NCBI GenBank assembly: GCA_044223005.1
Contig: JBGAML010000002.1
Span: 266,457 to 330,456, forward strand
Length of the DNA: 64,000 bases
From: Candidatus Eiseniibacteriota bacterium
GTDB taxonomy: Bacteria > Eisenbacteria > RBG-16-71-46
Direction of reading: 5' to 3'
In this document: positions 1-64,000 of the stretch, in pieces
Numbering within the stretch: position 1 is the stretch's first letter
Layout: every line of letters begins with the position of its first letter
Translations under genes and position numbers: made by a program
The notes under the pieces: generated by a model
What the model was told of the DNA's origin: nothing
What the model saw: the letters and a program-made list of their open reading frames with translations, nothing else
Database searches by the model: none

Positions 1-79
1 CGGCGCCGGCGACACCACCCGCGAGCACACCTGCGGTGCCGATCGTCACGGTCTTCAGGAAATCGCGTCGCGTGGTCAT
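1..79 (-). CDS. 5' end of a Tat-signal (twin-arginine) exported protein; the gene continues off the left edge of the window
   Basis: Reverse-complementing 1..79 gives ATG at 79 and the peptide MTTRRDFLKTVTIGTAGVLAGGVAGA, a classic TRRDFLK twin-arginine motif followed by a hydrophobic h-region. An AGGAG Shine-Dalgarno sits 5 nt upstream. Confidence 0.45.
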   Translation of the reverse strand, partial: MTTRRDFLKTVTIGTAGVLAGGVAGA

Positions 80-223
80 CCGGGACTCCTTTCGAGAGGT
101 CGGCCGTGTGAGACCGGAAACTAGCACGCGCGGCCAACCCGCTCGTAAACGCGACGAGCGGCCGCTCGCGCGGCCGCCCGTTCGCGGCTTCCGGCGCCCC
201 CGCGCCGTGCCCTTCCGGTTCCG

Positions 224-2980
224 TCAGCGCGCCAGCGCCAGGCGCTTCGCGCCGATCATGCGGCCGTCCACGACCACGCGCACGAAGTAGAGCCCGGCGC
301 GTGCCGTGGCGCCGCCGTCGTCGTTCGCGTCCCACGTCGCCGTGTGCCGGCCGCCGGAGAGCCGTCCGAGCGCGAGTGAGCGCACGCGCCGCCCGAGCAG
401 GTCGAGCACGTCGACGCGCACGTCGGCGTCGCGCGCGAGCGCGAAGCCGAGCGTCGCGGTGCCGCGCGAGGGGTTCGGGCCGAGCGCGTCGAACACCGGC
501 GCGTGCGGCCCCGGACCGTCGCCGACGCCGGCGCCGGCGACCGTCAGGCTCGCCGTCGTGCTCGTGTCGTTGCCACAGGCGCTCGAGACCACCATGTGGT
601 AGTCGCCCGAGTCGTACGACGTCAGGTTCGAGATCACCAGGTTCGGCGTACTCGATCCACCGATCGCCGAGCCGCTGAACGTGGCGCCGTCGGCGAGCGC
701 CGTGTTGCCGTGGTACCACTGGTACGCGAGTCCGGAGTAGCCGCTGGCCGCCGACGCGGAGAACGAGAGGGTCGCGCCGGGTCCCGCGCTCTGGGACGTG
801 GGCTGCTGCACGAGGAACGGCGTGCCGGTTTCACTGAATCGTGCCCAGTTCACGCGCCACATTCCCCCGGCGACGAGGAACTGGCCTCCCGCCTGCACCT
901 CGCCGTTGCTCGTCGTGAGCGCGAATACGGTGCCGTCGACCCCGGCGTCGGGCTGCTGCCAGCTGCCGTCGTACCAGGCGATGTGCGCCGCCGGGATGCC
1001 GCCCGCCGTGGTGAACTCACCGCCCACGTAGAGCCGCGTGCCCGTCGAAACCAGCGCGTGCACGCGCGCGTTCGTACCGCCCGTCGCATAGGTGCCGTAG
1101 CTCGTCCCGGTGTAGTAGGCGAGGTTTGGCGAGCTGTTGATGCCCGCGAACAGGCCGCCGATCGCCAGCGCACCGTTGTGGATCTCGAGCGCGAACACCT
1201 GGCCGATGAAGTTGCCGCCGCACGCGCTCCAGCTGGTCCCGTTCCAGCGTGCGAAGCCGCCGGTGGTGATGCCGCCCGCGGTGGTGAAGTCGCCGCCTGC
1301 GTACAGGTACCCGCCGAAGCTGCGCAACGCGCGCACGGTGCCGTTCATGCCGCCGCCGACGGGCTCCCATGCGCTGGTCGTCGTGTTCCAGCGCGCGACG
1401 TAGCTGGTCGTGACGCCCGAAGCCGTGAACGCACCGCCCGCGTAGGTGGCGTTGTTGAAGCGCTCGATCGCGTAGACGTCGGAGTTGAAACCCGCGCCCA
1501 TCGCCTGCCACGCCGGCGGCGGGAATCCCGAGACGGGATCCGTGACGTAGCGCGCGATCCGTGACGCCGGAACGCTGCCCGCCGTGCCGAAGTGTCCGCC
1601 GGCCACGAGCTCGTACTTGCCGGAGATGCCGGGGTTCTTGAACGAGCAGAGGGCGGACACCGATCCGTCGACCCCCGTGTCGTACGCCGAGAGACTCGAG
1701 CCGTCCCAGCCGGCGACGTTCTGCACGGCCGCGTTGCCGAGCAGCGACTGGGTGAAGCTGCCACCGGCGACCGTGCGCCCGAGATGGTTCGTCAGCGCGT
1801 AGACCGCGGACGAGTGACCGCCGCCGAACGCGGACCAGCTGCTGCCGTTCCAGTGCGCGAGGTGGCTCGCCGACCAGCCCTCGGCGTAGCCGAACGAGCC
1901 GCCGACGATCAGTTCGCCGTCCCAGGGATAGATCGCGCCCGGCTGCGCGAAGTAGTCGAGCCCCGAGCCCAGCGGGGACCACGAGGTGCCGCTCCAGGCC
2001 CAGATGTACTGCCCGCCGTCGTCGCCCGAGGCGATCAGCGAGCCGTTGTAGTAGCCGAGTGCCTCCACCGATCCCGGGAGGATGCCGTTGGGCCGGCTGA
2101 AGGCCGAGCCGTTCCACTTCGTGATGTACCGCATCTGCGGGGTGACGTTGTTGATCGTCAAGAACCGTCCGCCGATGTAGAGCTCGCCGAGGTAGGGCTG
2201 CAACGACGTGACGGGGGCGCTCGGCTCCGCGCCCGCGAGCGACGACCAGGTCGATCCATTCCAGGTCGCGAGGTACTGCGCGGGCCCGCCGTCCGCGATC
2301 GTGAAGTCCCCGCCGACATAGAGCTGGCCGCCGTACTGGGCGATGCAGGAGACGCTGTGGTAGCACGGGTAGATGCTGCAGCCCACGCCACTTCCGAGCG
2401 GCTGGAACCCGTTCGCATCGCTGGTCCAACTCGCGACGCGCTGGAGGGGGTGGACGCCGTCGGCGTCGGCCGTGAACGAACCCGCGAGGATCAGTTGGCT
2501 GTTCCAGACGGTCATGGCCTTGACGATTCCGTTCACGCCGTTCGGAAAGTAGCTGTTGCCGAGCGGCTTCCAGGTGCCCCCGTCGTAGCGCGCGACGTTG
2601 CTCGTGGCGACGCCACCGGCATGCGTGAACGCGCCGCCCACGACCAGTTCGTCGTTGTAGACCGCGAGGCTGTAGATCGGGCCGTCGGTGCCGGCTCCGA
2701 GCGGCTGCCACTGGCCCGTGGCGGGATCGAGCAATGCGACGTGGCTGGCCGCCACGCCCTGGATCGACGTGAAGAATCCGGCGACGACCAGCATCTCGGG
2801 CCGGTTGTCCGGTGGGTCCCACGAGAGCACGGCCATGACGGTGTTGTTGGTGCCGTTCACGCCCGTTCCGTTGTCGAGCGGTCCCGCCAGCCAATCGGCG
2901 CACTGGGCCGAAACCCGTGCAGGGGAGAGCGGAACGAACAGGGCGAGCGCGGTGGCGATCGCGAGAAGCGTGGAGCGCAT
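224..2980 (-). CDS. Large secreted repeat (beta-propeller-like) protein with a C-terminal FlgD-Ig/T9SS-type sorting domain
   Basis: I chose the internal start MRSTLLAIATALALFVPLSPARVSA (signal peptide), which has a GGAGAG RBS. The body carries >12 degenerate ~55-aa repeats (GG.F......A.WNG..W). The C-terminus is PNPSRGTATLGFALARDADVRVDVLDLLGRRVRSL...GLYFVRV. It is a paralogue of the 41801..44551 gene, sharing the N-terminal QC..WL.GP.DNGT motif. Confidence 0.75.
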   Translation of the reverse strand: MRSTLLAIATALALFVPLSPARVSAQCADWLAGPLDNGTGVNGTNNTVMAVLSWDPPDNRPEMLVVAGFFTSIQGVAASHVALLDPATGQWQPLGAGTDGPIYSLAVYNDELVVGGAFTHAGGVATSNVARYDGGTWKPLGNSYFPNGVNGIVKAMTVWNSQLILAGSFTADADGVHPLQRVASWTSDANGFQPLGSGVGCSIYPCYHSVSCIAQYGGQLYVGGDFTIADGGPAQYLATWNGSTWSSLAGAEPSAPVTSLQPYLGELYIGGRFLTINNVTPQMRYITKWNGSAFSRPNGILPGSVEALGYYNGSLIASGDDGGQYIWAWSGTSWSPLGSGLDYFAQPGAIYPWDGELIVGGSFGYAEGWSASHLAHWNGSSWSAFGGGHSSAVYALTNHLGRTVAGGSFTQSLLGNAAVQNVAGWDGSSLSAYDTGVDGSVSALCSFKNPGISGKYELVAGGHFGTAGSVPASRIARYVTDPVSGFPPPAWQAMGAGFNSDVYAIERFNNATYAGGAFTASGVTTSYVARWNTTTSAWEPVGGGMNGTVRALRSFGGYLYAGGDFTTAGGITTGGFARWNGTSWSACGGNFIGQVFALEIHNGALAIGGLFAGINSSPNLAYYTGTSYGTYATGGTNARVHALVSTGTRLYVGGEFTTAGGIPAAHIAWYDGSWQQPDAGVDGTVFALTTSNGEVQAGGQFLVAGGMWRVNWARFSETGTPFLVQQPTSQSAGPGATLSFSASAASGYSGLAYQWYHGNTALADGATFSGSAIGGSSTPNLVISNLTSYDSGDYHMVVSSACGNDTSTTASLTVAGAGVGDGPGPHAPVFDALGPNPSRGTATLGFALARDADVRVDVLDLLGRRVRSLALGRLSGGRHTATWDANDDGGATARAGLYFVRVVVDGRMIGAKRLALAR

Positions 2981-3229
2981 GGGGCTCTCCTGCGGCGGAG
3001 ATGGAGTGGGCCGGGCGAACCCGGGGGGGGCGGCGATCGCGGCGGGGGGACCCTCGGCCACCCACCGCGCTGTCGGGTTCCTACGTTCGAGCCGCCCCGG
3101 GCGAACGAGCCCCGGATCCGCCCTTGGTCCCGCGCGTTGCCGGGTCTACGCTTCGAGTGTCGGTCGTCGTTTCGGCCGGGCGGGCCGATCCGCCCGGGTC
3201 GTGCGGTGCGCCGGCACCTCGGAGGTCGC

Positions 3230-4573
3230 ATGCGTTCCCCACACGCTCCCCGCGCGCGCGCCGTCGCGCTGCTCGTCGCCGTGCTGCTGGTGCCATCGCT
3301 CGCCGCCGCCTACACGCAGCCCGATCTCTCCGGGCCATGGCGTTCGCAGAGCATCGGATCCGGACCCGGTGCGCCGTGGTGGGAGCGCAGCCGCGCGATC
3401 ATCACGACGAGCGGGGGCCTCACGGTCTACGCCGTCGACAATCTCGGCGAGCTCGACACGCTCCAGGCCAGCATCTCGCTCGACCCGGCGGGTATCGTCA
3501 CGTTTCCCGGCGCGCCCGCCTTCCACGGGGCGCTCGACCTGGGCACGACGTTCTTCGTGGGCACCGACACCTGGACCGGCTGGGGCGCCGGCACCACGGA
3601 GCTCAAGACGGCGGTCAAGTCGCTCGGCGGGTACACCGTCGCGAACCTCGCGGGCGACTGGGAGGTGAACTCGATCGCCTCGGGTGCCGGTGCGCCGTGG
3701 TGGATGCGCGGCCGGATGTCGATCGCCTCGAACGGCGCACTCTCCGGCACGTTCACCGACAACACGGGAGCGAGTGATCCCGTCGGGGGCTCGCTCGGCG
3801 TGGCGGCCGACGGCGCCGTCTCGCTCTCGTTCGCGCCGCTCGCGCAGGGCTGGGTCGATGCGGGGCGCACCGTGATGGCTCTCACCAACACGTGGTCCGA
3901 CGGCACGCCCGGAACGGCCGAAATGGCGGTGCTGTTGCGCATGGCCTCCTCGTACGCGCCGAGCGATCTCGCGGGCACGTGGGAGCTGCATATCCTCGCC
4001 ACCGGTCCCGGGGCGCCGTGGTGGAGCCATGGACAGATCGTGATCGCGTCGAACGGCACCGCCAGCGGCACCATGTTCGAGAGCGACGGCAGCAGTCACC
4101 CGGTGAGCGGCACGTTCACGCTCGCGTCGAACGGCGTGCTCGCTCGCAGCGGCGCGCCCACCGCGCGCGGCGTGCTCGACGCCGGGCGCACCGTCATGGT
4201 GTGGACCGACACGTGGACGACCGGCGCTCCCGGCACGAGCGAGATGACGATCGGCGTGCGAATCGCGGGCGGCTCGACGGCGGGCGCGCCCGCCCCGGCC
4301 GCGTCCGCGTTCGCGCTCGAGCGCGTGCGGCCGAACCCGGCGCGGGGCCGCTCGCTCGACGTCGCGTTCACGCTCGCGGACGCCGGCGCGGCGCGGCTCG
4401 AGTTGCTGGACGTCGCGGGCCGCGTGCTGGCCGCGCGCGACGTGGGCGCGCTGGGATCGGGAGCGCACCGCGTCTCGCTCTCGCCGGCCGCACCCGTGCG
4501 ACCCGGCCTGTACTTCGTGCGCCTGCGCCAGGGTGCGAACACGCGGACCGAGCGGGTGACCGTGCTGGATTGA
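3230..4573 (+). CDS. Secreted protein with three internal ~100-aa repeats (SGPGAPWW motif) and a T9SS-type CTD
   Basis: ATG 3230 follows GGAGG. The signal peptide is MRSPHAPRARAVALLVAVLLVPSLAAA. There are three repeats, each beginning SxGSGPGAPWW...IASNG. The C-terminal RVRPNPARGRSLDVAFTL...GLYFVRL is the CTD. The upstream part of the long ORF 1592..4573 is antisense to the previous gene and I discarded it. Confidence 0.7.
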   Translation: MRSPHAPRARAVALLVAVLLVPSLAAAYTQPDLSGPWRSQSIGSGPGAPWWERSRAIITTSGGLTVYAVDNLGELDTLQASISLDPAGIVTFPGAPAFHGALDLGTTFFVGTDTWTGWGAGTTELKTAVKSLGGYTVANLAGDWEVNSIASGAGAPWWMRGRMSIASNGALSGTFTDNTGASDPVGGSLGVAADGAVSLSFAPLAQGWVDAGRTVMALTNTWSDGTPGTAEMAVLLRMASSYAPSDLAGTWELHILATGPGAPWWSHGQIVIASNGTASGTMFESDGSSHPVSGTFTLASNGVLARSGAPTARGVLDAGRTVMVWTDTWTTGAPGTSEMTIGVRIAGGSTAGAPAPAASAFALERVRPNPARGRSLDVAFTLADAGAARLELLDVAGRVLAARDVGALGSGAHRVSLSPAAPVRPGLYFVRLRQGANTRTERVTVLD

Positions 4574-4592
4574 CCGCTGCCGCGGTTCCGAC

Positions 4593-4620
4593 GGGCGCGG
4601 CCGGTCCACCGGCCGCGCCC
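4593..4620. terminator. Bidirectional intrinsic-terminator-like hairpin between convergent genes
   Basis: A perfect 12-bp stem GGGCGCGGCCGG / CCGGCCGCGCCC with a TCCA loop, followed by a T-containing tail. It lies between the stop of 3230..4573 (+) and the stop of 4830..5396 (-). Confidence 0.45.
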
Positions 4621-4829
4621 GTTCGTGTTCGTTCCGGGCGTCCGCGGCCGGATGCAGTGTCCGGGGGGGCGCTCCGTTCGCGTTCTCTTCACGGAAGCGC
4701 GCCCGGCTTCTCGGTGGGCGCGAGTCGTACCGGGGTCCCCTCGACCCCAGTGCCCACGGGGGCCTCGTGTTCGCCCGATCGCTGTTCGCCGCCATCGATT
4801 GCACGGGCTCCCGCCCGCGGACCGCGCCG

Positions 4830-5396
4830 TCAGGAGCCGGCGGGACCGTGCAGCGCCTGGTGCAGCAGCGCGCGGGCGAGACGCCAGTCGCGGCGCACCG
4901 TGCGGTCGCTGATCTCGAGCGTCTCGGCGATCTCCTCGTCGGTGAAGCCAGCGAAGTAGCGCATCTCGACGATGCGCGCGTAACGCTCGTTCACGACGGC
5001 GAGCTGCGCCATGGCCTGGTCCACGGCGAGCACCTGTTCGGGATCGCCTTGCGAGGCGCCCGCGTCGTCGTCGAGTTCGACCTGTTCGAGCCCGCCGCCG
5101 CGCTTCTGCGCGGCACGTCGGCGCGCGTGGTCGACCACGATCTGGCGCATGGCCATGGCGGCGACCGCGAAGAAGTGGCGGCGGTCCTGCCACTCGAGCG
5201 ACGTGCGGTCGAAGAGCTTGAGGTAGGTCTCGTGGACGAGCGCCGTGGTGTCGAGCGTCACGCCGCGCCGCGACGGGAGCCGGCGGCGCGCCATCGCGAG
5301 CAGTTCGCGATAGACGACCTGGAAGAGCTCCGCGCGGGCGGGCTCGCTGCCGCCGCGGACGTCGCGCAGGAGGGACGTGATGTCGTCGTTTGCCAT
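4830..5396 (-). CDS. ECF-family RNA polymerase sigma-70 factor (kinase-associated ECF type)
   Basis: Regions 2 and 4 are recognisable (LFQVVYRELLAMARRRL; FFAVAAMAMRQIVVDHARRR; ERYARIVEMRYFAGFTDEEIAETLEISDRTVRRDWRLARALL). I chose the start at MANDDITSLL. It lies divergent from the adjacent Ser/Thr kinase gene. Confidence 0.8.
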   Translation of the reverse strand: MANDDITSLLRDVRGGSEPARAELFQVVYRELLAMARRRLPSRRGVTLDTTALVHETYLKLFDRTSLEWQDRRHFFAVAAMAMRQIVVDHARRRAAQKRGGGLEQVELDDDAGASQGDPEQVLAVDQAMAQLAVVNERYARIVEMRYFAGFTDEEIAETLEISDRTVRRDWRLARALLHQALHGPAGS

Positions 5397-5593
5397 GAGT
5401 GCGCGGCCCGGTCCTCGCGAGAGCGTGCGGCGGCGTCGCGAGCCCGCGCGGCCGCCGGCCCGCGTACGCCCGCCGGCACCGTCGCCGGGGGCAGCGAGCA
5501 TGCGGCGAGCTTAGCACTCGCGTGCCGCCCGGATCGACGGACCTCTCGCCGCGCGCGGGGCGGCTCGGGCCCCATGCTAACCTCGACACGTTC

Positions 5594-8374
5594 ATGAGCC
5601 GCCCGCACGCACCCGATGCCGCCGCGTCCGGGAGTGGTTCGCTCCCCGATCCCTGGAGCCGTTTCATGTCCTTCGACGCGTCGCGTTGGCCGCAGGTCGA
5701 GCGCATCGCCGGTGAGGCGTTCGAGCTTCCCGCCGACCAGCGTCGCGCCTTCGCCGAGCGCGAGTGCGGCGCGGACGCCGCGCTGCTCGCCGACGTGCTC
5801 GCGATCCTCGCCGCCGATGCCACCGCCGACCCGGCGCTCGACGTGCCGGCGAGCGAGCAAGCGGCGAACTGGCTCGAGACCGAGGACCGCGACGCGGGTG
5901 CCGGGCTGATCGGCCGCACGCTCGGGCCGTACCGGCTGGTCGGCGTGATCGGCGAGGGCGGCATGGGGCTCGTCTACGACGCCGAGCGCGCGGACGGCCA
6001 GTTCGAGCAGCACGTCGCGATCAAGCTGCTCAAGTGGGCGGGTGCGACGCCGGAATCGCGCAGGCGGTTCCTGCGCGAGCGCCGGATCCTCGCGCAGCTC
6101 GAGCACCCGCACATCGCCCGGCTGATCGACGGTGGCGTCACCGAGGACGGCTCGCCCTGGTTCGCGATGGAGCGCGTGGTGCCGGGCACGCCGATCGACG
6201 CGTGGTGCCGCGAGCGCGCGCTCGACCTGCGCGGGCGGATCGCGCTGGTGCTGCAGGCGTGTGACGCGATCCAGGTCGCGCACGCCCGGCTCGTCGTCCA
6301 CCGGGACTTGAAGCCCAGCAACATCCTCGTCGACGGATCGGGCACGGTGAAGCTGCTCGACTTCGGCATCGCCAAGCTCGTCGAAGAGGACGACGAACAG
6401 GTGACGCACGCGCACGCGCGGCCCATGACGCCGGCCTACGCCTCGCCCGAACAGGTCGGCGGCGGAGAGATCACCACCGCGACCGACGTCTACTCGCTGG
6501 GCGTGGTGCTCTACGTGCTGCTCACGGGGCGCGCGCCGTACGAGAAGCCCGCGACCGGCGCGGGCTGGAGCCAGGCGATCCTCGAGAGCGAGCCCCGGCG
6601 CCCGAGCGCGAACGTGGACGACCGATCGATCGCCTCGCGGCTCACGGGCGACCTCGACCGCATCGTGCTCAAGGCGCTCGAGAAGTCGCCCGAGCGCCGC
6701 TACGCCTCCATGGAAGCGTTCGCCGACGACCTGCGCCGTCACCTCGCGGGCCTGCCCGTGCGCGCACACGAGCCTTCGGTGAGCTATCGCGTGCGGAAGT
6801 TCGTCGCGCGCAACCGGCTGCTCGTGGGCGGTATCGCCGCGACGATCGTCGCACTGGCGATCGGGCTCGGCACCACGCTCTGGCAGGCGCAGCGCGCGCG
6901 CGCCGAGGCGCATCGCGCGGAGGCGGTGCAGGAGTTCCTCGTCAGCGTCTTCCAGTCCTCGGACCCCGACCAGGGGCAGGGCGAGGAACTGACCGCGAAG
7001 GAGATCCTCGAGCGCGGCCGCGCCCGCATCGACCACGAGTTCGCGAGCGACCCGGATGTGCGCATCGCGCTCTGGGAAGTGCTCTCGGACCTCTACACGA
7101 CGATCGGCGACTACCCGTCGGCGCTCGAAGCCTCGCGGCGCCAGTCGTTCGCCGCGCTCGAACGCTACGGTCCGGCGTCGGCCGCCTACGCCCACGCGCG
7201 CCGGGGCATGGCGTCCAACTACCTCGACGTCGAGAAGACCGACTCGACCGTGCTCGTGCTCGCGGAGGCGATGCCAATCCTGCGGCGCACGGTGGGGGAG
7301 CGCAGCGACGACATGATCGAGGCGTACAACGCGCAGGCCGGCGCGGCGGTGGAGCACGGTGACCGCAACGGTGGCATCGTCGCGCAGCGGCGCGCACTCG
7401 CGATCGCACGCACGCTCTACGGCGCCGAATCCTCCGCCGCGGCGCGAATCGAAAACGACCTCAGCGTGTCGCTCGGCGACGCGCCCGAGGGCCTGGTGCT
7501 GGCGCAGCACGTCGAGCGCGTCTACCGGCGCGAGTACGGTGCGGTGTCGTACCTGCACGGCGTCGCGCTCTACAACGTGGGCAACCTGCTCTACGGCGCG
7601 GGCCGGTTCCCCGAAGCCGCCGCGGTGTTCGACTCGCTGTTGCCGATCCAGTTGAAGTTGCTGGGGCCGAAGCATCCCAAGACCGCGCTCACGTACCGCC
7701 AGCTCGCACGCCTGGCCGGCAGCTTCGGCGACTACGACCGGGCGCGCACGCTCATGCTCCAGGCCATCGAGGCGATCGATGCCAACGCGGGCCCCGCGTC
7801 CACCGGCGCGGCGCTCGCCCGCGGCCAGCTCGCGTACATCGAATGGCAGGCGGGCCGCTACGACGACGCGATCCGGCGGGGCCGCGACGCCGTCGACATC
7901 CTGAAGCGTCGCGGCGAGCGCAACGGCAACCTCGCGCTCGCGCTGACCGAACTCTCGCCCGGCTACCTCGGCCACGGTGACGCCGCGCTCGCACGCGCGA
8001 CGGCAGAGGAGGCGGTGCAACTCTCCGAGGGCGAGGACTCGCGCTTCCTCGGCAACGCGCTCCGGCTCGCCGGCGAGGCGCGGCTCGCGCTGGGCGATCG
8101 CGCGGGTGCCGCGACCGTGCTGCAGCGTTCGCTCGCGGCGCAGCGCGCCAACGGCCAGGACCGCATGGTGCCGTACGCCACCGCGATCGGCCTGCTCGCG
8201 CAGGCGCGCGAAGGCACGGCGCCGCGCGCCGAGTGCGACTCGCTTCATCGCGCGGCGCTCGCGCTCTTCGCGAAGATCGCGCCCGCGCAGCAGCGCGAAG
8301 CCGTCGACGCGCGCGCGGCCTACGAACGCTTCCGGCACGGCAGTGCGGGGCCGGGGGGCGGCTCCGCACGCTGA
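5594..8374 (+). CDS. Serine/threonine protein kinase with a transmembrane segment and a long C-terminal TPR region
   Basis: Kinase subdomains are present: GEGGMGLVYDA, VAIKLL, HRDLKPSNILVD, DFGIAKL, SPEQ. A TM helix LLVGGIAATIVALAIGLGTTLW follows, then ~500 aa of TPR-like repeats. An alternative start is MSFDASRW at 5666. Confidence 0.8.
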   Translation: MSRPHAPDAAASGSGSLPDPWSRFMSFDASRWPQVERIAGEAFELPADQRRAFAERECGADAALLADVLAILAADATADPALDVPASEQAANWLETEDRDAGAGLIGRTLGPYRLVGVIGEGGMGLVYDAERADGQFEQHVAIKLLKWAGATPESRRRFLRERRILAQLEHPHIARLIDGGVTEDGSPWFAMERVVPGTPIDAWCRERALDLRGRIALVLQACDAIQVAHARLVVHRDLKPSNILVDGSGTVKLLDFGIAKLVEEDDEQVTHAHARPMTPAYASPEQVGGGEITTATDVYSLGVVLYVLLTGRAPYEKPATGAGWSQAILESEPRRPSANVDDRSIASRLTGDLDRIVLKALEKSPERRYASMEAFADDLRRHLAGLPVRAHEPSVSYRVRKFVARNRLLVGGIAATIVALAIGLGTTLWQAQRARAEAHRAEAVQEFLVSVFQSSDPDQGQGEELTAKEILERGRARIDHEFASDPDVRIALWEVLSDLYTTIGDYPSALEASRRQSFAALERYGPASAAYAHARRGMASNYLDVEKTDSTVLVLAEAMPILRRTVGERSDDMIEAYNAQAGAAVEHGDRNGGIVAQRRALAIARTLYGAESSAAARIENDLSVSLGDAPEGLVLAQHVERVYRREYGAVSYLHGVALYNVGNLLYGAGRFPEAAAVFDSLLPIQLKLLGPKHPKTALTYRQLARLAGSFGDYDRARTLMLQAIEAIDANAGPASTGAALARGQLAYIEWQAGRYDDAIRRGRDAVDILKRRGERNGNLALALTELSPGYLGHGDAALARATAEEAVQLSEGEDSRFLGNALRLAGEARLALGDRAGAATVLQRSLAAQRANGQDRMVPYATAIGLLAQAREGTAPRAECDSLHRAALALFAKIAPAQQREAVDARAAYERFRHGSAGPGGGSAR

Positions 8375-8618
8375 TTCACTCCCGGCCGGACGCGCAGGTC
8401 GCCCGGCACGTTGCGGATTGCGGTGCCACTCCGCTTCCGGGCCACCGGACCACTCCCGAACCGCCTTTGCGGCAGCACGAGGGCGCGGTACGCTTACCGG
8501 AATCCAGTCGTACTTTCGGCCCCGTCCGCCATCGGTCGGGACGCCCCGACCCCGGGGCGCCCCCCCGGCGACCCCGCTGGTGAGCGGCGCGGAGCCTCCG
8601 ATCGAAAGGCCCTCATCC

Positions 8619-10973
8619 TTGCGCACCTCACCCCCGAGATTCCTCGCTTCCCTGCTGCTGGCCGCGTCCCTCCTGGGTTCTCTCGCGTCGACCGCGTTCG
8701 CGGCCACCCCGTTCCCGATGGCCAGCGGCAACTACTCCGAGAACTTCTCCGACATCGCCAACTGGACCGCCAACTTCGCTTCCGGCATCGGCGCGCAGTA
8801 CTGGGCGTCCGTGGGCGTCGGCGGCTCGGCCGCGATCCCCGATCCCACGCACACCACCGTGAGCACCGCGGCGTTTACGACCGGCACCACGGGCGGCCTG
8901 CAGAAGGGGAGCGGCAACATCCAGCTGCTCTCGACCAACGGCACCGACTTCACGAACGCGTGCGCGATCGACCTGCTGCTGGACTTCACGGGCATGACCG
9001 CCGGGACGATCAGCTACGACTTCGCGACCGTGTCCAACTCGACCGGCAACCGCAACGGCTCGCTGCGCGTCTACACGAGCATCGACGGCGTCAACTTCAC
9101 CGAGCTGAGCGGGGCGTCGGTCCTCGACTTCACGAACAACGTCGCGTTCACGAAGGCGGTGCAGCTCGTGCAGCTGCCGGCCAACTTCGACAACTGCGCG
9201 ACGGCGCGCATCCGCTTCTACGACTACAACGGCACCGGCCCCGTGGGCTCCTCGGGTGCGCGTCCCAAGGCGTCGATCGACAACGTCGCCGTGACCGGCA
9301 CGCTCATGGGCGGCGGCGGTCCGGCCGGCCCCGTGATCTCGAGCATCTCGACGATCCCCGGTACGCCGCTCGACACGCTGGGCGTCGACGTGCAGGCGAG
9401 CGTGGTCGACACCGCACGCGCGATCAACGCGGTCTCGCTGGCGTGGGGACTCACGAGCGGCTCGCTCTCGAGCGTCATCAGCATGGGGCCGACGACGGGC
9501 AACTTCTGGCAGACCTCGCTGCCGATCCCGCAGCACTCGGGCGGCACGGTCGTCTACTACCAGATCACGGCGGTCGACGATTCGGTCACCGCGACCTCGC
9601 CGATCCTGAGCTTCACCGTCACCGGCACCGGCGGTTCGAGCAGCGGCGCGCCGGTCATCACGTCGGTCTACGAGGCCGGCGACTCCACGCTGCAGGTGTT
9701 CTTCAACACCGCGGTGGACCCGGTCACTTCGCAGATCCCGACCAACTACAGCGTCAACGGCATCGTCGCCACGAACGCGGTGCGCGACGGCTCGCTGCTC
9801 TCGATGGTCACGATCACCGTGCCGGGCATTCCCGCCGGCGACCGCACGCTCACGGTGAACGGCGTCGGTGACCTCGCGGCGCACTTCAACAGCAACGCGA
9901 CGTACGGCTTCCACTGGGTCGACGTCTCGATCCCGGCGGGCTACTACGACAGCGTCACGGGCCTGAAGGGCTACGCGCTGCTCGCCGCGTTGCACTCGAT
10001 CATCAAGGCGCACACGGTGATCAGCTACAGCAACACCGCGAACTGCTTCCCGCGCACGGACCGCCGCCCCGACGGCAACGTCTGGGACGTGTATTCCGAC
10101 ATCCCCGGCGGCACGCCGCCGTACGAGTTCGCGTTCGGTCCCATGGGCTCGGGCGGCAGCGAAGGCATCGCGTACAACCGCGAGCACTCGTTCCCGCAGT
10201 CGTGGTTCGGCGGCAGCGTGTCGCCCATGTACTCGGACCTCTGGATCATCTACCCGACCGATTCCAAGGTGAACGGCATGCGCGGCAACTACCCCTACGG
10301 CGTGGTCGGCACGGCGACCTGGACGTCCCTCAACGGGTCCAAGCTGGGCAGCAGCGCATCGGCCGGATACGGCGGCACGGTGTTCGAGCCGATCAACGGC
10401 TACAAAGGCGATCTCGCCCGCAGCCAGTTCTACGTCTCGACGCGATACTTCACCGAGGACTCGTCCTGGCCGGGGAGCGGCTCGGCGAACAAGTCGCAGC
10501 AGCTGCCCTGGGCCGCGGCGCAGTACCTCGCCTGGAGCGTCGGCGATCCGGTGAGTTGGAAGGAGCGCGTCCGCAACGGCGCGATCTACGAGTACCAGCA
10601 CAACCGCAACCCGTTCGTCGATCATCCCGAGTTCGTGAGCTACATCTACGACTCGACCAACGTCACCGGCGTCGCGCCGACGGCGACGAACCTGGCGACG
10701 ATGCTGCGCCCCGCGAGCCCGAATCCCTTCGGCGCCCGCACGGTCCTCGCGTACGACCTCGCGACGCGCGGCCGCGTCTCGCTGCGCATCTATGACGTGA
10801 CGGGCCGGCTCGTGCGCTCGCTGGTCCCCGGCATGGAGCAGGCGGCCGGGCACTACACGCTCGACTGGGACGGCCGTGACGACGCCGGCGCGTCGACGGC
10901 GGCCGGGCTCTACTTCAGCCGGATCGACGTCGATGGCGCGAGCGACGTGCGGAGACTCGTGCGCGTCCGCTAA
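8619..10973 (+). CDS. Secreted extracellular nuclease-like protein (Endonuclease I-like core) with N-terminal beta-sandwich domains and a T9SS-type CTD
   Basis: A TTG start at 8619 gives the signal peptide RTSPPRFLASLLLAASLLGSLASTAFA. The motif YNREHSFPQSWFGG resembles the EndA/Vvn endonuclease I catalytic region. The C-terminal PNPFGARTVLAYDL...GLYFSRI is the CTD. The 5' part of ORF 7977.. overlaps the kinase gene and I discarded it. Confidence 0.6.
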   Translation: MRTSPPRFLASLLLAASLLGSLASTAFAATPFPMASGNYSENFSDIANWTANFASGIGAQYWASVGVGGSAAIPDPTHTTVSTAAFTTGTTGGLQKGSGNIQLLSTNGTDFTNACAIDLLLDFTGMTAGTISYDFATVSNSTGNRNGSLRVYTSIDGVNFTELSGASVLDFTNNVAFTKAVQLVQLPANFDNCATARIRFYDYNGTGPVGSSGARPKASIDNVAVTGTLMGGGGPAGPVISSISTIPGTPLDTLGVDVQASVVDTARAINAVSLAWGLTSGSLSSVISMGPTTGNFWQTSLPIPQHSGGTVVYYQITAVDDSVTATSPILSFTVTGTGGSSSGAPVITSVYEAGDSTLQVFFNTAVDPVTSQIPTNYSVNGIVATNAVRDGSLLSMVTITVPGIPAGDRTLTVNGVGDLAAHFNSNATYGFHWVDVSIPAGYYDSVTGLKGYALLAALHSIIKAHTVISYSNTANCFPRTDRRPDGNVWDVYSDIPGGTPPYEFAFGPMGSGGSEGIAYNREHSFPQSWFGGSVSPMYSDLWIIYPTDSKVNGMRGNYPYGVVGTATWTSLNGSKLGSSASAGYGGTVFEPINGYKGDLARSQFYVSTRYFTEDSSWPGSGSANKSQQLPWAAAQYLAWSVGDPVSWKERVRNGAIYEYQHNRNPFVDHPEFVSYIYDSTNVTGVAPTATNLATMLRPASPNPFGARTVLAYDLATRGRVSLRIYDVTGRLVRSLVPGMEQAAGHYTLDWDGRDDAGASTAAGLYFSRIDVDGASDVRRLVRVR

Positions 10974-10998
10974 CGGACCGCAAGCACGCGACCTGAGA

Positions 10999-11024
10999 GC
11001 GGCGGCCGCGAGGGTGGCCGCCGC
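10999..11024. terminator. Hairpin downstream of the nuclease-like gene
   Basis: GCGGCGGCC / GGCCGCCGC is a 9-bp perfect stem with an 8-nt loop, located 25 nt after the stop. Confidence 0.35.
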
Positions 11025-11140
11025 GAACGACAAGGGTACCGGCCACCGGCCGGCCGGCGCCGGGTCGCTCGCGTTCACGTGCCGGGCGAACGGGTTACAC
11101 GTGATGTTTCATCTCCCGTGAGAGGGGCGAACCTCGTATC

Positions 11141-13339
11141 ATGAACCGCCCGAGCGCGGGGCCGGGCCCCCCGGCAACGCGCTCCCCGACGACTCCCGAG
11201 GCGACCCGCTCCCGCATGCCCCTCCGGCCGCTGCTGCTCCGAATGCTCCGATCGCGCCGCGCTCACGGCGCGTTCGCGCTGCTGCTCGTCGCCGCGCTCG
11301 CGGCTTCGCGTGCGGATGCGCTCTCGCTGCAGCTGCAGGTGCTCGGCCCCGGCGGTACGCCGGCGGAGGCGCGACTCCAGGTCATCAGCGTGCAGGGCCT
11401 GTCGGTGCCGCACGCGCCGGACGTCGAGCTCATGGCGCACTCGGGGTACAACGGCACCTACTTCTACCCGACGCCGGGCAGCGCGCTGGAACTCGACCCG
11501 GGCACCTACCGCGTGCGCGCGTGGCACGGGCCCGAGTGGTACGGCTACGAGCAGTCCTTCACGCTCGATCGCGACACGACGCTCGTGGTGCAGCTCTCAC
11601 GCATGGTCGACCTGCGCCCGCGTGGCTGGTATTCGGGCGACCTGCATGTCCACGCGGAGCATCCGCCCGTCGAGTACGCGGTGTCGGATGAACGCGCCGT
11701 GAGCATCGCACGCGCGGAAGGACTCTCCGTGCTGCACCTGCTCGACCAGGCGCGCAGCTTCACCGGGCAGGTGTCGACCCTCTCGGATTCGCTGGTGACG
11801 CTCTACTGCACCTACGAGTACCGCAACCAGACCGGCGGCCACGCGGTGTTCGCGGGCCTCACCTCGGCACTCGGCGACGAATGCTGCCTGCCGCCCGAGG
11901 AACCGTGGCCGATGCTGTACGACCTGCATGGATCCCTCGCGGCGCAGGGCGGTCTGATGGTGCTCGCGCATCCCCGCACGACCACGTTCGACGCGCCGCG
12001 GGACGACTGGCCCGGCGCCGGCATGGGACGCGAGATGGCGCTGCTGGGGGCGCTGGGCGGCATGGAAGCCATGGACGCCGTCTCGTACAGCAACGAGCCC
12101 GACGCCGACTGGAGCGATTGGTACGACCTGCTTTCGAGCGGCCTCGACATCCCGCTGTCGGCGGGCACGGACGCCGTGCTCGACTGGTACGACCACCCGC
12201 CGGCGGGCGGCTGGCGCGTCTACGTGCAGGTGGCCGCGGGGACGTCGAGCTTCTATTCGCGCTGGCTCGCCGGGTTGCGCGCCGGGCGGACGTTCGCGAC
12301 GTGCGGTCCGCTGGTCCCGCGCTTCGAGATCTCCGGCGTGGCTCCGGGCGGGACGCTCGCGCTCTCCTCGGACACCCTGCAACGGCCGCTGCGGATCGAG
12401 GCCCGGTGCGAGCACGGGCTCGCGAAGCTCGCGCTGATCGCCGACGGTGCGGAGGTCTGGAGCGCGGCCGTCGGCGGCCGCGAGAGCATCGACACCACGC
12501 TCACGCTCCGCATCACGACTCCGCGGTGGCTCGCGCTGCGCGTCGACGGGGCCAGCAGTCCCCCCGGGCTGAACGGCCTGGCGTCCGTCGGGCACACGAA
12601 CGCGATCCGCGTGACGCTGAACGGAAATCGTCGCCCGCTGGCCACCACCTGCGCCCGGCTCTGGGACGAGGTCCTCGACTGGGAGAACATGCTGATCGGC
12701 GACTCGACGCTGACGGCCGCGCACGCCGATTCGGTGCGCGCGCGCGGCGCCCGGGCGCGCGCCGTCTACGGCAAGCCGTGGGTCACGCGCAGCGGGTCGT
12801 TCCGCATGCTGACTGCCGGGGCCGTGGCGCCGGCGCGCTTCACGTGGCGGCGCTCGACCGACACCGAGGCGAACGATCGCGTGCGCTACCTGGTCGAGGT
12901 CGACACGGCATCCACGTTCCCCGCGCCCATGACCTGGACGTGCGAAGACACCACGCTCGTGGTCTCGCCCGCCAAGCACGGCCCGTGGTGGTGGCGCGTG
13001 ACGGCGATCGACCGCGGCGGCAACAAGCGCGTCGCGCAGAACGCGCCCAAGCTCTCGGGCGACGCGCCGCTCGACGCGCCGCCGCCGATGGCGACCCGCG
13101 CGGCCCGCGCCTATCCGAATCCGGCCCGCAGCGAAGTGCGGCTCGAAGGCTTCTCCGCGGACGCGCGCGTCTTCGACACTGCCGGCCGTGTCGTCGCCTC
13201 CCGCGGGCGCGGCCTCGAGCCCGCGGGCAACGCGTTCACGTGGCGGCTCCGTGGCGCAGGGCGCGCCGTGCCGCCGGGCCTCTACTTCGTCGCCGATCCC
13301 GCGCGGGCCCGGACCACGCGCATCGTCGTCCTGCCCTGA
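11141..13339 (+). CDS. Secreted PHP/CehA-like metal-dependent hydrolase domain protein with an FN3-like region and a T9SS-type CTD
   Basis: YSGDLHVHAEH is a PHP-type His motif. The C-terminus AYPNPARSEVRLEGF...GLYFVAD is the CTD. The start is uncertain: ATG 11141 has a distant GAGAGGGG RBS, while ATG 11243 gives the best signal peptide (MLRSRRAHGAFALLLVAALAASRADA). Confidence 0.55.
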   Translation: MNRPSAGPGPPATRSPTTPEATRSRMPLRPLLLRMLRSRRAHGAFALLLVAALAASRADALSLQLQVLGPGGTPAEARLQVISVQGLSVPHAPDVELMAHSGYNGTYFYPTPGSALELDPGTYRVRAWHGPEWYGYEQSFTLDRDTTLVVQLSRMVDLRPRGWYSGDLHVHAEHPPVEYAVSDERAVSIARAEGLSVLHLLDQARSFTGQVSTLSDSLVTLYCTYEYRNQTGGHAVFAGLTSALGDECCLPPEEPWPMLYDLHGSLAAQGGLMVLAHPRTTTFDAPRDDWPGAGMGREMALLGALGGMEAMDAVSYSNEPDADWSDWYDLLSSGLDIPLSAGTDAVLDWYDHPPAGGWRVYVQVAAGTSSFYSRWLAGLRAGRTFATCGPLVPRFEISGVAPGGTLALSSDTLQRPLRIEARCEHGLAKLALIADGAEVWSAAVGGRESIDTTLTLRITTPRWLALRVDGASSPPGLNGLASVGHTNAIRVTLNGNRRPLATTCARLWDEVLDWENMLIGDSTLTAAHADSVRARGARARAVYGKPWVTRSGSFRMLTAGAVAPARFTWRRSTDTEANDRVRYLVEVDTASTFPAPMTWTCEDTTLVVSPAKHGPWWWRVTAIDRGGNKRVAQNAPKLSGDAPLDAPPPMATRAARAYPNPARSEVRLEGFSADARVFDTAGRVVASRGRGLEPAGNAFTWRLRGAGRAVPPGLYFVADPARARTTRIVVLP

Positions 13340-13354
13340 TCCGCTCCCGCGCCG

Positions 13355-13969
13355 TCAGTGCGCGGCGCGTGCCGCGAGCGGCGCGCGCACGCTGATCGCG
13401 CCGCGCAGGTCCCCGGCCGCATAGCCGGTCGCCTCGTCCGCCGGGTAGCGCTCGGCCAGCAGCGCCCGCACGGGTGGCGAGAGGCGATCGGCCGGGCCGT
13501 GGCAGGCGAGGCAGGGCTCCTGCAGGGCGATCGGCTTCAGGTAGCGGATCTCGGCGCCGCCCTCCGGCGTGGCGACGACGAGCAGCGTCTCGGCGGGCAA
13601 CCGGCCGGCGATGCGATCCGCCTCGAACGCGGCGAGCACCGCGGCTTCGAGCGAATCGGGCGAGTTGCCGGGATTGCGCAGCCGCGTGCCCACGCGCCGA
13701 ACCGTCACGCCATCGCGCTGGTGGGCTTGCGTGCGGACCTGGGCGGAATCGGCGCACACCGCGATCGCGGCGCCGGGCCCGCCACGCTCCAGTTCGCTCT
13801 TGAGCAGCGTCATCAGGTCGCCGCCGAGCGCGTTCGCCGCGGCGCGCACGCGCTGGACGTCCGCGGAGTCGGGGGCCGGAACCGAGTGTGCGACGGGCGC
13901 GTTCGACGAGCAGCCCGCAGCGAGCACCGAGCCGAGCAGGAGCAGAGAGAGAGTGATCGTGGCGTTCAT
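13355..13969 (-). CDS. DUF3365-like lipoprotein with a C-terminal c-type haem-binding motif (CLACH)
   Basis: The start MNATITLSLLLLGSVLAAGCSS is a lipobox. CLACHG matches CxxCH. It lies downstream of the SQR gene on the same strand. Confidence 0.6.
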   Translation of the reverse strand: MNATITLSLLLLGSVLAAGCSSNAPVAHSVPAPDSADVQRVRAAANALGGDLMTLLKSELERGGPGAAIAVCADSAQVRTQAHQRDGVTVRRVGTRLRNPGNSPDSLEAAVLAAFEADRIAGRLPAETLLVVATPEGGAEIRYLKPIALQEPCLACHGPADRLSPPVRALLAERYPADEATGYAAGDLRGAISVRAPLAARAAH

Positions 13970-14194
13970 GTCGGGTGGCAACCGTTTCGGGTGGTGCACG
14001 CCGCGCGGTCGCGCCGCGGGAGCGGTGTGCGCGGGCATGCGATGGAAGGTCGACGTCTCGGGTGCATCGCTCACATCCCCGGCAGGTGCGGCACGCGCCG
14101 CGGGCCTGCACGAGGTGGGTGCGCCGAGCAGTTCTGGACGATTCGCGCCCGCCACGGCGCGCGGGCGCGGCCGAGCGAGCGTGGAACGAATCGT

Positions 14195-14377
14195 TCAGCG
14201 ATGTCCGCGGTGGCTCAGCCCGATGATGCGGATCATGCGCAGGTTGATCTCGACGAAGCGCCACATCTGCCACGGGATGAACGTGCGCCAGAACACCGTC
14301 GACGGCGTGGGCTTCGTCGCGTAGAACGCGGGATCCAGGTGGCGCGGCTTCGCGCGTTCGGCGGGAGTCGTCGTCAT
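14195..14377 (-). CDS. Small (60 aa) hydrophobic protein translationally coupled to SQR
   Basis: Its ATG lies 4 nt after the SQR stop and has a GGAGTGA RBS. The peptide is ...FWRTFIPWQMWRFVEINLRMIRIIGL. I found no family assignment. Confidence 0.4.
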   Translation of the reverse strand: MTTTPAERAKPRHLDPAFYATKPTPSTVFWRTFIPWQMWRFVEINLRMIRIIGLSHRGHR

Positions 14378-14381
14378 GCGC

Positions 14382-15836
14382 TCACTCCGGAATCATGCTC
14401 CAGCCCGGACGCAGCCGGGCCTTGTGCAGGAAGAGGTGGTGGAGAATGATCTTGATCCAGTGGCCCGCGAGCCCGATCTCGCCGAACGTCATGCCGAGAT
14501 CCCGCCCGTACTCGGGATAGCGCTCGAAGTCCGGCACGATGGGGAACACGGTCATCGAGGCCGCGGTGCCGGTGAACGGGTTCGCGCCGGCCGACGCCAC
14601 GCAGGCCGCGCCCATCTCGGCCATCGACGCGCGGTGCGTCGGGGCCTGCGCGCCGCGGATTATGTCGACGATGCTCTGTGCGACCGCCTTGCCGATCATC
14701 GCCGACGGCATGCCCGTCCGCGGCGGGGTGGGCGCGATCGCGACGCCGTTCGGGTTCTGGCGCGGCATCGAGATCGGATGCGGCGGGGCGAACGCGATGC
14801 CCGCCGCGAACACGTTCTTGTACGCGGGCGACTGGTAGGTGCTCGGCCAGTCGCGCGCCGACCACTGCTCGTAGGGCTTCGGCGTGTAGTCCGCGTCGAC
14901 GCGCATGAAGCCGTTCGGCTGGAACATCGTCGACGTGATGTCGGCGCCGGCTCGGTCGAACGCTTTCAGCCCCACGCCCGAGAAGGGCGGGAGCAGCATC
15001 GCGAAGTCGAACGGCTCCTCGTGCTCCTCGCCGGCGAGGTTCGTATAGCGCACCTTGTCCGGCAGGACCTCGAGCACGTGTGCGCGCGTGATCCAGCGCA
15101 GGCCGCGCTCGGCGAAGAGCGACTCCGTGAAGATCTTGCTCGGCGTGACGTAGCCGCCGTGACGCAGGTGGATGCCGCCCATGCCGAAGTCGCCGAGCTC
15201 GTACTCGTTCGAGATCCACGTGATGTCGGCCATGTCCCGCACGCCGCGGGCGCGGAGCTCGAACTCGAGGTTGACGATGTACTCGAACGCCGCGCCCTGG
15301 CACGTGCAGGTGCCGTGACCGGTCCCGATCAGGAACCGCTGGCGCTGACCCTGCTGCATCTTGACGACCGCGGCCTCGAGTGACCGGGACGCCTCGTGGG
15401 CGTGGCTTTCGGTGCAGACCGACAGGCTGTGCCCTTCGGGCCCCAGCCCGGGCGTCGCACCGAAGTTGAGCTTCGGCCCGGTGGCGTTGACCAGCCAGTC
15501 GTACGCGATCTCCTCGCGCTGGCCCTCGCGGCCGGCGAGCGTCGACTCGGCGACGACGAACGGCTTGAGGTCGTCGCCACGGCCCTCGGGGTGGATCTCG
15601 GTCGCCTTCGCCTGCACGAACCGGATGCCCGATTTGGCGTAGACGGGTGCGAGCGGGAAGGTCACCTGCTTCGGCTTCATCAGGCCGACGCCCACCCAGA
15701 TGTTGGACGGGATCCAGTTGTAGGTCGCGCGTGGAGCGACCACGACGACCTCGTGCTCGCGGCCGAGCCAGCGGCGCAGGAACGCCGCGGCCGTGTGGCC
15801 CGATACCCCCGATCCCAGCACCACGATTCGGCTCAT
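14382..15836 (-). CDS. sqr: Sulfide:quinone oxidoreductase (FAD-dependent pyridine nucleotide-disulfide oxidoreductase, SQR type)
   Basis: The start MSRIVVLGSGVSGHTAAAFL is a Rossmann FAD motif with an AGGAGGG RBS. The conserved SQR body is present (GTGHGTCTCQGAAFEY etc.). The competing frame 14374..16026 is Arg-rich nonsense. Confidence 0.8.
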   Translation of the reverse strand: MSRIVVLGSGVSGHTAAAFLRRWLGREHEVVVVAPRATYNWIPSNIWVGVGLMKPKQVTFPLAPVYAKSGIRFVQAKATEIHPEGRGDDLKPFVVAESTLAGREGQREEIAYDWLVNATGPKLNFGATPGLGPEGHSLSVCTESHAHEASRSLEAAVVKMQQGQRQRFLIGTGHGTCTCQGAAFEYIVNLEFELRARGVRDMADITWISNEYELGDFGMGGIHLRHGGYVTPSKIFTESLFAERGLRWITRAHVLEVLPDKVRYTNLAGEEHEEPFDFAMLLPPFSGVGLKAFDRAGADITSTMFQPNGFMRVDADYTPKPYEQWSARDWPSTYQSPAYKNVFAAGIAFAPPHPISMPRQNPNGVAIAPTPPRTGMPSAMIGKAVAQSIVDIIRGAQAPTHRASMAEMGAACVASAGANPFTGTAASMTVFPIVPDFERYPEYGRDLGMTFGEIGLAGHWIKIILHHLFLHKARLRPGWSMIPE

Positions 15837-16024
15837 CGCAGGGTTCCCTCCTGTGGTCCGGCGCGGCGAACAGGCTCCGTCTCGGGGTGAGAGACCCGAG
15901 CGGGCGCGGGGATTCGCGGCCCGGGGAAGGCGCGCCCGGGTCCCGATTGCGGAGGGAAACCGGCTGCGCGACGATGCACGGGCGGCGTGGCCGACGCCGC
16001 CCACCCCCACGCAAGGACGTGTCC

Positions 16025-17365
16025 ATGGACCCTGTCTACTGGCATCGGCTGCAATTCGCGTTCACGATCACCTACCACTACCTGTTCCCGCAGCTCACGA
16101 TGGGCCTCGCACTGCTCATCGCGATCATGAAGACGCTCGGCCGCCGGCCGGGCGGCGGGACGTGGAACGACGCCGCGCGGTTCTGGATCCGGATCTTCGG
16201 GATCAACTTCGCGATGGGCGTCGTGACCGGCCTGCCGATGGAGTTCCAGTTCGGCACCAACTGGGCCGTCTTCGCGCGCACGGCCGGCAACGTGATCGGC
16301 CACACGCTCGGCATGGAAGGCCTGTTTGCGTTCTTCCTCGAGTCGAGCTTCCTCGCGCTGCTCGTCTGGGGCGAGAAGCGGATCGGGCCCACGGGACACT
16401 GGCTCGCCTCGCTCGCGCTGTTCGTGGGCAGCTGGCTCTCGGGCTACCTGATCGTCGCGACGAACGCCTTCATGCAGCACCCCGTCGGCCACGTGGTCGA
16501 CGCCGACGGCACGATCCGGCTCGCCGACTTCGCGGCGTTCGTGTTGAACCCGTGGGCGATCGCCGCGTGGCTGCACACCATGACCGCCGCGGTGGTCACC
16601 GCGTCGTTCGTCGTGGCGGCTGTCGGCGCCTTCTACGTGCTGCGCGGGCAGGACGCGCCGGTCGTGCGCCGCTTCCTCGGGCTCGGCGTCACCGCGGGTC
16701 TCGCCGCGGCGATGATCGTCGCGTTCCCGACCGGCGACCACCAGGCCAAGCTCGTCGCGCGCCACCAGCCGATCGCACTCGCGAGCATGGAGGGCCGCTT
16801 CGAGAGCGGGCCCTACGCGCGCATCACGCTGATCGGCCAGCCCGACGTGGAGAAGCGCCGGATCGACAACCCGCTCCAGGTGCCCGGCATGCTGAGCTTC
16901 CTCGCGTTCGGCGCGTTCCACGCCGACGTGCCGGGGCTCGCGGCGTACCCGCCGGAGCAGTGGCCCGACAATATCGAGCTCCTCTACTACGCGTTCCACG
17001 TCATGGTCGGGCTCGGCACGATCTTCATCGGCATCATGGGACTCGCCGCGTTCCTGCAGCTGCGCGGCGCGCTCGTGCGCACGCGGGCGATGCTCTGGGT
17101 GCTGGTGCTCGCGTTCCCGTTCCCGTACATCGCCACCACCGCCGGCTGGCTGACGGCCGAACTCGGGCGGCAGCCGTGGCTCGTCTACGGGCTGCTGCGC
17201 ACGAGCCACGGCGCGAGCCCGCTCGTGCATCCGGGCAGCGCGCTCTTCACGCTGATCGGCTTCGCCGGGCTCTACCTGGTGCTCGGTCTGCTGTTCCTGT
17301 TCCTGGTCGGGCGTGAAATCGCCCACGGTCCGGTGTCGGGGCACGGGGAGGTGGGCCATGTTTGA
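16025..17365 (+). CDS. cydA: Cytochrome bd ubiquinol oxidase subunit I
   Basis: MDPVYWHRLQFAFTITYHYLFPQLTMGLAL... is the canonical CydA N-terminus; the Q-loop and haem ligands are conserved. It lies divergent from sqr. Confidence 0.9.
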   Translation: MDPVYWHRLQFAFTITYHYLFPQLTMGLALLIAIMKTLGRRPGGGTWNDAARFWIRIFGINFAMGVVTGLPMEFQFGTNWAVFARTAGNVIGHTLGMEGLFAFFLESSFLALLVWGEKRIGPTGHWLASLALFVGSWLSGYLIVATNAFMQHPVGHVVDADGTIRLADFAAFVLNPWAIAAWLHTMTAAVVTASFVVAAVGAFYVLRGQDAPVVRRFLGLGVTAGLAAAMIVAFPTGDHQAKLVARHQPIALASMEGRFESGPYARITLIGQPDVEKRRIDNPLQVPGMLSFLAFGAFHADVPGLAAYPPEQWPDNIELLYYAFHVMVGLGTIFIGIMGLAAFLQLRGALVRTRAMLWVLVLAFPFPYIATTAGWLTAELGRQPWLVYGLLRTSHGASPLVHPGSALFTLIGFAGLYLVLGLLFLFLVGREIAHGPVSGHGEVGHV

Positions 17366-18404
17366 GCTCTGGTACGGCATCGTCGCCGCGATGCTCACGG
17401 CCTACGTGATCCTCGACGGCTTCGACTTCGGCGCCGGCGCCCTGCACCTGTTCGTCGCGCGCGACGATCGCGAGCGGCGCACGGTGCTGGCCGCGATCGG
17501 CCCGTTCTGGGACGCCAACGAGGTGTGGCTGCTCGCCGCGGGCGGCGCGCTGTTCGTGGGCTTCCCGCGCGTGCTCGCCGCGGGGCTCTCGGGCTTCTAC
17601 CTCGCGATCTTCCTCGTGCTCTGGAGCCTCATCCTGCGCGGCATCGCGATCGAGTTCCGCTCGCACGTGCGCGACCGCATGTGGCGTGGCTTCTGGGACG
17701 TGGTGTTCGCGGCCGCGAGCGCGCTGCTCCCGGTGCTGTTCGGCGCCGCGCTCGGCAACGTGATCCGCGGCGTGCCGCTCACCGCCGACGGCTGGTTCCA
17801 GCTCACGCTCTTCACCACGTTCCAGCCACACGGTGCCGTGGGCACGCTGGACTGGTACACGGTGCTTGCCGGTGTCTTCGCGCTCGTTGCGCTGACCGCG
17901 CACGGCGCGCACTTCCTCGCGTGGCGCACCTCCGGAGCGGTGGGCGAGCGCGCGCGGCGCGCGGGCCGCGTGCTCGCGATCGTGCTCGCCGCGCTCTGGC
18001 CCGTGACCACGTGGGCGACGCTCGCGGTCGATCCCGCATTGCTCGCGGCTCTGCCGCACCGGCCGCTGGCGATCGCCGGGCTGCTGCTCGCGATCGGCGG
18101 TACGATCGCGGTCTTCGTGGCGAACGCGCGCGGGCGCATGCTCGCAGCGTTCCTCGGCTCGTGCGCATTCCTCGCCGGCATGCTGGTCGCCACCGCGGCG
18201 AGTCTCTACCCGGTGATGCTGCGCTCGACCATCGACCCGGCGCTCTCGCTCACCGCGACGAACGCCGGCGCGACGTCCGCGGGCCTCGCCACCGCGCTGC
18301 GCTGGTGGCTGCTCGGGATCCCGCTCGTGATCGGGTACTTCACGCTGCTCTTCCGCATCCACCGCGGCAAGGCGCAGCCGGCGGCGGACGGCGAGGGATA
18401 CTGA
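17358..18404 (+). CDS. cydB: Cytochrome bd ubiquinol oxidase subunit II
   Basis: MFELWYGIVAAMLTAYVILDGFDFGAG is the CydB signature. There is an 8-nt overlap with the cydA stop and a GGGGAGG RBS. Confidence 0.9.
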   Translation: MFELWYGIVAAMLTAYVILDGFDFGAGALHLFVARDDRERRTVLAAIGPFWDANEVWLLAAGGALFVGFPRVLAAGLSGFYLAIFLVLWSLILRGIAIEFRSHVRDRMWRGFWDVVFAAASALLPVLFGAALGNVIRGVPLTADGWFQLTLFTTFQPHGAVGTLDWYTVLAGVFALVALTAHGAHFLAWRTSGAVGERARRAGRVLAIVLAALWPVTTWATLAVDPALLAALPHRPLAIAGLLLAIGGTIAVFVANARGRMLAAFLGSCAFLAGMLVATAASLYPVMLRSTIDPALSLTATNAGATSAGLATALRWWLLGIPLVIGYFTLLFRIHRGKAQPAADGEGY

Positions 18405-18443
18405 GCCGCGTCATCAATCCCGTGATCTTCGTCTCGCCCGCGC

Positions 18444-18475
18444 GACGCCCGGCCGGTTCCGCCCGGCCGGGCGTC
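18444..18475. terminator. Hairpin after cydB (13-bp perfect stem)
   Basis: GACGCCCGGCCGG-ttccgc-CCGGCCGGGCGTC lies 40 nt after the cydB stop. It has no strong U-tract, as is usual in high-GC genomes. Confidence 0.35.
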
Positions 18476-18628
18476 GTCGCGTCTCGAACTTCCCGCCACT
18501 TGCGCCGCCGCCCACGGCATGCGCCCCCTGCGGCCAAACGCGCTCCGAGCCGAGACTTCGACGCGATCTCGCCCGGCGGGAGGCGCGTGCCTTCCGCTCG
18601 TCTCCGTCGTCGTCGTGGGAGGGCCGCC

Positions 18629-19781
18629 GTGAAACTCGTCACCGTCACGCACGATCCCCAGCGGGGCTGGTCGCAGCCGCTCGATTCGCAGCTCGATTCC
18701 CCGCACACGCTGGTGCTCGTGTTCGGTTCTCCCGACGCCACGCAGGTCGCGGCGCCGCTCGCCGAGCTCGCGCGCGCGCTGCCGCAGGCGCACGTGCTCG
18801 GCTGCTCGACCGCGGGCGAGATCCACGGCGACAAGATCCAGGACGACGGGCTCGTGGCCGCGATCGCGCGCTTCGAGCGCACGGAGCTGGCCGTCGCGCG
18901 CACGCACGTGGCGCAGGCGGCGGATTCGTTCGCGGCCGGTGAACGGCTGGCGCGCGAGCTCGTGCGCGAAGGACTGCGCGGCGTGTTCGTGCTCTCGGAC
19001 GGCCTCAACGTCAACGGCAGCGAGCTCGTGCGCGGGCTCTCGTCGGTGCTGCCGCCCTCGGTCGTGATCTCGGGCGGGCTCGCGGGCGACGGCTCGCGCT
19101 TCGAGCGCACGTGGGTGGTCGAGAACGGAGCGCCCGCGCCCGGTGTCGTGTCGTGCGTCGGCTTCACCGGCGATGCCGTGCACATCGGGCACGGCTCCAA
19201 GGGTGGCTGGGACAAGTTCGGGCCCGAGCGGCGCGTCACGCGCGCAGCTGGCAACGTGCTCTACGAGCTGGACGGCAAGCCCGCGCTCGAGCTCTACAAG
19301 ACCTACCTCGGCGACCGCGCCGCCGGCCTGCCCGCGACCGGGCTGCTGTTCCCGCTCGCGATCCGCGCCGCCGCGGGCGACGAGAAGGTGCTCGTGCGCA
19401 CGATCCTCGCCGTCGACGAAGCCACGCAGTCCATGACCTTCGCGGGCGACGTGCCCGAGGGCTCGCTCGCGCAGTTGATGCGCGCCAACTTCGAACGCCT
19501 GATCGCCGGCGCCGGTTCGGCCGCGCTGGCGACCGGCGCGCTGCAGGCGCCCGGCGCGCGCGAGGCCGACCATCTCGCGATCGCGATCAGCTGCGTGGGC
19601 CGCCGGCTCGTGCTCGGCGAGCGCACCGAAGAAGAGCTCGAAGCGACGCTCGAAGGTCTGCCGCTCACGGCGCATCAGGTGGGCTTCTATTCGTACGGCG
19701 AGATCTCGACCTATGCGTCGGGCATCTGCGACCTGCAGAACCAGACCATGACGCTCACGTCGATCCGCGAGGACCTGCCGC

Positions 19782-19792
<11 letters not shown>
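18629..19792 (+). CDS. FIST-domain sensory protein (FIST_N + FIST_C)
   Basis: The GTG start has a GGGAGGG RBS. LVFGSPDATQ...VLGCSTAGEI is the FIST N motif. Its stop overlaps the start of the next gene by 11 nt. Confidence 0.75.
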
Positions 19793-21598
<1,806 letters not shown>

Positions 21599-21602
<4 letters not shown>

Positions 21603-22297
21603 GCGCCTTCGCTCCGTTCCACGCGTGCGCGCTGCAGGCCGGTGCAGGGCGCGAGCGCGTCGAGCAGCTGCTGGTGCGTGACCGCGCGCGGGACGCGCAC
21701 CTCGAGCGAGGCGACCAGCCGGTCCTCGGCGGCGATGCGCTCGCTCTGCAGCACGTGGCTCTCGGCCGGGATCGCGGCGAGCATCGCGATCACCTGATCG
21801 AGCGAACGCGCGCCGCGCAGGTCGACCTGCACGCGCCGCACCTGGCGCTGGTCGTCCTTGTCCTCGAAGCGGCGCAGCGTGGTGAGCGCGACGAGTCCGA
21901 GCGCGGTGACGAACACGGCGGTCGAGTACATGCCACCGCCCGACGCCATGCCGATCGCGCCCACGAGCCAGAGCCCCGCGGCCGTGGTGAGGCCGAAGAC
22001 GTTGAAGCCGTTGCGCATGATCGCGCCGCCGCCCAGGAAGCCGATGCCCGTCACGATCGAGGCCGCGATACGCGACACGTCCACCTCGACGTGTTCGGCG
22101 GCGGTGTAGCGCTGGTGTTCGATGAACTGCGTCGAGACCACCATGTACGACGCGGCCGCGAGCGCCACGATCATGTGCGTGCGCAGCCCGGCGGGGCGCC
22201 CGCGGCGGTCGCGTTCGAGCCCGATGATACCCCCGAGGACCGCGGCCACGAGGATTCGTACGAAGAGCGAGAGATCCGGGATGCCGATTCCCTGCAC
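21599..22297 (-). CDS. mgtC: MgtC/SapB family membrane protein
   Basis: The GTG start has an AAGGAG RBS 5 nt upstream. VQGIGIPDLSLFVRILVAAVLGGIIGLERDRRGRPAGLRTHMIV is the MgtC signature. The upstream part of the ORF has no RBS. Confidence 0.75.
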
Positions 22298-22564
22298 GAG
22301 GACTCCTTGTCGTCGCGGCCGACCGGTCGGGACCCCGCCCGCCGCGCAACTGCGCACGGCTCGGGGCCAAAGAGCGAGGAGTATCACCGCGAGTTGCCGG
22401 ACCGAAAGCGCAATCCCCGCTCGCTGCCCGGGCGGCTCGCTTACCGCGCAGCGATTCCCGTGTCGCAACTCCCGCGAGCCTTCCACCGCGTGCGACGAGC
22501 CCGCGCGCGCGGCCGCGCCCGTCAGCCGGATCACCCGAGGCGACGGCGAGTTCCTGCGCGGCCG

Positions 22565-23503
22565 TCAGCGGTGACGCACGTAGTCCAGGTCCGTGTCCGC
22601 CACCCAGGTGACGCCGCCATCGGTGGAATGGTCGAAGAGCTGGCGCACGTGGTCCGGCCCGAGGCTGAAGAACGTGAGCCGGTCGGTTCGGCCGGGGGGC
22701 GTTCCCGGCTGCGGCTCGGCGAGGAACTCGAGTCGCTCTCCGATCCGGTGACCGTCATCGTAGTTCGTGACGTGCCCGGAGTCGTCCATCCAGTTCTGCT
22801 GCCAGCATCGCTTCGCCGGATTCCAAGCGTTGAAGCTCTTGCCATTGCCGCCCAGCCGGCCGCTCCAGTTCTCGAAGATCACGCACTGGCCGAGGATCGC
22901 TTCGACGTGGCTCGTGCCGGCGGGCCCGTGGCCGCGCAGGTTGTCGGTCACGTCCCAATCGCCGATCCAGAAGTCGAGCTGCCGCGACTCGGGCTGGTAC
23001 GCGCACGGCTCCTGGTTGCGACGAGCGCGGTCGATCGCGCTCGCGAATCGCGCGTCCCCGCGGATCGCCGTGAAATCGCCGTCGTCGAGCAGCTGCTGCG
23101 GCTGGCGGTAGCCCGCGTTCATCAGCCGATCGAGAACCGCGAGCGCCGAGTCCGCCTGGTTCGCGCGTGCGTGGGCGCATGCCGCGTTGTAGAGCGCGAT
23201 CGCGGCGGGGTAGCCCGTCGCGCTCGCCGTCTTCCAGGCCAGCGCCGAGCGCTCGAAGCGGCCCAGCGAGTAGCACGCCGAGCCGAGCCGGCTCCAGGCA
23301 CGCGCGTTCGCGGGTTCCACGGTGACGATCGTCTCATAGGCCGTCACGGCGCGGGACCAGTCGGCGTGAGCGAAGGCGGTGTCCGCGGCCGCATGGGCCG
23401 CTGCCGGCGTGGGCCGGGGCGCGGCGGTGGCAGTGGCGGTAGCGACGGTGGCAGCGACGAGCGCGATCGCGATGGCGAGGCCCCGAAGCGGGCAGTGGTT
23501 CAC
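22565..23503 (-). CDS. Secreted TPR-like protein of unknown function
   Basis: The GTG start has a GAGGGG RBS. The signal peptide MNHCPLRGLAIAIALVAATVATATATA is followed by TPR-like helices and then an uncharacterised C-terminal domain. Confidence 0.55.
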   Translation of the reverse strand: MNHCPLRGLAIAIALVAATVATATATAAPRPTPAAAHAAADTAFAHADWSRAVTAYETIVTVEPANARAWSRLGSACYSLGRFERSALAWKTASATGYPAAIALYNAACAHARANQADSALAVLDRLMNAGYRQPQQLLDDGDFTAIRGDARFASAIDRARRNQEPCAYQPESRQLDFWIGDWDVTDNLRGHGPAGTSHVEAILGQCVIFENWSGRLGGNGKSFNAWNPAKRCWQQNWMDDSGHVTNYDDGHRIGERLEFLAEPQPGTPPGRTDRLTFFSLGPDHVRQLFDHSTDGGVTWVADTDLDYVRHR

Positions 23504-23685
23504 GGCGGTCCCCTCGATCCCGATCGGGTGGATGGCGCCGCGATCCTACCATCCGGCGAGGGTTGCCGCGTCGGCGAATCGGGGGTGGCGCTGCCCGAAA
23601 CGCAGCTTGCAATTCGCATTGCGGCAGGGGCCGGGCGGTGCGCCTCGCGGCGATTCCACTGTGATTCCGGGAGCATCCTCTCGTT

Positions 23686-23700
23686 ACAATTGTTCGAACA
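23686..23700. promoter_or_regulatory. AT-rich overlapping palindromes (ACAATTGT / TGTTCGAACA) upstream of the paralogue array; candidate operator/promoter
   Basis: This is an unusually AT-rich patch in a 70% GC background, ~95 nt upstream of the first paralogue's ATG. I have no match to a known binding site. Confidence 0.25.
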
Positions 23701-23794
23701 CGCACATCGTCGGCGCCCCCGGGAGACGCCCGGGCCGCCGTGGGTATGGCCGGGAGCCAGCCCACCTCGTGACCCTCGCCACCCTCGAGGCCCC

Positions 23795-24889
23795 ATGTCC
23801 GGTCGCCATCCCTTAGCCCTGCTCCTCGCCATCGTGTTCGCGGCGCCCGCGTTCGCCGCGGACGGCCTGCCCACCACGGTGACCACGGCGCCGCAGGCCG
23901 CACGCGCGGCGACGACCGTCGACGCCTCGCAGGCGTTCACGTACCAAGGCATGCTCAAGAGCGCCGGGGCGCCGCTCAACGGCACGGCCGACCTGACGTT
24001 CACGCTGAGCGATGCCTCCACGGGGGGAAACATCTTCGGGACGCAGTCGCTGACCACGGCCGTTTCGAACGGACTCTTCACCGTGACGCTGAACGACGCC
24101 GGGCAGTTCCTCGCCACCGCGTTCGACGGTCGCGCGCTCTGGCTCGAGATCGCCGTGCGCAGCCCCGCGGGCTCGGGCGGCTACACCACGCTCACGCCGC
24201 GGCAGGCGCTCAGCGCTGCGCCGATCGCCAGCACGCTGGCGCCCATGGCCGTGATCACCGGAAACAACACGAACTCGGGTGCTGCCGCCCTCGAAGTGAA
24301 TGCGGCCGCCGCGACGGCCGGTGCGCCGGTCGCCGCGTTTCGCGCCGCAGCAGGAAACAACCTCGTTCTGCGCACGCTCTTTCAGGTGCCCACGGCGATT
24401 CAGGGCGACAGTTGGGACGGCGTCGGCGTCGCAGGAGTGACGTGGAACGGGACCGCGGTCCTCGGCAACGCGCTTAGCGGCGGGCTCGCGGGCAAGTTCT
24501 ACGGCGACGTCGACGTGACCGGGAAGGTGAAGTCGGATCGCTGGCAGTCGCGCATCGCGATCAACTCACTCGGGCCGCTCCCGATCACCAGTGCGTCGTT
24601 CTCCACGAAGGGCGGCACGCTGATGCTGAACTACTCGGGCTCGGGCTATTCCAACACTCCCGGTCAGATGATCGGCATGACGGTCACCCTCGACGGCGTG
24701 ACGTTCGTCGACAACACGGGCATCTACGCCAACTCGGCCAGCCAGCACCTCGCGTTCGTGCCCAAGACCTGGGTCCTGAGCAACATCGCCGCCGGCTCGC
24801 ACACGATCTCGTTGAGCACCATGAACGCCGCCACGCACACGGATTCCAACGACATCTTCAACGTCACCGTCACGGAGCTGCCGTGGTGA
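23795..24889 (+). CDS. Secreted paralogue P1 of a novel 364-aa family (conserved N and C modules, variable core)
   Basis: The signal peptide is MSGRHPLALLLAIVFAAPAFAADG. The conserved N module is FTYQGMLKSAGAPLNGTADL...NGLFTVTLND...DGRALWLEIAVRSPAGSG.YTTL.PRQAL. The conserved C module is DRWQ..AINS.GPLP.TSASF...GG.LM..YSGSGYS...IGMTV.LDGVTF.DNTGI.AN.ASQHLAFVPKTW...TDSNDIFNVTVTELPW. Confidence 0.7.
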   Translation: MSGRHPLALLLAIVFAAPAFAADGLPTTVTTAPQAARAATTVDASQAFTYQGMLKSAGAPLNGTADLTFTLSDASTGGNIFGTQSLTTAVSNGLFTVTLNDAGQFLATAFDGRALWLEIAVRSPAGSGGYTTLTPRQALSAAPIASTLAPMAVITGNNTNSGAAALEVNAAAATAGAPVAAFRAAAGNNLVLRTLFQVPTAIQGDSWDGVGVAGVTWNGTAVLGNALSGGLAGKFYGDVDVTGKVKSDRWQSRIAINSLGPLPITSASFSTKGGTLMLNYSGSGYSNTPGQMIGMTVTLDGVTFVDNTGIYANSASQHLAFVPKTWVLSNIAAGSHTISLSTMNAATHTDSNDIFNVTVTELPW

Positions 24890-25974
24890 CCGCGGCGCTG
24901 GCAATGGGCCTCGCGTTCCTCGCGACAGCGGGTCCCGTGACGCCCGGGACGACGGCGCCCGTGCCGACCGCCGCGCCGCAGCAGGCGCGCTCGGCCACCG
25001 CCGTCGACGCGGGGCGTGCGTTCACGTATCAGGGCATGCTCAAGAGCGCCGGGGCGCCGCTCAGTGCGACGGCCGACCTGCAGTGCACGCTCTACGACGG
25101 CGCCACTGCGGGCACCAGCTTCGGGACGCAGACCGTGACCACCACCGTCTCGAACGGGCTCTTCACCGTGACGCTGAACGATGCCAGCCAGTTCACCTCC
25201 ACGGCGTTCGACGGCCGCGCACTCTGGCTCGAGATCGCGGTGCGCAGTCCCGCGGGCAGCGGCGCCTACACGACGCTTTCGCCGCGCCAGGCGCTCTCTG
25301 CCGCGCCGATCGCGGCGACGCTCGCGCCCCAAGCCCGCATCCAAGCCACCTACACGGGCAGCTACAACGCGGGGCTCAATCTCGCAGCCCCGGCCAATAC
25401 CTTCAACCCGACTGCGCTGTCCGTCCTCGCGGGCCCGCGGACCTTCACGTGGCTGACGGACGTTCCGGCCGGCGTCCTGTCGGATACCGAATCGGGATAC
25501 GGAGTGGTCGGGACCACCAACACGGGCACCGGGCTATACGGCCGGACGTTGAATGGCAGCGGTACCGGAACCGCCGGACGCTTCGACGGCGACGTGAGCG
25601 TGAACGGCAAGCTGCTGGTGGACCGCTGGCAGTCGACGATGGCGATCAACTCGGTGGGCCCGCTGCCGCTGACCAGCGCTTCGTTCACGACGCACGGTGG
25701 CCACCTGATGATCACGTACTCGGGATCGGGCTACTCCAGTGTCGCCAGCACGCTGATCGGCATGACCGTCAAGCTCGACGGCGTCACGTTCATCGACAAC
25801 ACGGGCATCCTCGCCAACAACGCCAGCCAGCACCTCGCGTTCGTGCCCAAGACGTGGCTGATGAGCGGCGTTGCCCCGGGATCGCACACGATCGGACTGA
25901 CGCCCCTGAACATCTCCACCCAGACCGACAGCGGCGACATCTTCAACGTCACCGTCACGGAGCTCCCATGGTGA
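24883..25974 (+). CDS. Secreted paralogue P2 of the same family
   Basis: The GTG start overlaps the P1 stop by 7 nt (GTGGTGA). The N and C modules have the same architecture as P1, with a divergent central ~85 aa. Confidence 0.7.
   Translation: MVTAALAMGLAFLATAGPVTPGTTAPVPTAAPQQARSATAVDAGRAFTYQGMLKSAGAPLSATADLQCTLYDGATAGTSFGTQTVTTTVSNGLFTVTLNDASQFTSTAFDGRALWLEIAVRSPAGSGAYTTLSPRQALSAAPIAATLAPQARIQATYTGSYNAGLNLAAPANTFNPTALSVLAGPRTFTWLTDVPAGVLSDTESGYGVVGTTNTGTGLYGRTLNGSGTGTAGRFDGDVSVNGKLLVDRWQSTMAINSVGPLPLTSASFTTHGGHLMITYSGSGYSSVASTLIGMTVKLDGVTFIDNTGILANNASQHLAFVPKTWLMSGVAPGSHTIGLTPLNISTQTDSGDIFNVTVTELPW
25699..25857 (+). repeat. Near-identical 159-nt segment shared by paralogues P2 and P3 (second copy at 26787..26945)
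   Basis: A direct read of both stretches shows identity except for 2 nt (cgtcaag vs gatcaag) across GGCCACCTGATGATCACGTACTCGGGATCGGGCTACTCCAGTGTCGCCAGCACGCTGATCGGCATGAC...GTGCCCAAGACGTGG. The surrounding gene bodies are far more divergent. Confidence 0.7.
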
Positions 25975-27062
25975 ACGCAGTACTCGCAATGGGCCTCGCG
26001 TTTCTCGCGACGGCGGGCCCCGTGACGTCGGGGTCGACGACGGCGCCCGGCCCTGCCGCCGCGCCGCAGCAGGCGCGCGCGACGACCGCCGTCGACGCGG
26101 GGCGTGCGTTCACGTACCAGGGCATGCTCAAGAGCGCCGGGGCGCCGCTCAACGGCACGGTGGATCTGCAGTTCACGCTCTACGACGACCCCGCGGCAGG
26201 TTCCAGCTACGGAACGCACTCCCTGACGACGACGGTTTCGAACGGACTCTTCACCGTGACGCTGAACGATCCGCAGTGGTTCTATTGGTGGGCGTTCGAT
26301 GGCCGTGCGCTCTGGCTTTCGGTGGCGGTACGCAGTCCCGCCGGCAGCGGCGTCTACACGACACTTTCGCCGAGGCAGGCGGTGACTCCCGTGCCGATCG
26401 CGCAGACGCTCGTTCCCCTGGCGCACATCGAGACCGCCGATTCGAGCCCTGAAAATGCGGTGATCAACCTCTCGGCCCCGGCGGGCTTTACCAATCCGAC
26501 GGCGCTCGCCGTCACCGCCGGGCCGTCGATGTTCCACCTGGGGTCGACCGGTCCCGTCGGAGTCGAGGCCGACGTCGCGGCGGGAACCAGCATTCTCGGC
26601 ACCACGGACACGGGCGTCGCGATCCACGGGCGGACGCTGCACGGCGCCGGAACGGGACTCGCCGGGCGCTTCCAGGGTGACGTCTGGGTGTCCGGCAAGA
26701 TGCACGTGGACGGCTGGCAGACGCAGGTGGCGATCAACTCGACCGGCCCGCTCCCACTCACCAGCACGCCGTTCCTGACGCAGGGTGGCCACCTGATGAT
26801 CACGTACTCGGGATCGGGCTACTCCAGTGTCGCCAGCACGCTGATCGGCATGACGATCAAGCTCGACGGCGTCACGTTCATCGACAACACGGGCATCCTC
26901 GCCAACAACGCCAGCCAGCACCTCGCGTTCGTGCCCAAGACGTGGGTGATGAGCAACGTCTCCGCCGGCCTGCACACGCTCGAACTGACACGGCTCAACA
27001 CCTCCACCCAGACCGACAGCGGCGACATCTTCAACGTCACCGTCACGGAGCTCCCATGGTGA
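25968..27062 (+). CDS. Secreted paralogue P3 of the same family
   Basis: The ATG overlaps the P2 stop (ATGGTGA). The C-terminal module is ~85-90% identical to P2; the core is divergent. Confidence 0.7.
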   Translation: MVNAVLAMGLAFLATAGPVTSGSTTAPGPAAAPQQARATTAVDAGRAFTYQGMLKSAGAPLNGTVDLQFTLYDDPAAGSSYGTHSLTTTVSNGLFTVTLNDPQWFYWWAFDGRALWLSVAVRSPAGSGVYTTLSPRQAVTPVPIAQTLVPLAHIETADSSPENAVINLSAPAGFTNPTALAVTAGPSMFHLGSTGPVGVEADVAAGTSILGTTDTGVAIHGRTLHGAGTGLAGRFQGDVWVSGKMHVDGWQTQVAINSTGPLPLTSTPFLTQGGHLMITYSGSGYSSVASTLIGMTIKLDGVTFIDNTGILANNASQHLAFVPKTWVMSNVSAGLHTLELTRLNTSTQTDSGDIFNVTVTELPW

Positions 27063-28147
27063 ATGCAGCGCTGGCAGTGGGCCTCGCGTTTCTCGCGACG
27101 GCCGGCCCCGTGGCCTCGGGGCCCGAGGCGGTGACCGTTCGCACCACCACGCCGCAGGCGGCCCGGGCGGTCACGACCGTCGACGCGACGCACGCGTTCA
27201 CGTACCAGGGCATGCTCAAGAGCGCCGGTGCGCCGCTCAACGCGGTCGCCGAGCTGCAGTTCACGCTCTACGACGACGCGACTGCGGGAAACAACTTCGG
27301 GACGCAGACGTTGACGACGAGCGTCTCGAACGGGCTCTTCACCGTGACGTTGAACGATGCGAACCAGTTCGGAGCCCAGACGTTCGACGGCCGGGCGCTC
27401 TGGCTCGAGATCGCGGTGCGCAGTCCCGCCGGGGCCGGCGTGTACACGACGCTCACGCCGCGCCAGGCGCTCACCGCCGCACCGATCGCCGCCTCGCTGG
27501 CGCCCCTGTCGCGGATCCTGACGACCAACACCAACATGTACACGCCCGCGCTGTACGTCCTGTCGACGCCCGCGACGCCGAGTGGCTCGGCCTACGGCAT
27601 TCATGCGGTGGCCGAGGAGGCCGGTTTCTACACGAGCTTCTACGCCTCAACCGCGATCCAGGGCGACAGCTACGAGGGCCATGGTGTCGCGGGTTCCACG
27701 GGGACCGGCGACGCGATCTTCGGCTATGCGCCCTTTGGCGGACTCGCCGGCAACTTCGTCGGAAATGTGAACATCGCCGGCCAGCTGGTCGTGGATCGCT
27801 GGCAGCCTTGGATCGCGATCAACTCCACCGGCCCGCTGCCACTCACGAGCGCCAGCTTCCAGACGCACGGCGGCACCCTGATGCTCAACTACTCCGGCTC
27901 CGGTTACACGAACGTCGGCGGCACCCAGATCGGCATGACGGTGACGCTCGACGGCATCACGTTCGTCGACAACACCGGCATCGTCGCGAACTCCGCCGGC
28001 CAGCACCTGGCGTTCGTGCCCAAGACGTGGGTGCTGAAGAACATCCCCGCCGGCACGCACACGATCGGGCTGACGAAGCTCAACAACAACACCCAGACCG
28101 ACAGCGGCGACATCTTCAACGTCACCATCACGGAGCTGCCCTTCTGA
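27056..28147 (+). CDS. Secreted paralogue P4 of the same family
   Basis: The ATG overlaps the P3 stop through the identical ATGGTGA junction. It ends ...NVTITELPF. Confidence 0.7.
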   Translation: MVNAALAVGLAFLATAGPVASGPEAVTVRTTTPQAARAVTTVDATHAFTYQGMLKSAGAPLNAVAELQFTLYDDATAGNNFGTQTLTTSVSNGLFTVTLNDANQFGAQTFDGRALWLEIAVRSPAGAGVYTTLTPRQALTAAPIAASLAPLSRILTTNTNMYTPALYVLSTPATPSGSAYGIHAVAEEAGFYTSFYASTAIQGDSYEGHGVAGSTGTGDAIFGYAPFGGLAGNFVGNVNIAGQLVVDRWQPWIAINSTGPLPLTSASFQTHGGTLMLNYSGSGYTNVGGTQIGMTVTLDGITFVDNTGIVANSAGQHLAFVPKTWVLKNIPAGTHTIGLTKLNNNTQTDSGDIFNVTITELPF

Positions 28148-28719
28148 TGAAAACGACCCGCACGTCACTCCGCGCCCCGCTCGCCGGGGCCATGATTCTC
28201 GCGGCCGCGCTCCTGCTGGTGTCCACCCACCCGTCGCACGCTTCGAGCGGCCCCGGCTTCGAGCTCTCGTGGACCCGCGTCGCCAACGGCGGCACGACCA
28301 CTGCGAGCGGCGGCGCCTTCACGCTCTCCGGCACGATCGGCCAGCACGAGCCCGGTACGCAGACGGGCGGCGACTACTCGCTGTCGGGCGGCTTCTGGTA
28401 CGGCGGCGCCGCGCAGCAGGGCGTCGACGTGACGCCCACCACGGGCCCGCGCCACACCGAGTTCGCGCTGCACGGCTTCGTCCGCAATCCCGCGCCGATG
28501 GCCGACCTCACCGTGTCGTACGCCATCGCCGACGGCGCGCCCGCGTCGCTCGAACTGCTCGACGTGGCCGGCCGCCGCGTGGCCGAGACGAGCGCGCTGC
28601 ACCCCGGCACCGGCTCGGTGCGGCTCGAGCCCGCGGGTCGCATCTCGCCCGGGCTCTACTGGCTGCGGCTCAAGCAGGCGGGGAAGAGCGCCACCGCAAA
28701 AGCGGTCCTCGTGCAGTAG
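28147..28719 (+). CDS. Small secreted protein (190 aa) with a T9SS-type CTD, fifth and last gene of the array
   Basis: Its ATG overlaps the P4 stop (ATGA). The signal peptide is MKTTRTSLRAPLAGAMILAAALLLVSTHPSHA. A Gly-rich beta segment SGGAFTLSGTIGQHEPGTQTGGDYSLSGGFWYGG follows. The C-terminus LELLDVAGRRVAE...GLYWLRL is the CTD. Confidence 0.65.
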   Translation: MKTTRTSLRAPLAGAMILAAALLLVSTHPSHASSGPGFELSWTRVANGGTTTASGGAFTLSGTIGQHEPGTQTGGDYSLSGGFWYGGAAQQGVDVTPTTGPRHTEFALHGFVRNPAPMADLTVSYAIADGAPASLELLDVAGRRVAETSALHPGTGSVRLEPAGRISPGLYWLRLKQAGKSATAKAVLVQ

Positions 28720-28753
28720 CCGCAAGCGGTCCGTATTCGCGGCATCCGTCACA

Positions 28754-28796
28754 AGCACCCCGCTCCGGTTCGCCGGAGCGGGGTGCTTACTTTTGG
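28754..28796. terminator. Rho-independent terminator of the 5-gene array
   Basis: AGCACCCCGCTCCGG-ttcg-CCGGAGCGGGGTGCT is a perfect 15-bp stem followed by TACTTTTGG. Confidence 0.6.
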
Positions 28797-28971
28797 TGCG
28801 GGCGCGTCGCGCGCTCGCGCCGCCGTCGCGCCGTCATAAACACGTGCCGGGTGCACACGAGTTTTCAGCCGCTTTCCGATTGTCGGGTGCACCCTGCGCT
28901 CCCTAGCGTGCGCCCCCTGGCCACGACGCCAGCGCTGTTCCCGGATCGAGTCCCCCTCACCGGAGGTGCAG

Positions 28972-31137
28972 ATGGCTCCCCATCCCACTGCCGCCCGGCC
29001 GCGGTCCGTCGTGATGCAGGCACGACGACTCCCGCTCGCCGCACTCGCGCTCATGCTCGTGCCGATCGTCGCGCACGCGTACGACGCCCCCACGCACCAG
29101 GCCATGTCGATCGTGGCCGTGCGTCGCGCCGACTGCAAGGTCGACGACTACCTGAAGAACGAGCTGCTCGTGCCGCAGGGCATCGAGACCACCGCCGGCA
29201 GCAACTCGTTCGTCGATCGGCTGCAGGATGGCGCGCGCGACGAGGACGAGCAGTCGACGCCGCGCCCGCGCAACCACTTCTACAACCCGATCACCGGGAA
29301 CGGGCTCGACGACATCTTCTCGGGCAACTCTTCGCTGCAGTGGGCGTGGGACCATCCGGACAACCAGCAGGACTGGCACGCCGCGCGCGACGCGTACTTC
29401 CGCTTCTTCACCGCCGGCACCAAGGCCGAGCGCACGCAGGCGATGGGAGATGCGTTCTGGGACCTGGGCCACGTGATCCACCTGATCCAGGATCTCGGCC
29501 AGCCGCAACACGTCCGCAACGACGCGCACATCACGCACTTTCCCGGCGCGCCTTTCGAGGACTACTGCAGCATTCGCTACCGCACACCCGAGACCGTGGG
29601 CTCGCTCGGCACCGCGCCGATTCCGCAGCTGGTGCCCGGGCCCGGGCCGTTCGCGAACATCCCGAACAGCTTCTCGGGCTTCTGGGATTCGGGCCAGTAC
29701 CGCGGCCAGGACGACTTCGCCGGCTTCACGCTGGCCCCCGGCCTCGCCGAGTACTCGAACGCGTACTTCATCACCGACGACACCATGTTCGGCACGTTCC
29801 AGCTGGGCGTGCTGCCGCGCGCGGGCATGCCGCCGCTGCAGGTGCGGCTGCGGACGCCGTTCTTCTCGACCAACCACTCGACGAGCGCCAACCATCGCTT
29901 CAACGGCCCGCGGCTCGCCGACACGGACCTCGCGAGCTTCTACCCGGCCACGACGAGCAGCGTGACCGTCTACCGCGGCGGCGAAGGCACCACGGGCGCC
30001 ACGCACTACCTGACGCTCAACACGCGCGGCCCCGGCGGCGCCATCATCCACACCACGCGCAACATCTGCCTGCTGAACGGCGACAACTACATCGGCTTCG
30101 ACGACAACACCTACCAGGCGTACGCCGAGCAGCTGGTGCCGATGGCCGTCAGCTATTCCGCGGGCCTGCTCAACTACTTCTTCCGCGGCAAGCTCGACAT
30201 CGAGGTGCGCTGGATCGAGGCGCAGCAGCAGTACCAGATCACGGTCACCAACCGCTCCGGTGCCGATCTCGGCGCGGGCCAGTGGTCGCTCTACCAGGAC
30301 GACGGCAGCGACAACCGCAGCTCGGTCGGCGCCTCGTTCAACTATCCCGGCACGCTCGCCGACGGCGGCAGCTTCACCGGCACGTTCGCCGCGGCCGAAC
30401 GAAGCGGCGGCTACACGCTGGTCTTCCACGGCACGCTGGGCGACGAGAAGGACTGGGCCGTGGTCGGCAAGCGCTTCGAACTCGTGCGCGTGCTGATCAC
30501 GTGGGATCCGAAGTCGGACCAGGACCTCTACATGTGGGGCCCCGACGGCTCGCTGATCGGCTACTACAGCAAGGTGAGCTCGTACGGCGAACTCGACAAC
30601 GACAACATCGGCGGCACCGGGCCCGAGAACATCACGCTCAAGGACATGCGTGAGGGCAACTACCAGTTCATGATCGATTACTACCGGGACTGGTGGAAGG
30701 AGTACTACTACGACCAGCCCTCGAACACGTGCATCCCGTACGACACGCCGATCAACTACCCGGAGGACTACGGGTACGATCCGTGTTTCGAGCCCACGCC
30801 GATCACGGTGACGGTGAAGACGTATCACAACGCCGCCTCGCCGGTGCGCACGCAGACCTTCACCGCGGTGTGGCCCGACTACGGCTACTACCTGCCCGGC
30901 TCCGGCCTGGGTGAGGGGCAGTTGGACGACGCGTGGGCCGTGGTGCAGACGGTCACGGTCGACGCCGATCGCAACGTGACGATCACCGGCACCACGCCGC
31001 AGACCGCGCCGCCGCCGGCGACGCGTCCGTACGTGCGCGCCGTGGCCGCGTCACCGCCACCGTCCAAGGCCGGTGTGCCCACGACGGTGAACCTGACCAG
31101 CAAAGCCATGGCCGCGAAGCCGACGGGGGTGAAGTGA
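28972..31137 (+). CDS. Secreted zinc-dependent phospholipase C / S1-P1 nuclease superfamily protein with a C-terminal beta-rich domain
   Basis: GGAGG lies 5 nt before the ATG. There is a signal peptide. The motifs YDAPTHQAMS, NHFYNP and HVIHLIQDLGQPQHVRND match the H...D..QP.H zinc-ligand pattern of PLC / P1 nuclease. Confidence 0.6.
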   Translation: MAPHPTAARPRSVVMQARRLPLAALALMLVPIVAHAYDAPTHQAMSIVAVRRADCKVDDYLKNELLVPQGIETTAGSNSFVDRLQDGARDEDEQSTPRPRNHFYNPITGNGLDDIFSGNSSLQWAWDHPDNQQDWHAARDAYFRFFTAGTKAERTQAMGDAFWDLGHVIHLIQDLGQPQHVRNDAHITHFPGAPFEDYCSIRYRTPETVGSLGTAPIPQLVPGPGPFANIPNSFSGFWDSGQYRGQDDFAGFTLAPGLAEYSNAYFITDDTMFGTFQLGVLPRAGMPPLQVRLRTPFFSTNHSTSANHRFNGPRLADTDLASFYPATTSSVTVYRGGEGTTGATHYLTLNTRGPGGAIIHTTRNICLLNGDNYIGFDDNTYQAYAEQLVPMAVSYSAGLLNYFFRGKLDIEVRWIEAQQQYQITVTNRSGADLGAGQWSLYQDDGSDNRSSVGASFNYPGTLADGGSFTGTFAAAERSGGYTLVFHGTLGDEKDWAVVGKRFELVRVLITWDPKSDQDLYMWGPDGSLIGYYSKVSSYGELDNDNIGGTGPENITLKDMREGNYQFMIDYYRDWWKEYYYDQPSNTCIPYDTPINYPEDYGYDPCFEPTPITVTVKTYHNAASPVRTQTFTAVWPDYGYYLPGSGLGEGQLDDAWAVVQTVTVDADRNVTITGTTPQTAPPPATRPYVRAVAASPPPSKAGVPTTVNLTSKAMAAKPTGVK

Positions 31138-32915
31138 TGAACGCCCTGAATCGCTTCTTCCGCGCCGCCACCGATGTGCGCCGCAGCTCGTGGCTGCTCG
31201 CCTCGGTGGTCGTGGTGCTCACGGTGACGCTCGCCGTCGTCGCGAACGCCGCCAACTTCGCCATGACGCTCGCCACCCCGAACCAGACCGCACCTCCCGG
31301 CGGCAACGCCCTCTACACGGGCAGCATCGTCAACACCTCCGGGCACGCGATCACGCTCGACATCCAGGTCGAGTTCCTGACCAGTCCCGAATCCGAACTC
31401 TGGACGCTCGATCTCGCGCCCGAGTTCCTCGCGCTGCAGTTGGAGCTTCCCCCGGGCGGCTACAGTGGGCCGCTCTTCACCGCCGGTTGGGACCCCTCGC
31501 TCACCGGCGGGCTCTACGGCGTCGGCCGGCTCGTGCTGACCGATGCGAACGGAGTGGACGGCGTCGCCGCGGCGTCGTTCACGCTGAGCACGCCGGGCGC
31601 GGGGCCGTTCTGCACGAGCCAGGTGAACTTCCGCGGGCTCGAGAACTCGGTCGGGATCCTCGACTCGCTGGACCACCCGATCGTCGCCAGCGCGAATCCC
31701 GTGAACGGCAGCGTGTCGGTGGGCACCACCGACGGCCACTTCTGGAAGACCGCGCTGATCGCGAAGAACGTGGGCTCGCACGCTTCGCCGTCACTGGTGG
31801 TGGACGCGTTCCAGGCGCCGCACGTCGCCTACTACGACGAAGTGGCGGGCAGGCTCGTGCACGCGACCAACCCCGGCACCGGCTGGGTGAACGAGACGAT
31901 CGACAACGCCTCGGGCGCGGGACGCTCGCCGTCGCTGGCGATCGACCAGCTGGGCCAGCTGCACGTGAGCTACTACGACTCGGCGAAGCGGCAGCTGCGC
32001 TACGCCGCGCGCAGCAACGGCTCGTGGACGCCCGAGGTGGTGGACACGCTGCCCGGCGCTGGCGTGCGTTCGGCGCTGGCCACGGACGAGATCGGGCAGC
32101 CGTACATCGCCTACTACTCCGCCGACGAAGGCAAGCTGCGCCTGGCGCACCGTGCCGGCAACGGCTGGACGACCGAGGTGGTGGACGGCACCGGGCACAC
32201 CGGCCTGGCGCCGTCGCTGCGCTACCACACCGGCACGTTCTGGGTGTCGTACGGCGACTCGACGCCCGGCCACCACGCGCTGCGAATGGCGAGTGGTGTA
32301 CCCGGCGCGTGGAGCGCGGCCACGGTGGATTCGGGCGGGGATTGCGGATCGGCGTCGGTGATGACGCTGGACGGCTTCGACAATCCGCGCATCGGCTACT
32401 GGGATGCCGCGACGCAGACGCTGCGCTACGCGAGCAAGACCGGCCCCGTGTGGATCCTGGAGGACGTGGCCGCCAACTCGGCCGGTGCGATCTCGCTGGC
32501 GCGCGGCACGCACGACGAGCCCGTGTTCAGCTTCGCCGGCAGCACCGACGGCCTGATCCACCTGAGCACGGTGGGCCAGTGCCCCGTCACGATTCCGCTG
32601 TTCGGCGAGCCCACCGGCACCGACGCCACGCTGCCCACGGAGTTCGCGGTGATGGCCGCGCGCCCCAACCCGTTCCGGAGCACGAGCGTGATCACGTTCG
32701 CGAGCCCCGTGCGGGCCGAAGGCTGGGTGCGCGTCTACGACGCCGCCGGCCGCGTGGTGGCCGAACCCCTGCACCGCTTCATCGAGGCCGGCATGACGCA
32801 GGTCACGTGGGACGGCGCGGACCGGTCGGGTCGCAAGCTGCCCGCGGGCACGTACCTCGTACAGGTGCGAGTCGGCGCGAACGTGAAGTCGGCACGGGTG
32901 ACGCTGATTCGGTGA
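31137..32915 (+). CDS. Secreted repeat protein (YY-x-L-YA-x-NG-W-x-E-VVD repeats) with a T9SS-type CTD
   Basis: Its ATG overlaps the previous stop (ATGA). The signal/TM is SSWLLASVVVVLTVTLAVVANA. There are four ~45-aa repeats. The C-terminal RPNPFRSTSVITFASP...GTYLVQV is the CTD. Confidence 0.65.
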   Translation: MNALNRFFRAATDVRRSSWLLASVVVVLTVTLAVVANAANFAMTLATPNQTAPPGGNALYTGSIVNTSGHAITLDIQVEFLTSPESELWTLDLAPEFLALQLELPPGGYSGPLFTAGWDPSLTGGLYGVGRLVLTDANGVDGVAAASFTLSTPGAGPFCTSQVNFRGLENSVGILDSLDHPIVASANPVNGSVSVGTTDGHFWKTALIAKNVGSHASPSLVVDAFQAPHVAYYDEVAGRLVHATNPGTGWVNETIDNASGAGRSPSLAIDQLGQLHVSYYDSAKRQLRYAARSNGSWTPEVVDTLPGAGVRSALATDEIGQPYIAYYSADEGKLRLAHRAGNGWTTEVVDGTGHTGLAPSLRYHTGTFWVSYGDSTPGHHALRMASGVPGAWSAATVDSGGDCGSASVMTLDGFDNPRIGYWDAATQTLRYASKTGPVWILEDVAANSAGAISLARGTHDEPVFSFAGSTDGLIHLSTVGQCPVTIPLFGEPTGTDATLPTEFAVMAARPNPFRSTSVITFASPVRAEGWVRVYDAAGRVVAEPLHRFIEAGMTQVTWDGADRSGRKLPAGTYLVQVRVGANVKSARVTLIR

Positions 32916-32944
32916 CGCTCTCGCTGTAGGAGAGGAGAGGCAGA

Positions 32945-32993
32945 GACGCCCGCGCGGCGGTCCGGAAGTCCGGGCCGCCGCGCGGGGGCGTTT
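32945..32993. terminator. Intrinsic terminator after the 28972..32915 gene pair
   Basis: It is a ~20-bp imperfect GC stem (CGCCCGCGCGGCGGTCCGG...CCGGGCCGCCGCGCGGGGGCG) followed by TTT. Confidence 0.5.
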
Positions 32994-33483
32994 GGGCCCA
33001 AACCCAAGCCGGTAGGATAGTGCGTCGCACCGTCACCCACCCGCTGTTGGGCGTCCTTATCATCTTCGGGTAGAGTCCCCGCGGCACTGCCAACTACTCC
33101 AACGGCCGCCCGATCTCGCGATGCTCCCAAGACTCAGGGCGATCATTCATACGACCCCGAGGATTTCGGTCGCATGTCGCCCCCAGTCACGGATGGCCGC
33201 AAGCCCAAAGGGCCTATTCGCCCCAAGCCAGCCGCAGCGATGGTCGCCCCCGGCGGCGTCGAGCGAAAATGTCGCCGCGTTGGCTTCATGATTTGGTCGT
33301 CTGACGCGGTCTCCAATCGACCGCCTCGTGGCCATGAGAGGCACCTTCTGGAGGCGGGGCAGATCTTGCCAGTGTGCAGGGGCGACGGGGCATCGCAAAC
33401 GCAAGGTAGCGCTACATTGCCATGCGGCGGTGGGCAAACGGGCTCCGCTCGACTTCCCGGCGGCCCTACGCGGAGGCGTCGCC

Positions 33484-35598
33484 ATGCCCCCGTCCTCTGA
33501 TGTGCTGCTCGACCTCATTGTCGATGCGATAAGGCGAGTGAGGTCAATACGCCAAGATTCGCCCATTGTCTGGCTCGTGATCCCCGTGCTTGCCTGGCTG
33601 TTTGATGCACAGGGCCTCTTTTCAAATCTTCTGAGTGTAATGGAAAACAAGAGGCAAGCCCGAGCTGCGCGAACACTTCTAGCTCACATATACACTGCCG
33701 ACGATATCGATCGCTATACACGACATTATGTCAAACAGCACTATCTGCAGCACGCACCAACGCACTATGACGAGCCACGCGATGCGCGCCAAGGCGTCAA
33801 GGGGGAGCTGTTCGAATACGTGGATCGCTTTGTGACATCGAAGCAACCAGACGCCAAATTTCTGATGATCTTGGCAGACAGTGGCACCGGCAAGTCGTCA
33901 TTCTGCATAAACTATGTCGTCAAGCGCTCGAGACGTCCTCGCCCTGGATGCAAGTGGATATTGGATTCGCTCGGCGACCCCAAATGTCTCGATCGGGTTC
34001 AGGGTGTCGCCGAGCCGGAGAACGCCATTCTGGTCCTTGATGGTCTGGACGAGGATCCCGCGGCACTCGGCCGATTCCTGGAGCGGTGGGCGGAGATCGA
34101 ACGGGCCACCATTCGCTTCCGCCGTGTCGTGGTCACCTGCCGACTACAATTCATTACGACGGGTTCCCAGTTGCCTCATAGGTCGATTGTGGTTCGTCGT
34201 GCTGGCCCTCAGGCACTGGACGATGACCGTAGGTTCTCAGTCGACCACGTGTATATCTCGCCGCTCAGAGACAGGCAAATCAAGCAGTTCATAGACATGA
34301 GCGTACCGTTCTGGCGAAGGAGGGAGCGCAGCGGCGCGATGCGCCTGGTGAAGGCTATCCCACTGCTTAGCGTGCGCCCTATGTTGCTTGGCTATCTGCC
34401 GCACCTCGCCAAACAAGATCCTGACAGAAAATGGAGTACAACGGAGTTGTATAGAGAGTGTATTGAGCAGTGGCTTGCGCGAGAAGTCGATGCAGATGAT
34501 GCGGAATCCGCCGAGAGAAAGCGGCGCCAGTTGTTGGAGCTATCCATGCAGATTGCAGTGAGTATGTGCGTGCCATCGCACGGCTTGTCCTACCGGGCGG
34601 TTGACATAGCGACGACGCCGGCAGATGGCGGTACTCCGATTCCAACTGATGCAGACGCTGCGGGCGGCCAAAGGGCTGCTCACGCGCTGGAGATGCCGCT
34701 CAGAGATGTTGGTCGTAGTCTGTTGGTGCCCGCGAGCGGTGGTGGATTCAAGTTCGCGCATCGCTCGTTTGCCGAGTATTTTGTTGTAGAGGCCGCGCTT
34801 TCCGGCGAGCGGAGGGCGTGGGGGCAAATGAGCGACATGATGAGACTGTTCTTGAGTGAGCGTCTCGAAGCCTATTGGCCTGAGTTGTCGCGTGGCGTGA
34901 GGCTTCAAGGAACTGCGTGGACCCTGGGAGGCGTGGCCGACAATGCAAAGCTGGACATAGTCGTGCCTGAAGATGCGCGCTACGTACTGCTAAGTAGGCT
35001 GCTGGAGTGTGCAGATGCGCTCGGAAGGGCTCATGAGCAATATTATTCCAGCATAAGATTTGCGTGGGGTGACGAGAAGGTGCGCGGGACAGCAGACAAT
35101 GCGGTGCAGGGCGGGGCGGTGAGTATCAGCGGGCGGGCAATCGGAAGCGACTGGTATAGATTCGAGGAAGAGGCGAGCCCTCGCAATGGAAATGAGCCGA
35201 CATTCTGGGTGGATGTGCTGCCACCGCGATGTGAATATGGCTCTGGTACGTTCCAAGTTGGTTGGAACTCTGCGGGTCGTGTGCGACGTGCAATGTTGTA
35301 TGAGTCCGAGGTGGAGTTGCTTGTATCGGGGAGTCAGAAGACGGCAAAGCGTGAGGTGGTTAGGTGGCGGCGAGTAGGGGTCGCTGAACTCTTGTGCAGT
35401 AATGCTCTGGTGTTTGGCGCGTTGCGCGAGAGAACTGCGGCGGGGATGGCGAGCTTCGAGGCCGGAACATTGCGATTCAAGGTGCGAGGCACGGGGCAGG
35501 CGGTCGTCATGAAGGGCGCAACATGCGAAGGTATGGTGTGGGATCCCAGTTCGGGGTCGTATGAGATTCAGCTGTCGGACCCTTCCCACGCCGAGTGA
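33484..35598 (+). CDS. NACHT/STAND-family P-loop NTPase (bacterial NLR-like; candidate antiviral STAND)
   Basis: Walker A is FLMILADSGTGKSSF (aa ~134-139). Walker B is AILVLDGLDE (aa ~181-190). The sensor-1-like motif is RRVVVTCRLQ. The N-terminal region is ~120 aa with one hydrophobic helix (PIVWLVIPVLAWLF). A ~400-aa Trp-rich C-terminal domain is unassigned. GGAGG lies 8 nt before the ATG. Confidence 0.7.
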   Translation: MPPSSDVLLDLIVDAIRRVRSIRQDSPIVWLVIPVLAWLFDAQGLFSNLLSVMENKRQARAARTLLAHIYTADDIDRYTRHYVKQHYLQHAPTHYDEPRDARQGVKGELFEYVDRFVTSKQPDAKFLMILADSGTGKSSFCINYVVKRSRRPRPGCKWILDSLGDPKCLDRVQGVAEPENAILVLDGLDEDPAALGRFLERWAEIERATIRFRRVVVTCRLQFITTGSQLPHRSIVVRRAGPQALDDDRRFSVDHVYISPLRDRQIKQFIDMSVPFWRRRERSGAMRLVKAIPLLSVRPMLLGYLPHLAKQDPDRKWSTTELYRECIEQWLAREVDADDAESAERKRRQLLELSMQIAVSMCVPSHGLSYRAVDIATTPADGGTPIPTDADAAGGQRAAHALEMPLRDVGRSLLVPASGGGFKFAHRSFAEYFVVEAALSGERRAWGQMSDMMRLFLSERLEAYWPELSRGVRLQGTAWTLGGVADNAKLDIVVPEDARYVLLSRLLECADALGRAHEQYYSSIRFAWGDEKVRGTADNAVQGGAVSISGRAIGSDWYRFEEEASPRNGNEPTFWVDVLPPRCEYGSGTFQVGWNSAGRVRRAMLYESEVELLVSGSQKTAKREVVRWRRVGVAELLCSNALVFGALRERTAAGMASFEAGTLRFKVRGTGQAVVMKGATCEGMVWDPSSGSYEIQLSDPSHAE

Positions 35599-35652
35599 GG
35601 ACGCGAGTGAGCGTGACCCGATCTCGTGGACACCTTTCGAAAGGGGTCTACG

Positions 35653-35904
35653 ATGTCCAGCATGTCCAAGAACGGTGGTCGCCGCCAGCGGCGAGTGTTC
35701 AGTGTGGAGTTCATGGCGGGCGTGGCGGCAGCTGTCGATACGTTGCTGGGCGTAACAGTGCGCGACCTTCGCGCGAGCGTTCTGCACGAGAACGACACTG
35801 CCGAATGTGAGCTCGCTGCAGTTCGGCGGCTTGATGACAGCTACTCGAGTCTTCGACGAGAAATCGACCGCGCGACAGGAATCGGCCAACTGATGCCGAA
35901 GTAA
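35653..35904 (+). CDS. Small Arg-rich protein (83 aa) downstream of the NACHT NTPase
   Basis: AAAGGGG lies 6 nt before the ATG. The N-terminus MSSMSKNGGRRQRRVF is basic. It sits within the low-GC islet on the same strand, 55 nt after the NTPase stop. Confidence 0.4.
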   Translation: MSSMSKNGGRRQRRVFSVEFMAGVAAAVDTLLGVTVRDLRASVLHENDTAECELAAVRRLDDSYSSLRREIDRATGIGQLMPK

Positions 35905-35945
35905 GCGCGGACTCGGCTTCAGGTATCTTCGAACCCGCCTTCGCT

Positions 35946-37742
35946 CTAATTCCTCAGCGTCACCTGCCGCACCCAGACGCCCCGCACGCCCTGCTCCTGG
36001 CCGGCCAGTGCTCGGAACTTGCCGAACACCTCCGTGCCGCGTGATGCGCTGCCAGCCGACACCGGCAGGTCCGCGACGCCGCCGACGCCTCGCAGCTTGT
36101 CCAGCGGGGCGGCGCCGACGCGGGCGTAGCTGATCGGGCGGTCGGGCGAGACCGCGGGCAGCGTTGCGAGCTCGGCTTCGAGTTCGGGGACGGGTTGTGG
36201 GCTCGCCACCACGAGGAAATGCTCGTGGCCGCCGCGGCTGGTCACGACCCAGCCGCTTTCCTTGCCGGCGCGCGTGCCGGGCATTCGCACCGTGGCGCCG
36301 GCGGCGATCGGGTTCTTCTGGTCGAACAGTGGTTGCGGGAACAGCAGGTACGATTCGCCCTTGTCGTCGGCGTTGAGCACGTAGACGTACGCGGGCTGGC
36401 TCGCGCGGAACTCCAGCAGCAGCCGATCTCCGGGCTTCACGGCGTCGCCGTCCACCAGCGCGGTGGTCGAGCCGGCGTCGCCTCGCATCAGCGTCGCGCT
36501 CACGTCGTATGCGACCGGCGCCACTGCCGCAAGCGAAGGTGCGGGCGTCGGCACCTCCGTCGTCCGCGGCCGCAGGCGCGGCCACGCGAGCAGCGCGGCG
36601 ACGGCGACCACCGCCCCGATCGCCAGCGGCAGCGCGAGCTGGCCGCGTCGCGACGCGGTTACCGCGCGCGCGCCGCCCATCGTCCCGGCCGCGCTGCCCG
36701 CGACGGTCGCGTCACGCGCTGCCGCGCCCGCGTCGCGCGCGCCGACCGCCCCGGCGCCCGCATCCGCCACGCACGCCTCCAGCGCCGCGCGCGCGTCGGT
36801 CGCGCTCGCGAACCGCGCCGCCGGAGCTGCCGCCATCAGCCGCTCGATCGCGGCGACCAGCGCTGGCGGCGCACCCGGGGCGTCGGCGGCCAGCGCCACC
36901 GCGGGCCCCGCGGCGGCCTCCGCACGTAACGCCTCCAAAGAAGAAGCCGCGAACGGCGCGCGCCCGGTCAGCGCGCGCCGCAGCGTGACGCCGAGCGCGT
37001 ACAAGTCATCCGAAGCGCACGCGACAGCGCCAAGAAGCCGCGCGGGCGACATGTACGCGGGAGTGCCCGAAAACGGCCGCGCAAGCCCGGCAGCAGAACC
37101 CGCATGCTCCCCGAGCCCGAAGTCGACGAGCACGAAGTGGCCGTCGTCGGTGGCGATCACGTTCGCGGGCTTCACGTCGCGGTGCAGCGCTCCGGCGCCG
37201 TGCACGGCGGCCAGCGCGCGCGCCATCTCGGCGCCCAACTGCGCCACGCGCGCGGGCGCGAGTGCTCCCATGCCGAGCAGCACTTCGAGCGAGGGGCCGC
37301 GCAGGTACTCCATCCAGAACCCGGCGCGGCCGTCGTGTTCGGCGGCGCCGTGCACGGTGACCACGTGCGGATCGCGCACCCGCGCCAGCGCGCGTGCTTC
37401 GTCGAGCATGGTGCCGACGGGCGCTCCGGTGCGTGCGAGCTTCAAGGCGACCTCGCGCCGCAGCGAGGGGTCCCAGGCGCGATACACGCTGCCGTCGGCG
37501 CCTTCGCCGGCCTTCTCCAGCAGCAGCAGCTCGCCCCAGCGGCCGCCCTCGAACAGGCCGCCGTCGTCGGCGCCGTGCTGCAGCGAGCGGTGAAAGTCGG
37601 CGACGCGCGAGAGGTCGTGCAGCGTCCGCACGTGCTCGCGCTGCTTCGCGTCGGCGGCGCCTTCGGCGCGCGCCCAGTCGGTGGGCTCACCGTTGGCGAT
37701 CGACTCGAGCAGTTCCTGCAGTGCGCGTTCGTCAGGCGTCAT
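35946..37742 (-). CDS. Serine/threonine protein kinase with a TM segment and an extracytoplasmic C-terminal domain
   Basis: The kinase motifs are GEGADGSVYRA, VALKL, HRDVKPANV, DFGLG and SPAR. A TM helix LALPLAIGAVVAVAALLAW is present. Its start overlaps the upstream ECF sigma stop by 11 nt. Confidence 0.8.
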   Translation of the reverse strand: MTPDERALQELLESIANGEPTDWARAEGAADAKQREHVRTLHDLSRVADFHRSLQHGADDGGLFEGGRWGELLLLEKAGEGADGSVYRAWDPSLRREVALKLARTGAPVGTMLDEARALARVRDPHVVTVHGAAEHDGRAGFWMEYLRGPSLEVLLGMGALAPARVAQLGAEMARALAAVHGAGALHRDVKPANVIATDDGHFVLVDFGLGEHAGSAAGLARPFSGTPAYMSPARLLGAVACASDDLYALGVTLRRALTGRAPFAASSLEALRAEAAAGPAVALAADAPGAPPALVAAIERLMAAAPAARFASATDARAALEACVADAGAGAVGARDAGAAARDATVAGSAAGTMGGARAVTASRRGQLALPLAIGAVVAVAALLAWPRLRPRTTEVPTPAPSLAAVAPVAYDVSATLMRGDAGSTTALVDGDAVKPGDRLLLEFRASQPAYVYVLNADDKGESYLLFPQPLFDQKNPIAAGATVRMPGTRAGKESGWVVTSRGGHEHFLVVASPQPVPELEAELATLPAVSPDRPISYARVGAAPLDKLRGVGGVADLPVSAGSASRGTEVFGKFRALAGQEQGVRGVWVRQVTLRN

Positions 37743-38334
37743 GTCGCATCGCCTCCGCCAGTCGTCCGAGCGCGCGCGTCACGGCCATGCGCACGGCATC
37801 CCTGCTGTCGCGTCCGGTCATCACGCGGATCTCCTCGTAGTTCCAGTCGAGCTCCACCTTGAGGTGGAGCAGGTGCTGGTCCTCGGGCGAGAGCGTCGTG
37901 AACGCGCGTTCGTATCGCTGCGCGAGGTCGGCGCCGATCGCCAGTTCCAGCGGCGAGGGCCCGGCATCGGGGAGCGAGTCGGGCACTTCACCGGGTCCGG
38001 GACGCCGGTCGGCGTATCGGATCCCATCCCGAATACGATTGAGCACGGCGGAACGAACGTAGGCCTCGAACCCGCCGGGGCCGCGCAGTTCGACCCGGTC
38101 CAGGTTCTCGAACGTCCGCAGCAACGTCTCCTGCACCAGGTCGACGGTGTCGAACAGGCTCCGCGCGCGCGCCGGGATCCGGCCGCTGGCCCAGCGGCGC
38201 AGGCGCGGCAAGTAACGCGCGGCCAGCGACTCCAGCGCATTGCGGTCGCCGTCCTTGGCGCGGCGCAGCAAGCTGGTCGTCGACTCGAGCGCGTCGCCCG
38301 GCGAGGGCGGCAATGGAGCGGATGGAGGGCTCAT
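37732..38334 (-). CDS. ECF-family sigma-70 factor co-transcribed with the Ser/Thr kinase
   Basis: Regions 2 and 4 are present (LESLAARYLPRLRRWASGRI; FTTLSPEDQHLLHLKVELDWNYEEIRVMTGRDSRDAVRMAVTRALGRLAE). Confidence 0.8.
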   Translation of the reverse strand: MSPPSAPLPPSPGDALESTTSLLRRAKDGDRNALESLAARYLPRLRRWASGRIPARARSLFDTVDLVQETLLRTFENLDRVELRGPGGFEAYVRSAVLNRIRDGIRYADRRPGPGEVPDSLPDAGPSPLELAIGADLAQRYERAFTTLSPEDQHLLHLKVELDWNYEEIRVMTGRDSRDAVRMAVTRALGRLAEAMRHDA

Positions 38335-38507
38335 GGCGTCTCGGGGTCCCGGGGTGCTTCCGGCTGGCCGTTCATTGTAGAGGGCGCCACGCCTTGCTGC
38401 GAAGAACTGATCGCGAGCCGGGCCTTGCCAGTGCTAGCTTGCCCGGATTCGCCGCCCGGGCCGGCGTTTCCCGGCAGGCCCGATCATTCCCCGGAGGACC
38501 GCCCGTG

Positions 38508-41500
38508 ATGCGCCTGGCCTGCCTCGCCGCACTGTTCGCGCTGCTGCTGGGTGGCTCGTTCTCACCGTCGGCGGCGCGTCCCAAGGCTCCCGCGGGGCGG
38601 GACACGGTGGTCGTCCAGGCGGAGTGGGACAGCCTGATCGCGCTCCAGTCGGCGCGCCGGTACGCGGTGGTCGACAGCGTGGCGCAGGCGCTGATCGCGC
38701 GGATCGAGGCGTCGCCGCACCCGGACACGCTCGACCTCACGCACGCGCTCTCGTTCGTCGCGGCGGCGCGCTACTCGCAGCGGCTGGTCAACGACGGCAA
38801 GGCGGGCGACGCGATCGAGCGGCTGATCACGCTGCGCGCCCGGCACGTGCCGCCGGGCGAGAAGCTCATGGTGTGGGCCGAGGGCTGGGCGGCGCGTTAC
38901 TTCGACGACGTGGGCCAGCACGACAAGGCGTACGAGCACGCGCGAGGGTTCCTGGACCAGCTCCGGGCGCAGTCGCCCATGGACACGCTGCGCGTCGCGG
39001 CGGCGACCCGCCGCATGGCGCTGGCGCTGCACTTCCTGGGGCGCGAATCCGAGGCGCGCGAGCAGTTCCTGCGCGCGATCGAGATCGCGCGCTCCAAGAC
39101 GATCCCGACGTGGGAAGAGCAGCTCGCCACGCTGGGCGAGTACGGCCAGTACCTGAGCGATCTGGGCGAGTTCGACGCGGCGCGCGACTACCTGAACCGC
39201 GCGCGAGAGATCGGCGAGCACCACAAGGAGGCTGCCGCCCAGCTCGACGAGGTGTTCGGGCGGCTCACCACGCTCGAGCAGCGCGTGGGCAACCTCGCCG
39301 ACGCGGTGGACCTGGCGCAGCGCTCGTACGAGCTGACCCGCGTGCGCTTCGGCGAGAATGCGGCGCCGACGCTGCGGGCGCGCGTGCGGCTGGCGTACCG
39401 GATCTCCGACCTGGGCGATCACGCCGAGGCGCTGCGGCGGCTGCGCGAGATCGCGCCGGTCATGGCGGAGCAGATCGGCCGCACCAACCCGCAGGTGATC
39501 AACGTGCGCATCTCGGCGCTCGAGGACGCTGCTGCGGTGGGCGACACGACCGGCATGCGCGCCGAGCTGGCGGCGCTCTGGCCGATCGTCATGTCGACGG
39601 CGACGCCGCTCTCCAACGCCACCTACCTGCACGCGATGGGCTCGGTGGTCGCGCGATTGCGCGGCGACGAACGCGCCGCATGGGATTCGCTCGAAGTGGC
39701 GGTGCGCGGCATCTGGCCGGAACGCACGCGCTGGGGCGGCCGCCTCGCCGATCTCGCGAGCGAGGAGGCGGTGCTGCTGGCGGGGCCCGGCGACCGCGAC
39801 CGCGCGGAGCAGCTCTTCGCGCGCATCGACACGCTGACGCGCGAAACGAGCGCGCGCGCGGCGGCGGAGTGGCCGCACTGGCTCGAGTCGCGCGCGGGAC
39901 TCGAGGCGCGGCTGGGGCTCGCGGACTCGGCGTGGACGCACGCGCTGCAAGCGGCATCGCTGCAGCGCGAACGGCTTCGCTACCAGGCCTACGCGCTCTC
40001 CGACCACCAGGCGGTGCAGCTGGCCGAGCAGTCGGTCACCTCGGGCGACGTGCTGGACCAGCTGGCGAGCGCGGGCGATCCGGCGCGCGCGGCGGCAGCG
40101 TGGGAGCAGCAGATCCGCTGGCGCGGGCTGGTGCGCGAAGAGGTGACGTCGCGGCGCCTCGCGGCGTGGCAGGCGGCGGACACGGCGGTGGCGGGAGCGC
40201 ATGCGCGCTGGCTCGCGGCGCAGCGTTCGCTCGCGCAGCTCGTGGTCTCGGGTGCGGCGCACCCCGACGATCCGGCTACGGCGGAGCGCTTCGCGCAGGC
40301 GCGCGCGGCGGCCGACGCGGCCGAACAGCAGATGGGCCGCGCGGTGGGCGGCGCTTCGGTCGACACGGTGACGCTGACGCACGTGCTCTCGCACCTCTCG
40401 CCGCGGCAGGCGCTGGTCGGCTTCGCCACCGCGGGCACGGGTCGCGACGCGCGCACGCTGGGCGCGTTCGTCGCCGTGGCGGGCGGCACGCCGCGCTGGG
40501 TGACGCTGGGCGACGAGGGCGCGCTGGGCGACGCGATCGCGGCGTGGACGGCCGCGCTCGCGACGCCACCGTCGGGCGCGCCGGCCGCGATCCGCGCGGC
40601 GGAGCGGGCGTGCCGCGCGAAGGGTGCCGTGGTGCGCGAGAAGCTCTGGGCGCCTGTGCTGCGCGCGCTGGGCGACGTGACGGACGTGTTCGTGGTGCCC
40701 GAGGCCTCGACGTGGAACGTGCCGTGGCTCGCACTGCCGGTGGGCGAGGCGGGCTACGTGGCCGACGCGCCCTACGTGGTGCACCTGCTCAACGCCGAGC
40801 GCGAGCTGCTGCGGCCGTCGCTGCCCGCGAAGGGCGGGCTGCTCGCGGTGGGCGATCCGGATTTCGACCTGACGCCGGCGGCGGCCGACACGAGCCACGC
40901 CGCGACCCGCTCGGGTGTGACGGGCTGGCCGTGCGCCGACGGACGCCCGGCGCGGCTGGAATCGCTGCCCGCGGCGCGTGCCGAGGTGCAGGCGATCGCG
41001 GCGCTCTGGCCCGTGCGCGCGGGCGCGTCCGAGCTGCGCGTGGGAAATCGCGCCGACGAAGCGGACTTCAAGCGCGAGGCGCCGGGCCGCGCGGTGATCC
41101 ACCTCGCGACGCACGGCATCGTGCTCAGCGACACGTGCGTGGCGGTCGGCAGCACGGCGCTGCGCGGTGTGGGCGGTGTGGCCGCGCTCGCCGCGCCGTC
41201 GCAGTCGCCGAAGCGCGCGCCGGGCGCGAGCGCCGCCGCGCCGCGTGCCTCGGCGCCGCGACAGGTGCCGGGGCACGTGTGGCTCGCGTTCGCGGGCGCC
41301 AACCACGCGGCCGACGGCGCGCACGACGAGAACGAGGGCCTGCTTACCGCCGAGGAGGTGGCGACGCTCGACCTCGCGGGCACCGACTGGGTCGTGCTCT
41401 CGGCGTGTCATTCGGGCGAGGGCGAGACGTGGCTGCGCGAGGGCCAGTCGGGCATGCGCCGCGCGTTCCACCTTGCGGGCGTGCGCACGGTGATCGCGAG

Positions 41501-41687
41501 CCGCTGGGCGGTGGCCGACGCCGCGACGCGCGAGTGGATGGTGGCGCTTTATCGCGGGCGCTCGCACGGGCTCGCGGCCGCGCCCGCGGTTCGCGCGGCG
41601 GCGCGTGAGGTGCTGGCCCGGCGCCGCACCGACGGCCGCTCGACGCACCCGTTCTTCTGGGCGGGTTTCGAGGCCTCCGGGCGGTAG
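38508..41687 (+). CDS. Secreted TPR-repeat protein with a C-terminal CHAT (caspase-like) domain
   Basis: The signal peptide is MRLACLAALFALLLGGSFSPSAA. It has long TPR-like helical repeats. The CHAT region carries the His/Cys dyad context HLATHG...LSACHSGEG. It lies divergent from the ECF sigma/kinase operon. Confidence 0.75.
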   Translation: MRLACLAALFALLLGGSFSPSAARPKAPAGRDTVVVQAEWDSLIALQSARRYAVVDSVAQALIARIEASPHPDTLDLTHALSFVAAARYSQRLVNDGKAGDAIERLITLRARHVPPGEKLMVWAEGWAARYFDDVGQHDKAYEHARGFLDQLRAQSPMDTLRVAAATRRMALALHFLGRESEAREQFLRAIEIARSKTIPTWEEQLATLGEYGQYLSDLGEFDAARDYLNRAREIGEHHKEAAAQLDEVFGRLTTLEQRVGNLADAVDLAQRSYELTRVRFGENAAPTLRARVRLAYRISDLGDHAEALRRLREIAPVMAEQIGRTNPQVINVRISALEDAAAVGDTTGMRAELAALWPIVMSTATPLSNATYLHAMGSVVARLRGDERAAWDSLEVAVRGIWPERTRWGGRLADLASEEAVLLAGPGDRDRAEQLFARIDTLTRETSARAAAEWPHWLESRAGLEARLGLADSAWTHALQAASLQRERLRYQAYALSDHQAVQLAEQSVTSGDVLDQLASAGDPARAAAAWEQQIRWRGLVREEVTSRRLAAWQAADTAVAGAHARWLAAQRSLAQLVVSGAAHPDDPATAERFAQARAAADAAEQQMGRAVGGASVDTVTLTHVLSHLSPRQALVGFATAGTGRDARTLGAFVAVAGGTPRWVTLGDEGALGDAIAAWTAALATPPSGAPAAIRAAERACRAKGAVVREKLWAPVLRALGDVTDVFVVPEASTWNVPWLALPVGEAGYVADAPYVVHLLNAERELLRPSLPAKGGLLAVGDPDFDLTPAAADTSHAATRSGVTGWPCADGRPARLESLPAARAEVQAIAALWPVRAGASELRVGNRADEADFKREAPGRAVIHLATHGIVLSDTCVAVGSTALRGVGGVAALAAPSQSPKRAPGASAAAPRASAPRQVPGHVWLAFAGANHAADGAHDENEGLLTAEEVATLDLAGTDWVVLSACHSGEGETWLREGQSGMRRAFHLAGVRTVIASRWAVADAATREWMVALYRGRSHGLAAAPAVRAAAREVLARRRTDGRSTHPFFWAGFEASGR

Positions 41688-41800
41688 CCGCGCGGCGGCT
41701 CGGCCCCCGTGTTCGCTCCGGGCGGGCGGGACGTAGGGAGAACGCGAGCCCATCCGCGCGCGGTGCGTGGGTGGTCCGACCCACCCTCGAGGAGCGCCCC

Positions 41801-44551
41801 ATGCGCCGCCGCATCGCCGCAGCGATCCTGCTCACCGCCTGCTGCTGTGCCCCGCTGCCCACGTTCGCCCAGTGCGAGCGGTGGCTGCCCGGCCCGTTCG
41901 ACAATGGCACCGCCAGCAGCGTCGTCGGCAAGCTCTATTGCTCGACGTCGTGGGATCCGGACGGCGACGGGCCGCTGTTCCCGCGCCTCGTGGTGGCGGG
42001 CAGCTTCACCTCGATCGGCGGCGTCGCGACCCACAACGTCGCGTGGCGCGATCCCGCGACGGGAACGTGGAACGCGTTCGGTCCGGGGATCACCTTCACC
42101 GTCCGCGCGCTCGCGGTGCTGAACGGCCAGGTCGTCGCGGCCGGCGATGGCGACACGAATCCCGCGGCCGACGACGACAACGTCCTGCGCTGGAACGGCG
42201 TCTCGTGGGCGAGCCTGGGCGGTGGTACGGCGACGGGCAACGTGAACGCGCTCGCGGTCTGGAACGGCGAGCTCTACGCGGGCGGCTACTTCGTCGCGAA
42301 TCCGTCCTGGGCCGACCCCGTCAGCAACATCGGGCGCTGGGACGAGGCGACCGCGACGTGGCAATCCGTGGGCGGCGGCACGGACGGCACGGTGTCCGCG
42401 CTGCACGCCTGGCAGGGCGTGCTCTACGCGGGCGGCTCGTTCCACCACGCGGGCGGGGTGGCCGCGAACTACATCGCGCGCTTCGACGGCACGTGGCACG
42501 CGCTGTCGAGCGAGCCGAAGTACTACGTCAACGACCTCGAGGGCGGTTACAACGGCGAGCTCCTCGCGGCCACGTCGTTCACCGGCGCGAATGGCGCGAC
42601 GACCCCGGCCGTCGGGGGCTGGAACGGCTTCAGCTGGAACGTGCGGGCGGTGCAGGCGGTGCCGAGCGGCATCTTCCTGACCTGTGGCATCTACAATGGT
42701 TCGATCTACGCCGGCGGATCGTTCGAATCGCTCGATGGGATGTTGGCCGGAGGCGTGGCGCGATGGGACGGCACGCGCTGGGTGTCGGTCGGCCAGGGGG
42801 CCGTGAATCACGCGGCGGTGATCTACGACCTGGCACCCTACAACGGCGAGCTGCTCGCGGTGGGCGACGTCCAACAGCTCGACTTCATTCCCGTGGGCGG
42901 CATCGGCCGCTGGAACGGCACGGAATGGGGAGCGTTCGGCGGCTATTCGGCGCTGAGCGTGGCGGCGATGACGCCGTACAACGGCCGCCTGGTCGCGGGC
43001 GGGTACTTCCATGCGTACGCGGGCACGGGACCGTCCGTGTCGAACATCGGCGCCTGGCGAGGCACGACGGGGCTCTCGGCGTTCGGCACGGGGACGGACG
43101 CCGACGTCACGGCGCTGTGCGCCTACACGTCCGGAACCCTGGTGAATCCCAGCTACGAGCTGGTCGCGGGTGGGTACTTCACCGTCGCGGGCGGCCTCGC
43201 CTGCAATCACGTCGCGCGCTGGATCGAGAAGACGACCATCATCACGCCTCCGGCGTGGGCGCCGATGGGCCAGGGGTTCAACGCGGCGGTGAGCGCGCTC
43301 GAGCGCTACAACAGCGCGCTCTATGCCGGCGGCAGCTTCACGGCCTCGGGCGCCACGCCGCTCGGCCACATCGCGCGCTGGAACACGGCGGCCAGCAGCT
43401 GGGAATCGGTCGGCAACTTCGACGGCTCGGTCGAGGCGCTCAAGGTCTGGAACGGCCAGCTCTACGCCGGCGGCTCCTTCACCAGCGTGAACGGCGTCCC
43501 GACCGGTGGACTCGCGCGCTGGAACGGCTCGACGTGGTCCGCATGCGGCGGCGTCTTCTCCACCGGGTACGTGCATGCGCTCGAGGTCTACAACGGCCAG
43601 CTCGTGATCGGCGGGGAGTTCACCGGCGTGCCGGGCAGCCCGAACCTCGCGACGTGGGACGGCACCAGCATCTCCACGCTCGGCTCGGGCGGCACGAATC
43701 GCGCCGTCCACGCCCTGCGAGCGGCTGGGACCCGGCTCTACGTGGGCGGCGAGTTCCTGCTCGCCGGCGGCCTGTCGTGCCAGCACCTCGCCTGGTGGGA
43801 CGGGACGTGGCACGCGATGAGCGGCGCCACCAACACCGTGGAGTCGATGTGCCTCTACAACGGTGAGCTGCACGTGGGCGGCAGCTTCCAGTACGTGGAC
43901 GACGGCCTGCTCCGCGCTCCGACGTGGGCCCGCTACACCGAGACCGGCGTGCCGTGGTTCGCGACGCAGCCCTCGTCGCGCAACGTCGCGCCGGGGACGA
44001 ACGTCACGTTCACCGCGTCGCCGCCGCCGGGCTACAGCGGCTACTCGACGCAGTGGTACCGCAACGGCGTCCCGCTCGCTGACGGGTTCACGGGACATGG
44101 TTCGATCGTGTCGGGCGCGCACACGAGCACGCTCGAGATCGACTTCACCAACGGCCAGACCGACTGGGGGAAGTACCACGCGGAGATGAGCAACAGCTGC
44201 GGCAGCGTGCAGAGCGTGGACGCGACGCTGTCGTTCGACGGCTACGCCGACGTGGCGCCGGGCGGCACGCTCCAGACCGCGTTCGCCGCCATGGGCCCCA
44301 ACCCGAGCCGCGGCGCGACGACGCTGCAGTACTCGCTCGCCCGCGACGCCGACGTGCGCGTGCGCGTGCACGACATCGCGGGCCGGCTCGTGTGGTCGCG
44401 CGAGCTCGGGCACGTGGCGGCGGGCCGCCACGCCGCGGAGTGGGACGCCCGCGACGCGGGTGGCGACCGCGTGCGTGCGGGGCTCTACCTCGTGACGCTC
44501 GAGGTCGACGGCGCGCGGCTCGCGGCGCGGCGGCTCGTGGTGACGAGGTAG
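41801..44551 (+). CDS. Large secreted repeat (beta-propeller-like) protein with an Ig-like domain and a T9SS-type CTD; paralogue of 224..2980
   Basis: GAGGAG lies 6 nt before the ATG. The signal peptide is MRRRIAAAILLTACCCAPLPTFA, followed by the QCERWLPGPFDNGT motif. There are >12 repeats (YAGGSF....GG.....IARW.G..W). The C-terminal PNPSRGATTLQYSL...GLYLVTL is the CTD. Confidence 0.75.
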   Translation: MRRRIAAAILLTACCCAPLPTFAQCERWLPGPFDNGTASSVVGKLYCSTSWDPDGDGPLFPRLVVAGSFTSIGGVATHNVAWRDPATGTWNAFGPGITFTVRALAVLNGQVVAAGDGDTNPAADDDNVLRWNGVSWASLGGGTATGNVNALAVWNGELYAGGYFVANPSWADPVSNIGRWDEATATWQSVGGGTDGTVSALHAWQGVLYAGGSFHHAGGVAANYIARFDGTWHALSSEPKYYVNDLEGGYNGELLAATSFTGANGATTPAVGGWNGFSWNVRAVQAVPSGIFLTCGIYNGSIYAGGSFESLDGMLAGGVARWDGTRWVSVGQGAVNHAAVIYDLAPYNGELLAVGDVQQLDFIPVGGIGRWNGTEWGAFGGYSALSVAAMTPYNGRLVAGGYFHAYAGTGPSVSNIGAWRGTTGLSAFGTGTDADVTALCAYTSGTLVNPSYELVAGGYFTVAGGLACNHVARWIEKTTIITPPAWAPMGQGFNAAVSALERYNSALYAGGSFTASGATPLGHIARWNTAASSWESVGNFDGSVEALKVWNGQLYAGGSFTSVNGVPTGGLARWNGSTWSACGGVFSTGYVHALEVYNGQLVIGGEFTGVPGSPNLATWDGTSISTLGSGGTNRAVHALRAAGTRLYVGGEFLLAGGLSCQHLAWWDGTWHAMSGATNTVESMCLYNGELHVGGSFQYVDDGLLRAPTWARYTETGVPWFATQPSSRNVAPGTNVTFTASPPPGYSGYSTQWYRNGVPLADGFTGHGSIVSGAHTSTLEIDFTNGQTDWGKYHAEMSNSCGSVQSVDATLSFDGYADVAPGGTLQTAFAAMGPNPSRGATTLQYSLARDADVRVRVHDIAGRLVWSRELGHVAAGRHAAEWDARDAGGDRVRAGLYLVTLEVDGARLAARRLVVTR

Positions 44552-44734
44552 GGCAGCGGGGCCGCGCGGCGGGCAGGCTGCGCGTGAGGCGAAGCGAGGC
44601 GGGCCGGGACGCGACGAGGCGCTCCGGCCCGCGGCGTTTCGGGTGCGAACGGCGTCTCGTGAAGGAGTACGATCGGTGCGCCGAAAACGAGCGGCATCGT
44701 GTCCGACGTGCGCCCATCCCGCCCCGGAGGCCCC

Positions 44735-45745
44735 ATGCGACTGCGCTTCTCCGCCTGCCTGTTGCTCCTGACGCTCGTCGGACCGGCCGCCGTCCGCGCC
44801 GCCGAGGCCCCGTGCCCGGCCGCGATCAGCGGCTCCGGTTCGGCGACCTGGTATTCGCCGCCCGACGACGCGAGCGTCGCGTGCGGCCTGCCGGCGGTGA
44901 CGCCGGGGGAATACACCGTCGCGGTGACGCCGTCACGATGGGCGGGCTCCGGGATCTGCGGGCGCTGCCTCGAGGTGACGGGGCCGCTCGGGACCATCGT
45001 GGCCCGCGTGCGCGACGAGTGCCCGAGTTGCACGAGCGGGGATCTCGACATGAGCCAGGCGGCGTTCGCCGCGATCGGCAACCCGCTGCTCGGCATCGTT
45101 CCCATCACGTGGCGTTCGACGCCGTGTCCGTTTTCGACGCCGGTCAAGATCTCCATCGATCCGGGCTCGAACATCTACTACGTCGCATTCAAGGTCCTGG
45201 AGCACCGGTTCGGGATCGACTCCGTTCAGGTGAAGGAGAACGGCGGTCCGGGCTACTTCACGGCGCCGCGAACCACCTACGATTCGTTCGTCGCGACCAC
45301 CGGCACGGCGCTGGCGTTCCCGCTCGCGCTGCGGCTCTTCGACGTGCACGGCCAGGCCATCGACGAGACCATGACGTCGGCGGACCTGGCGTCGGGCGGC
45401 GTGTACGCCGGCACGCACCAGTTCCCGAATCCGGTCTGCCTCACCGCCAGCGCGCCGCCACCCGCTGCGAGCGCCATGCCCGCGGCCGCCGCACCGAACC
45501 CGTTCGCGTCGGCGACGCAGCTGCGTTTCACCCTCGCGCTCGATCAGCCGGTGCGCGTGGAGGTCTTCGACGCGGGCGGCCGCCGCGTGCGCTCGCTCGC
45601 GAACGGCGCCATGACCGCGGGGCCGCACGCGCTCGCGTGGGACGGGCGCGACGGCGCGGACCTCGTGGTGCCGGCGGGGCTCTACCTCGTGCGCATCATG
45701 GGCCGCTACGAGTCGCACGTCCTTACCGTCGCCCGCATGCGCTGA
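44735..45745 (+). CDS. Secreted expansin-like protein (DPBB domain + expansin C-terminal/CBM63-like domain) with a T9SS-type CTD
   Basis: GGAGG lies 4 nt before the ATG. The signal peptide is MRLRFSACLLLLTLVGPAAVRA. GSATWYSPPDDASVACG...CGRCLEV is the DPBB signature of EXLX-type bacterial expansins. The C-terminus PNPFASATQLRFTL...GLYLVRI is the CTD. Confidence 0.6.
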   Translation: MRLRFSACLLLLTLVGPAAVRAAEAPCPAAISGSGSATWYSPPDDASVACGLPAVTPGEYTVAVTPSRWAGSGICGRCLEVTGPLGTIVARVRDECPSCTSGDLDMSQAAFAAIGNPLLGIVPITWRSTPCPFSTPVKISIDPGSNIYYVAFKVLEHRFGIDSVQVKENGGPGYFTAPRTTYDSFVATTGTALAFPLALRLFDVHGQAIDETMTSADLASGGVYAGTHQFPNPVCLTASAPPPAASAMPAAAAPNPFASATQLRFTLALDQPVRVEVFDAGGRRVRSLANGAMTAGPHALAWDGRDGADLVVPAGLYLVRIMGRYESHVLTVARMR

Positions 45746-45762
45746 CGCGCCGTTCGCGACAT

Positions 45763-45791
45763 GGGCCGGGGCGCTCACCGCGCTCCGGCCC
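45763..45791. terminator. Bidirectional hairpin between convergent genes
   Basis: GGGCCGGGGCGC-tcacc-GCGCTCCGGCCC is a 12-bp stem with one mismatch. It lies between the stops of 44735..45745 (+) and 45817..47844 (-). Confidence 0.4.
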
Positions 45792-45816
45792 GTGGTGCGT
45801 GCGCGCCGCGCCGCGT

Positions 45817-47844
45817 CTATCGCACGATCTCGAAACGGCGCACGAGCGTGCGGCCCGCGGCCTCGAGCCGCGCGAAATAGATGCCGGGCGCCGGCGCCCT
45901 CCACGTCGCGCGCACGTGACCCGCGGCGTATTCGCCGTCGGCGAGCACGGCGCACTGGCGGCCGCCGACGTCCAGCACGCGAAGCCGCGCGTGACCCCGC
46001 GACGCGAGGCTGAAATCGATCGCCACCGTGCCGGGTGAGGGATTGGGGGCGATGGGGGCGAGTGCGAGTGCCGTGATCTTCGTCCGCGGGACGGCGGTCG
46101 ACGCGGCGGCGGGCACGTACACGGCTTCGACGCGGTGGTTCGCGCGGACGCCGGTGAACGTGAAGCGGGTCAAGTCGCCCTGGTCGGCGCCGTCGACCAG
46201 CAGCGAGGCGATTTCGTGCCCGGGCTGCGGCGTCGCAGTCACGGTCACGTTCGCACCGGCGGCGACCGTCGTGGGGCCCGCGGGCGCGACCGAACCGCTG
46301 CCGGTCGCCGCGGTCGTGAGCGTGAAACTCGTGGGCACGCCGTCGGGTTCCACCGCGCCGGCGTAGCCGCCCTCGAGATCGGCGCTGCGCGCGCCGCTCT
46401 CGGGGAGCAGCGTGGGATCGAACGTCGCGAACGTGGAGTCCGCGAAGCGCGGGCTCGCCCACACGAACTTGTCCGGCAGCCCGTAGCCCGGGCCGCTCGC
46501 CGGCGCGCCCGAGACGGTTCCGAGCCGGATCGCGTGGCCCGGCGTGCCGCCGGCCGAGTAGACGACGCCGCCCGAGTCCACGAACACTCCAGTCTCGGGC
46601 ATCTCGATGGTCGCGAGCGAGCCCGCGGCGTTGGGGGCCGTGGAGTAGAAGATGTTGCCGACGATCTTCGTGCCCGACGCAGCCACGTACGAGTTGAACT
46701 TGGCGACGGTGGGATAGGTCGAGAGGAAGGTGTTGTGGCGGACGACGCAGTTGCGCGTGATCTTGCCGAACTGGAAGGCGATCGCGCCGTCGCAGCGGAC
46801 CACGTTGAACTCGATCGTGTCGGTGTTCGCGTCCTCGGTGTAGCCGAGCCCGTAGGTTTTCGGGTTCGCGAGGTTGAAGACGTTGTGCCCGAGGTAGTGG
46901 TGGTGCACCGAATGCTGGATGTGCCCGTCCTGCGACAGCCCGAAGTTGACGCCGGCCGTGCCGTGCGCGTTCACCACGTTGCCGATGTAGCGGTTCCACG
47001 CCGAGCTGTCGCGCCAGCCCCAGTAGGCGACCGTGTTCGCGTTCGAGTTGAAGTCGAGGTTCCAGGTGTTGCCCTGGAACGAGTTGAAGTAGGAGAAGTA
47101 GGTCTCGGAGGCGAACGCGAACCCCGAGTCGTTCTGCGTGAAGTTGAATGTGTTCCCGGCGAACGTGTTGTACTGCGCCCGCATCAGGACGATGAACTGC
47201 ATGTCGGCGTTCAGCGTCTTGGTGTAGTCGAAGCGCGAGTTCTGGATCAGGTTGCCCGTCACGCGGCAGTCGTAGTCGCGCGTGTCGCCGCCGTCGGCGT
47301 TGCCCAAGTCGTCGCGCATGTTGATGTGGCAGTCGAGCCCGGAGAGCTGCAGGCTGTCGTAGACGCAGTGCTTCGCGACGGCATCGAGGCTGCCCGTGCC
47401 GTGGACGCCGATCAGCGAATCGAAGCGCGCGACGTACAGGTTGCCGCCGAGCTTGCGGCTCGAGTACGGGCGTGAACCCGCGCCGGCGCTCGTGGCGATC
47501 CACTTCACGGTGACGTAGTCGCCCCAGTCGCCCGAGCCGCCCTGGCCCGCGCGGTCGAGCCGGATGCCCGCGACGACCGCCGAATCCGGCGCGGCCATCG
47601 AGCCGCAGTACGTGATGCGCTGGAGCGCGGTGCCGTTGGCGTGCGGCTGGACCGGGACCGTGTACGTGCCCGGGGAGACGAGCACGAGGTCGCCGGCCAC
47701 GACGCCGGCATTGGCCGCGAGGAGCCCGGCGTCGTCGTGCACGAGCCACGTGGTGGCGTGCACCGCGGCGTGAGGGAGCGCGGCCAGCGCGAGCGCGAAA
47801 ACGGCCATGCGGGCACGCGCGAACGGGGGGGGAGCGAGTCGCAT
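45817..47844 (-). CDS. Secreted right-handed parallel beta-helix (pectate-lyase-like) protein with a T9SS-type CTD
   Basis: The signal peptide is MRLAPPPFARARMAVFALALAALPHAAVHA. There are >8 PbH1-like repeats (TGNLIQNS, FAGNTFNF, FQGNTWNL, IGNVVNAHG, IVGNIFYS). The C-terminal APNPSPGTVAIDFSL...GIYFARL is the CTD. Confidence 0.7.
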   Translation of the reverse strand: MRLAPPPFARARMAVFALALAALPHAAVHATTWLVHDDAGLLAANAGVVAGDLVLVSPGTYTVPVQPHANGTALQRITYCGSMAAPDSAVVAGIRLDRAGQGGSGDWGDYVTVKWIATSAGAGSRPYSSRKLGGNLYVARFDSLIGVHGTGSLDAVAKHCVYDSLQLSGLDCHINMRDDLGNADGGDTRDYDCRVTGNLIQNSRFDYTKTLNADMQFIVLMRAQYNTFAGNTFNFTQNDSGFAFASETYFSYFNSFQGNTWNLDFNSNANTVAYWGWRDSSAWNRYIGNVVNAHGTAGVNFGLSQDGHIQHSVHHHYLGHNVFNLANPKTYGLGYTEDANTDTIEFNVVRCDGAIAFQFGKITRNCVVRHNTFLSTYPTVAKFNSYVAASGTKIVGNIFYSTAPNAAGSLATIEMPETGVFVDSGGVVYSAGGTPGHAIRLGTVSGAPASGPGYGLPDKFVWASPRFADSTFATFDPTLLPESGARSADLEGGYAGAVEPDGVPTSFTLTTAATGSGSVAPAGPTTVAAGANVTVTATPQPGHEIASLLVDGADQGDLTRFTFTGVRANHRVEAVYVPAAASTAVPRTKITALALAPIAPNPSPGTVAIDFSLASRGHARLRVLDVGGRQCAVLADGEYAAGHVRATWRAPAPGIYFARLEAAGRTLVRRFEIVR

Positions 47845-47989
47845 CGCGGAAGAGTCCGTGTTGCCGGCCCCGCGATGCAACGAACGTTCGCGTCAATTCC
47901 GAGTTTCGACACGCAAACGTTGCGCTCGACTGGGGTCGCGTTCGCCCGCGCTGAACGCGCGGTACGTGCGGGGCGTGTATCGTGTCGCC

Positions 47990-50338
47990 ATGACGCTCGA
48001 GGATGCGGCCACGCGCCACCTGCACGAGGGACTCTGGGGCTGGGATCCGACGCCCGGAATCGTCGCCGTGTGGGCCGAAGCGGGCGGGCGTGCGACCGTG
48101 TGGCGGCGGCTGCCGGATTCGGGCGAACTGGTGCGCGAGGAGGAGCGTTTCCGGCCGTGGGCGCTGCTCGACCGGCTGGACGACCTGCAGCACCTGGGCG
48201 AAGCGCTCGCGCCCGAGGGCGACCGGCGCGCCGCGGTGACGTGGCGCGAACTCGACGGCCCGGGCCAGCTGCGCTTTCGCGTGAGCGCCGACGACGGTCG
48301 CATGCTGACGCGCACGATCCTGCGCGGCGCCTCGGCGCGGCTGGGCCGCGAGGTCGAGAGCCTGCGCGATCTCGGCAAGGAGCACGTGCTCGCGCTGCCG
48401 CCCGAGGAGCAGTACCTCGTCGCCACCGGGCGCACGTACTTCCGCGACCTCGCGTACGACCAGCTCCACCGGCTGCAGTTCGACCTCGAGACGACCGGGC
48501 TCTTCGCCGACCGCTCGCGCATCTTCATGGTGGCGATCCGGCATCCGGACGGCCGCGAGGAGGTGCTCGACACGCCGCACACCGACGATGCGTCGGAGGC
48601 CGACCTGATCCGGCGGCTGGTCGCGCGCATCACCGCGAGCGACCCGGACGTGATCGAGAACCACAACCTGTTCGGCTTCGACCTGCCGTTCCTGGCCGAG
48701 CGCGCGCGCCGCCTGGGGGTTCCGCTGCCGCTCGGGCGGATCCCGTCGCTGGGCCTGCGATCGCGGCCGACGCGGCGCGACGCGGAGCGCATCGTGATTC
48801 CGGGGCGCGAGTGCATCGACACACTGGACGCGGTGCGCCGGTACGACTTCGCGATCCGCGAGCTGCCGGGCCATGGGCTGAAGGCCGTGGCGAAGCACTT
48901 CGGGATCTCCGGCCCCGAGCGCGTGCTGATCCGCGGCGATCTCATCCACGCGACCTTCCGCACCGACCCCGAGCGCGTGCGCCGTTACGCGACCGCCGAC
49001 GTGGTCGAGGTGGCGGCGCTGGCGCGGCTGCTGGGCGGCGCGGCGTTCGCTCTGGCGCAGATCGCGCCGCGGCGCTACGAGAAGCTGGCCGACGCGGGCG
49101 CCGCGACGGGCGTGATCGATCCGCTGCTCGTGCGCGCCTACCTGCGCGCCGGCCATGCGGTGCCCGCGCACGCGCCGAGCGACGGCACGACGCACACGGG
49201 CGCGGCGCTGCACCTGTTCGCGACCGGCGTCGCGACGCGCGTGGTCAAGGCGGACGTCGCGAGCCTCTATCCGTCGCTCATGCGCGCGTTCCGGATCGGC
49301 CCCAAGCGCGATCACCTGGGCGCGCTGCTCGCGCTGGTGGACGGGCTCGTCGAGCGCCGGCTCGCCGCCAAGGCGGCGGCGAAGATCGCGCCGCCGGGCT
49401 CGGCCGAGCGGTTCATGCACGAGGCGATGTCGGCGGCGATGAAGCTGGTGGTGAACACCGCCTACGGCTACCTCGCCGCGGGCGGGGAGCTGACGCGTTT
49501 CGCCGACGTGCACGCCGCCAACGAGGTGACGCGCCGCGGCCGCGAGACGCTGGGCATGATCTGCCGCGAGCTGGCCGCGCGCGGCGTGACACGGCTGGAG
49601 GCCGACACGGACGGCGTCTACTTCGCGGTGCCGCCGGAATGGACCGAGGCCGACGAGCGCCGCGTCGTCGCCGAGGTCGCGGCGCTGCTGCCGAAGCTCG
49701 TGCAGCTCGAGTTCGAGGGCCGCTACGCCGCGATGCTCTCGCACGAGCCCAAGAACTACGCGCTGCTGGGCTACGACGGCAAGCTCACGCTGCGGGGCGT
49801 CGCGTTCCGCTCGAGCCGCGCCGAACCGTTCGGCGAGGCGTTCCTGCGCCGTGCGGTCGGCTGCCTGCTCGCGGGCGACGTGGCCGGCGTGCGCGAGGCG
49901 TACGTGCACACGCTCGACGCGCTGGCGGCCCGCGCGTACGCCACGCACGACGTGTCGGCGCGCGTGCGGCTGACCAAGAACGCCGCGCAGTACGCCGCGA
50001 CACGGGGCTCACGCCGCGAGCTGCCGTACGAAGCCATGCTCGCCGCCGGCCGGCGCGAGTGGCGCCGCGGCGAGCGCGTGCGCGTCTACCGCACGCACGG
50101 CGGGGGAGCCGGCTGGGTGCGCGAGCGGCCCACCGCCGACGACCCGCGTGACTACGACGCCGCCCACTACCGGCGCGTGCTGCGGAAGAACTTCGTCGCC
50201 CGCCTCGCCCGCGCGTTCACCCCCGAGGACTTCGCCGCACTCTTCGAAGACCCCACGCAGGGCACGCTCTTCGGCGTCGACAGCACCACGGTGCGCCCAA
50301 TCCTGCGCGAGGTGGAGGGCGGGGAGTCGCCGGGGTGA
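47990..50338 (+). CDS. polB: Family-B DNA polymerase (Pol II-like)
   Basis: Exo I is FDLETTG, Exo II is NHNLFGFDLPFL, Exo III is YATADVVEV. Pol motif A is DVASLYPSLM, motif B is KLVVNTAYGYL and motif C is EADTDGVYF. Confidence 0.85.
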   Translation: MTLEDAATRHLHEGLWGWDPTPGIVAVWAEAGGRATVWRRLPDSGELVREEERFRPWALLDRLDDLQHLGEALAPEGDRRAAVTWRELDGPGQLRFRVSADDGRMLTRTILRGASARLGREVESLRDLGKEHVLALPPEEQYLVATGRTYFRDLAYDQLHRLQFDLETTGLFADRSRIFMVAIRHPDGREEVLDTPHTDDASEADLIRRLVARITASDPDVIENHNLFGFDLPFLAERARRLGVPLPLGRIPSLGLRSRPTRRDAERIVIPGRECIDTLDAVRRYDFAIRELPGHGLKAVAKHFGISGPERVLIRGDLIHATFRTDPERVRRYATADVVEVAALARLLGGAAFALAQIAPRRYEKLADAGAATGVIDPLLVRAYLRAGHAVPAHAPSDGTTHTGAALHLFATGVATRVVKADVASLYPSLMRAFRIGPKRDHLGALLALVDGLVERRLAAKAAAKIAPPGSAERFMHEAMSAAMKLVVNTAYGYLAAGGELTRFADVHAANEVTRRGRETLGMICRELAARGVTRLEADTDGVYFAVPPEWTEADERRVVAEVAALLPKLVQLEFEGRYAAMLSHEPKNYALLGYDGKLTLRGVAFRSSRAEPFGEAFLRRAVGCLLAGDVAGVREAYVHTLDALAARAYATHDVSARVRLTKNAAQYAATRGSRRELPYEAMLAAGRREWRRGERVRVYRTHGGGAGWVRERPTADDPRDYDAAHYRRVLRKNFVARLARAFTPEDFAALFEDPTQGTLFGVDSTTVRPILREVEGGESPG

Positions 50339-50402
50339 GGTGGCAGGAGTAGGCTCGCGACGCGCGTCTCATCTCTTGCCGTCCCCCGGTCAGGAGTCGG
50401 TC

Positions 50403-51386
50403 TTGCGAATCGCAGTGTTGGGGCTCATCGGTTTCGCCCTCAGTTTTGGGGTCGTCGTGCAATCGGCCGGCGCAGCAGCGCAGCCGGACTCGGTCGTGTC
50501 GTACTTCTCGCGGAGTGCAGATGGCTCGCGCGACGAATGGCGTATCTGGGACTCGCGCACGCGGAGGGACGCGCTCTTCCTATCGACGACGGCCGAGGCG
50601 GGATTCGAAGGCGTGCGCTGGGACAAGACCTTCGATCACGCCTGGTTCTCCAGGGGCGACTCGATCTTCGTCGTTCCATGGCGGATCGGCGCCAGGCCGC
50701 ACGCCGCGGCAAGCCTGCCTTCAGGCAGTCCCATCTGGTGGTTCAACGCCGACCTGCGTCGCTGGCAGTGCGTTCGATACCTGCTGTTGGACAGTCGGCG
50801 CGGTCCAGTCGATTCGCGCGTCGCGGCCGAACTCCTGGACTCGGACTCGACGGGATCGAGTTGGCGCATGGTTCGTCGAGACACCATCAGCCGCGACGAA
50901 TACGACTCCGAGTTCGACGTGTCGGATTGGCCGGAAGCTCGCGGAGGGGTACGCACGAACCACACGCGCTCTCCGGAGGATTTGAGAGGGGAGCCCGCCG
51001 CCGTCGAGGGTGGCGACGTGTTCGACACAGCTCAGGTGGTGCTCATCCACGATAGAGCTCTTTCGGACGAAGCGCGCGCGCGCCTCTCGTGGTTCGTGAG
51101 CTTTCTCACAACTCCCGTCCGCGGCATCAGCTATTCTTCCTTCGAGGCAGGGGCTCCGGAGGAGGACTTCCTCACCGGGCCCATTTGTTACGTCGACCTC
51201 GAGCACAGAGTGAGGCGCTGCCTGACCGAGGCCCCCGCGCGAGGGTTCCTGTTCAGCCAGTACCGGAACTTCATCCTGCTGCCAACGATTCCCGCCCCGG
51301 TGATCCTGGACGACACAGGGAGGATGCTCCTGCAGATGTCGGAATATGCCAGCGACGCCGTCTGGGTCCCGCGACCGCGGCGCTGA
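50403..51386 (+). CDS. Hypothetical membrane-anchored protein (moderately lower GC, ~60%)
   Basis: A TTG start follows CAGGAG. The N-terminal TM/signal is LRIAVLGLIGFALSFGVVVQSAGAAA. I recognised no family. The 5' part of ORF 50148.. overlaps polB and I discarded it. Confidence 0.4.
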   Translation: MRIAVLGLIGFALSFGVVVQSAGAAAQPDSVVSYFSRSADGSRDEWRIWDSRTRRDALFLSTTAEAGFEGVRWDKTFDHAWFSRGDSIFVVPWRIGARPHAAASLPSGSPIWWFNADLRRWQCVRYLLLDSRRGPVDSRVAAELLDSDSTGSSWRMVRRDTISRDEYDSEFDVSDWPEARGGVRTNHTRSPEDLRGEPAAVEGGDVFDTAQVVLIHDRALSDEARARLSWFVSFLTTPVRGISYSSFEAGAPEEDFLTGPICYVDLEHRVRRCLTEAPARGFLFSQYRNFILLPTIPAPVILDDTGRMLLQMSEYASDAVWVPRPRR

Positions 51387-51425
51387 GATGTCGCCCCGCG
51401 TCCCGCGCGCTGCTACGCTCCACCC

Positions 51426-51941
51426 ATGAAGCCCGAACCGCATCCGCCGACGCCCACGGGGCCGATCGCGCTGAAGCCGATCGGCGTCGTGCGCTCGGAG
51501 TTCGTGTCGCCGGTGGGCACCCCGATCCAGCCCGCGTTCGGCCGCGAAGCGACGGGACAAATCGTGATCGAGCCCGAGTACGAAGCGGCGCTCGACGACA
51601 TCGAGGGCTACGACCGGCTCTGGGTCATCTTCTGGATGACGGGCGTGCGCGGGTGGAAGCCGCGCGTCGTGCCCTACCACGACACGCGTGAGCACGGCCT
51701 CTTCGCCACGCGTTCGCCGGCGCGGCCCAACCCGATCGGCATCTCACCGGTGCGGCTCGTGCGCCGCGAAGGCCGTGTGCTGCACATCGCCGAACTCGAC
51801 ATCCTGGACGGCACGCCGGTGCTGGACCTGAAGCCCTACGTGCCGGAGTTCGACGCGCACCCGGATGCCCGCTCGGGCTGGTTCGGCGAGGCACGCGGCG
51901 GCCGCGGCACCGCGGACGAGCGCTTCCACGAGGAGAAGTAA
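51426..51941 (+). CDS. trmO: tRNA (adenine37-N6)-methyltransferase TrmO/TsaA (YaeB family)
   Basis: The YaeB signature is GVVRSEF...GLFATRSPARPNPIGISPVRLV, and the DILDGTPVLDLKPY tail is present. Confidence 0.8.
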   Translation: MKPEPHPPTPTGPIALKPIGVVRSEFVSPVGTPIQPAFGREATGQIVIEPEYEAALDDIEGYDRLWVIFWMTGVRGWKPRVVPYHDTREHGLFATRSPARPNPIGISPVRLVRREGRVLHIAELDILDGTPVLDLKPYVPEFDAHPDARSGWFGEARGGRGTADERFHEEK

Positions 51942-52089
51942 CGCCCCTGCCGCGCGGCGGGCGCATTCCGCTCTTGCCTCGGGCGCCCTCGACTCGGCAG
52001 CATGTTCGCCCCGGCGGCAGCGCTCGCGCGTCCCGCCGGGACGAGCCGCACCCGACGCCGTCCGTCCCACCTCCGCGGGAGCCCTGCGA

Positions 52090-53325
52090 GTGAACGCCCT
52101 CGATCCCCGTCGCACGATCGCCGAACTGAAGGAACTCCGCAGCTTTTCCGCCGACGAGAACGGCGCGCAGCGCATCGCGTTCACGCCCATGTGGTCCAAG
52201 GTGCGCGAGTGGCTCAAGTCCAAGCTGGCGACGCTGCCGGTCGAGACGCACGTGGACGCGGCGGGCAACCTCTGGAGCACGTTGAAGGGCCGCTCCGAAA
52301 AGTGCGTGCTGATCGGCGGCCACATGGACTCGGTCCCCAATGGTGGCTGGCTGGACGGCTGCCTGAACGTGCTCGCGGGGCTCGAGGTGCTGCGCCGCAT
52401 CGATGCCGAGTACGACCACGTGCCGCCCGTCACGGTGCGGCTCGTCGACTGGGCCGACGAAGAGGGCGCGCGTTTCGGCAAGAGCCTGTTCGGCTCGTCG
52501 GCGTGCTCGGGCAACCTCGACGTCGCCGAGGCGCGCGGCCTCGTGGATCGCGACGGCATCCGGCTGCCGGATGCGCTCAAGAACGTCGGCATCGACTTCG
52601 AGAAGGTGACCGAGAGCGGCCGCGAACTGAAGAACGCCGTCGCCTACCTCGAGCTGCACATCGAGCAGGGGCCGGTGCTGCTCGACCTGGACCTGCCGCT
52701 CGGCGTGGTGCTCGGCACCTACGGCGTCGAGCGTCACGCGATCACGTTCCACGGCCAGGCGGCGCACTCGGGCAGCACGCCCATGAACCGCCGCCGCGAC
52801 GCGTTCCTCGCCGCGGCCAGGATGTCACCCGAGATCTACGCGATCGCCGGCCGCCAGGGTGGCGTGGGCACGATCGGCTCGTGCACGACCAAGCCCGGCA
52901 TCGTGACGAGCGTGGTCGAGGAGTGCCGCATCACGCTCGACCAGCGCCACCTCGACGCCGCCGCGCTCGCGCGCGCGCTCGCCGAGGCGCGGGCCGCGAG
53001 CGAGCGGTTCGCGAAGGAGGGCAACGTCGAGGTGGCGTGGAACCGGCTCTGGAGCATCGAGCCGGTGCTGTTCGATCCGCAGCTGCTCGGCTTCTGCGAG
53101 CAGGCGATCGCCGAGACGTGCGGCGAGGTCCACAAGCTGCCCTCGGGCCCGCTGCACGACGCAGCCGAGGTGGCTCGCGCGGGAGTGCCGACGGTGATGA
53201 TGTTCGTGCAGAGCCTGCACGGCATCAGCCACAACAAGATCGAGGACACGAAGGAAGAGCACCTGGAGCTCTGCGTGCGCGCCTTCGACCGCCTCGCCGA
53301 GAAGACGATCCGCGCCCACGCCTGA
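52090..53325 (+). CDS. M20-family Zn-dependent amidohydrolase (allantoate amidohydrolase / N-carbamoyl-L-amino-acid hydrolase type)
   Basis: The GTG start gives VNALDPRRTIAELKEL. IGGHMDSVPNGGWLDG is the metal-site motif. The dimerisation-domain conservation typical of AllC/AmaB is present. Confidence 0.75.
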   Translation: MNALDPRRTIAELKELRSFSADENGAQRIAFTPMWSKVREWLKSKLATLPVETHVDAAGNLWSTLKGRSEKCVLIGGHMDSVPNGGWLDGCLNVLAGLEVLRRIDAEYDHVPPVTVRLVDWADEEGARFGKSLFGSSACSGNLDVAEARGLVDRDGIRLPDALKNVGIDFEKVTESGRELKNAVAYLELHIEQGPVLLDLDLPLGVVLGTYGVERHAITFHGQAAHSGSTPMNRRRDAFLAAARMSPEIYAIAGRQGGVGTIGSCTTKPGIVTSVVEECRITLDQRHLDAAALARALAEARAASERFAKEGNVEVAWNRLWSIEPVLFDPQLLGFCEQAIAETCGEVHKLPSGPLHDAAEVARAGVPTVMMFVQSLHGISHNKIEDTKEEHLELCVRAFDRLAEKTIRAHA

Positions 53326-53401
53326 CCGGCGCCGGCGCGCCCTCGACGCAACGTCCGCCCGGCCTCGCGGCCGGGCGGGTGTTCGTGCGTTCGGAGCGGC
53401 G

Positions 53402-54100
53402 TCAGTGCGCGGGCGCGTTCTTCGGCGGCAGCGAGTAGCAGTAGGCCGGATACCCCGGCACCGCGTCGCGCACGCGCCGGTAGATCGTGGCGCCGCGCTG
53501 TTGCGTCTGCTGGAAGTGCGTCACGATCTCGAAGCCATTGAGCTCCGCCACGGTGTTGAGCCATCCGGTCGAGAGCATGTAGAGGTTGGTCGGATCGTTG
53601 TTCACCGAGCCCGGCGGCAGCAGCAGCAGGATCGGGTCCGGCACGTCGAGGATCAGGCCCTCGAACGCGACGATGTCGCGCGACATCTGGAACGCGTTGA
53701 TCGCCGCGGTGAGCGGATCGTTGACGTGGTAGAGCACGCCGTAGCAGAGCACCACGTCGAACTGCTCGTCGAGCGGCTGGTAGATCGAGCGCTTCACGAA
53801 CTCGACGCGGCTCCGGAAGTGGTCGTGCAGGAAGTCGAAGCCGTCGGTGCCGCCCCAGCGCACGTCGGGGTCGTCCATCGCGACCACGCGCGACGCGCCC
53901 CGCTGCTCGGCGCGGAAGCTGAAGTAGCCGTCCCAGCAGCCGATGTCGAGCACCGACTTGCCGGTCAGGTCGAGCGACGGAAAGAGGAACACGTCCTCGA
54001 GCCGGCTGACGTCCGAGAGGCCCGGGGTGAAGCGCCCGTCGCCGAGCGGAACCCGATGCCACCACTGGATTTCGTCGATTCCCTTGAGCGTCTGCTTCAT
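53402..54100 (-). CDS. Class I SAM-dependent methyltransferase (CmoB/Methyltransf_9-like)
   Basis: GAGGGGG lies before the ATG at MKQTLKGIDEIQWWHRVPLGDGRFTPG. VLDIGCWDGYF is SAM motif I. Confidence 0.55.
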   Translation of the reverse strand: MKQTLKGIDEIQWWHRVPLGDGRFTPGLSDVSRLEDVFLFPSLDLTGKSVLDIGCWDGYFSFRAEQRGASRVVAMDDPDVRWGGTDGFDFLHDHFRSRVEFVKRSIYQPLDEQFDVVLCYGVLYHVNDPLTAAINAFQMSRDIVAFEGLILDVPDPILLLLPPGSVNNDPTNLYMLSTGWLNTVAELNGFEIVTHFQQTQQRGATIYRRVRDAVPGYPAYCYSLPPKNAPAH

Positions 54101-54394
54101 GCGATCCCCCTCGGACGCGGTTCTGCCGCGATCGCGCACCCCGGCGGCGGCCGTCGTGGCCGGGCCGAGACACGCGGGGGTTTTCGGCGCCTCGGGGCGG
54201 CGGCTGCACCCTCGCGAGAAGCCGCTCGCGACGGCGCCATTCCGCGCGAGTCCGGCCGCCGGGTCGCGCATCGGAAGCAGTCCCCGGCCGTCTTCACGCG
54301 CGTTCCCGCTGCGGTGGTCCATCCTCCCCGGCGCGTCGCGGACGCGGCCCGTCCGGCCGCACCGGACCCCACCCGCGCACCAGGAGTTCCCGCC

Positions 54395-55651
54395 GTGTCC
54401 CGATTCTCCCGAGCGCCGCTCGCGCTCGCGCTGCTGCTCGCCTCCGCGTCACCCGCCGCCGCGCAGTGGTCGCGCGTCACCGACCTGCCCGCCACCACGA
54501 TGTACGCCGTGCGCGTGGTGGGCGACACGATCACCGCGAGCGGCGACAGCACGGTGCACGTGAGCACCGACGGCGGCGTCACGTGGACGCACTCCGCCGT
54601 CGTCGCACCGGGCGTGACGAGCGTGCAGGTGACGCTGGTGCGCGACCACCGGCTTTATGCCGCTACGTACGGCAACGGCGTCTTCACGAGCGACGACCTC
54701 GGCGTTTCGTGGCAGCCCTACAACACCGGGCTCGTCGGCGGCTTCTTCGATTCGCAGCTCGACGTGGTCGACATGGTCTTCCGCGGCGACAGCCTCGTCG
54801 CGGCGACGGCGGGATCGGGCGCGTGGGTGCGAAGCGTGCGCGGCGGGGGATGGTCGCCGTTCGGCAACGTGTTCGAACCCAACCAGTCGTCGAACATGAA
54901 CGCCGTCGCCTCCAACGGCACGCAGCTCTTCGCGTGCGCGGGCTTCAACGGAAACGCGTTCTGGCGCGACCCCGGCGATCCCGACTGGACGATCACGTGG
55001 CTCGACAACGTCGGCATCCTCGCCGGGCTCGCGCCGCTGTCGGCGATCTGGACGGGCCACCGCTGGGTGGTCGGCACCAACCGCTGGGTGTTCCGCAGCG
55101 CCACCGGGCACGAGCCGTGGTCACTCGCCGATCCGGGGCTCGGCACGTTGTTCATGACGTCGTTCGCGCAGCGGGGGAGCGATCTCTTCGGCGCGTTCAC
55201 GGTGCCCAACTTCACCGAGATCATGACCAGCCGCGACGAGGGCGCGACGTGGCAGCCGCTCGACGACCAGCCGGGCGTGTTCGTCTTCAACCTCGCGCGC
55301 CGGGGCTCGGATCTCTACGCCGCGCGCGCCGACGGACTCTGGAAGCGCTCGATCGCCGACGTCTCCGCGCCCGGCGCGGTGCCGCCCGCGCGGCTCCGGC
55401 TGGCGCTGGCGGCCGGCCAGCCGGTGGGCGACAACGTGCGCCTGCGCATCGAGATGCCCGGCCCGGGTCGCGTGACGCTCGAAGTCTTCGACCTCGCCGG
55501 CCGGCGCGTCGCCGCGCTCGCCGAGGCGGCGGCCCCGGCGGGTGCGTACGAGGTCTCGCTCGATCTGCGTGCGCTGCCCGCCGGCGTCTACCTGGCGCGC
55601 GCGAGCGTGGCCGGCGAACAGGCCGGCACGCGGCTCGTGCGCGTTCGGTAG
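54395..55651 (+). CDS. Secreted BNR/Asp-box beta-propeller (sialidase/Ycf48-like) protein with a T9SS-type CTD
   Basis: CAGGAG precedes the GTG. The signal peptide is VSRFSRAPLALALLLASASPAAAQ. The BNR motifs are STDGGVTW, SDDLGVSW and SRDEGATW. The C-terminus ...RVTLEVFDLAGRRVAAL...GVYLARA is the CTD. Confidence 0.7.
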   Translation: MSRFSRAPLALALLLASASPAAAQWSRVTDLPATTMYAVRVVGDTITASGDSTVHVSTDGGVTWTHSAVVAPGVTSVQVTLVRDHRLYAATYGNGVFTSDDLGVSWQPYNTGLVGGFFDSQLDVVDMVFRGDSLVAATAGSGAWVRSVRGGGWSPFGNVFEPNQSSNMNAVASNGTQLFACAGFNGNAFWRDPGDPDWTITWLDNVGILAGLAPLSAIWTGHRWVVGTNRWVFRSATGHEPWSLADPGLGTLFMTSFAQRGSDLFGAFTVPNFTEIMTSRDEGATWQPLDDQPGVFVFNLARRGSDLYAARADGLWKRSIADVSAPGAVPPARLRLALAAGQPVGDNVRLRIEMPGPGRVTLEVFDLAGRRVAALAEAAAPAGAYEVSLDLRALPAGVYLARASVAGEQAGTRLVRVR

Positions 55652-55667
55652 CGGCGGTGGCGCCGGG

Positions 55668-57089
55668 TCACTCGCTCCAGACCAGGCGCCGCGTTTCGCT
55701 GAGCGGGCCGGCCTCGAGCCGCGCGAAGTAGACGCCCGGGCTCGCCGCGGTGCCCTGCTCGGTGCGGCCGTTCCATTCGAGCGAGTAGGCGCCCGCGGCG
55801 TGGAAGCCGTGCGCGAGCCGCGCGACGGTGCGGCCCTGCGTGTCATAGAGCGTGAGGCTCGCGTCGCCGTCGTGCGGCAGCGCGAACGCGAGCTGGACGC
55901 GGCCGAATGCGGGATTGGGCGTAGGCGCGGCGAGCGCGCGCGTCGCGGGCGCGGAGCCGACGGCGAGCGTCGAGGCCTGCGGCAGGAGCACGACCGCGCG
56001 CGAGATGCCGCCCTGCGTCGCCGTCGCGAGGATCCAGCCGTCGGCGTTCATGTCGGCCACGTCGGTCAGCGTCCAGCCGGCGCCGCTCGCGTCGAGGCAG
56101 GCGCCGAGGTCGAAGATCGCGCCGTCGCGCCAGAGTACGATGCGCGTCTGCAGCGCGACCCACGGGAACACGGTCACGTCGATGAGTGACGACGAACCGA
56201 GCACGGTCGCGCCGTCGGCGCTGACGACCTGCGCGCGGGATTCGTTGTAGCCCGGCCACATCGGCAGCTCCGTCGGCGTGTGCAGCGTGTCGCGCGACCA
56301 GCGGGTCGCCCGGTCCAGCCCGAACGGATACATGGTGTAGCCCACGGCGTCGCCGGCGTCGTTCCAGTCGCCGGGCATGCTCTGGTTCGAGTTCGCGAGC
56401 GGCTCGAGCAGCACGGGTGTGTGCCCGGCGTCCGCGAGCCAGAGCGAGGCGCGATCGCCGATGCCGAGATTGGTGCGGCCGAAGACGCGTCCCGAGGCGT
56501 CGATCGCTTGCGCCTCGGTCCAGCCGAAGACGGGATCGCCGCTCGGGTGCATCGGCAGGAAGGAGCGGTCGAACCGGCCGGGCTGGCCGGCGCGCTCGAC
56601 CCAGATGGCGGCGTTCCAACCGCCGCCACCGCCGCTCTTGGTGATCATCCCGCAGATGGTGCCGGCGTCGTTCACGTCGAACGCATAGACGTTGGCGTTG
56701 CCGTCGCCGCCGCGGTCGAGATCGAGGATGTCGCCGGCGCGCCAGAGGATCGGCCGCGGCTGCGGGTCGGCGGTGTTGCTCCAGCCGACGATCCAGCCGC
56801 CGGCGTTCATGCCGCTCGAGAAGCTGCCGTCGAAGCCGGTGAGCCCGAGCAGGTCGGTGACCGAGACGACGCCGCCCTGCGCGGTGAGGTCCCAGCGCGT
56901 CGCGTGGCCGCCGAACGTGCCCGGGAGGTCCGTACCCCCGAGCACCGTGGGACCCGGGCCGAAGTGGCGCGGCACCGACGACGTGCCGCCCGGCAGCATG
57001 CCGAGATCGACCAGGTGGTAGAGCGGGGCGGCGGACGCGGCGGCGGCGAAGGCGAGCGCGACGGCGGCGAGGACGGCGGTGCGGCGCAT
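55668..57089 (-). CDS. Secreted HAF-type extracellular repeat protein with a T9SS-type CTD
   Basis: GGAGGAG lies before the ATG. The signal peptide is MRRTAVLAAVALAFAAAASA. The N-x-x-G-x-V-x-G repeats are VNDAGTICG, IDASGRVFG and WNDAGDAVG. The C-terminal APTPNPAFGRVQLAFAL...GVYFARL is the CTD. Confidence 0.65.
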   Translation of the reverse strand: MRRTAVLAAVALAFAAAASAAPLYHLVDLGMLPGGTSSVPRHFGPGPTVLGGTDLPGTFGGHATRWDLTAQGGVVSVTDLLGLTGFDGSFSSGMNAGGWIVGWSNTADPQPRPILWRAGDILDLDRGGDGNANVYAFDVNDAGTICGMITKSGGGGGWNAAIWVERAGQPGRFDRSFLPMHPSGDPVFGWTEAQAIDASGRVFGRTNLGIGDRASLWLADAGHTPVLLEPLANSNQSMPGDWNDAGDAVGYTMYPFGLDRATRWSRDTLHTPTELPMWPGYNESRAQVVSADGATVLGSSSLIDVTVFPWVALQTRIVLWRDGAIFDLGACLDASGAGWTLTDVADMNADGWILATATQGGISRAVVLLPQASTLAVGSAPATRALAAPTPNPAFGRVQLAFALPHDGDASLTLYDTQGRTVARLAHGFHAAGAYSLEWNGRTEQGTAASPGVYFARLEAGPLSETRRLVWSE

Positions 57090-57395
57090 GTTCTCCTCCG
57101 GGAGGGTTCGGCGCGGACGGGGGAGGTCGCGCCGGAGAAACGTGTTCAAACTTACAAGTGGAGGAGGATGGATATCGGGCTTACGCGCGGCGCACGCGCG
57201 CGTGACCTCCCGCTGCCCCACAGGTCGCCCGGCGCCCCGGGCCGGTTCGGCGGTGCGAAACCGCGCCCCCGGCGCGGCGCGTGCCCGCCGCCGCGTGCCG
57301 GTGCTATCGTCGCCCGGATCGCGCGCGGCCCACCCGTGGCCGCGCACCGTGCGTCGTTCCGCCGCGGCCCGCCGCGGCACACCGGAGGGTCGCGG

Positions 57396-58409
57396 ATGCG
57401 TCGCGTCGTGGGCTGTGTGCTGGCGGTGCTGGTCGCGCTGGCGATGGGAACCGGGGTCGCGCAGTCGGCGCGCCCGAAGATCGGGCTCTCGCTGCCGACG
57501 CAGCGCGAGGAACGCTGGGTGCGCGACAAGCAGGCGATGGAGGCCGAGGCCGCGCGGCTCGGGATCGACCTGCGCGTGCAGGTCACGGACAACGACGCGG
57601 CGCGGCAGATGGCCCAGTGCGAGAACCTGATCGCGCAGGGCGTGCAGGTGCTGATCCTCGCGCCGCACGACGCCTCGAGCGCCTCGGCGATCGTCGAGAA
57701 GGCGGCGCGCGCGGGCATCCCGGTCATCAGCTACGACCGCCTCGTCACCGATTCGCCGCGCGACTACTGGTACCTGTCGTTCGACAACGTGAAGGTGGGC
57801 GAGCTGCAGGGCGAGTTCCTCGCGAGCCGCGTGGCGAAGGGCAACATCGTCGTGCTGTCGGGTTCGCCGACGGACAACAACGCGAAGCTCTTCCGCCAGG
57901 GCGCGATGAACGCGCTCGCGGCCAAGATCAAGAGCGGCGCGTTCAAGGTGGTCATGGACCAGCCCGTCCGCGACTGGCAGCCCGCCGAGGCGCAGCGGCT
58001 CATGGAGCAGGCGCTGACCGCCAACGCCAACCACGTCGACGGTGTGCTCGCGCCCAACGACGGCACCGCGGGCGGCGCGATCCAGGCGCTGGCCGCGCAG
58101 CACCTCGCCGGCAAGGTGCCCGTGACGGGGCAGGACGCCGAGGTCGCGGGTGCGATTCGCGTCGTGCAGGGCACGCAGAGCATGACCGTGTTCAAGGACA
58201 CGCGCCTGCTCGCGAAGCAGGCGATCGCCATGGCGCTCGCGCTGGTGCAGAAGAAGCCGATCGACACCGGCGGCCGCACCGTGAGCAACAACAAGCACCC
58301 GATCCCGTCGGTGCTGCTCACCCCGAAGGTGGTGACGCGCGAGAACCTCGACGCGGTGCTGATCGCCTCGGGGTACCTGCGACGCGAGCAGGTCTACCGC
58401 AAGCCGTGA
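57396..58409 (+). CDS. xylF: D-xylose ABC transporter substrate-binding protein
   Basis: GGAGGG lies 6 nt before the ATG. It is collinear with E. coli XylF (RWVRDKQ, DRLV.D...YY.SFDN.KVGELQ, SPTDNNAKLF, ALTAN.N.VD.V.A.ND.TAGGAIQAL). Confidence 0.8.
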   Translation: MRRVVGCVLAVLVALAMGTGVAQSARPKIGLSLPTQREERWVRDKQAMEAEAARLGIDLRVQVTDNDAARQMAQCENLIAQGVQVLILAPHDASSASAIVEKAARAGIPVISYDRLVTDSPRDYWYLSFDNVKVGELQGEFLASRVAKGNIVVLSGSPTDNNAKLFRQGAMNALAAKIKSGAFKVVMDQPVRDWQPAEAQRLMEQALTANANHVDGVLAPNDGTAGGAIQALAAQHLAGKVPVTGQDAEVAGAIRVVQGTQSMTVFKDTRLLAKQAIAMALALVQKKPIDTGGRTVSNNKHPIPSVLLTPKVVTRENLDAVLIASGYLRREQVYRKP

Positions 58410-58428
58410 CGGCGGAGCGCCGGATCCC

Positions 58429-59973
58429 GTGAGCGACGTGCTGCTCGAGGTGCGCGGGCTGACGCGCGATTTCCCCGGCGTGCGCGCGCTGGAGGACGTG
58501 TCGTTCGACGTGCGCCGCGGCGAGATCCACGCGCTGGTGGGCGAGAACGGCGCGGGCAAGTCGACGCTCCTCAAGATCCTGGGCGGCATCGATCCCATGG
58601 GCGGCTGGAGCGGCGCGTTCGCGCTGGACGGCCGCCCGCAGCACTACCGTTCCGTGCGCGACGCGGAGGCCGCGGGCATCGCGGTGATCCACCAGGAGCT
58701 GGCGCTGGTGCGCACGCTCTCGGTGGCGGAGAACCTCTTCCTGGGCGCCGAGCGGCTCGCGGCGCCGGGCGTCGTGGACTGGCCGCGCACGACCCGCGAC
58801 GCGGAGGCCGCGCTCGCGCGCGTCGGGCTGCGCGTGAGCCCGGCGACGCGCGTGAGCGAGCTGGGCATGGGCGAGCAGCAGTTGGTCGAGATCGCGCGCG
58901 CGCTGACGCGCGACGCGCGGCTGCTGGTCCTGGACGAGCCGAGCGCGTCGCTCGCCGAGGCCGAGACCGACCGCCTGCTCGAGATCCTGAACGGCCTGCG
59001 CGCCCGCGGCGTGAGCGCGATCTACGTCTCGCACCGCCTGGGCGAAGTGCGGCGCATCGCCGACCGCGTCACCGTGCTGCGGGATGGTCGCGTCGTCGAG
59101 ACCGACGACGTCGGGCGCATGAGCGAGCAGCGCATGGTGCGCAGCATGGTCGGGCGCGAGCTGGGCGAGCTCTACCCGCACCGCGTGCGCGAGCCCGGCG
59201 AGGCGCTGCTCGCGGTCGAGGGCTGGACGGTCGCCGATCCGGCCGACGGCCGCACGCGCGTGCGCGACGTGTCGTTCGAGGTGCGCCGCGGCGAGATCCT
59301 CGGAATCGCCGGGCTCGTGGGCGCGGGCCGCACCGAACTGGTGACGAGCCTGTTCGGCGCGTGGGGCCGGCCGGTGGCGGGCCGCATGCGGATCGGCGGG
59401 CGCGAGGTGCGCGTGCGCGATCCGCACGAGGCGATCGCGCTCGGGCTGGGGCTCGTGACCGAGGACCGCAAGCGCGGCGGCATCGTGCCCGAGCTGGACG
59501 TCGTGCGGAACACGACGCTCGCGAGCCTCGCGCGCGTTTCGCGCGCGGGCGTGATCGACCACGCGGCCGAGGCGCGCACCGCCGCCCGCAGTGCCGCCGA
59601 GCTGCACGTGCGCGCTTCGGCGCTCGACCGGCGCGTGCGCGAGCTCTCGGGCGGCAACCAGCAGAAGGTACTGATCGCGCGGGCGCTGCTCGCCGAGCCG
59701 CGCGTGCTGTTCCTGGACGAGCCCACGCGCGGGATCGACGTCGGGGCGCGGGCCGAGATCTACGAGATACTCGAATCGCTCGCCGACCGCGGCGTGGGGG
59801 TGGTGATCGTCTCGAGCGACCTGCCCGAGGTGCTCGGCATGAGCGATCGCGTGCTCGTGATGTGCGAAGGCCGCGCGACCGCCATGCTGGCGCGAGCCGA
59901 GGCGACCGAGGAGCGGGTGATGGGCTTCGCGACCGGGGCGATCGCGGTGGCGGCCAGCGGGAGGCGATCGTGA
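58429..59973 (+). CDS. xylG: Xylose/sugar ABC transporter ATP-binding protein (two NBDs)
   Basis: There are duplicated Walker A motifs (GENGAGKST; GLVGAGRT) and a signature LSGGNQQKV. It lies immediately downstream of xylF. Confidence 0.85.
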   Translation: MSDVLLEVRGLTRDFPGVRALEDVSFDVRRGEIHALVGENGAGKSTLLKILGGIDPMGGWSGAFALDGRPQHYRSVRDAEAAGIAVIHQELALVRTLSVAENLFLGAERLAAPGVVDWPRTTRDAEAALARVGLRVSPATRVSELGMGEQQLVEIARALTRDARLLVLDEPSASLAEAETDRLLEILNGLRARGVSAIYVSHRLGEVRRIADRVTVLRDGRVVETDDVGRMSEQRMVRSMVGRELGELYPHRVREPGEALLAVEGWTVADPADGRTRVRDVSFEVRRGEILGIAGLVGAGRTELVTSLFGAWGRPVAGRMRIGGREVRVRDPHEAIALGLGLVTEDRKRGGIVPELDVVRNTTLASLARVSRAGVIDHAAEARTAARSAAELHVRASALDRRVRELSGGNQQKVLIARALLAEPRVLFLDEPTRGIDVGARAEIYEILESLADRGVGVVIVSSDLPEVLGMSDRVLVMCEGRATAMLARAEATEERVMGFATGAIAVAASGRRS

Positions 59974-61166
59974 CGGCGCGAGGCGGCTTCGCAGCGGGAT
60001 TCCGCGCCAACGCGCGGCAGTACGTGATGCTCGTGGCGCTGGCCACGATCTGGATCGTGTTCGCGTTCCTCACTGACGGTACGTTCCTCACCGCGCGCAA
60101 CGTGTCGAACCTCGTGGTGCAGACGGTGACGACCGCGATCCTCGCGATGGGCATCGTGCTCGTGATCGTGGCGGGACACATCGACCTCTCGGTCGGCTCG
60201 GTGCTCGGCTTCACGGGTGCGGTGTGCGCGACGCTCATGATCTCGCACGGCTGGGGCGTCGTGCCCTCGATCCTGGCGACACTCGCCGTGGGGCTCGCGA
60301 TCGGTGCGTGGCACGGCTTCTGGATCGCCTACCGGCGCGTGCCCGCGTTCATCGTGACGCTGGCGTCCATGCTCGCGTTTCGCGGGTTGATCATCGGGAT
60401 CACGGGCGGCCAGACTCAGGGGCTCGAGATGGCGCGCGAATCCGTGGCCGCGAGCTTCCAGCGGATCGGCCAGGGTAACCTGCCCACGTGGCGGCCCGCC
60501 GTCGAGGGCCAGTTGCACGACACGACGCTCGCCGCCTCGCTGCTGGTGCTCGCGATCGTGGTGGCGATGCGGCTGCGCGCCCGCGCCGCGCGGCGGCGCG
60601 ACGGCCTGCCGCCGGTGCCGGTGTGGATCGAGGCGGCCCGGCTCGCGCTGCTGGTCACGGCGGTCGCGGGCTTCGGCGGCGTCATGACGTTCTACCAGGG
60701 CCTGCCGTGGTCGGTCGTGCTGCTGCTCGCGCTCGCCGCGGTCTTCAGTTTCGTGGCCAACGACACCACGTTCGGCCGCCGGCTCTACGCGATCGGGGGC
60801 AACGCCGAGGCCGCGCGGCTCGCCGGGATCGACGTCCCGCGGACGACGCTGGGCCTCTTCGTCACCATGGGCGTGATGAGCGCGCTGGCGGGCATCGTGA
60901 CCACGTCGCGGCTGAATGCGGCGACCACGTCGGCAGGCCAGAACGCCGAACTCGACGCGATCGCAGCCGCGGTGATCGGCGGCGCGTCGCTGATGGGCGG
61001 CGAGGGCACGGTGGTGGGCGCGCTCGTCGGCGCGCTGGTGATGGCGTCGCTCGACAACGGCATGAGCCTGCTGAACCTCGACATCACGTGGCAGTACGTG
61101 ATCAAGGGACTGATCCTGCTCTTCGCCGTGTGGGCCGACGTGGCGCAGCGCAAGACCGCGCGCTGA
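59970..61166 (+). CDS. xylH: Xylose ABC transporter permease
   Basis: The GTGA overlap with the xylG stop follows GGGAGG. It has ~10 TM helices. The branched-chain/sugar permease EAA-like loop is ...YAIGGNAEAARLAGI. Confidence 0.8.
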   Translation: MTARGGFAAGFRANARQYVMLVALATIWIVFAFLTDGTFLTARNVSNLVVQTVTTAILAMGIVLVIVAGHIDLSVGSVLGFTGAVCATLMISHGWGVVPSILATLAVGLAIGAWHGFWIAYRRVPAFIVTLASMLAFRGLIIGITGGQTQGLEMARESVAASFQRIGQGNLPTWRPAVEGQLHDTTLAASLLVLAIVVAMRLRARAARRRDGLPPVPVWIEAARLALLVTAVAGFGGVMTFYQGLPWSVVLLLALAAVFSFVANDTTFGRRLYAIGGNAEAARLAGIDVPRTTLGLFVTMGVMSALAGIVTTSRLNAATTSAGQNAELDAIAAAVIGGASLMGGEGTVVGALVGALVMASLDNGMSLLNLDITWQYVIKGLILLFAVWADVAQRKTAR

Positions 61167-61187
61167 GATCGTCCGGGCGCATCCGCC

Positions 61188-61592
61188 TCAGCGGCGGAAG
61201 CGCCCGTGGCCGTGACCGAAGCGGAAGCCGAGGTCCACGAACACGCCCGGCCGCCAGGGCCCCCAGTAGGGCGCGTAGTACCACGCCGGGTAGGGGCCGA
61301 CGTACGACACGTACGGGTGCGGGCCCCACTCGGGGTCGAAGGCGGGGGCGAGGTCGCGGCCCTCGGTCTGCAGCATCGCCGAGATCACCGCGTCCGAGAC
61401 GCCGGCATCCTGCAGGTCACGGATGTCGCCGCCGTCCAGGTGGAACGTCGCGCCGCTGTACCGGATCTTCTGGACGATCAGCGAGTCGGCGATGCCGGAG
61501 CGGTGCATGAACACGACGTCCTTCGTGTTCATCGCCCAGGCGGCCGTGGCCGCCAGCATCGCGGCCAGGGTGAAGAGGACGAGGCGCCTCAT
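61188..61592 (-). CDS. Small secreted protein of unknown function (Tyr/Trp/Pro-rich C-terminus)
   Basis: It has an excellent RBS (GGAAGGAAGGAGG). The signal peptide is MRRLVLFTLAAMLAATAAWA. The C-terminus is ...YVGPYPAWYYAPYWGPWRPG. Confidence 0.55.
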   Translation of the reverse strand: MRRLVLFTLAAMLAATAAWAMNTKDVVFMHRSGIADSLIVQKIRYSGATFHLDGGDIRDLQDAGVSDAVISAMLQTEGRDLAPAFDPEWGPHPYVSYVGPYPAWYYAPYWGPWRPGVFVDLGFRFGHGHGRFRR

Positions 61593-61882
61593 GGCGAGCC
61601 TCCTTCCTTCCCGGCACGTGGGCCGGGATCGTCGCGGGTGTGGATCGCGCGGCCTTCACCCGTAGAGACGTACGAGCGCGCGGAAGGTTGTGGTGCCGGC
61701 GTCAGGAATGGCGTGCTGCCCCGGCCTCACGGAACCTTGTCGCGATCGTGTGCGTCCAACCGTCGGGAGGAGGGCACGCGGCGTCGCGACGTTCGCGCCG
61801 GCCCCCTGCACGCCGCGGTCCACGGCCTCCCGCGTGGCGCACGCGCGCCGCGCGATCGTCGGATCCAACCCGGAGCCGTGCC

Positions 61883-62647
61883 ATGCGCGCATTCGCAGGG
61901 GGTGCGTGGATCGTGTTCGCGGTGGGCCTCGCGGCCGCGCCGCGACTGGTGCACGCGGACGTCACGATCGTCGGGCGCTACACGTTCGTGAGCGGCGATA
62001 CGACCACGCGCGCGAGCTACTTCAGCTCGCGCCGCATCCGCGTCTCGACGCCCGACGGGCGCGAAGTCGTGTTCGATTCGAAGACGCAGCAGTTGACGCT
62101 GGTCGACCCGGCCCGTCACGTGTACTGGACGGGGCCGCTCGCGCGTGCCGACAGCGTCGTGGACGTGATCGACGGCTCGCGCTGGGCGGCGATGCTTCGA
62201 CACGCCGGCGGCGAGGTGAAGGACGAGTGGGCGCGCGACATGCAGTTCCCCGCCGACTCGGTGTTCGTCTCGAACCCGTTCGGCACCCGCACCATCGCGG
62301 GCTATCCGTGCAATCGCTGGACGATTCGCGCGGGTGGCCTCCTGAGCGGCGAGTACTGGGTCGCGTACGCGCTCGACACCGACGACTTCGAGCAGTCCAT
62401 GCAGGACGTGATGCTCGCCGCGTTCCGGGACCCGGTGGCCCGTGGCCTGATGAGCATGTACTGGGATTCGCGCGCGACCGACGGCCTGCCGCTCGCGTCC
62501 ACGGTGACGTTCACGTCGCCCACGCAACGCGGCACGTTCCACTGGGAGGCGCTGTCGGTGAGCGACGCGCGCATCCCGGAGAGCGCGTGGTCACCGCCGC
62601 CGGGCTGCGTCCCGGTGCAGCTCTCGGCCGAGGTCGCGGGTGAGTGA
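61883..62647 (+). CDS. Hypothetical secreted protein
   Basis: CCGGAG lies 7 nt before the ATG. The signal peptide is MRAFAGGAWIVFAVGLAAAPRLVHA. I recognised no motifs. Confidence 0.5.
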   Translation: MRAFAGGAWIVFAVGLAAAPRLVHADVTIVGRYTFVSGDTTTRASYFSSRRIRVSTPDGREVVFDSKTQQLTLVDPARHVYWTGPLARADSVVDVIDGSRWAAMLRHAGGEVKDEWARDMQFPADSVFVSNPFGTRTIAGYPCNRWTIRAGGLLSGEYWVAYALDTDDFEQSMQDVMLAAFRDPVARGLMSMYWDSRATDGLPLASTVTFTSPTQRGTFHWEALSVSDARIPESAWSPPPGCVPVQLSAEVAGE

Positions 62648-62705
62648 GCACGACGCCCCGGTGCCGATGCGGCACCGGGGCGTCGTCGTCCGGCGGGTCG
62701 TCCGA

Positions 62706-63179
62706 TCAGGCCTCGTGCGCCTCGACGAACCAGAGGTCCTTGTCGACTTCGCGCGAGATCTCGGTGGCGAGATCGGCGCTGTCGGCGTCGCCGGCTTCGG
62801 CGAACTCGTCGATCGCGGTGCGCACGTATTCGCCGAAGGTCGCGAGTGCGGCAGCGACGAGCGCGACGTGCTCGTGGTCGGCGACCACGTCCGTCGGGTA
62901 GGGCTCGAGCCGCGTGGCCTTCGCCGCGGCCTGCAGCGTGCCCGTCGGCTGGCCGCCCAGCGCGGCGACGCGCTCGGCGATCGTGTCGGTCCATTCGCCG
63001 CCGTGCTCGTAGACGTCGTCGAAGAGCTTGTGCAGCGCGATGAAGTTGGGGCCGCGCAGCGCCCAGTGGGCCTGCTTGGCCTGCATCGTGAGATCGGCGG
63101 CGTCGGCGAGCAGCTGGTTCAGCGAGGCGCAGACCTTCTTGCGCGCCTTCTCGGGCAGGGTGTTGCGGGTCTTGTTCAT
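62706..63179 (-). CDS. dps: Dps (DNA-binding ferritin-like starvation protein)
   Basis: The ferroxidase-site context HW.LRGPNF..LH..FD...E....D..AER...LGG.P and the Dps four-helix length (157 aa) are present. Confidence 0.8.
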   Translation of the reverse strand: MNKTRNTLPEKARKKVCASLNQLLADAADLTMQAKQAHWALRGPNFIALHKLFDDVYEHGGEWTDTIAERVAALGGQPTGTLQAAAKATRLEPYPTDVVADHEHVALVAAALATFGEYVRTAIDEFAEAGDADSADLATEISREVDKDLWFVEAHEA

Positions 63180-63307
63180 GTCGTGAGCCTTTCGCGTCGT
63201 GCGTGCCGCACGGGCAGGCCGCCCGCGCGGGATGTCGCGGCCGCGAAGACCGTAGACCCGGCGGCGCCGGGGCTCAACCGCGCCACACGTGCCCCGCGCT
63301 TGACCGG

Positions 63308-64000
63308 GTGCGCGGGCTCGCGCACCCTCGCCCGACTCGATTTCCGCGCTGGGCCGCCCCCGCGAATCGCGCGCGGGCCGGCGTCCCCGCGCCCGGCCGG
63401 GAGGGCGGTTCCATCCACCGCGAGTACGTCACCTCGGGCTTCCTCGCGCTGCGCACCCCGATGCTCCCGTTCTCGACGCTCGAGACGTGGGCGGCGGGAC
63501 TCACGTGCGCGCGCGATCCGGACGACGCGGCGTGCTGGCGGCGCGATCGCGAGGCGGCCCGCGCGGTGCTGCGCGCGCACCTCGCCGAGCCGCTGGTGCA
63601 CGAGGCGATCGCGCTCGCGTCGCCGGCGCTGCTCGAGCGGTTGCCGGCCTGGCTCGCCGATCCCGATGCGGAGCCCGGTGTGGAAGCGGGCCTGGTGAAG
63701 TACGTCTCGCGCATGGCGGCGCGAGCGACGCCCTTCGGCACGTTCGCGGGCACCTCGCTCGCGCGCATCGGCGGCGCGCCGCGGCTCGAGCTGCCCTCGC
63801 GCCGCACCGCGGTGCGCCATTCGCGCCTGGACATGGACGCGCTGAGCGAGGTGGTGGCGGTGCTCGAGCGTGATCCCGCGATCCGCGCGGGCGCGACCTA
63901 CTCGCCCAACACGAGCCTCTACCGGATCGGCGACACGCTGCGCTACGCCGAGGCCCGACGGCGCGACGGCGTGCGGACCTACTTCCTCGTGAGCGTCGAG
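63308..64000 (+). CDS. Lanthipeptide/thiopeptide-type dehydratase (LanB family, Lant_dehydr_N), truncated at the window end
   Basis: FLALRTPMLPF, IALASPALLERL and VKYVSRMAARATPFGTFAGTSLA match the LanB N-terminal signatures (f.lRtPllP; AlylASpsL; Y..Rm..R.TPFGlFAg). The start is uncertain. GTG 63308 is the first canonical in-frame start, but rare codons upstream suggest the true start lies nearer 63400. A strong GGGAGGG at 63399-63405 is followed 7 nt later only by an in-frame ATC. The next in-frame ATG (63455) would cut the conserved motif. Confidence 0.55.
   Translation, partial: MRGLAHPRPTRFPRWAAPANRARAGVPAPGREGGSIHREYVTSGFLALRTPMLPFSTLETWAAGLTCARDPDDAACWRRDREAARAVLRAHLAEPLVHEAIALASPALLERLPAWLADPDAEPGVEAGLVKYVSRMAARATPFGTFAGTSLARIGGAPRLELPSRRTAVRHSRLDMDALSEVVAVLERDPAIRAGATYSPNTSLYRIGDTLRYAEARRRDGVRTYFLVSVE

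Follow-up and report, generated by a model that had tools for sequence, protein, structure and literature searches.

Very few cases of initiation at near-cognate start codons are documented. The E. coli genes infC and pcnB have proven AUU starts, and IF3 acts on infC. In Deinococcus, the ATC start of dnaA and the CTG start of rpsL are conserved and were proven by N-terminal proteomics (PMC2830850). For E. coli it was described that AUC and CUG initiate at ~1-2% of the level of AUG, with an N-terminal methionine (bioRxiv 10.1101/063800), and in Sinorhizobium an ATC-initiated uORF is supported by Ribo-seq.

The gene described here, lanB, lies at the end of a 64,000-nucleotide stretch of DNA that was analysed as a whole (the window). 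It shares with Deinococcus dnaA and rpsL a conserved ATC or CTG codon at the position where N-terminal conservation begins, and with Deinococcus dnaA the feature that a mixture of extended and truncated annotations turns uniform once a near-cognate start is accepted (PMC2830850). Unlike these two genes and E. coli infC and pcnB, lanB codes for a secondary-metabolite enzyme and not for a core replication or translation factor, and the case for its start codon is a purely comparative one.

The dehydratase gene and its cluster

The window ends within the 5' part of lanB (63413 to 64000, plus strand), which comprises the first 196 codons counted from the proposed start and encodes the glutamylation domain; the gene continues past the window end. 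The first-pass annotation had recognized the N-terminus of a lanthipeptide dehydratase at this position and had placed it at the edge of a RiPP cluster. Both views were borne out. FLALRTPMLPF, IALASPALLERL and YVSRMAARATPFGTFAG are all present in the translation, and the 231 residues encoded in the window from GTG 63308 to the end match Lant_dehydr_N (Pfam PF04738, E 7.5e-33). Extension beyond the window yielded a full LanB, a LanC, a LanT and a 54-aa precursor. For this extension the adjacent Dps protein was used as an anchor to find overlapping Logan contigs (SRR28480385, SRR28480386 and SRR28480381). The ferritin/Dps-like gene itself (62706 to 63179, minus strand; Pfam Ferritin, E 2.5e-21) is a divergent neighbor outside the cluster.

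On contigs L001 and L004 the lanB frame runs to a stop codon, which gives a product of 1098 aa if called from GTG 63308. An identical 1098-aa protein is present in NCBI (P0001, on a 337,867-bp contig). The full protein from L001/L004 matches Lant_dehydr_N with E 5e-144 (profile positions 2-647 of 649) and, on the same polypeptide beyond the window, Lant_dehydr_C (PF14028, E 6.4e-59, profile positions 1-255 of 255), so that the C-terminal elimination domain expected downstream in the first reading is present. A match to TIGR03891 was obtained with 194 bits (cutoff 48). Relatives with solved structures are 9g04 (E 1.5e-38), MibB 5ehk (E 1.7e-37) and NisB (E 4e-12), and the nearest named homologues are found in Candidatus Eisenbacteria MAGs. 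Residues R135, R139, T141, P142, F143, G144, R173, L174 and D175 (numbering of the 1098-aa protein), all of which are encoded inside the window, show no variation among 12 homologues. The R..R.TPFG and R-L-D motifs of LanB are what we take to be the glutamylation site, corresponding to NisB R83/R87/T89/D121. By every sequence feature examined, the gene at the window end encodes a full-length class I lanthipeptide dehydratase LanB, and its predicted activity is glutamyl-tRNA-dependent dehydration of Ser and Thr residues of the precursor.

With the full-length LanBs NisB (4wd9), MibB (5ehk) and 9g04 the protein shares the architecture of Lant_dehydr_N followed by Lant_dehydr_C/TIGR03891, as well as the clustering with LanC, a C39-ABC LanT and a Cys/Ser/Thr-rich precursor. 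Unlike in the NisB and MibB systems, the host is an uncultured high-GC lineage (GC content of the window 70-76%), a conserved membrane protein of 173-223 aa without Pfam or NCBIfam match is encoded between lanB and lanT, and most members of the clade would start lanB at ATC or CTG.

In relatives on long contigs, the common gene order is lanB, a gene for a 158-223-aa protein and lanT (Peptidase_C39 + ABC), with lanC and a 53-56-aa ORF lying convergent to these three genes. In the organism of the window, the gene after lanB overlaps the lanB stop codon (GTGA), and its own start consists of GGGGAGGG, 6 nt and GTG. The run that yielded L001 also gave contig L097, on which a 54-aa ORF, LanC, a convergent 727-aa C39-ABC LanT and, of the small gene, the 3' end are found. 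Since L004 and L097 have no sequence overlap, the gap falling within the small gene, we infer the adjacency of lanB to LanA, LanC and LanT in the window's own genome. A 427-aa LanC (P0101) is recorded on a contig that has the length of the P0001 contig (337,867 bp) and is assumed to be identical with it. In this arrangement a class I lanthipeptide operon would begin with lanB and continue with the gene of the small membrane protein and lanT, and lanA and lanC would follow in convergent orientation directly past this operon. The name 'HlyD' for the small gene was dropped, because no Pfam or NCBIfam match was obtained for its product. Its N-terminus (D-P-L-F-R-R-E-A-V-E followed by a TM helix) presumably resembles that of CvaA/HlyD-type accessory proteins.

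A short precursor rich in Cys, Ser and Thr, of the kind that had been proposed for the flanks, is encoded by the 54-aa ORF on L097. Its sequence is MENKKAPVQKLQLNRETLRCLTEAETKRVEGAALTTKGCTCTHTSSRTTCIIFC. The core of this peptide, which has four Cys and ten Ser/Thr residues, follows a Gly-Ala site; this site is consistent with the C39 peptidase domain of LanT. The leader shares K-K-L-x-L-N-R-x-T-L-R-x-L-T...V-x-G-A with precursors of the L1a type (NF038153, class I lanthipeptide leader L1a). Unlike known L1a-type precursors, the organism's own LanA scores slightly below the NF038153 cutoff (21.4 bits, E 2e-4; cutoff 22); the second-type precursor of L100 reaches 27.3 bits against the same cutoff. 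The core, ALTTKGCTCTHTSSRTTCIIFC, matched no characterized lanthipeptide in this analysis, and tblastn for precursor or LanC genes within the 64-kb window gave chance matches only. Taken together, the cluster is a conventional class I lanthipeptide system. A full-text literature search for Eisenbacteria and lanthipeptides found no paper, and by this search the cluster comes from a phylum without described lanthipeptides.

The lanB start region in the window

Upstream of lanB an in-frame TGA is located at 63089-63091, and from there to the FLALRTP motif the sequence contains no ATG. A Shine-Dalgarno sequence, GGGAGGG (63399-63405, plus strand), is followed after a 7-nt spacer (63406-63412) by an in-frame ATC (63413-63415), which is the proposed lanB initiation codon and the point at which conservation begins. 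On both counts the first-pass annotation had read the region correctly, and its list of canonical candidates stood in part. The GTG at 63308-63310 is in frame and lacks an SD, as stated there, but the rare codons noted around it (CCT, ACT, CGA, TTT and AAT) follow this GTG and do not precede it. The ATG is located at 63461-63463 and not at 63455, and a further canonical codon, GTG 63203, stands in frame 70 codons ahead of ATC, just 24 nt after the point at which the divergent ferritin/Dps gene starts. A start at the ATG, which corresponds to Met17 counted from ATC, would cost the LRTP motif as had been claimed, since this codon sits inside the conserved LRTP(M/L)LPF; no SD precedes it.

The sequence GGGAGGG occurs only three times over both strands of the 64-kb window (128 kb). 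Because of this rarity and of the similar placement of the SD in orthologues, we judge that the SD of lanB is more than chance. An SD is present at only ~10-15 of the 33 window genes, and SD-dependence is not universal here.

GTG 63308 could nevertheless be the true start, in which case LanB would carry an Arg/Pro-rich, lineage-specific extension of 35 residues and the GGGAGGG/ATC stretch would be coding (R-E-G-G-S-I). This codon is canonical, lies in frame in an open frame and was chosen by gene callers for P0001, and GTG starts are common in this genome. Against it stand the absence of an SD and the composition of the 35 codons from 63308 to 63412. Their GC content is flat over the three codon positions (GC1/2/3 0.86/0.80/0.83) and their mean codon log-odds is negative (-0.15), whereas the lanB CDS has values of 0.80/0.52/0.94 and +1.19, and the extension scores lower than any 35-codon stretch of this CDS. 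Of the codons in the extension 14% (5/35) are rare, vs 2.3% in the CDS. A change-point estimate located the coding onset at 63377-63413 at most thresholds, an imprecise value that ranges over 63350-63413 depending on the threshold. By the same method, a canonical codon (ATG, GTG or TTG) lies no more than 15 codons (median ~2) from the coding onset in each of the 33 other confidently coding ORFs of the window; lanB is the exception among the window genes in lacking a canonical start near coding onset. In composition the 35 codons of the extension are non-coding, and they are not conserved. Programmed frameshifting from another frame was rejected, as the coding scores of both other frames are lower still over 63308-63412.

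The position of GTG 63308 relative to a promoter-like element was considered as well. A -35-like hexamer, TTGACC (63300-63305, plus strand), conserved across related loci, is followed after 17 nt by a -10-like hexamer, CACCCT (63323-63328, plus strand), in which A2 and T6 are kept. The pattern TTGAC[CG] + 17-18 nt + NAnn[CT]T was found as a single occurrence 59-134 nt upstream of the proposed start at 9 of the 13 loci compared. The background frequency of the hexamer is 1.6e-4 per nt, which gives a binomial P of ~2e-12 when restricted to the 8 loci with the hexamer between -130 and -40. In all five ATC-type loci CA(C/G)(C/G)CT is present at equal spacing, and the spacer sequences differ. These hexamers, recognized by their conservation across species, form a putative lanB promoter, which would place the start of transcription near 63335 and give the mRNA a 5'UTR of ~77 nt. 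GTG 63308 lies in the spacer between the two conserved hexamers and thus would not be transcribed from this promoter. A scan of 63100-63500 for consensus sigma-70 promoters and terminators gave 0 matches; the element was missed because its -10 hexamer is too weak.

All frames of the predicted 5'UTR (63335-63412) are free of ATG, GTG and TTG, and re-initiation after an upstream ORF was rejected for this reason. Nor was a riboswitch or leader RNA supported: the lanB 5'UTR had no Rfam match at E<=1, and its fold stability was not above that of shuffled sequence (z +1.0). No tRNA genes were found in the 64-kb window, which gives no support to an unusual initiator tRNA in the vicinity.

Start codons in related lanB loci

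To compare the start codon in relatives, the DNA of 12 close relatives was aligned with the window at the homologous position (13 loci in all). ATC stands at this position in the window, L086, L089, L090 and L087, i.e. in five of five members of the clade. The distance from SD to ATC is 4-7 nt in all five loci, and the spacer bases vary; the SDs of the orthologues are GGGGAGGG (L086, +7), AGGGAGGA (L089, +7), AAGGGAG (L090, +4) and AGGGGG (L087, +6). In L088 and L091 the SD is followed by CTG ATC, and L006, L007 and L098 contain CGGGAG, 6 nt and CTG. Only L009 and L100 (GTG) and L099 (ATG) have canonical starts. Near-cognate codons are therefore present at 10 of the 13 related lanB loci (five ATC, five CTG), and the nine of these other than the window resemble it in having an SD 4-7 nt ahead of the codon. 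In the alignment, conservation of DNA and protein begins exactly at the ATC column, and upstream of it only the SD is conserved. A non-canonical initiation codon, one of the two alternatives that had been put forward for the window, is supported by the recurrence of the same SD and ATC in orthologues from unrelated studies.

In a neighbor-joining tree, the five ATC loci form one monophyletic clade with 63-70% mutual amino acid identity, the CTG loci group in another clade and the GTG loci branch at the base. Most likely, the ATC start arose once and was then retained; monophyly at 63-70% identity indicates that the codon was kept through long divergence. A scan of JGI metagenomes for further close relatives returned only 4 loci with 41-44% identity, which were not useful.

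Four of the loci, L090, L087, L006 and L098, lack any in-frame ATG, GTG or TTG from the upstream stop up to the point where the conserved N-terminus begins. These genes therefore require a near-cognate start unless the invariant S-G-F..R-T-P..P motif is lost. The window itself retains the in-frame GTG 63308 and GTG 63203 upstream of ATC. In the orthologues, upstream in-frame GTGs occur at -23, -55, -9, -23 and -42 codons or are absent, and their positions are non-homologous; the one of L086 would sit just inside the predicted transcript. L086 has a different length and sequence for the extension that a start at GTG 63308 demands, and L090, L087, L006 and L098 could not encode one at all. Start positions were also surveyed in ~60 distant relatives with the motif located (Thermoanaerobaculia, Myxococcota, Actinomycetota and others), most of which have an ATG, GTG or TTG 10-20 codons before the F of FxxRTP. 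This distance is 10 codons for ATC 63413 and 45 codons for GTG 63308. On the composition, the promoter-like element and the orthologues, we regard a start at GTG 63308 as unlikely.

A start further downstream, at ATG 63461, would make the N-terminal motif dispensable, as would an untranslated relic of lanB. ATG 63461 is the first ATG of the gene, and downstream starts were called by gene callers in L089, L090, L006 and L098. Yet S-G-F, R-T-P and P54 are invariant over 12 aligned LanB homologues, which indicates that these residues undergo translation and are maintained by selection. Canonical codons downstream occur at varied positions (+5 to +60 codons) without SD, and the position of ATG 63461 is occupied by Leu in the orthologues (Ala in two loci). 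In addition, the 1063-codon frame is intact and has a strong coding signature. A downstream start or a relic is thus very improbable.

The other alternative raised by the first-pass annotation, a sequencing or assembly indel that masks a normal ATG or GTG start, did not survive comparison with independent data. The region is GC-rich and repetitive, and L087 shows an apparent 1-nt frameshift ~80 codons into the gene, which would fit such an error. However, the three independent Logan assemblies (SRR28480385, SRR28480386 and SRR28480381) and the source contig are identical here, with 0 mismatches in the lanB start region; the sole mismatch in any overlap of the three contigs with the window is at position 61071. 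This base-for-base identity excludes an assembly-specific indel. The same SD and ATC are moreover present in four orthologues from other studies, and no frame that could become usable near the SD through a single indel has an ATG, GTG or TTG in the 5'UTR. An indel is hardly conceivable as the explanation.

Proposed initiation at ATC

As a whole, the observations are best explained by a start of lanB translation at ATC 63413, which we consider probable from the comparison of sequences. lanB would be transcribed from a sigma-70-like promoter (TTGACC 63300/CACCCT 63323), and the strong SD 7 nt upstream would position the 30S subunit at AUC 63413. The initiator tRNA would pair with AUC by a third-position mismatch, and the codon would presumably be decoded as fMet. 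The product would be a 1063-aa LanB with the N-terminus M-H-R-E-Y-V-T-S-G-F-L-A-L-R-T-P, and the 35-codon database extension from GTG 63308 would be an annotation artefact.

Against ATC it may be said that it is a very weak initiator in E. coli and that the NCBI and Logan gene calls both use GTG 63308. The imprecise change-point, the negative consensus promoter scan, the limited use of SDs among the window genes and the upstream GTG inside the predicted transcript of L086 count on this side as well, as does L087, which has a GTG 5 codons after its ATC besides the frameshift. Given that AUC and CUG reach ~1-2% of AUG in E. coli, a low LanB output is expected unless this lineage discriminates less strictly, and the combination of a weak start codon and a strong SD probably sets a low rate of LanB translation. 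The ATC and CTG loci have strong, well-spaced SDs, whereas the SDs of the three GTG/ATG loci are weak or badly spaced, and the pairing of a strong SD with a near-cognate codon looks like compensation.

The same distribution of SDs would support a further reading, in which the near-cognate start would be a selected regulatory device rather than a tolerated defect, one that throttles lanB and exposes it to start-codon proofreading (through IF3 level or the state of the ribosome). We regard this as possible, though doubtful. If it were true, the dose of the dehydratase and the maturation of the lanthipeptide would be tied to the translational status of the cell. A regulatory use of the weak codon like that of the infC AUU via IF3 is speculation, and we know of no autoregulatory logic for lanB, unlike that of IF3 on infC.

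If ATC and CTG starts were instead a genome-wide habit, caused by relaxed start-codon discrimination, they would not be specific to lanB. The 10 of 13 related lanB loci with near-cognate codons would agree with this, and near-cognate starts elsewhere would be under-reported, as they are invisible to gene callers. The canonical codons close to coding onset in all 33 other window ORFs argue against it, as do lanA, lanC, lanT and the small gene, all of which start at ATG or GTG. A genome-wide habit is therefore highly unlikely.

Compared to the precedents, what appears to be new is the clade-wide near-cognate start of lanB and its mis-annotation by pipelines; the class I cluster type and initiation at ATC or CTG are already known. 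A literature search for LanB together with a non-canonical start codon found nothing. lanB would be a comparative-genomics case of naturally conserved AUC/CUG initiation in a high-GC uncultured phylum, and would add to the very few documented ones, Deinococcus dnaA and rpsL and E. coli infC and pcnB. It would offer a natural instance of AUC/CUG initiation that can be tested, and it matters for annotation and for heterologous expression of these clusters.

The proposed start also bears on the database entries of these proteins. With a non-canonical start, gene callers either extend the protein from unrelated upstream GTGs or truncate it. Counted from the proposed start, all database copies of this family member have a wrong N-terminus. 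The N-termini of P0001, P0002, P0007 and P0008 are extended by 9-35 residues, and those of P0003, P0004, P0005, P0009 and P0012 are truncated by 11-90 residues, with loss of the invariant motif. This suggests that near-cognate starts combined with strong SDs may be systematically overlooked by gene callers. Wrong N-termini would spoil heterologous expression of these clusters and mislead family alignments.

Proposed start codons and ribosome-binding sites of lanB

In the ten lanB loci with ATC or CTG as proposed start codon, a GGAG-type Shine-Dalgarno (SD) sequence is located 4-7 nt upstream of this codon, the version in L087 (one of the orthologous ATC loci) being AGGGGG. Canonical start codons are present in three relatives, namely L009 (GTG, 5217-5239), L099 (ATG, 1720-1742) and L100 (GTG, 1607-1629), and in all three the SDs are weak or poorly spaced. 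This distribution suggests that start codon and SD strength compensate each other across lanB loci.

An additional in-frame GTG, which was absent from the first-pass annotation, was found at 63203-63205 of the window, 70 codons upstream of the ATC. It is located 24 nt past the point at which the divergent Dps gene starts, and is implausible as lanB start.

Reading frames in L087 and in the window

In L087 (contig JAXLXR010000001.1, 9820-10060, the locus of database protein P0005), the conserved N-terminus (ATC CGC CGC GAC...) is out of frame with the remaining lanB. About 80 codons into the gene, a GCGCGCG stretch contains an apparent 1-nt indel, due to which the database protein is shortened to 1012 aa. 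The frameshift is either an assembly error or the mark of a true pseudogene.

Due to the GC content of 70-76%, the mechanical ORF list of the window is crowded with long overlapping ORFs on both strands, as exemplified at 55668-58643 by a 976-aa ORF (-) lying over a 709-aa ORF (+). Gene-like behaviour was observed only for ORFs with GC3 > 0.88 and GC2 < 0.62 (n=33).

Genes neighboring lanB

Between lanB and the exporter gene lanT, a conserved small gene encoding 158-223 aa overlaps the lanB stop (L086:3344-3970, L087:13036-13557, L089:5127-5699, L090:3393-3980 and, partial, L004:6962-7300, a contig of the window's own organism). Its product carries D-P-L-F-R-R-E-A-V-E-(D/E)-Y-L directly ahead of a hydrophobic helix, and no match was obtained in Pfam or NCBIfam. 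Presumably, it resembles a shortened HlyD/CvaA-type exporter accessory protein.

Some relatives harbor a divergent precursor gene on the minus strand upstream of lanB (L088:9744-9926, L091:9792-9974, L100:1283-1462), which encodes a distinct second type of precursor of 59-60 aa with the core ...CGSRASACCPCTGTSTxGPTQPLxC, whereas in the window this site is occupied by the ferritin/Dps gene. In L088 and L091, a promoter-like TTGACC of lanB overlaps the coding sequence of this precursor on the opposite strand.

The convergent 3' ends of lanT and the cyclase gene lanC overlap by exactly 56 nt in all loci examined (L097:1634-1689, L087:15682-15737, L088:16063-16118, L091:16003-16058 and L098:9061-9116).
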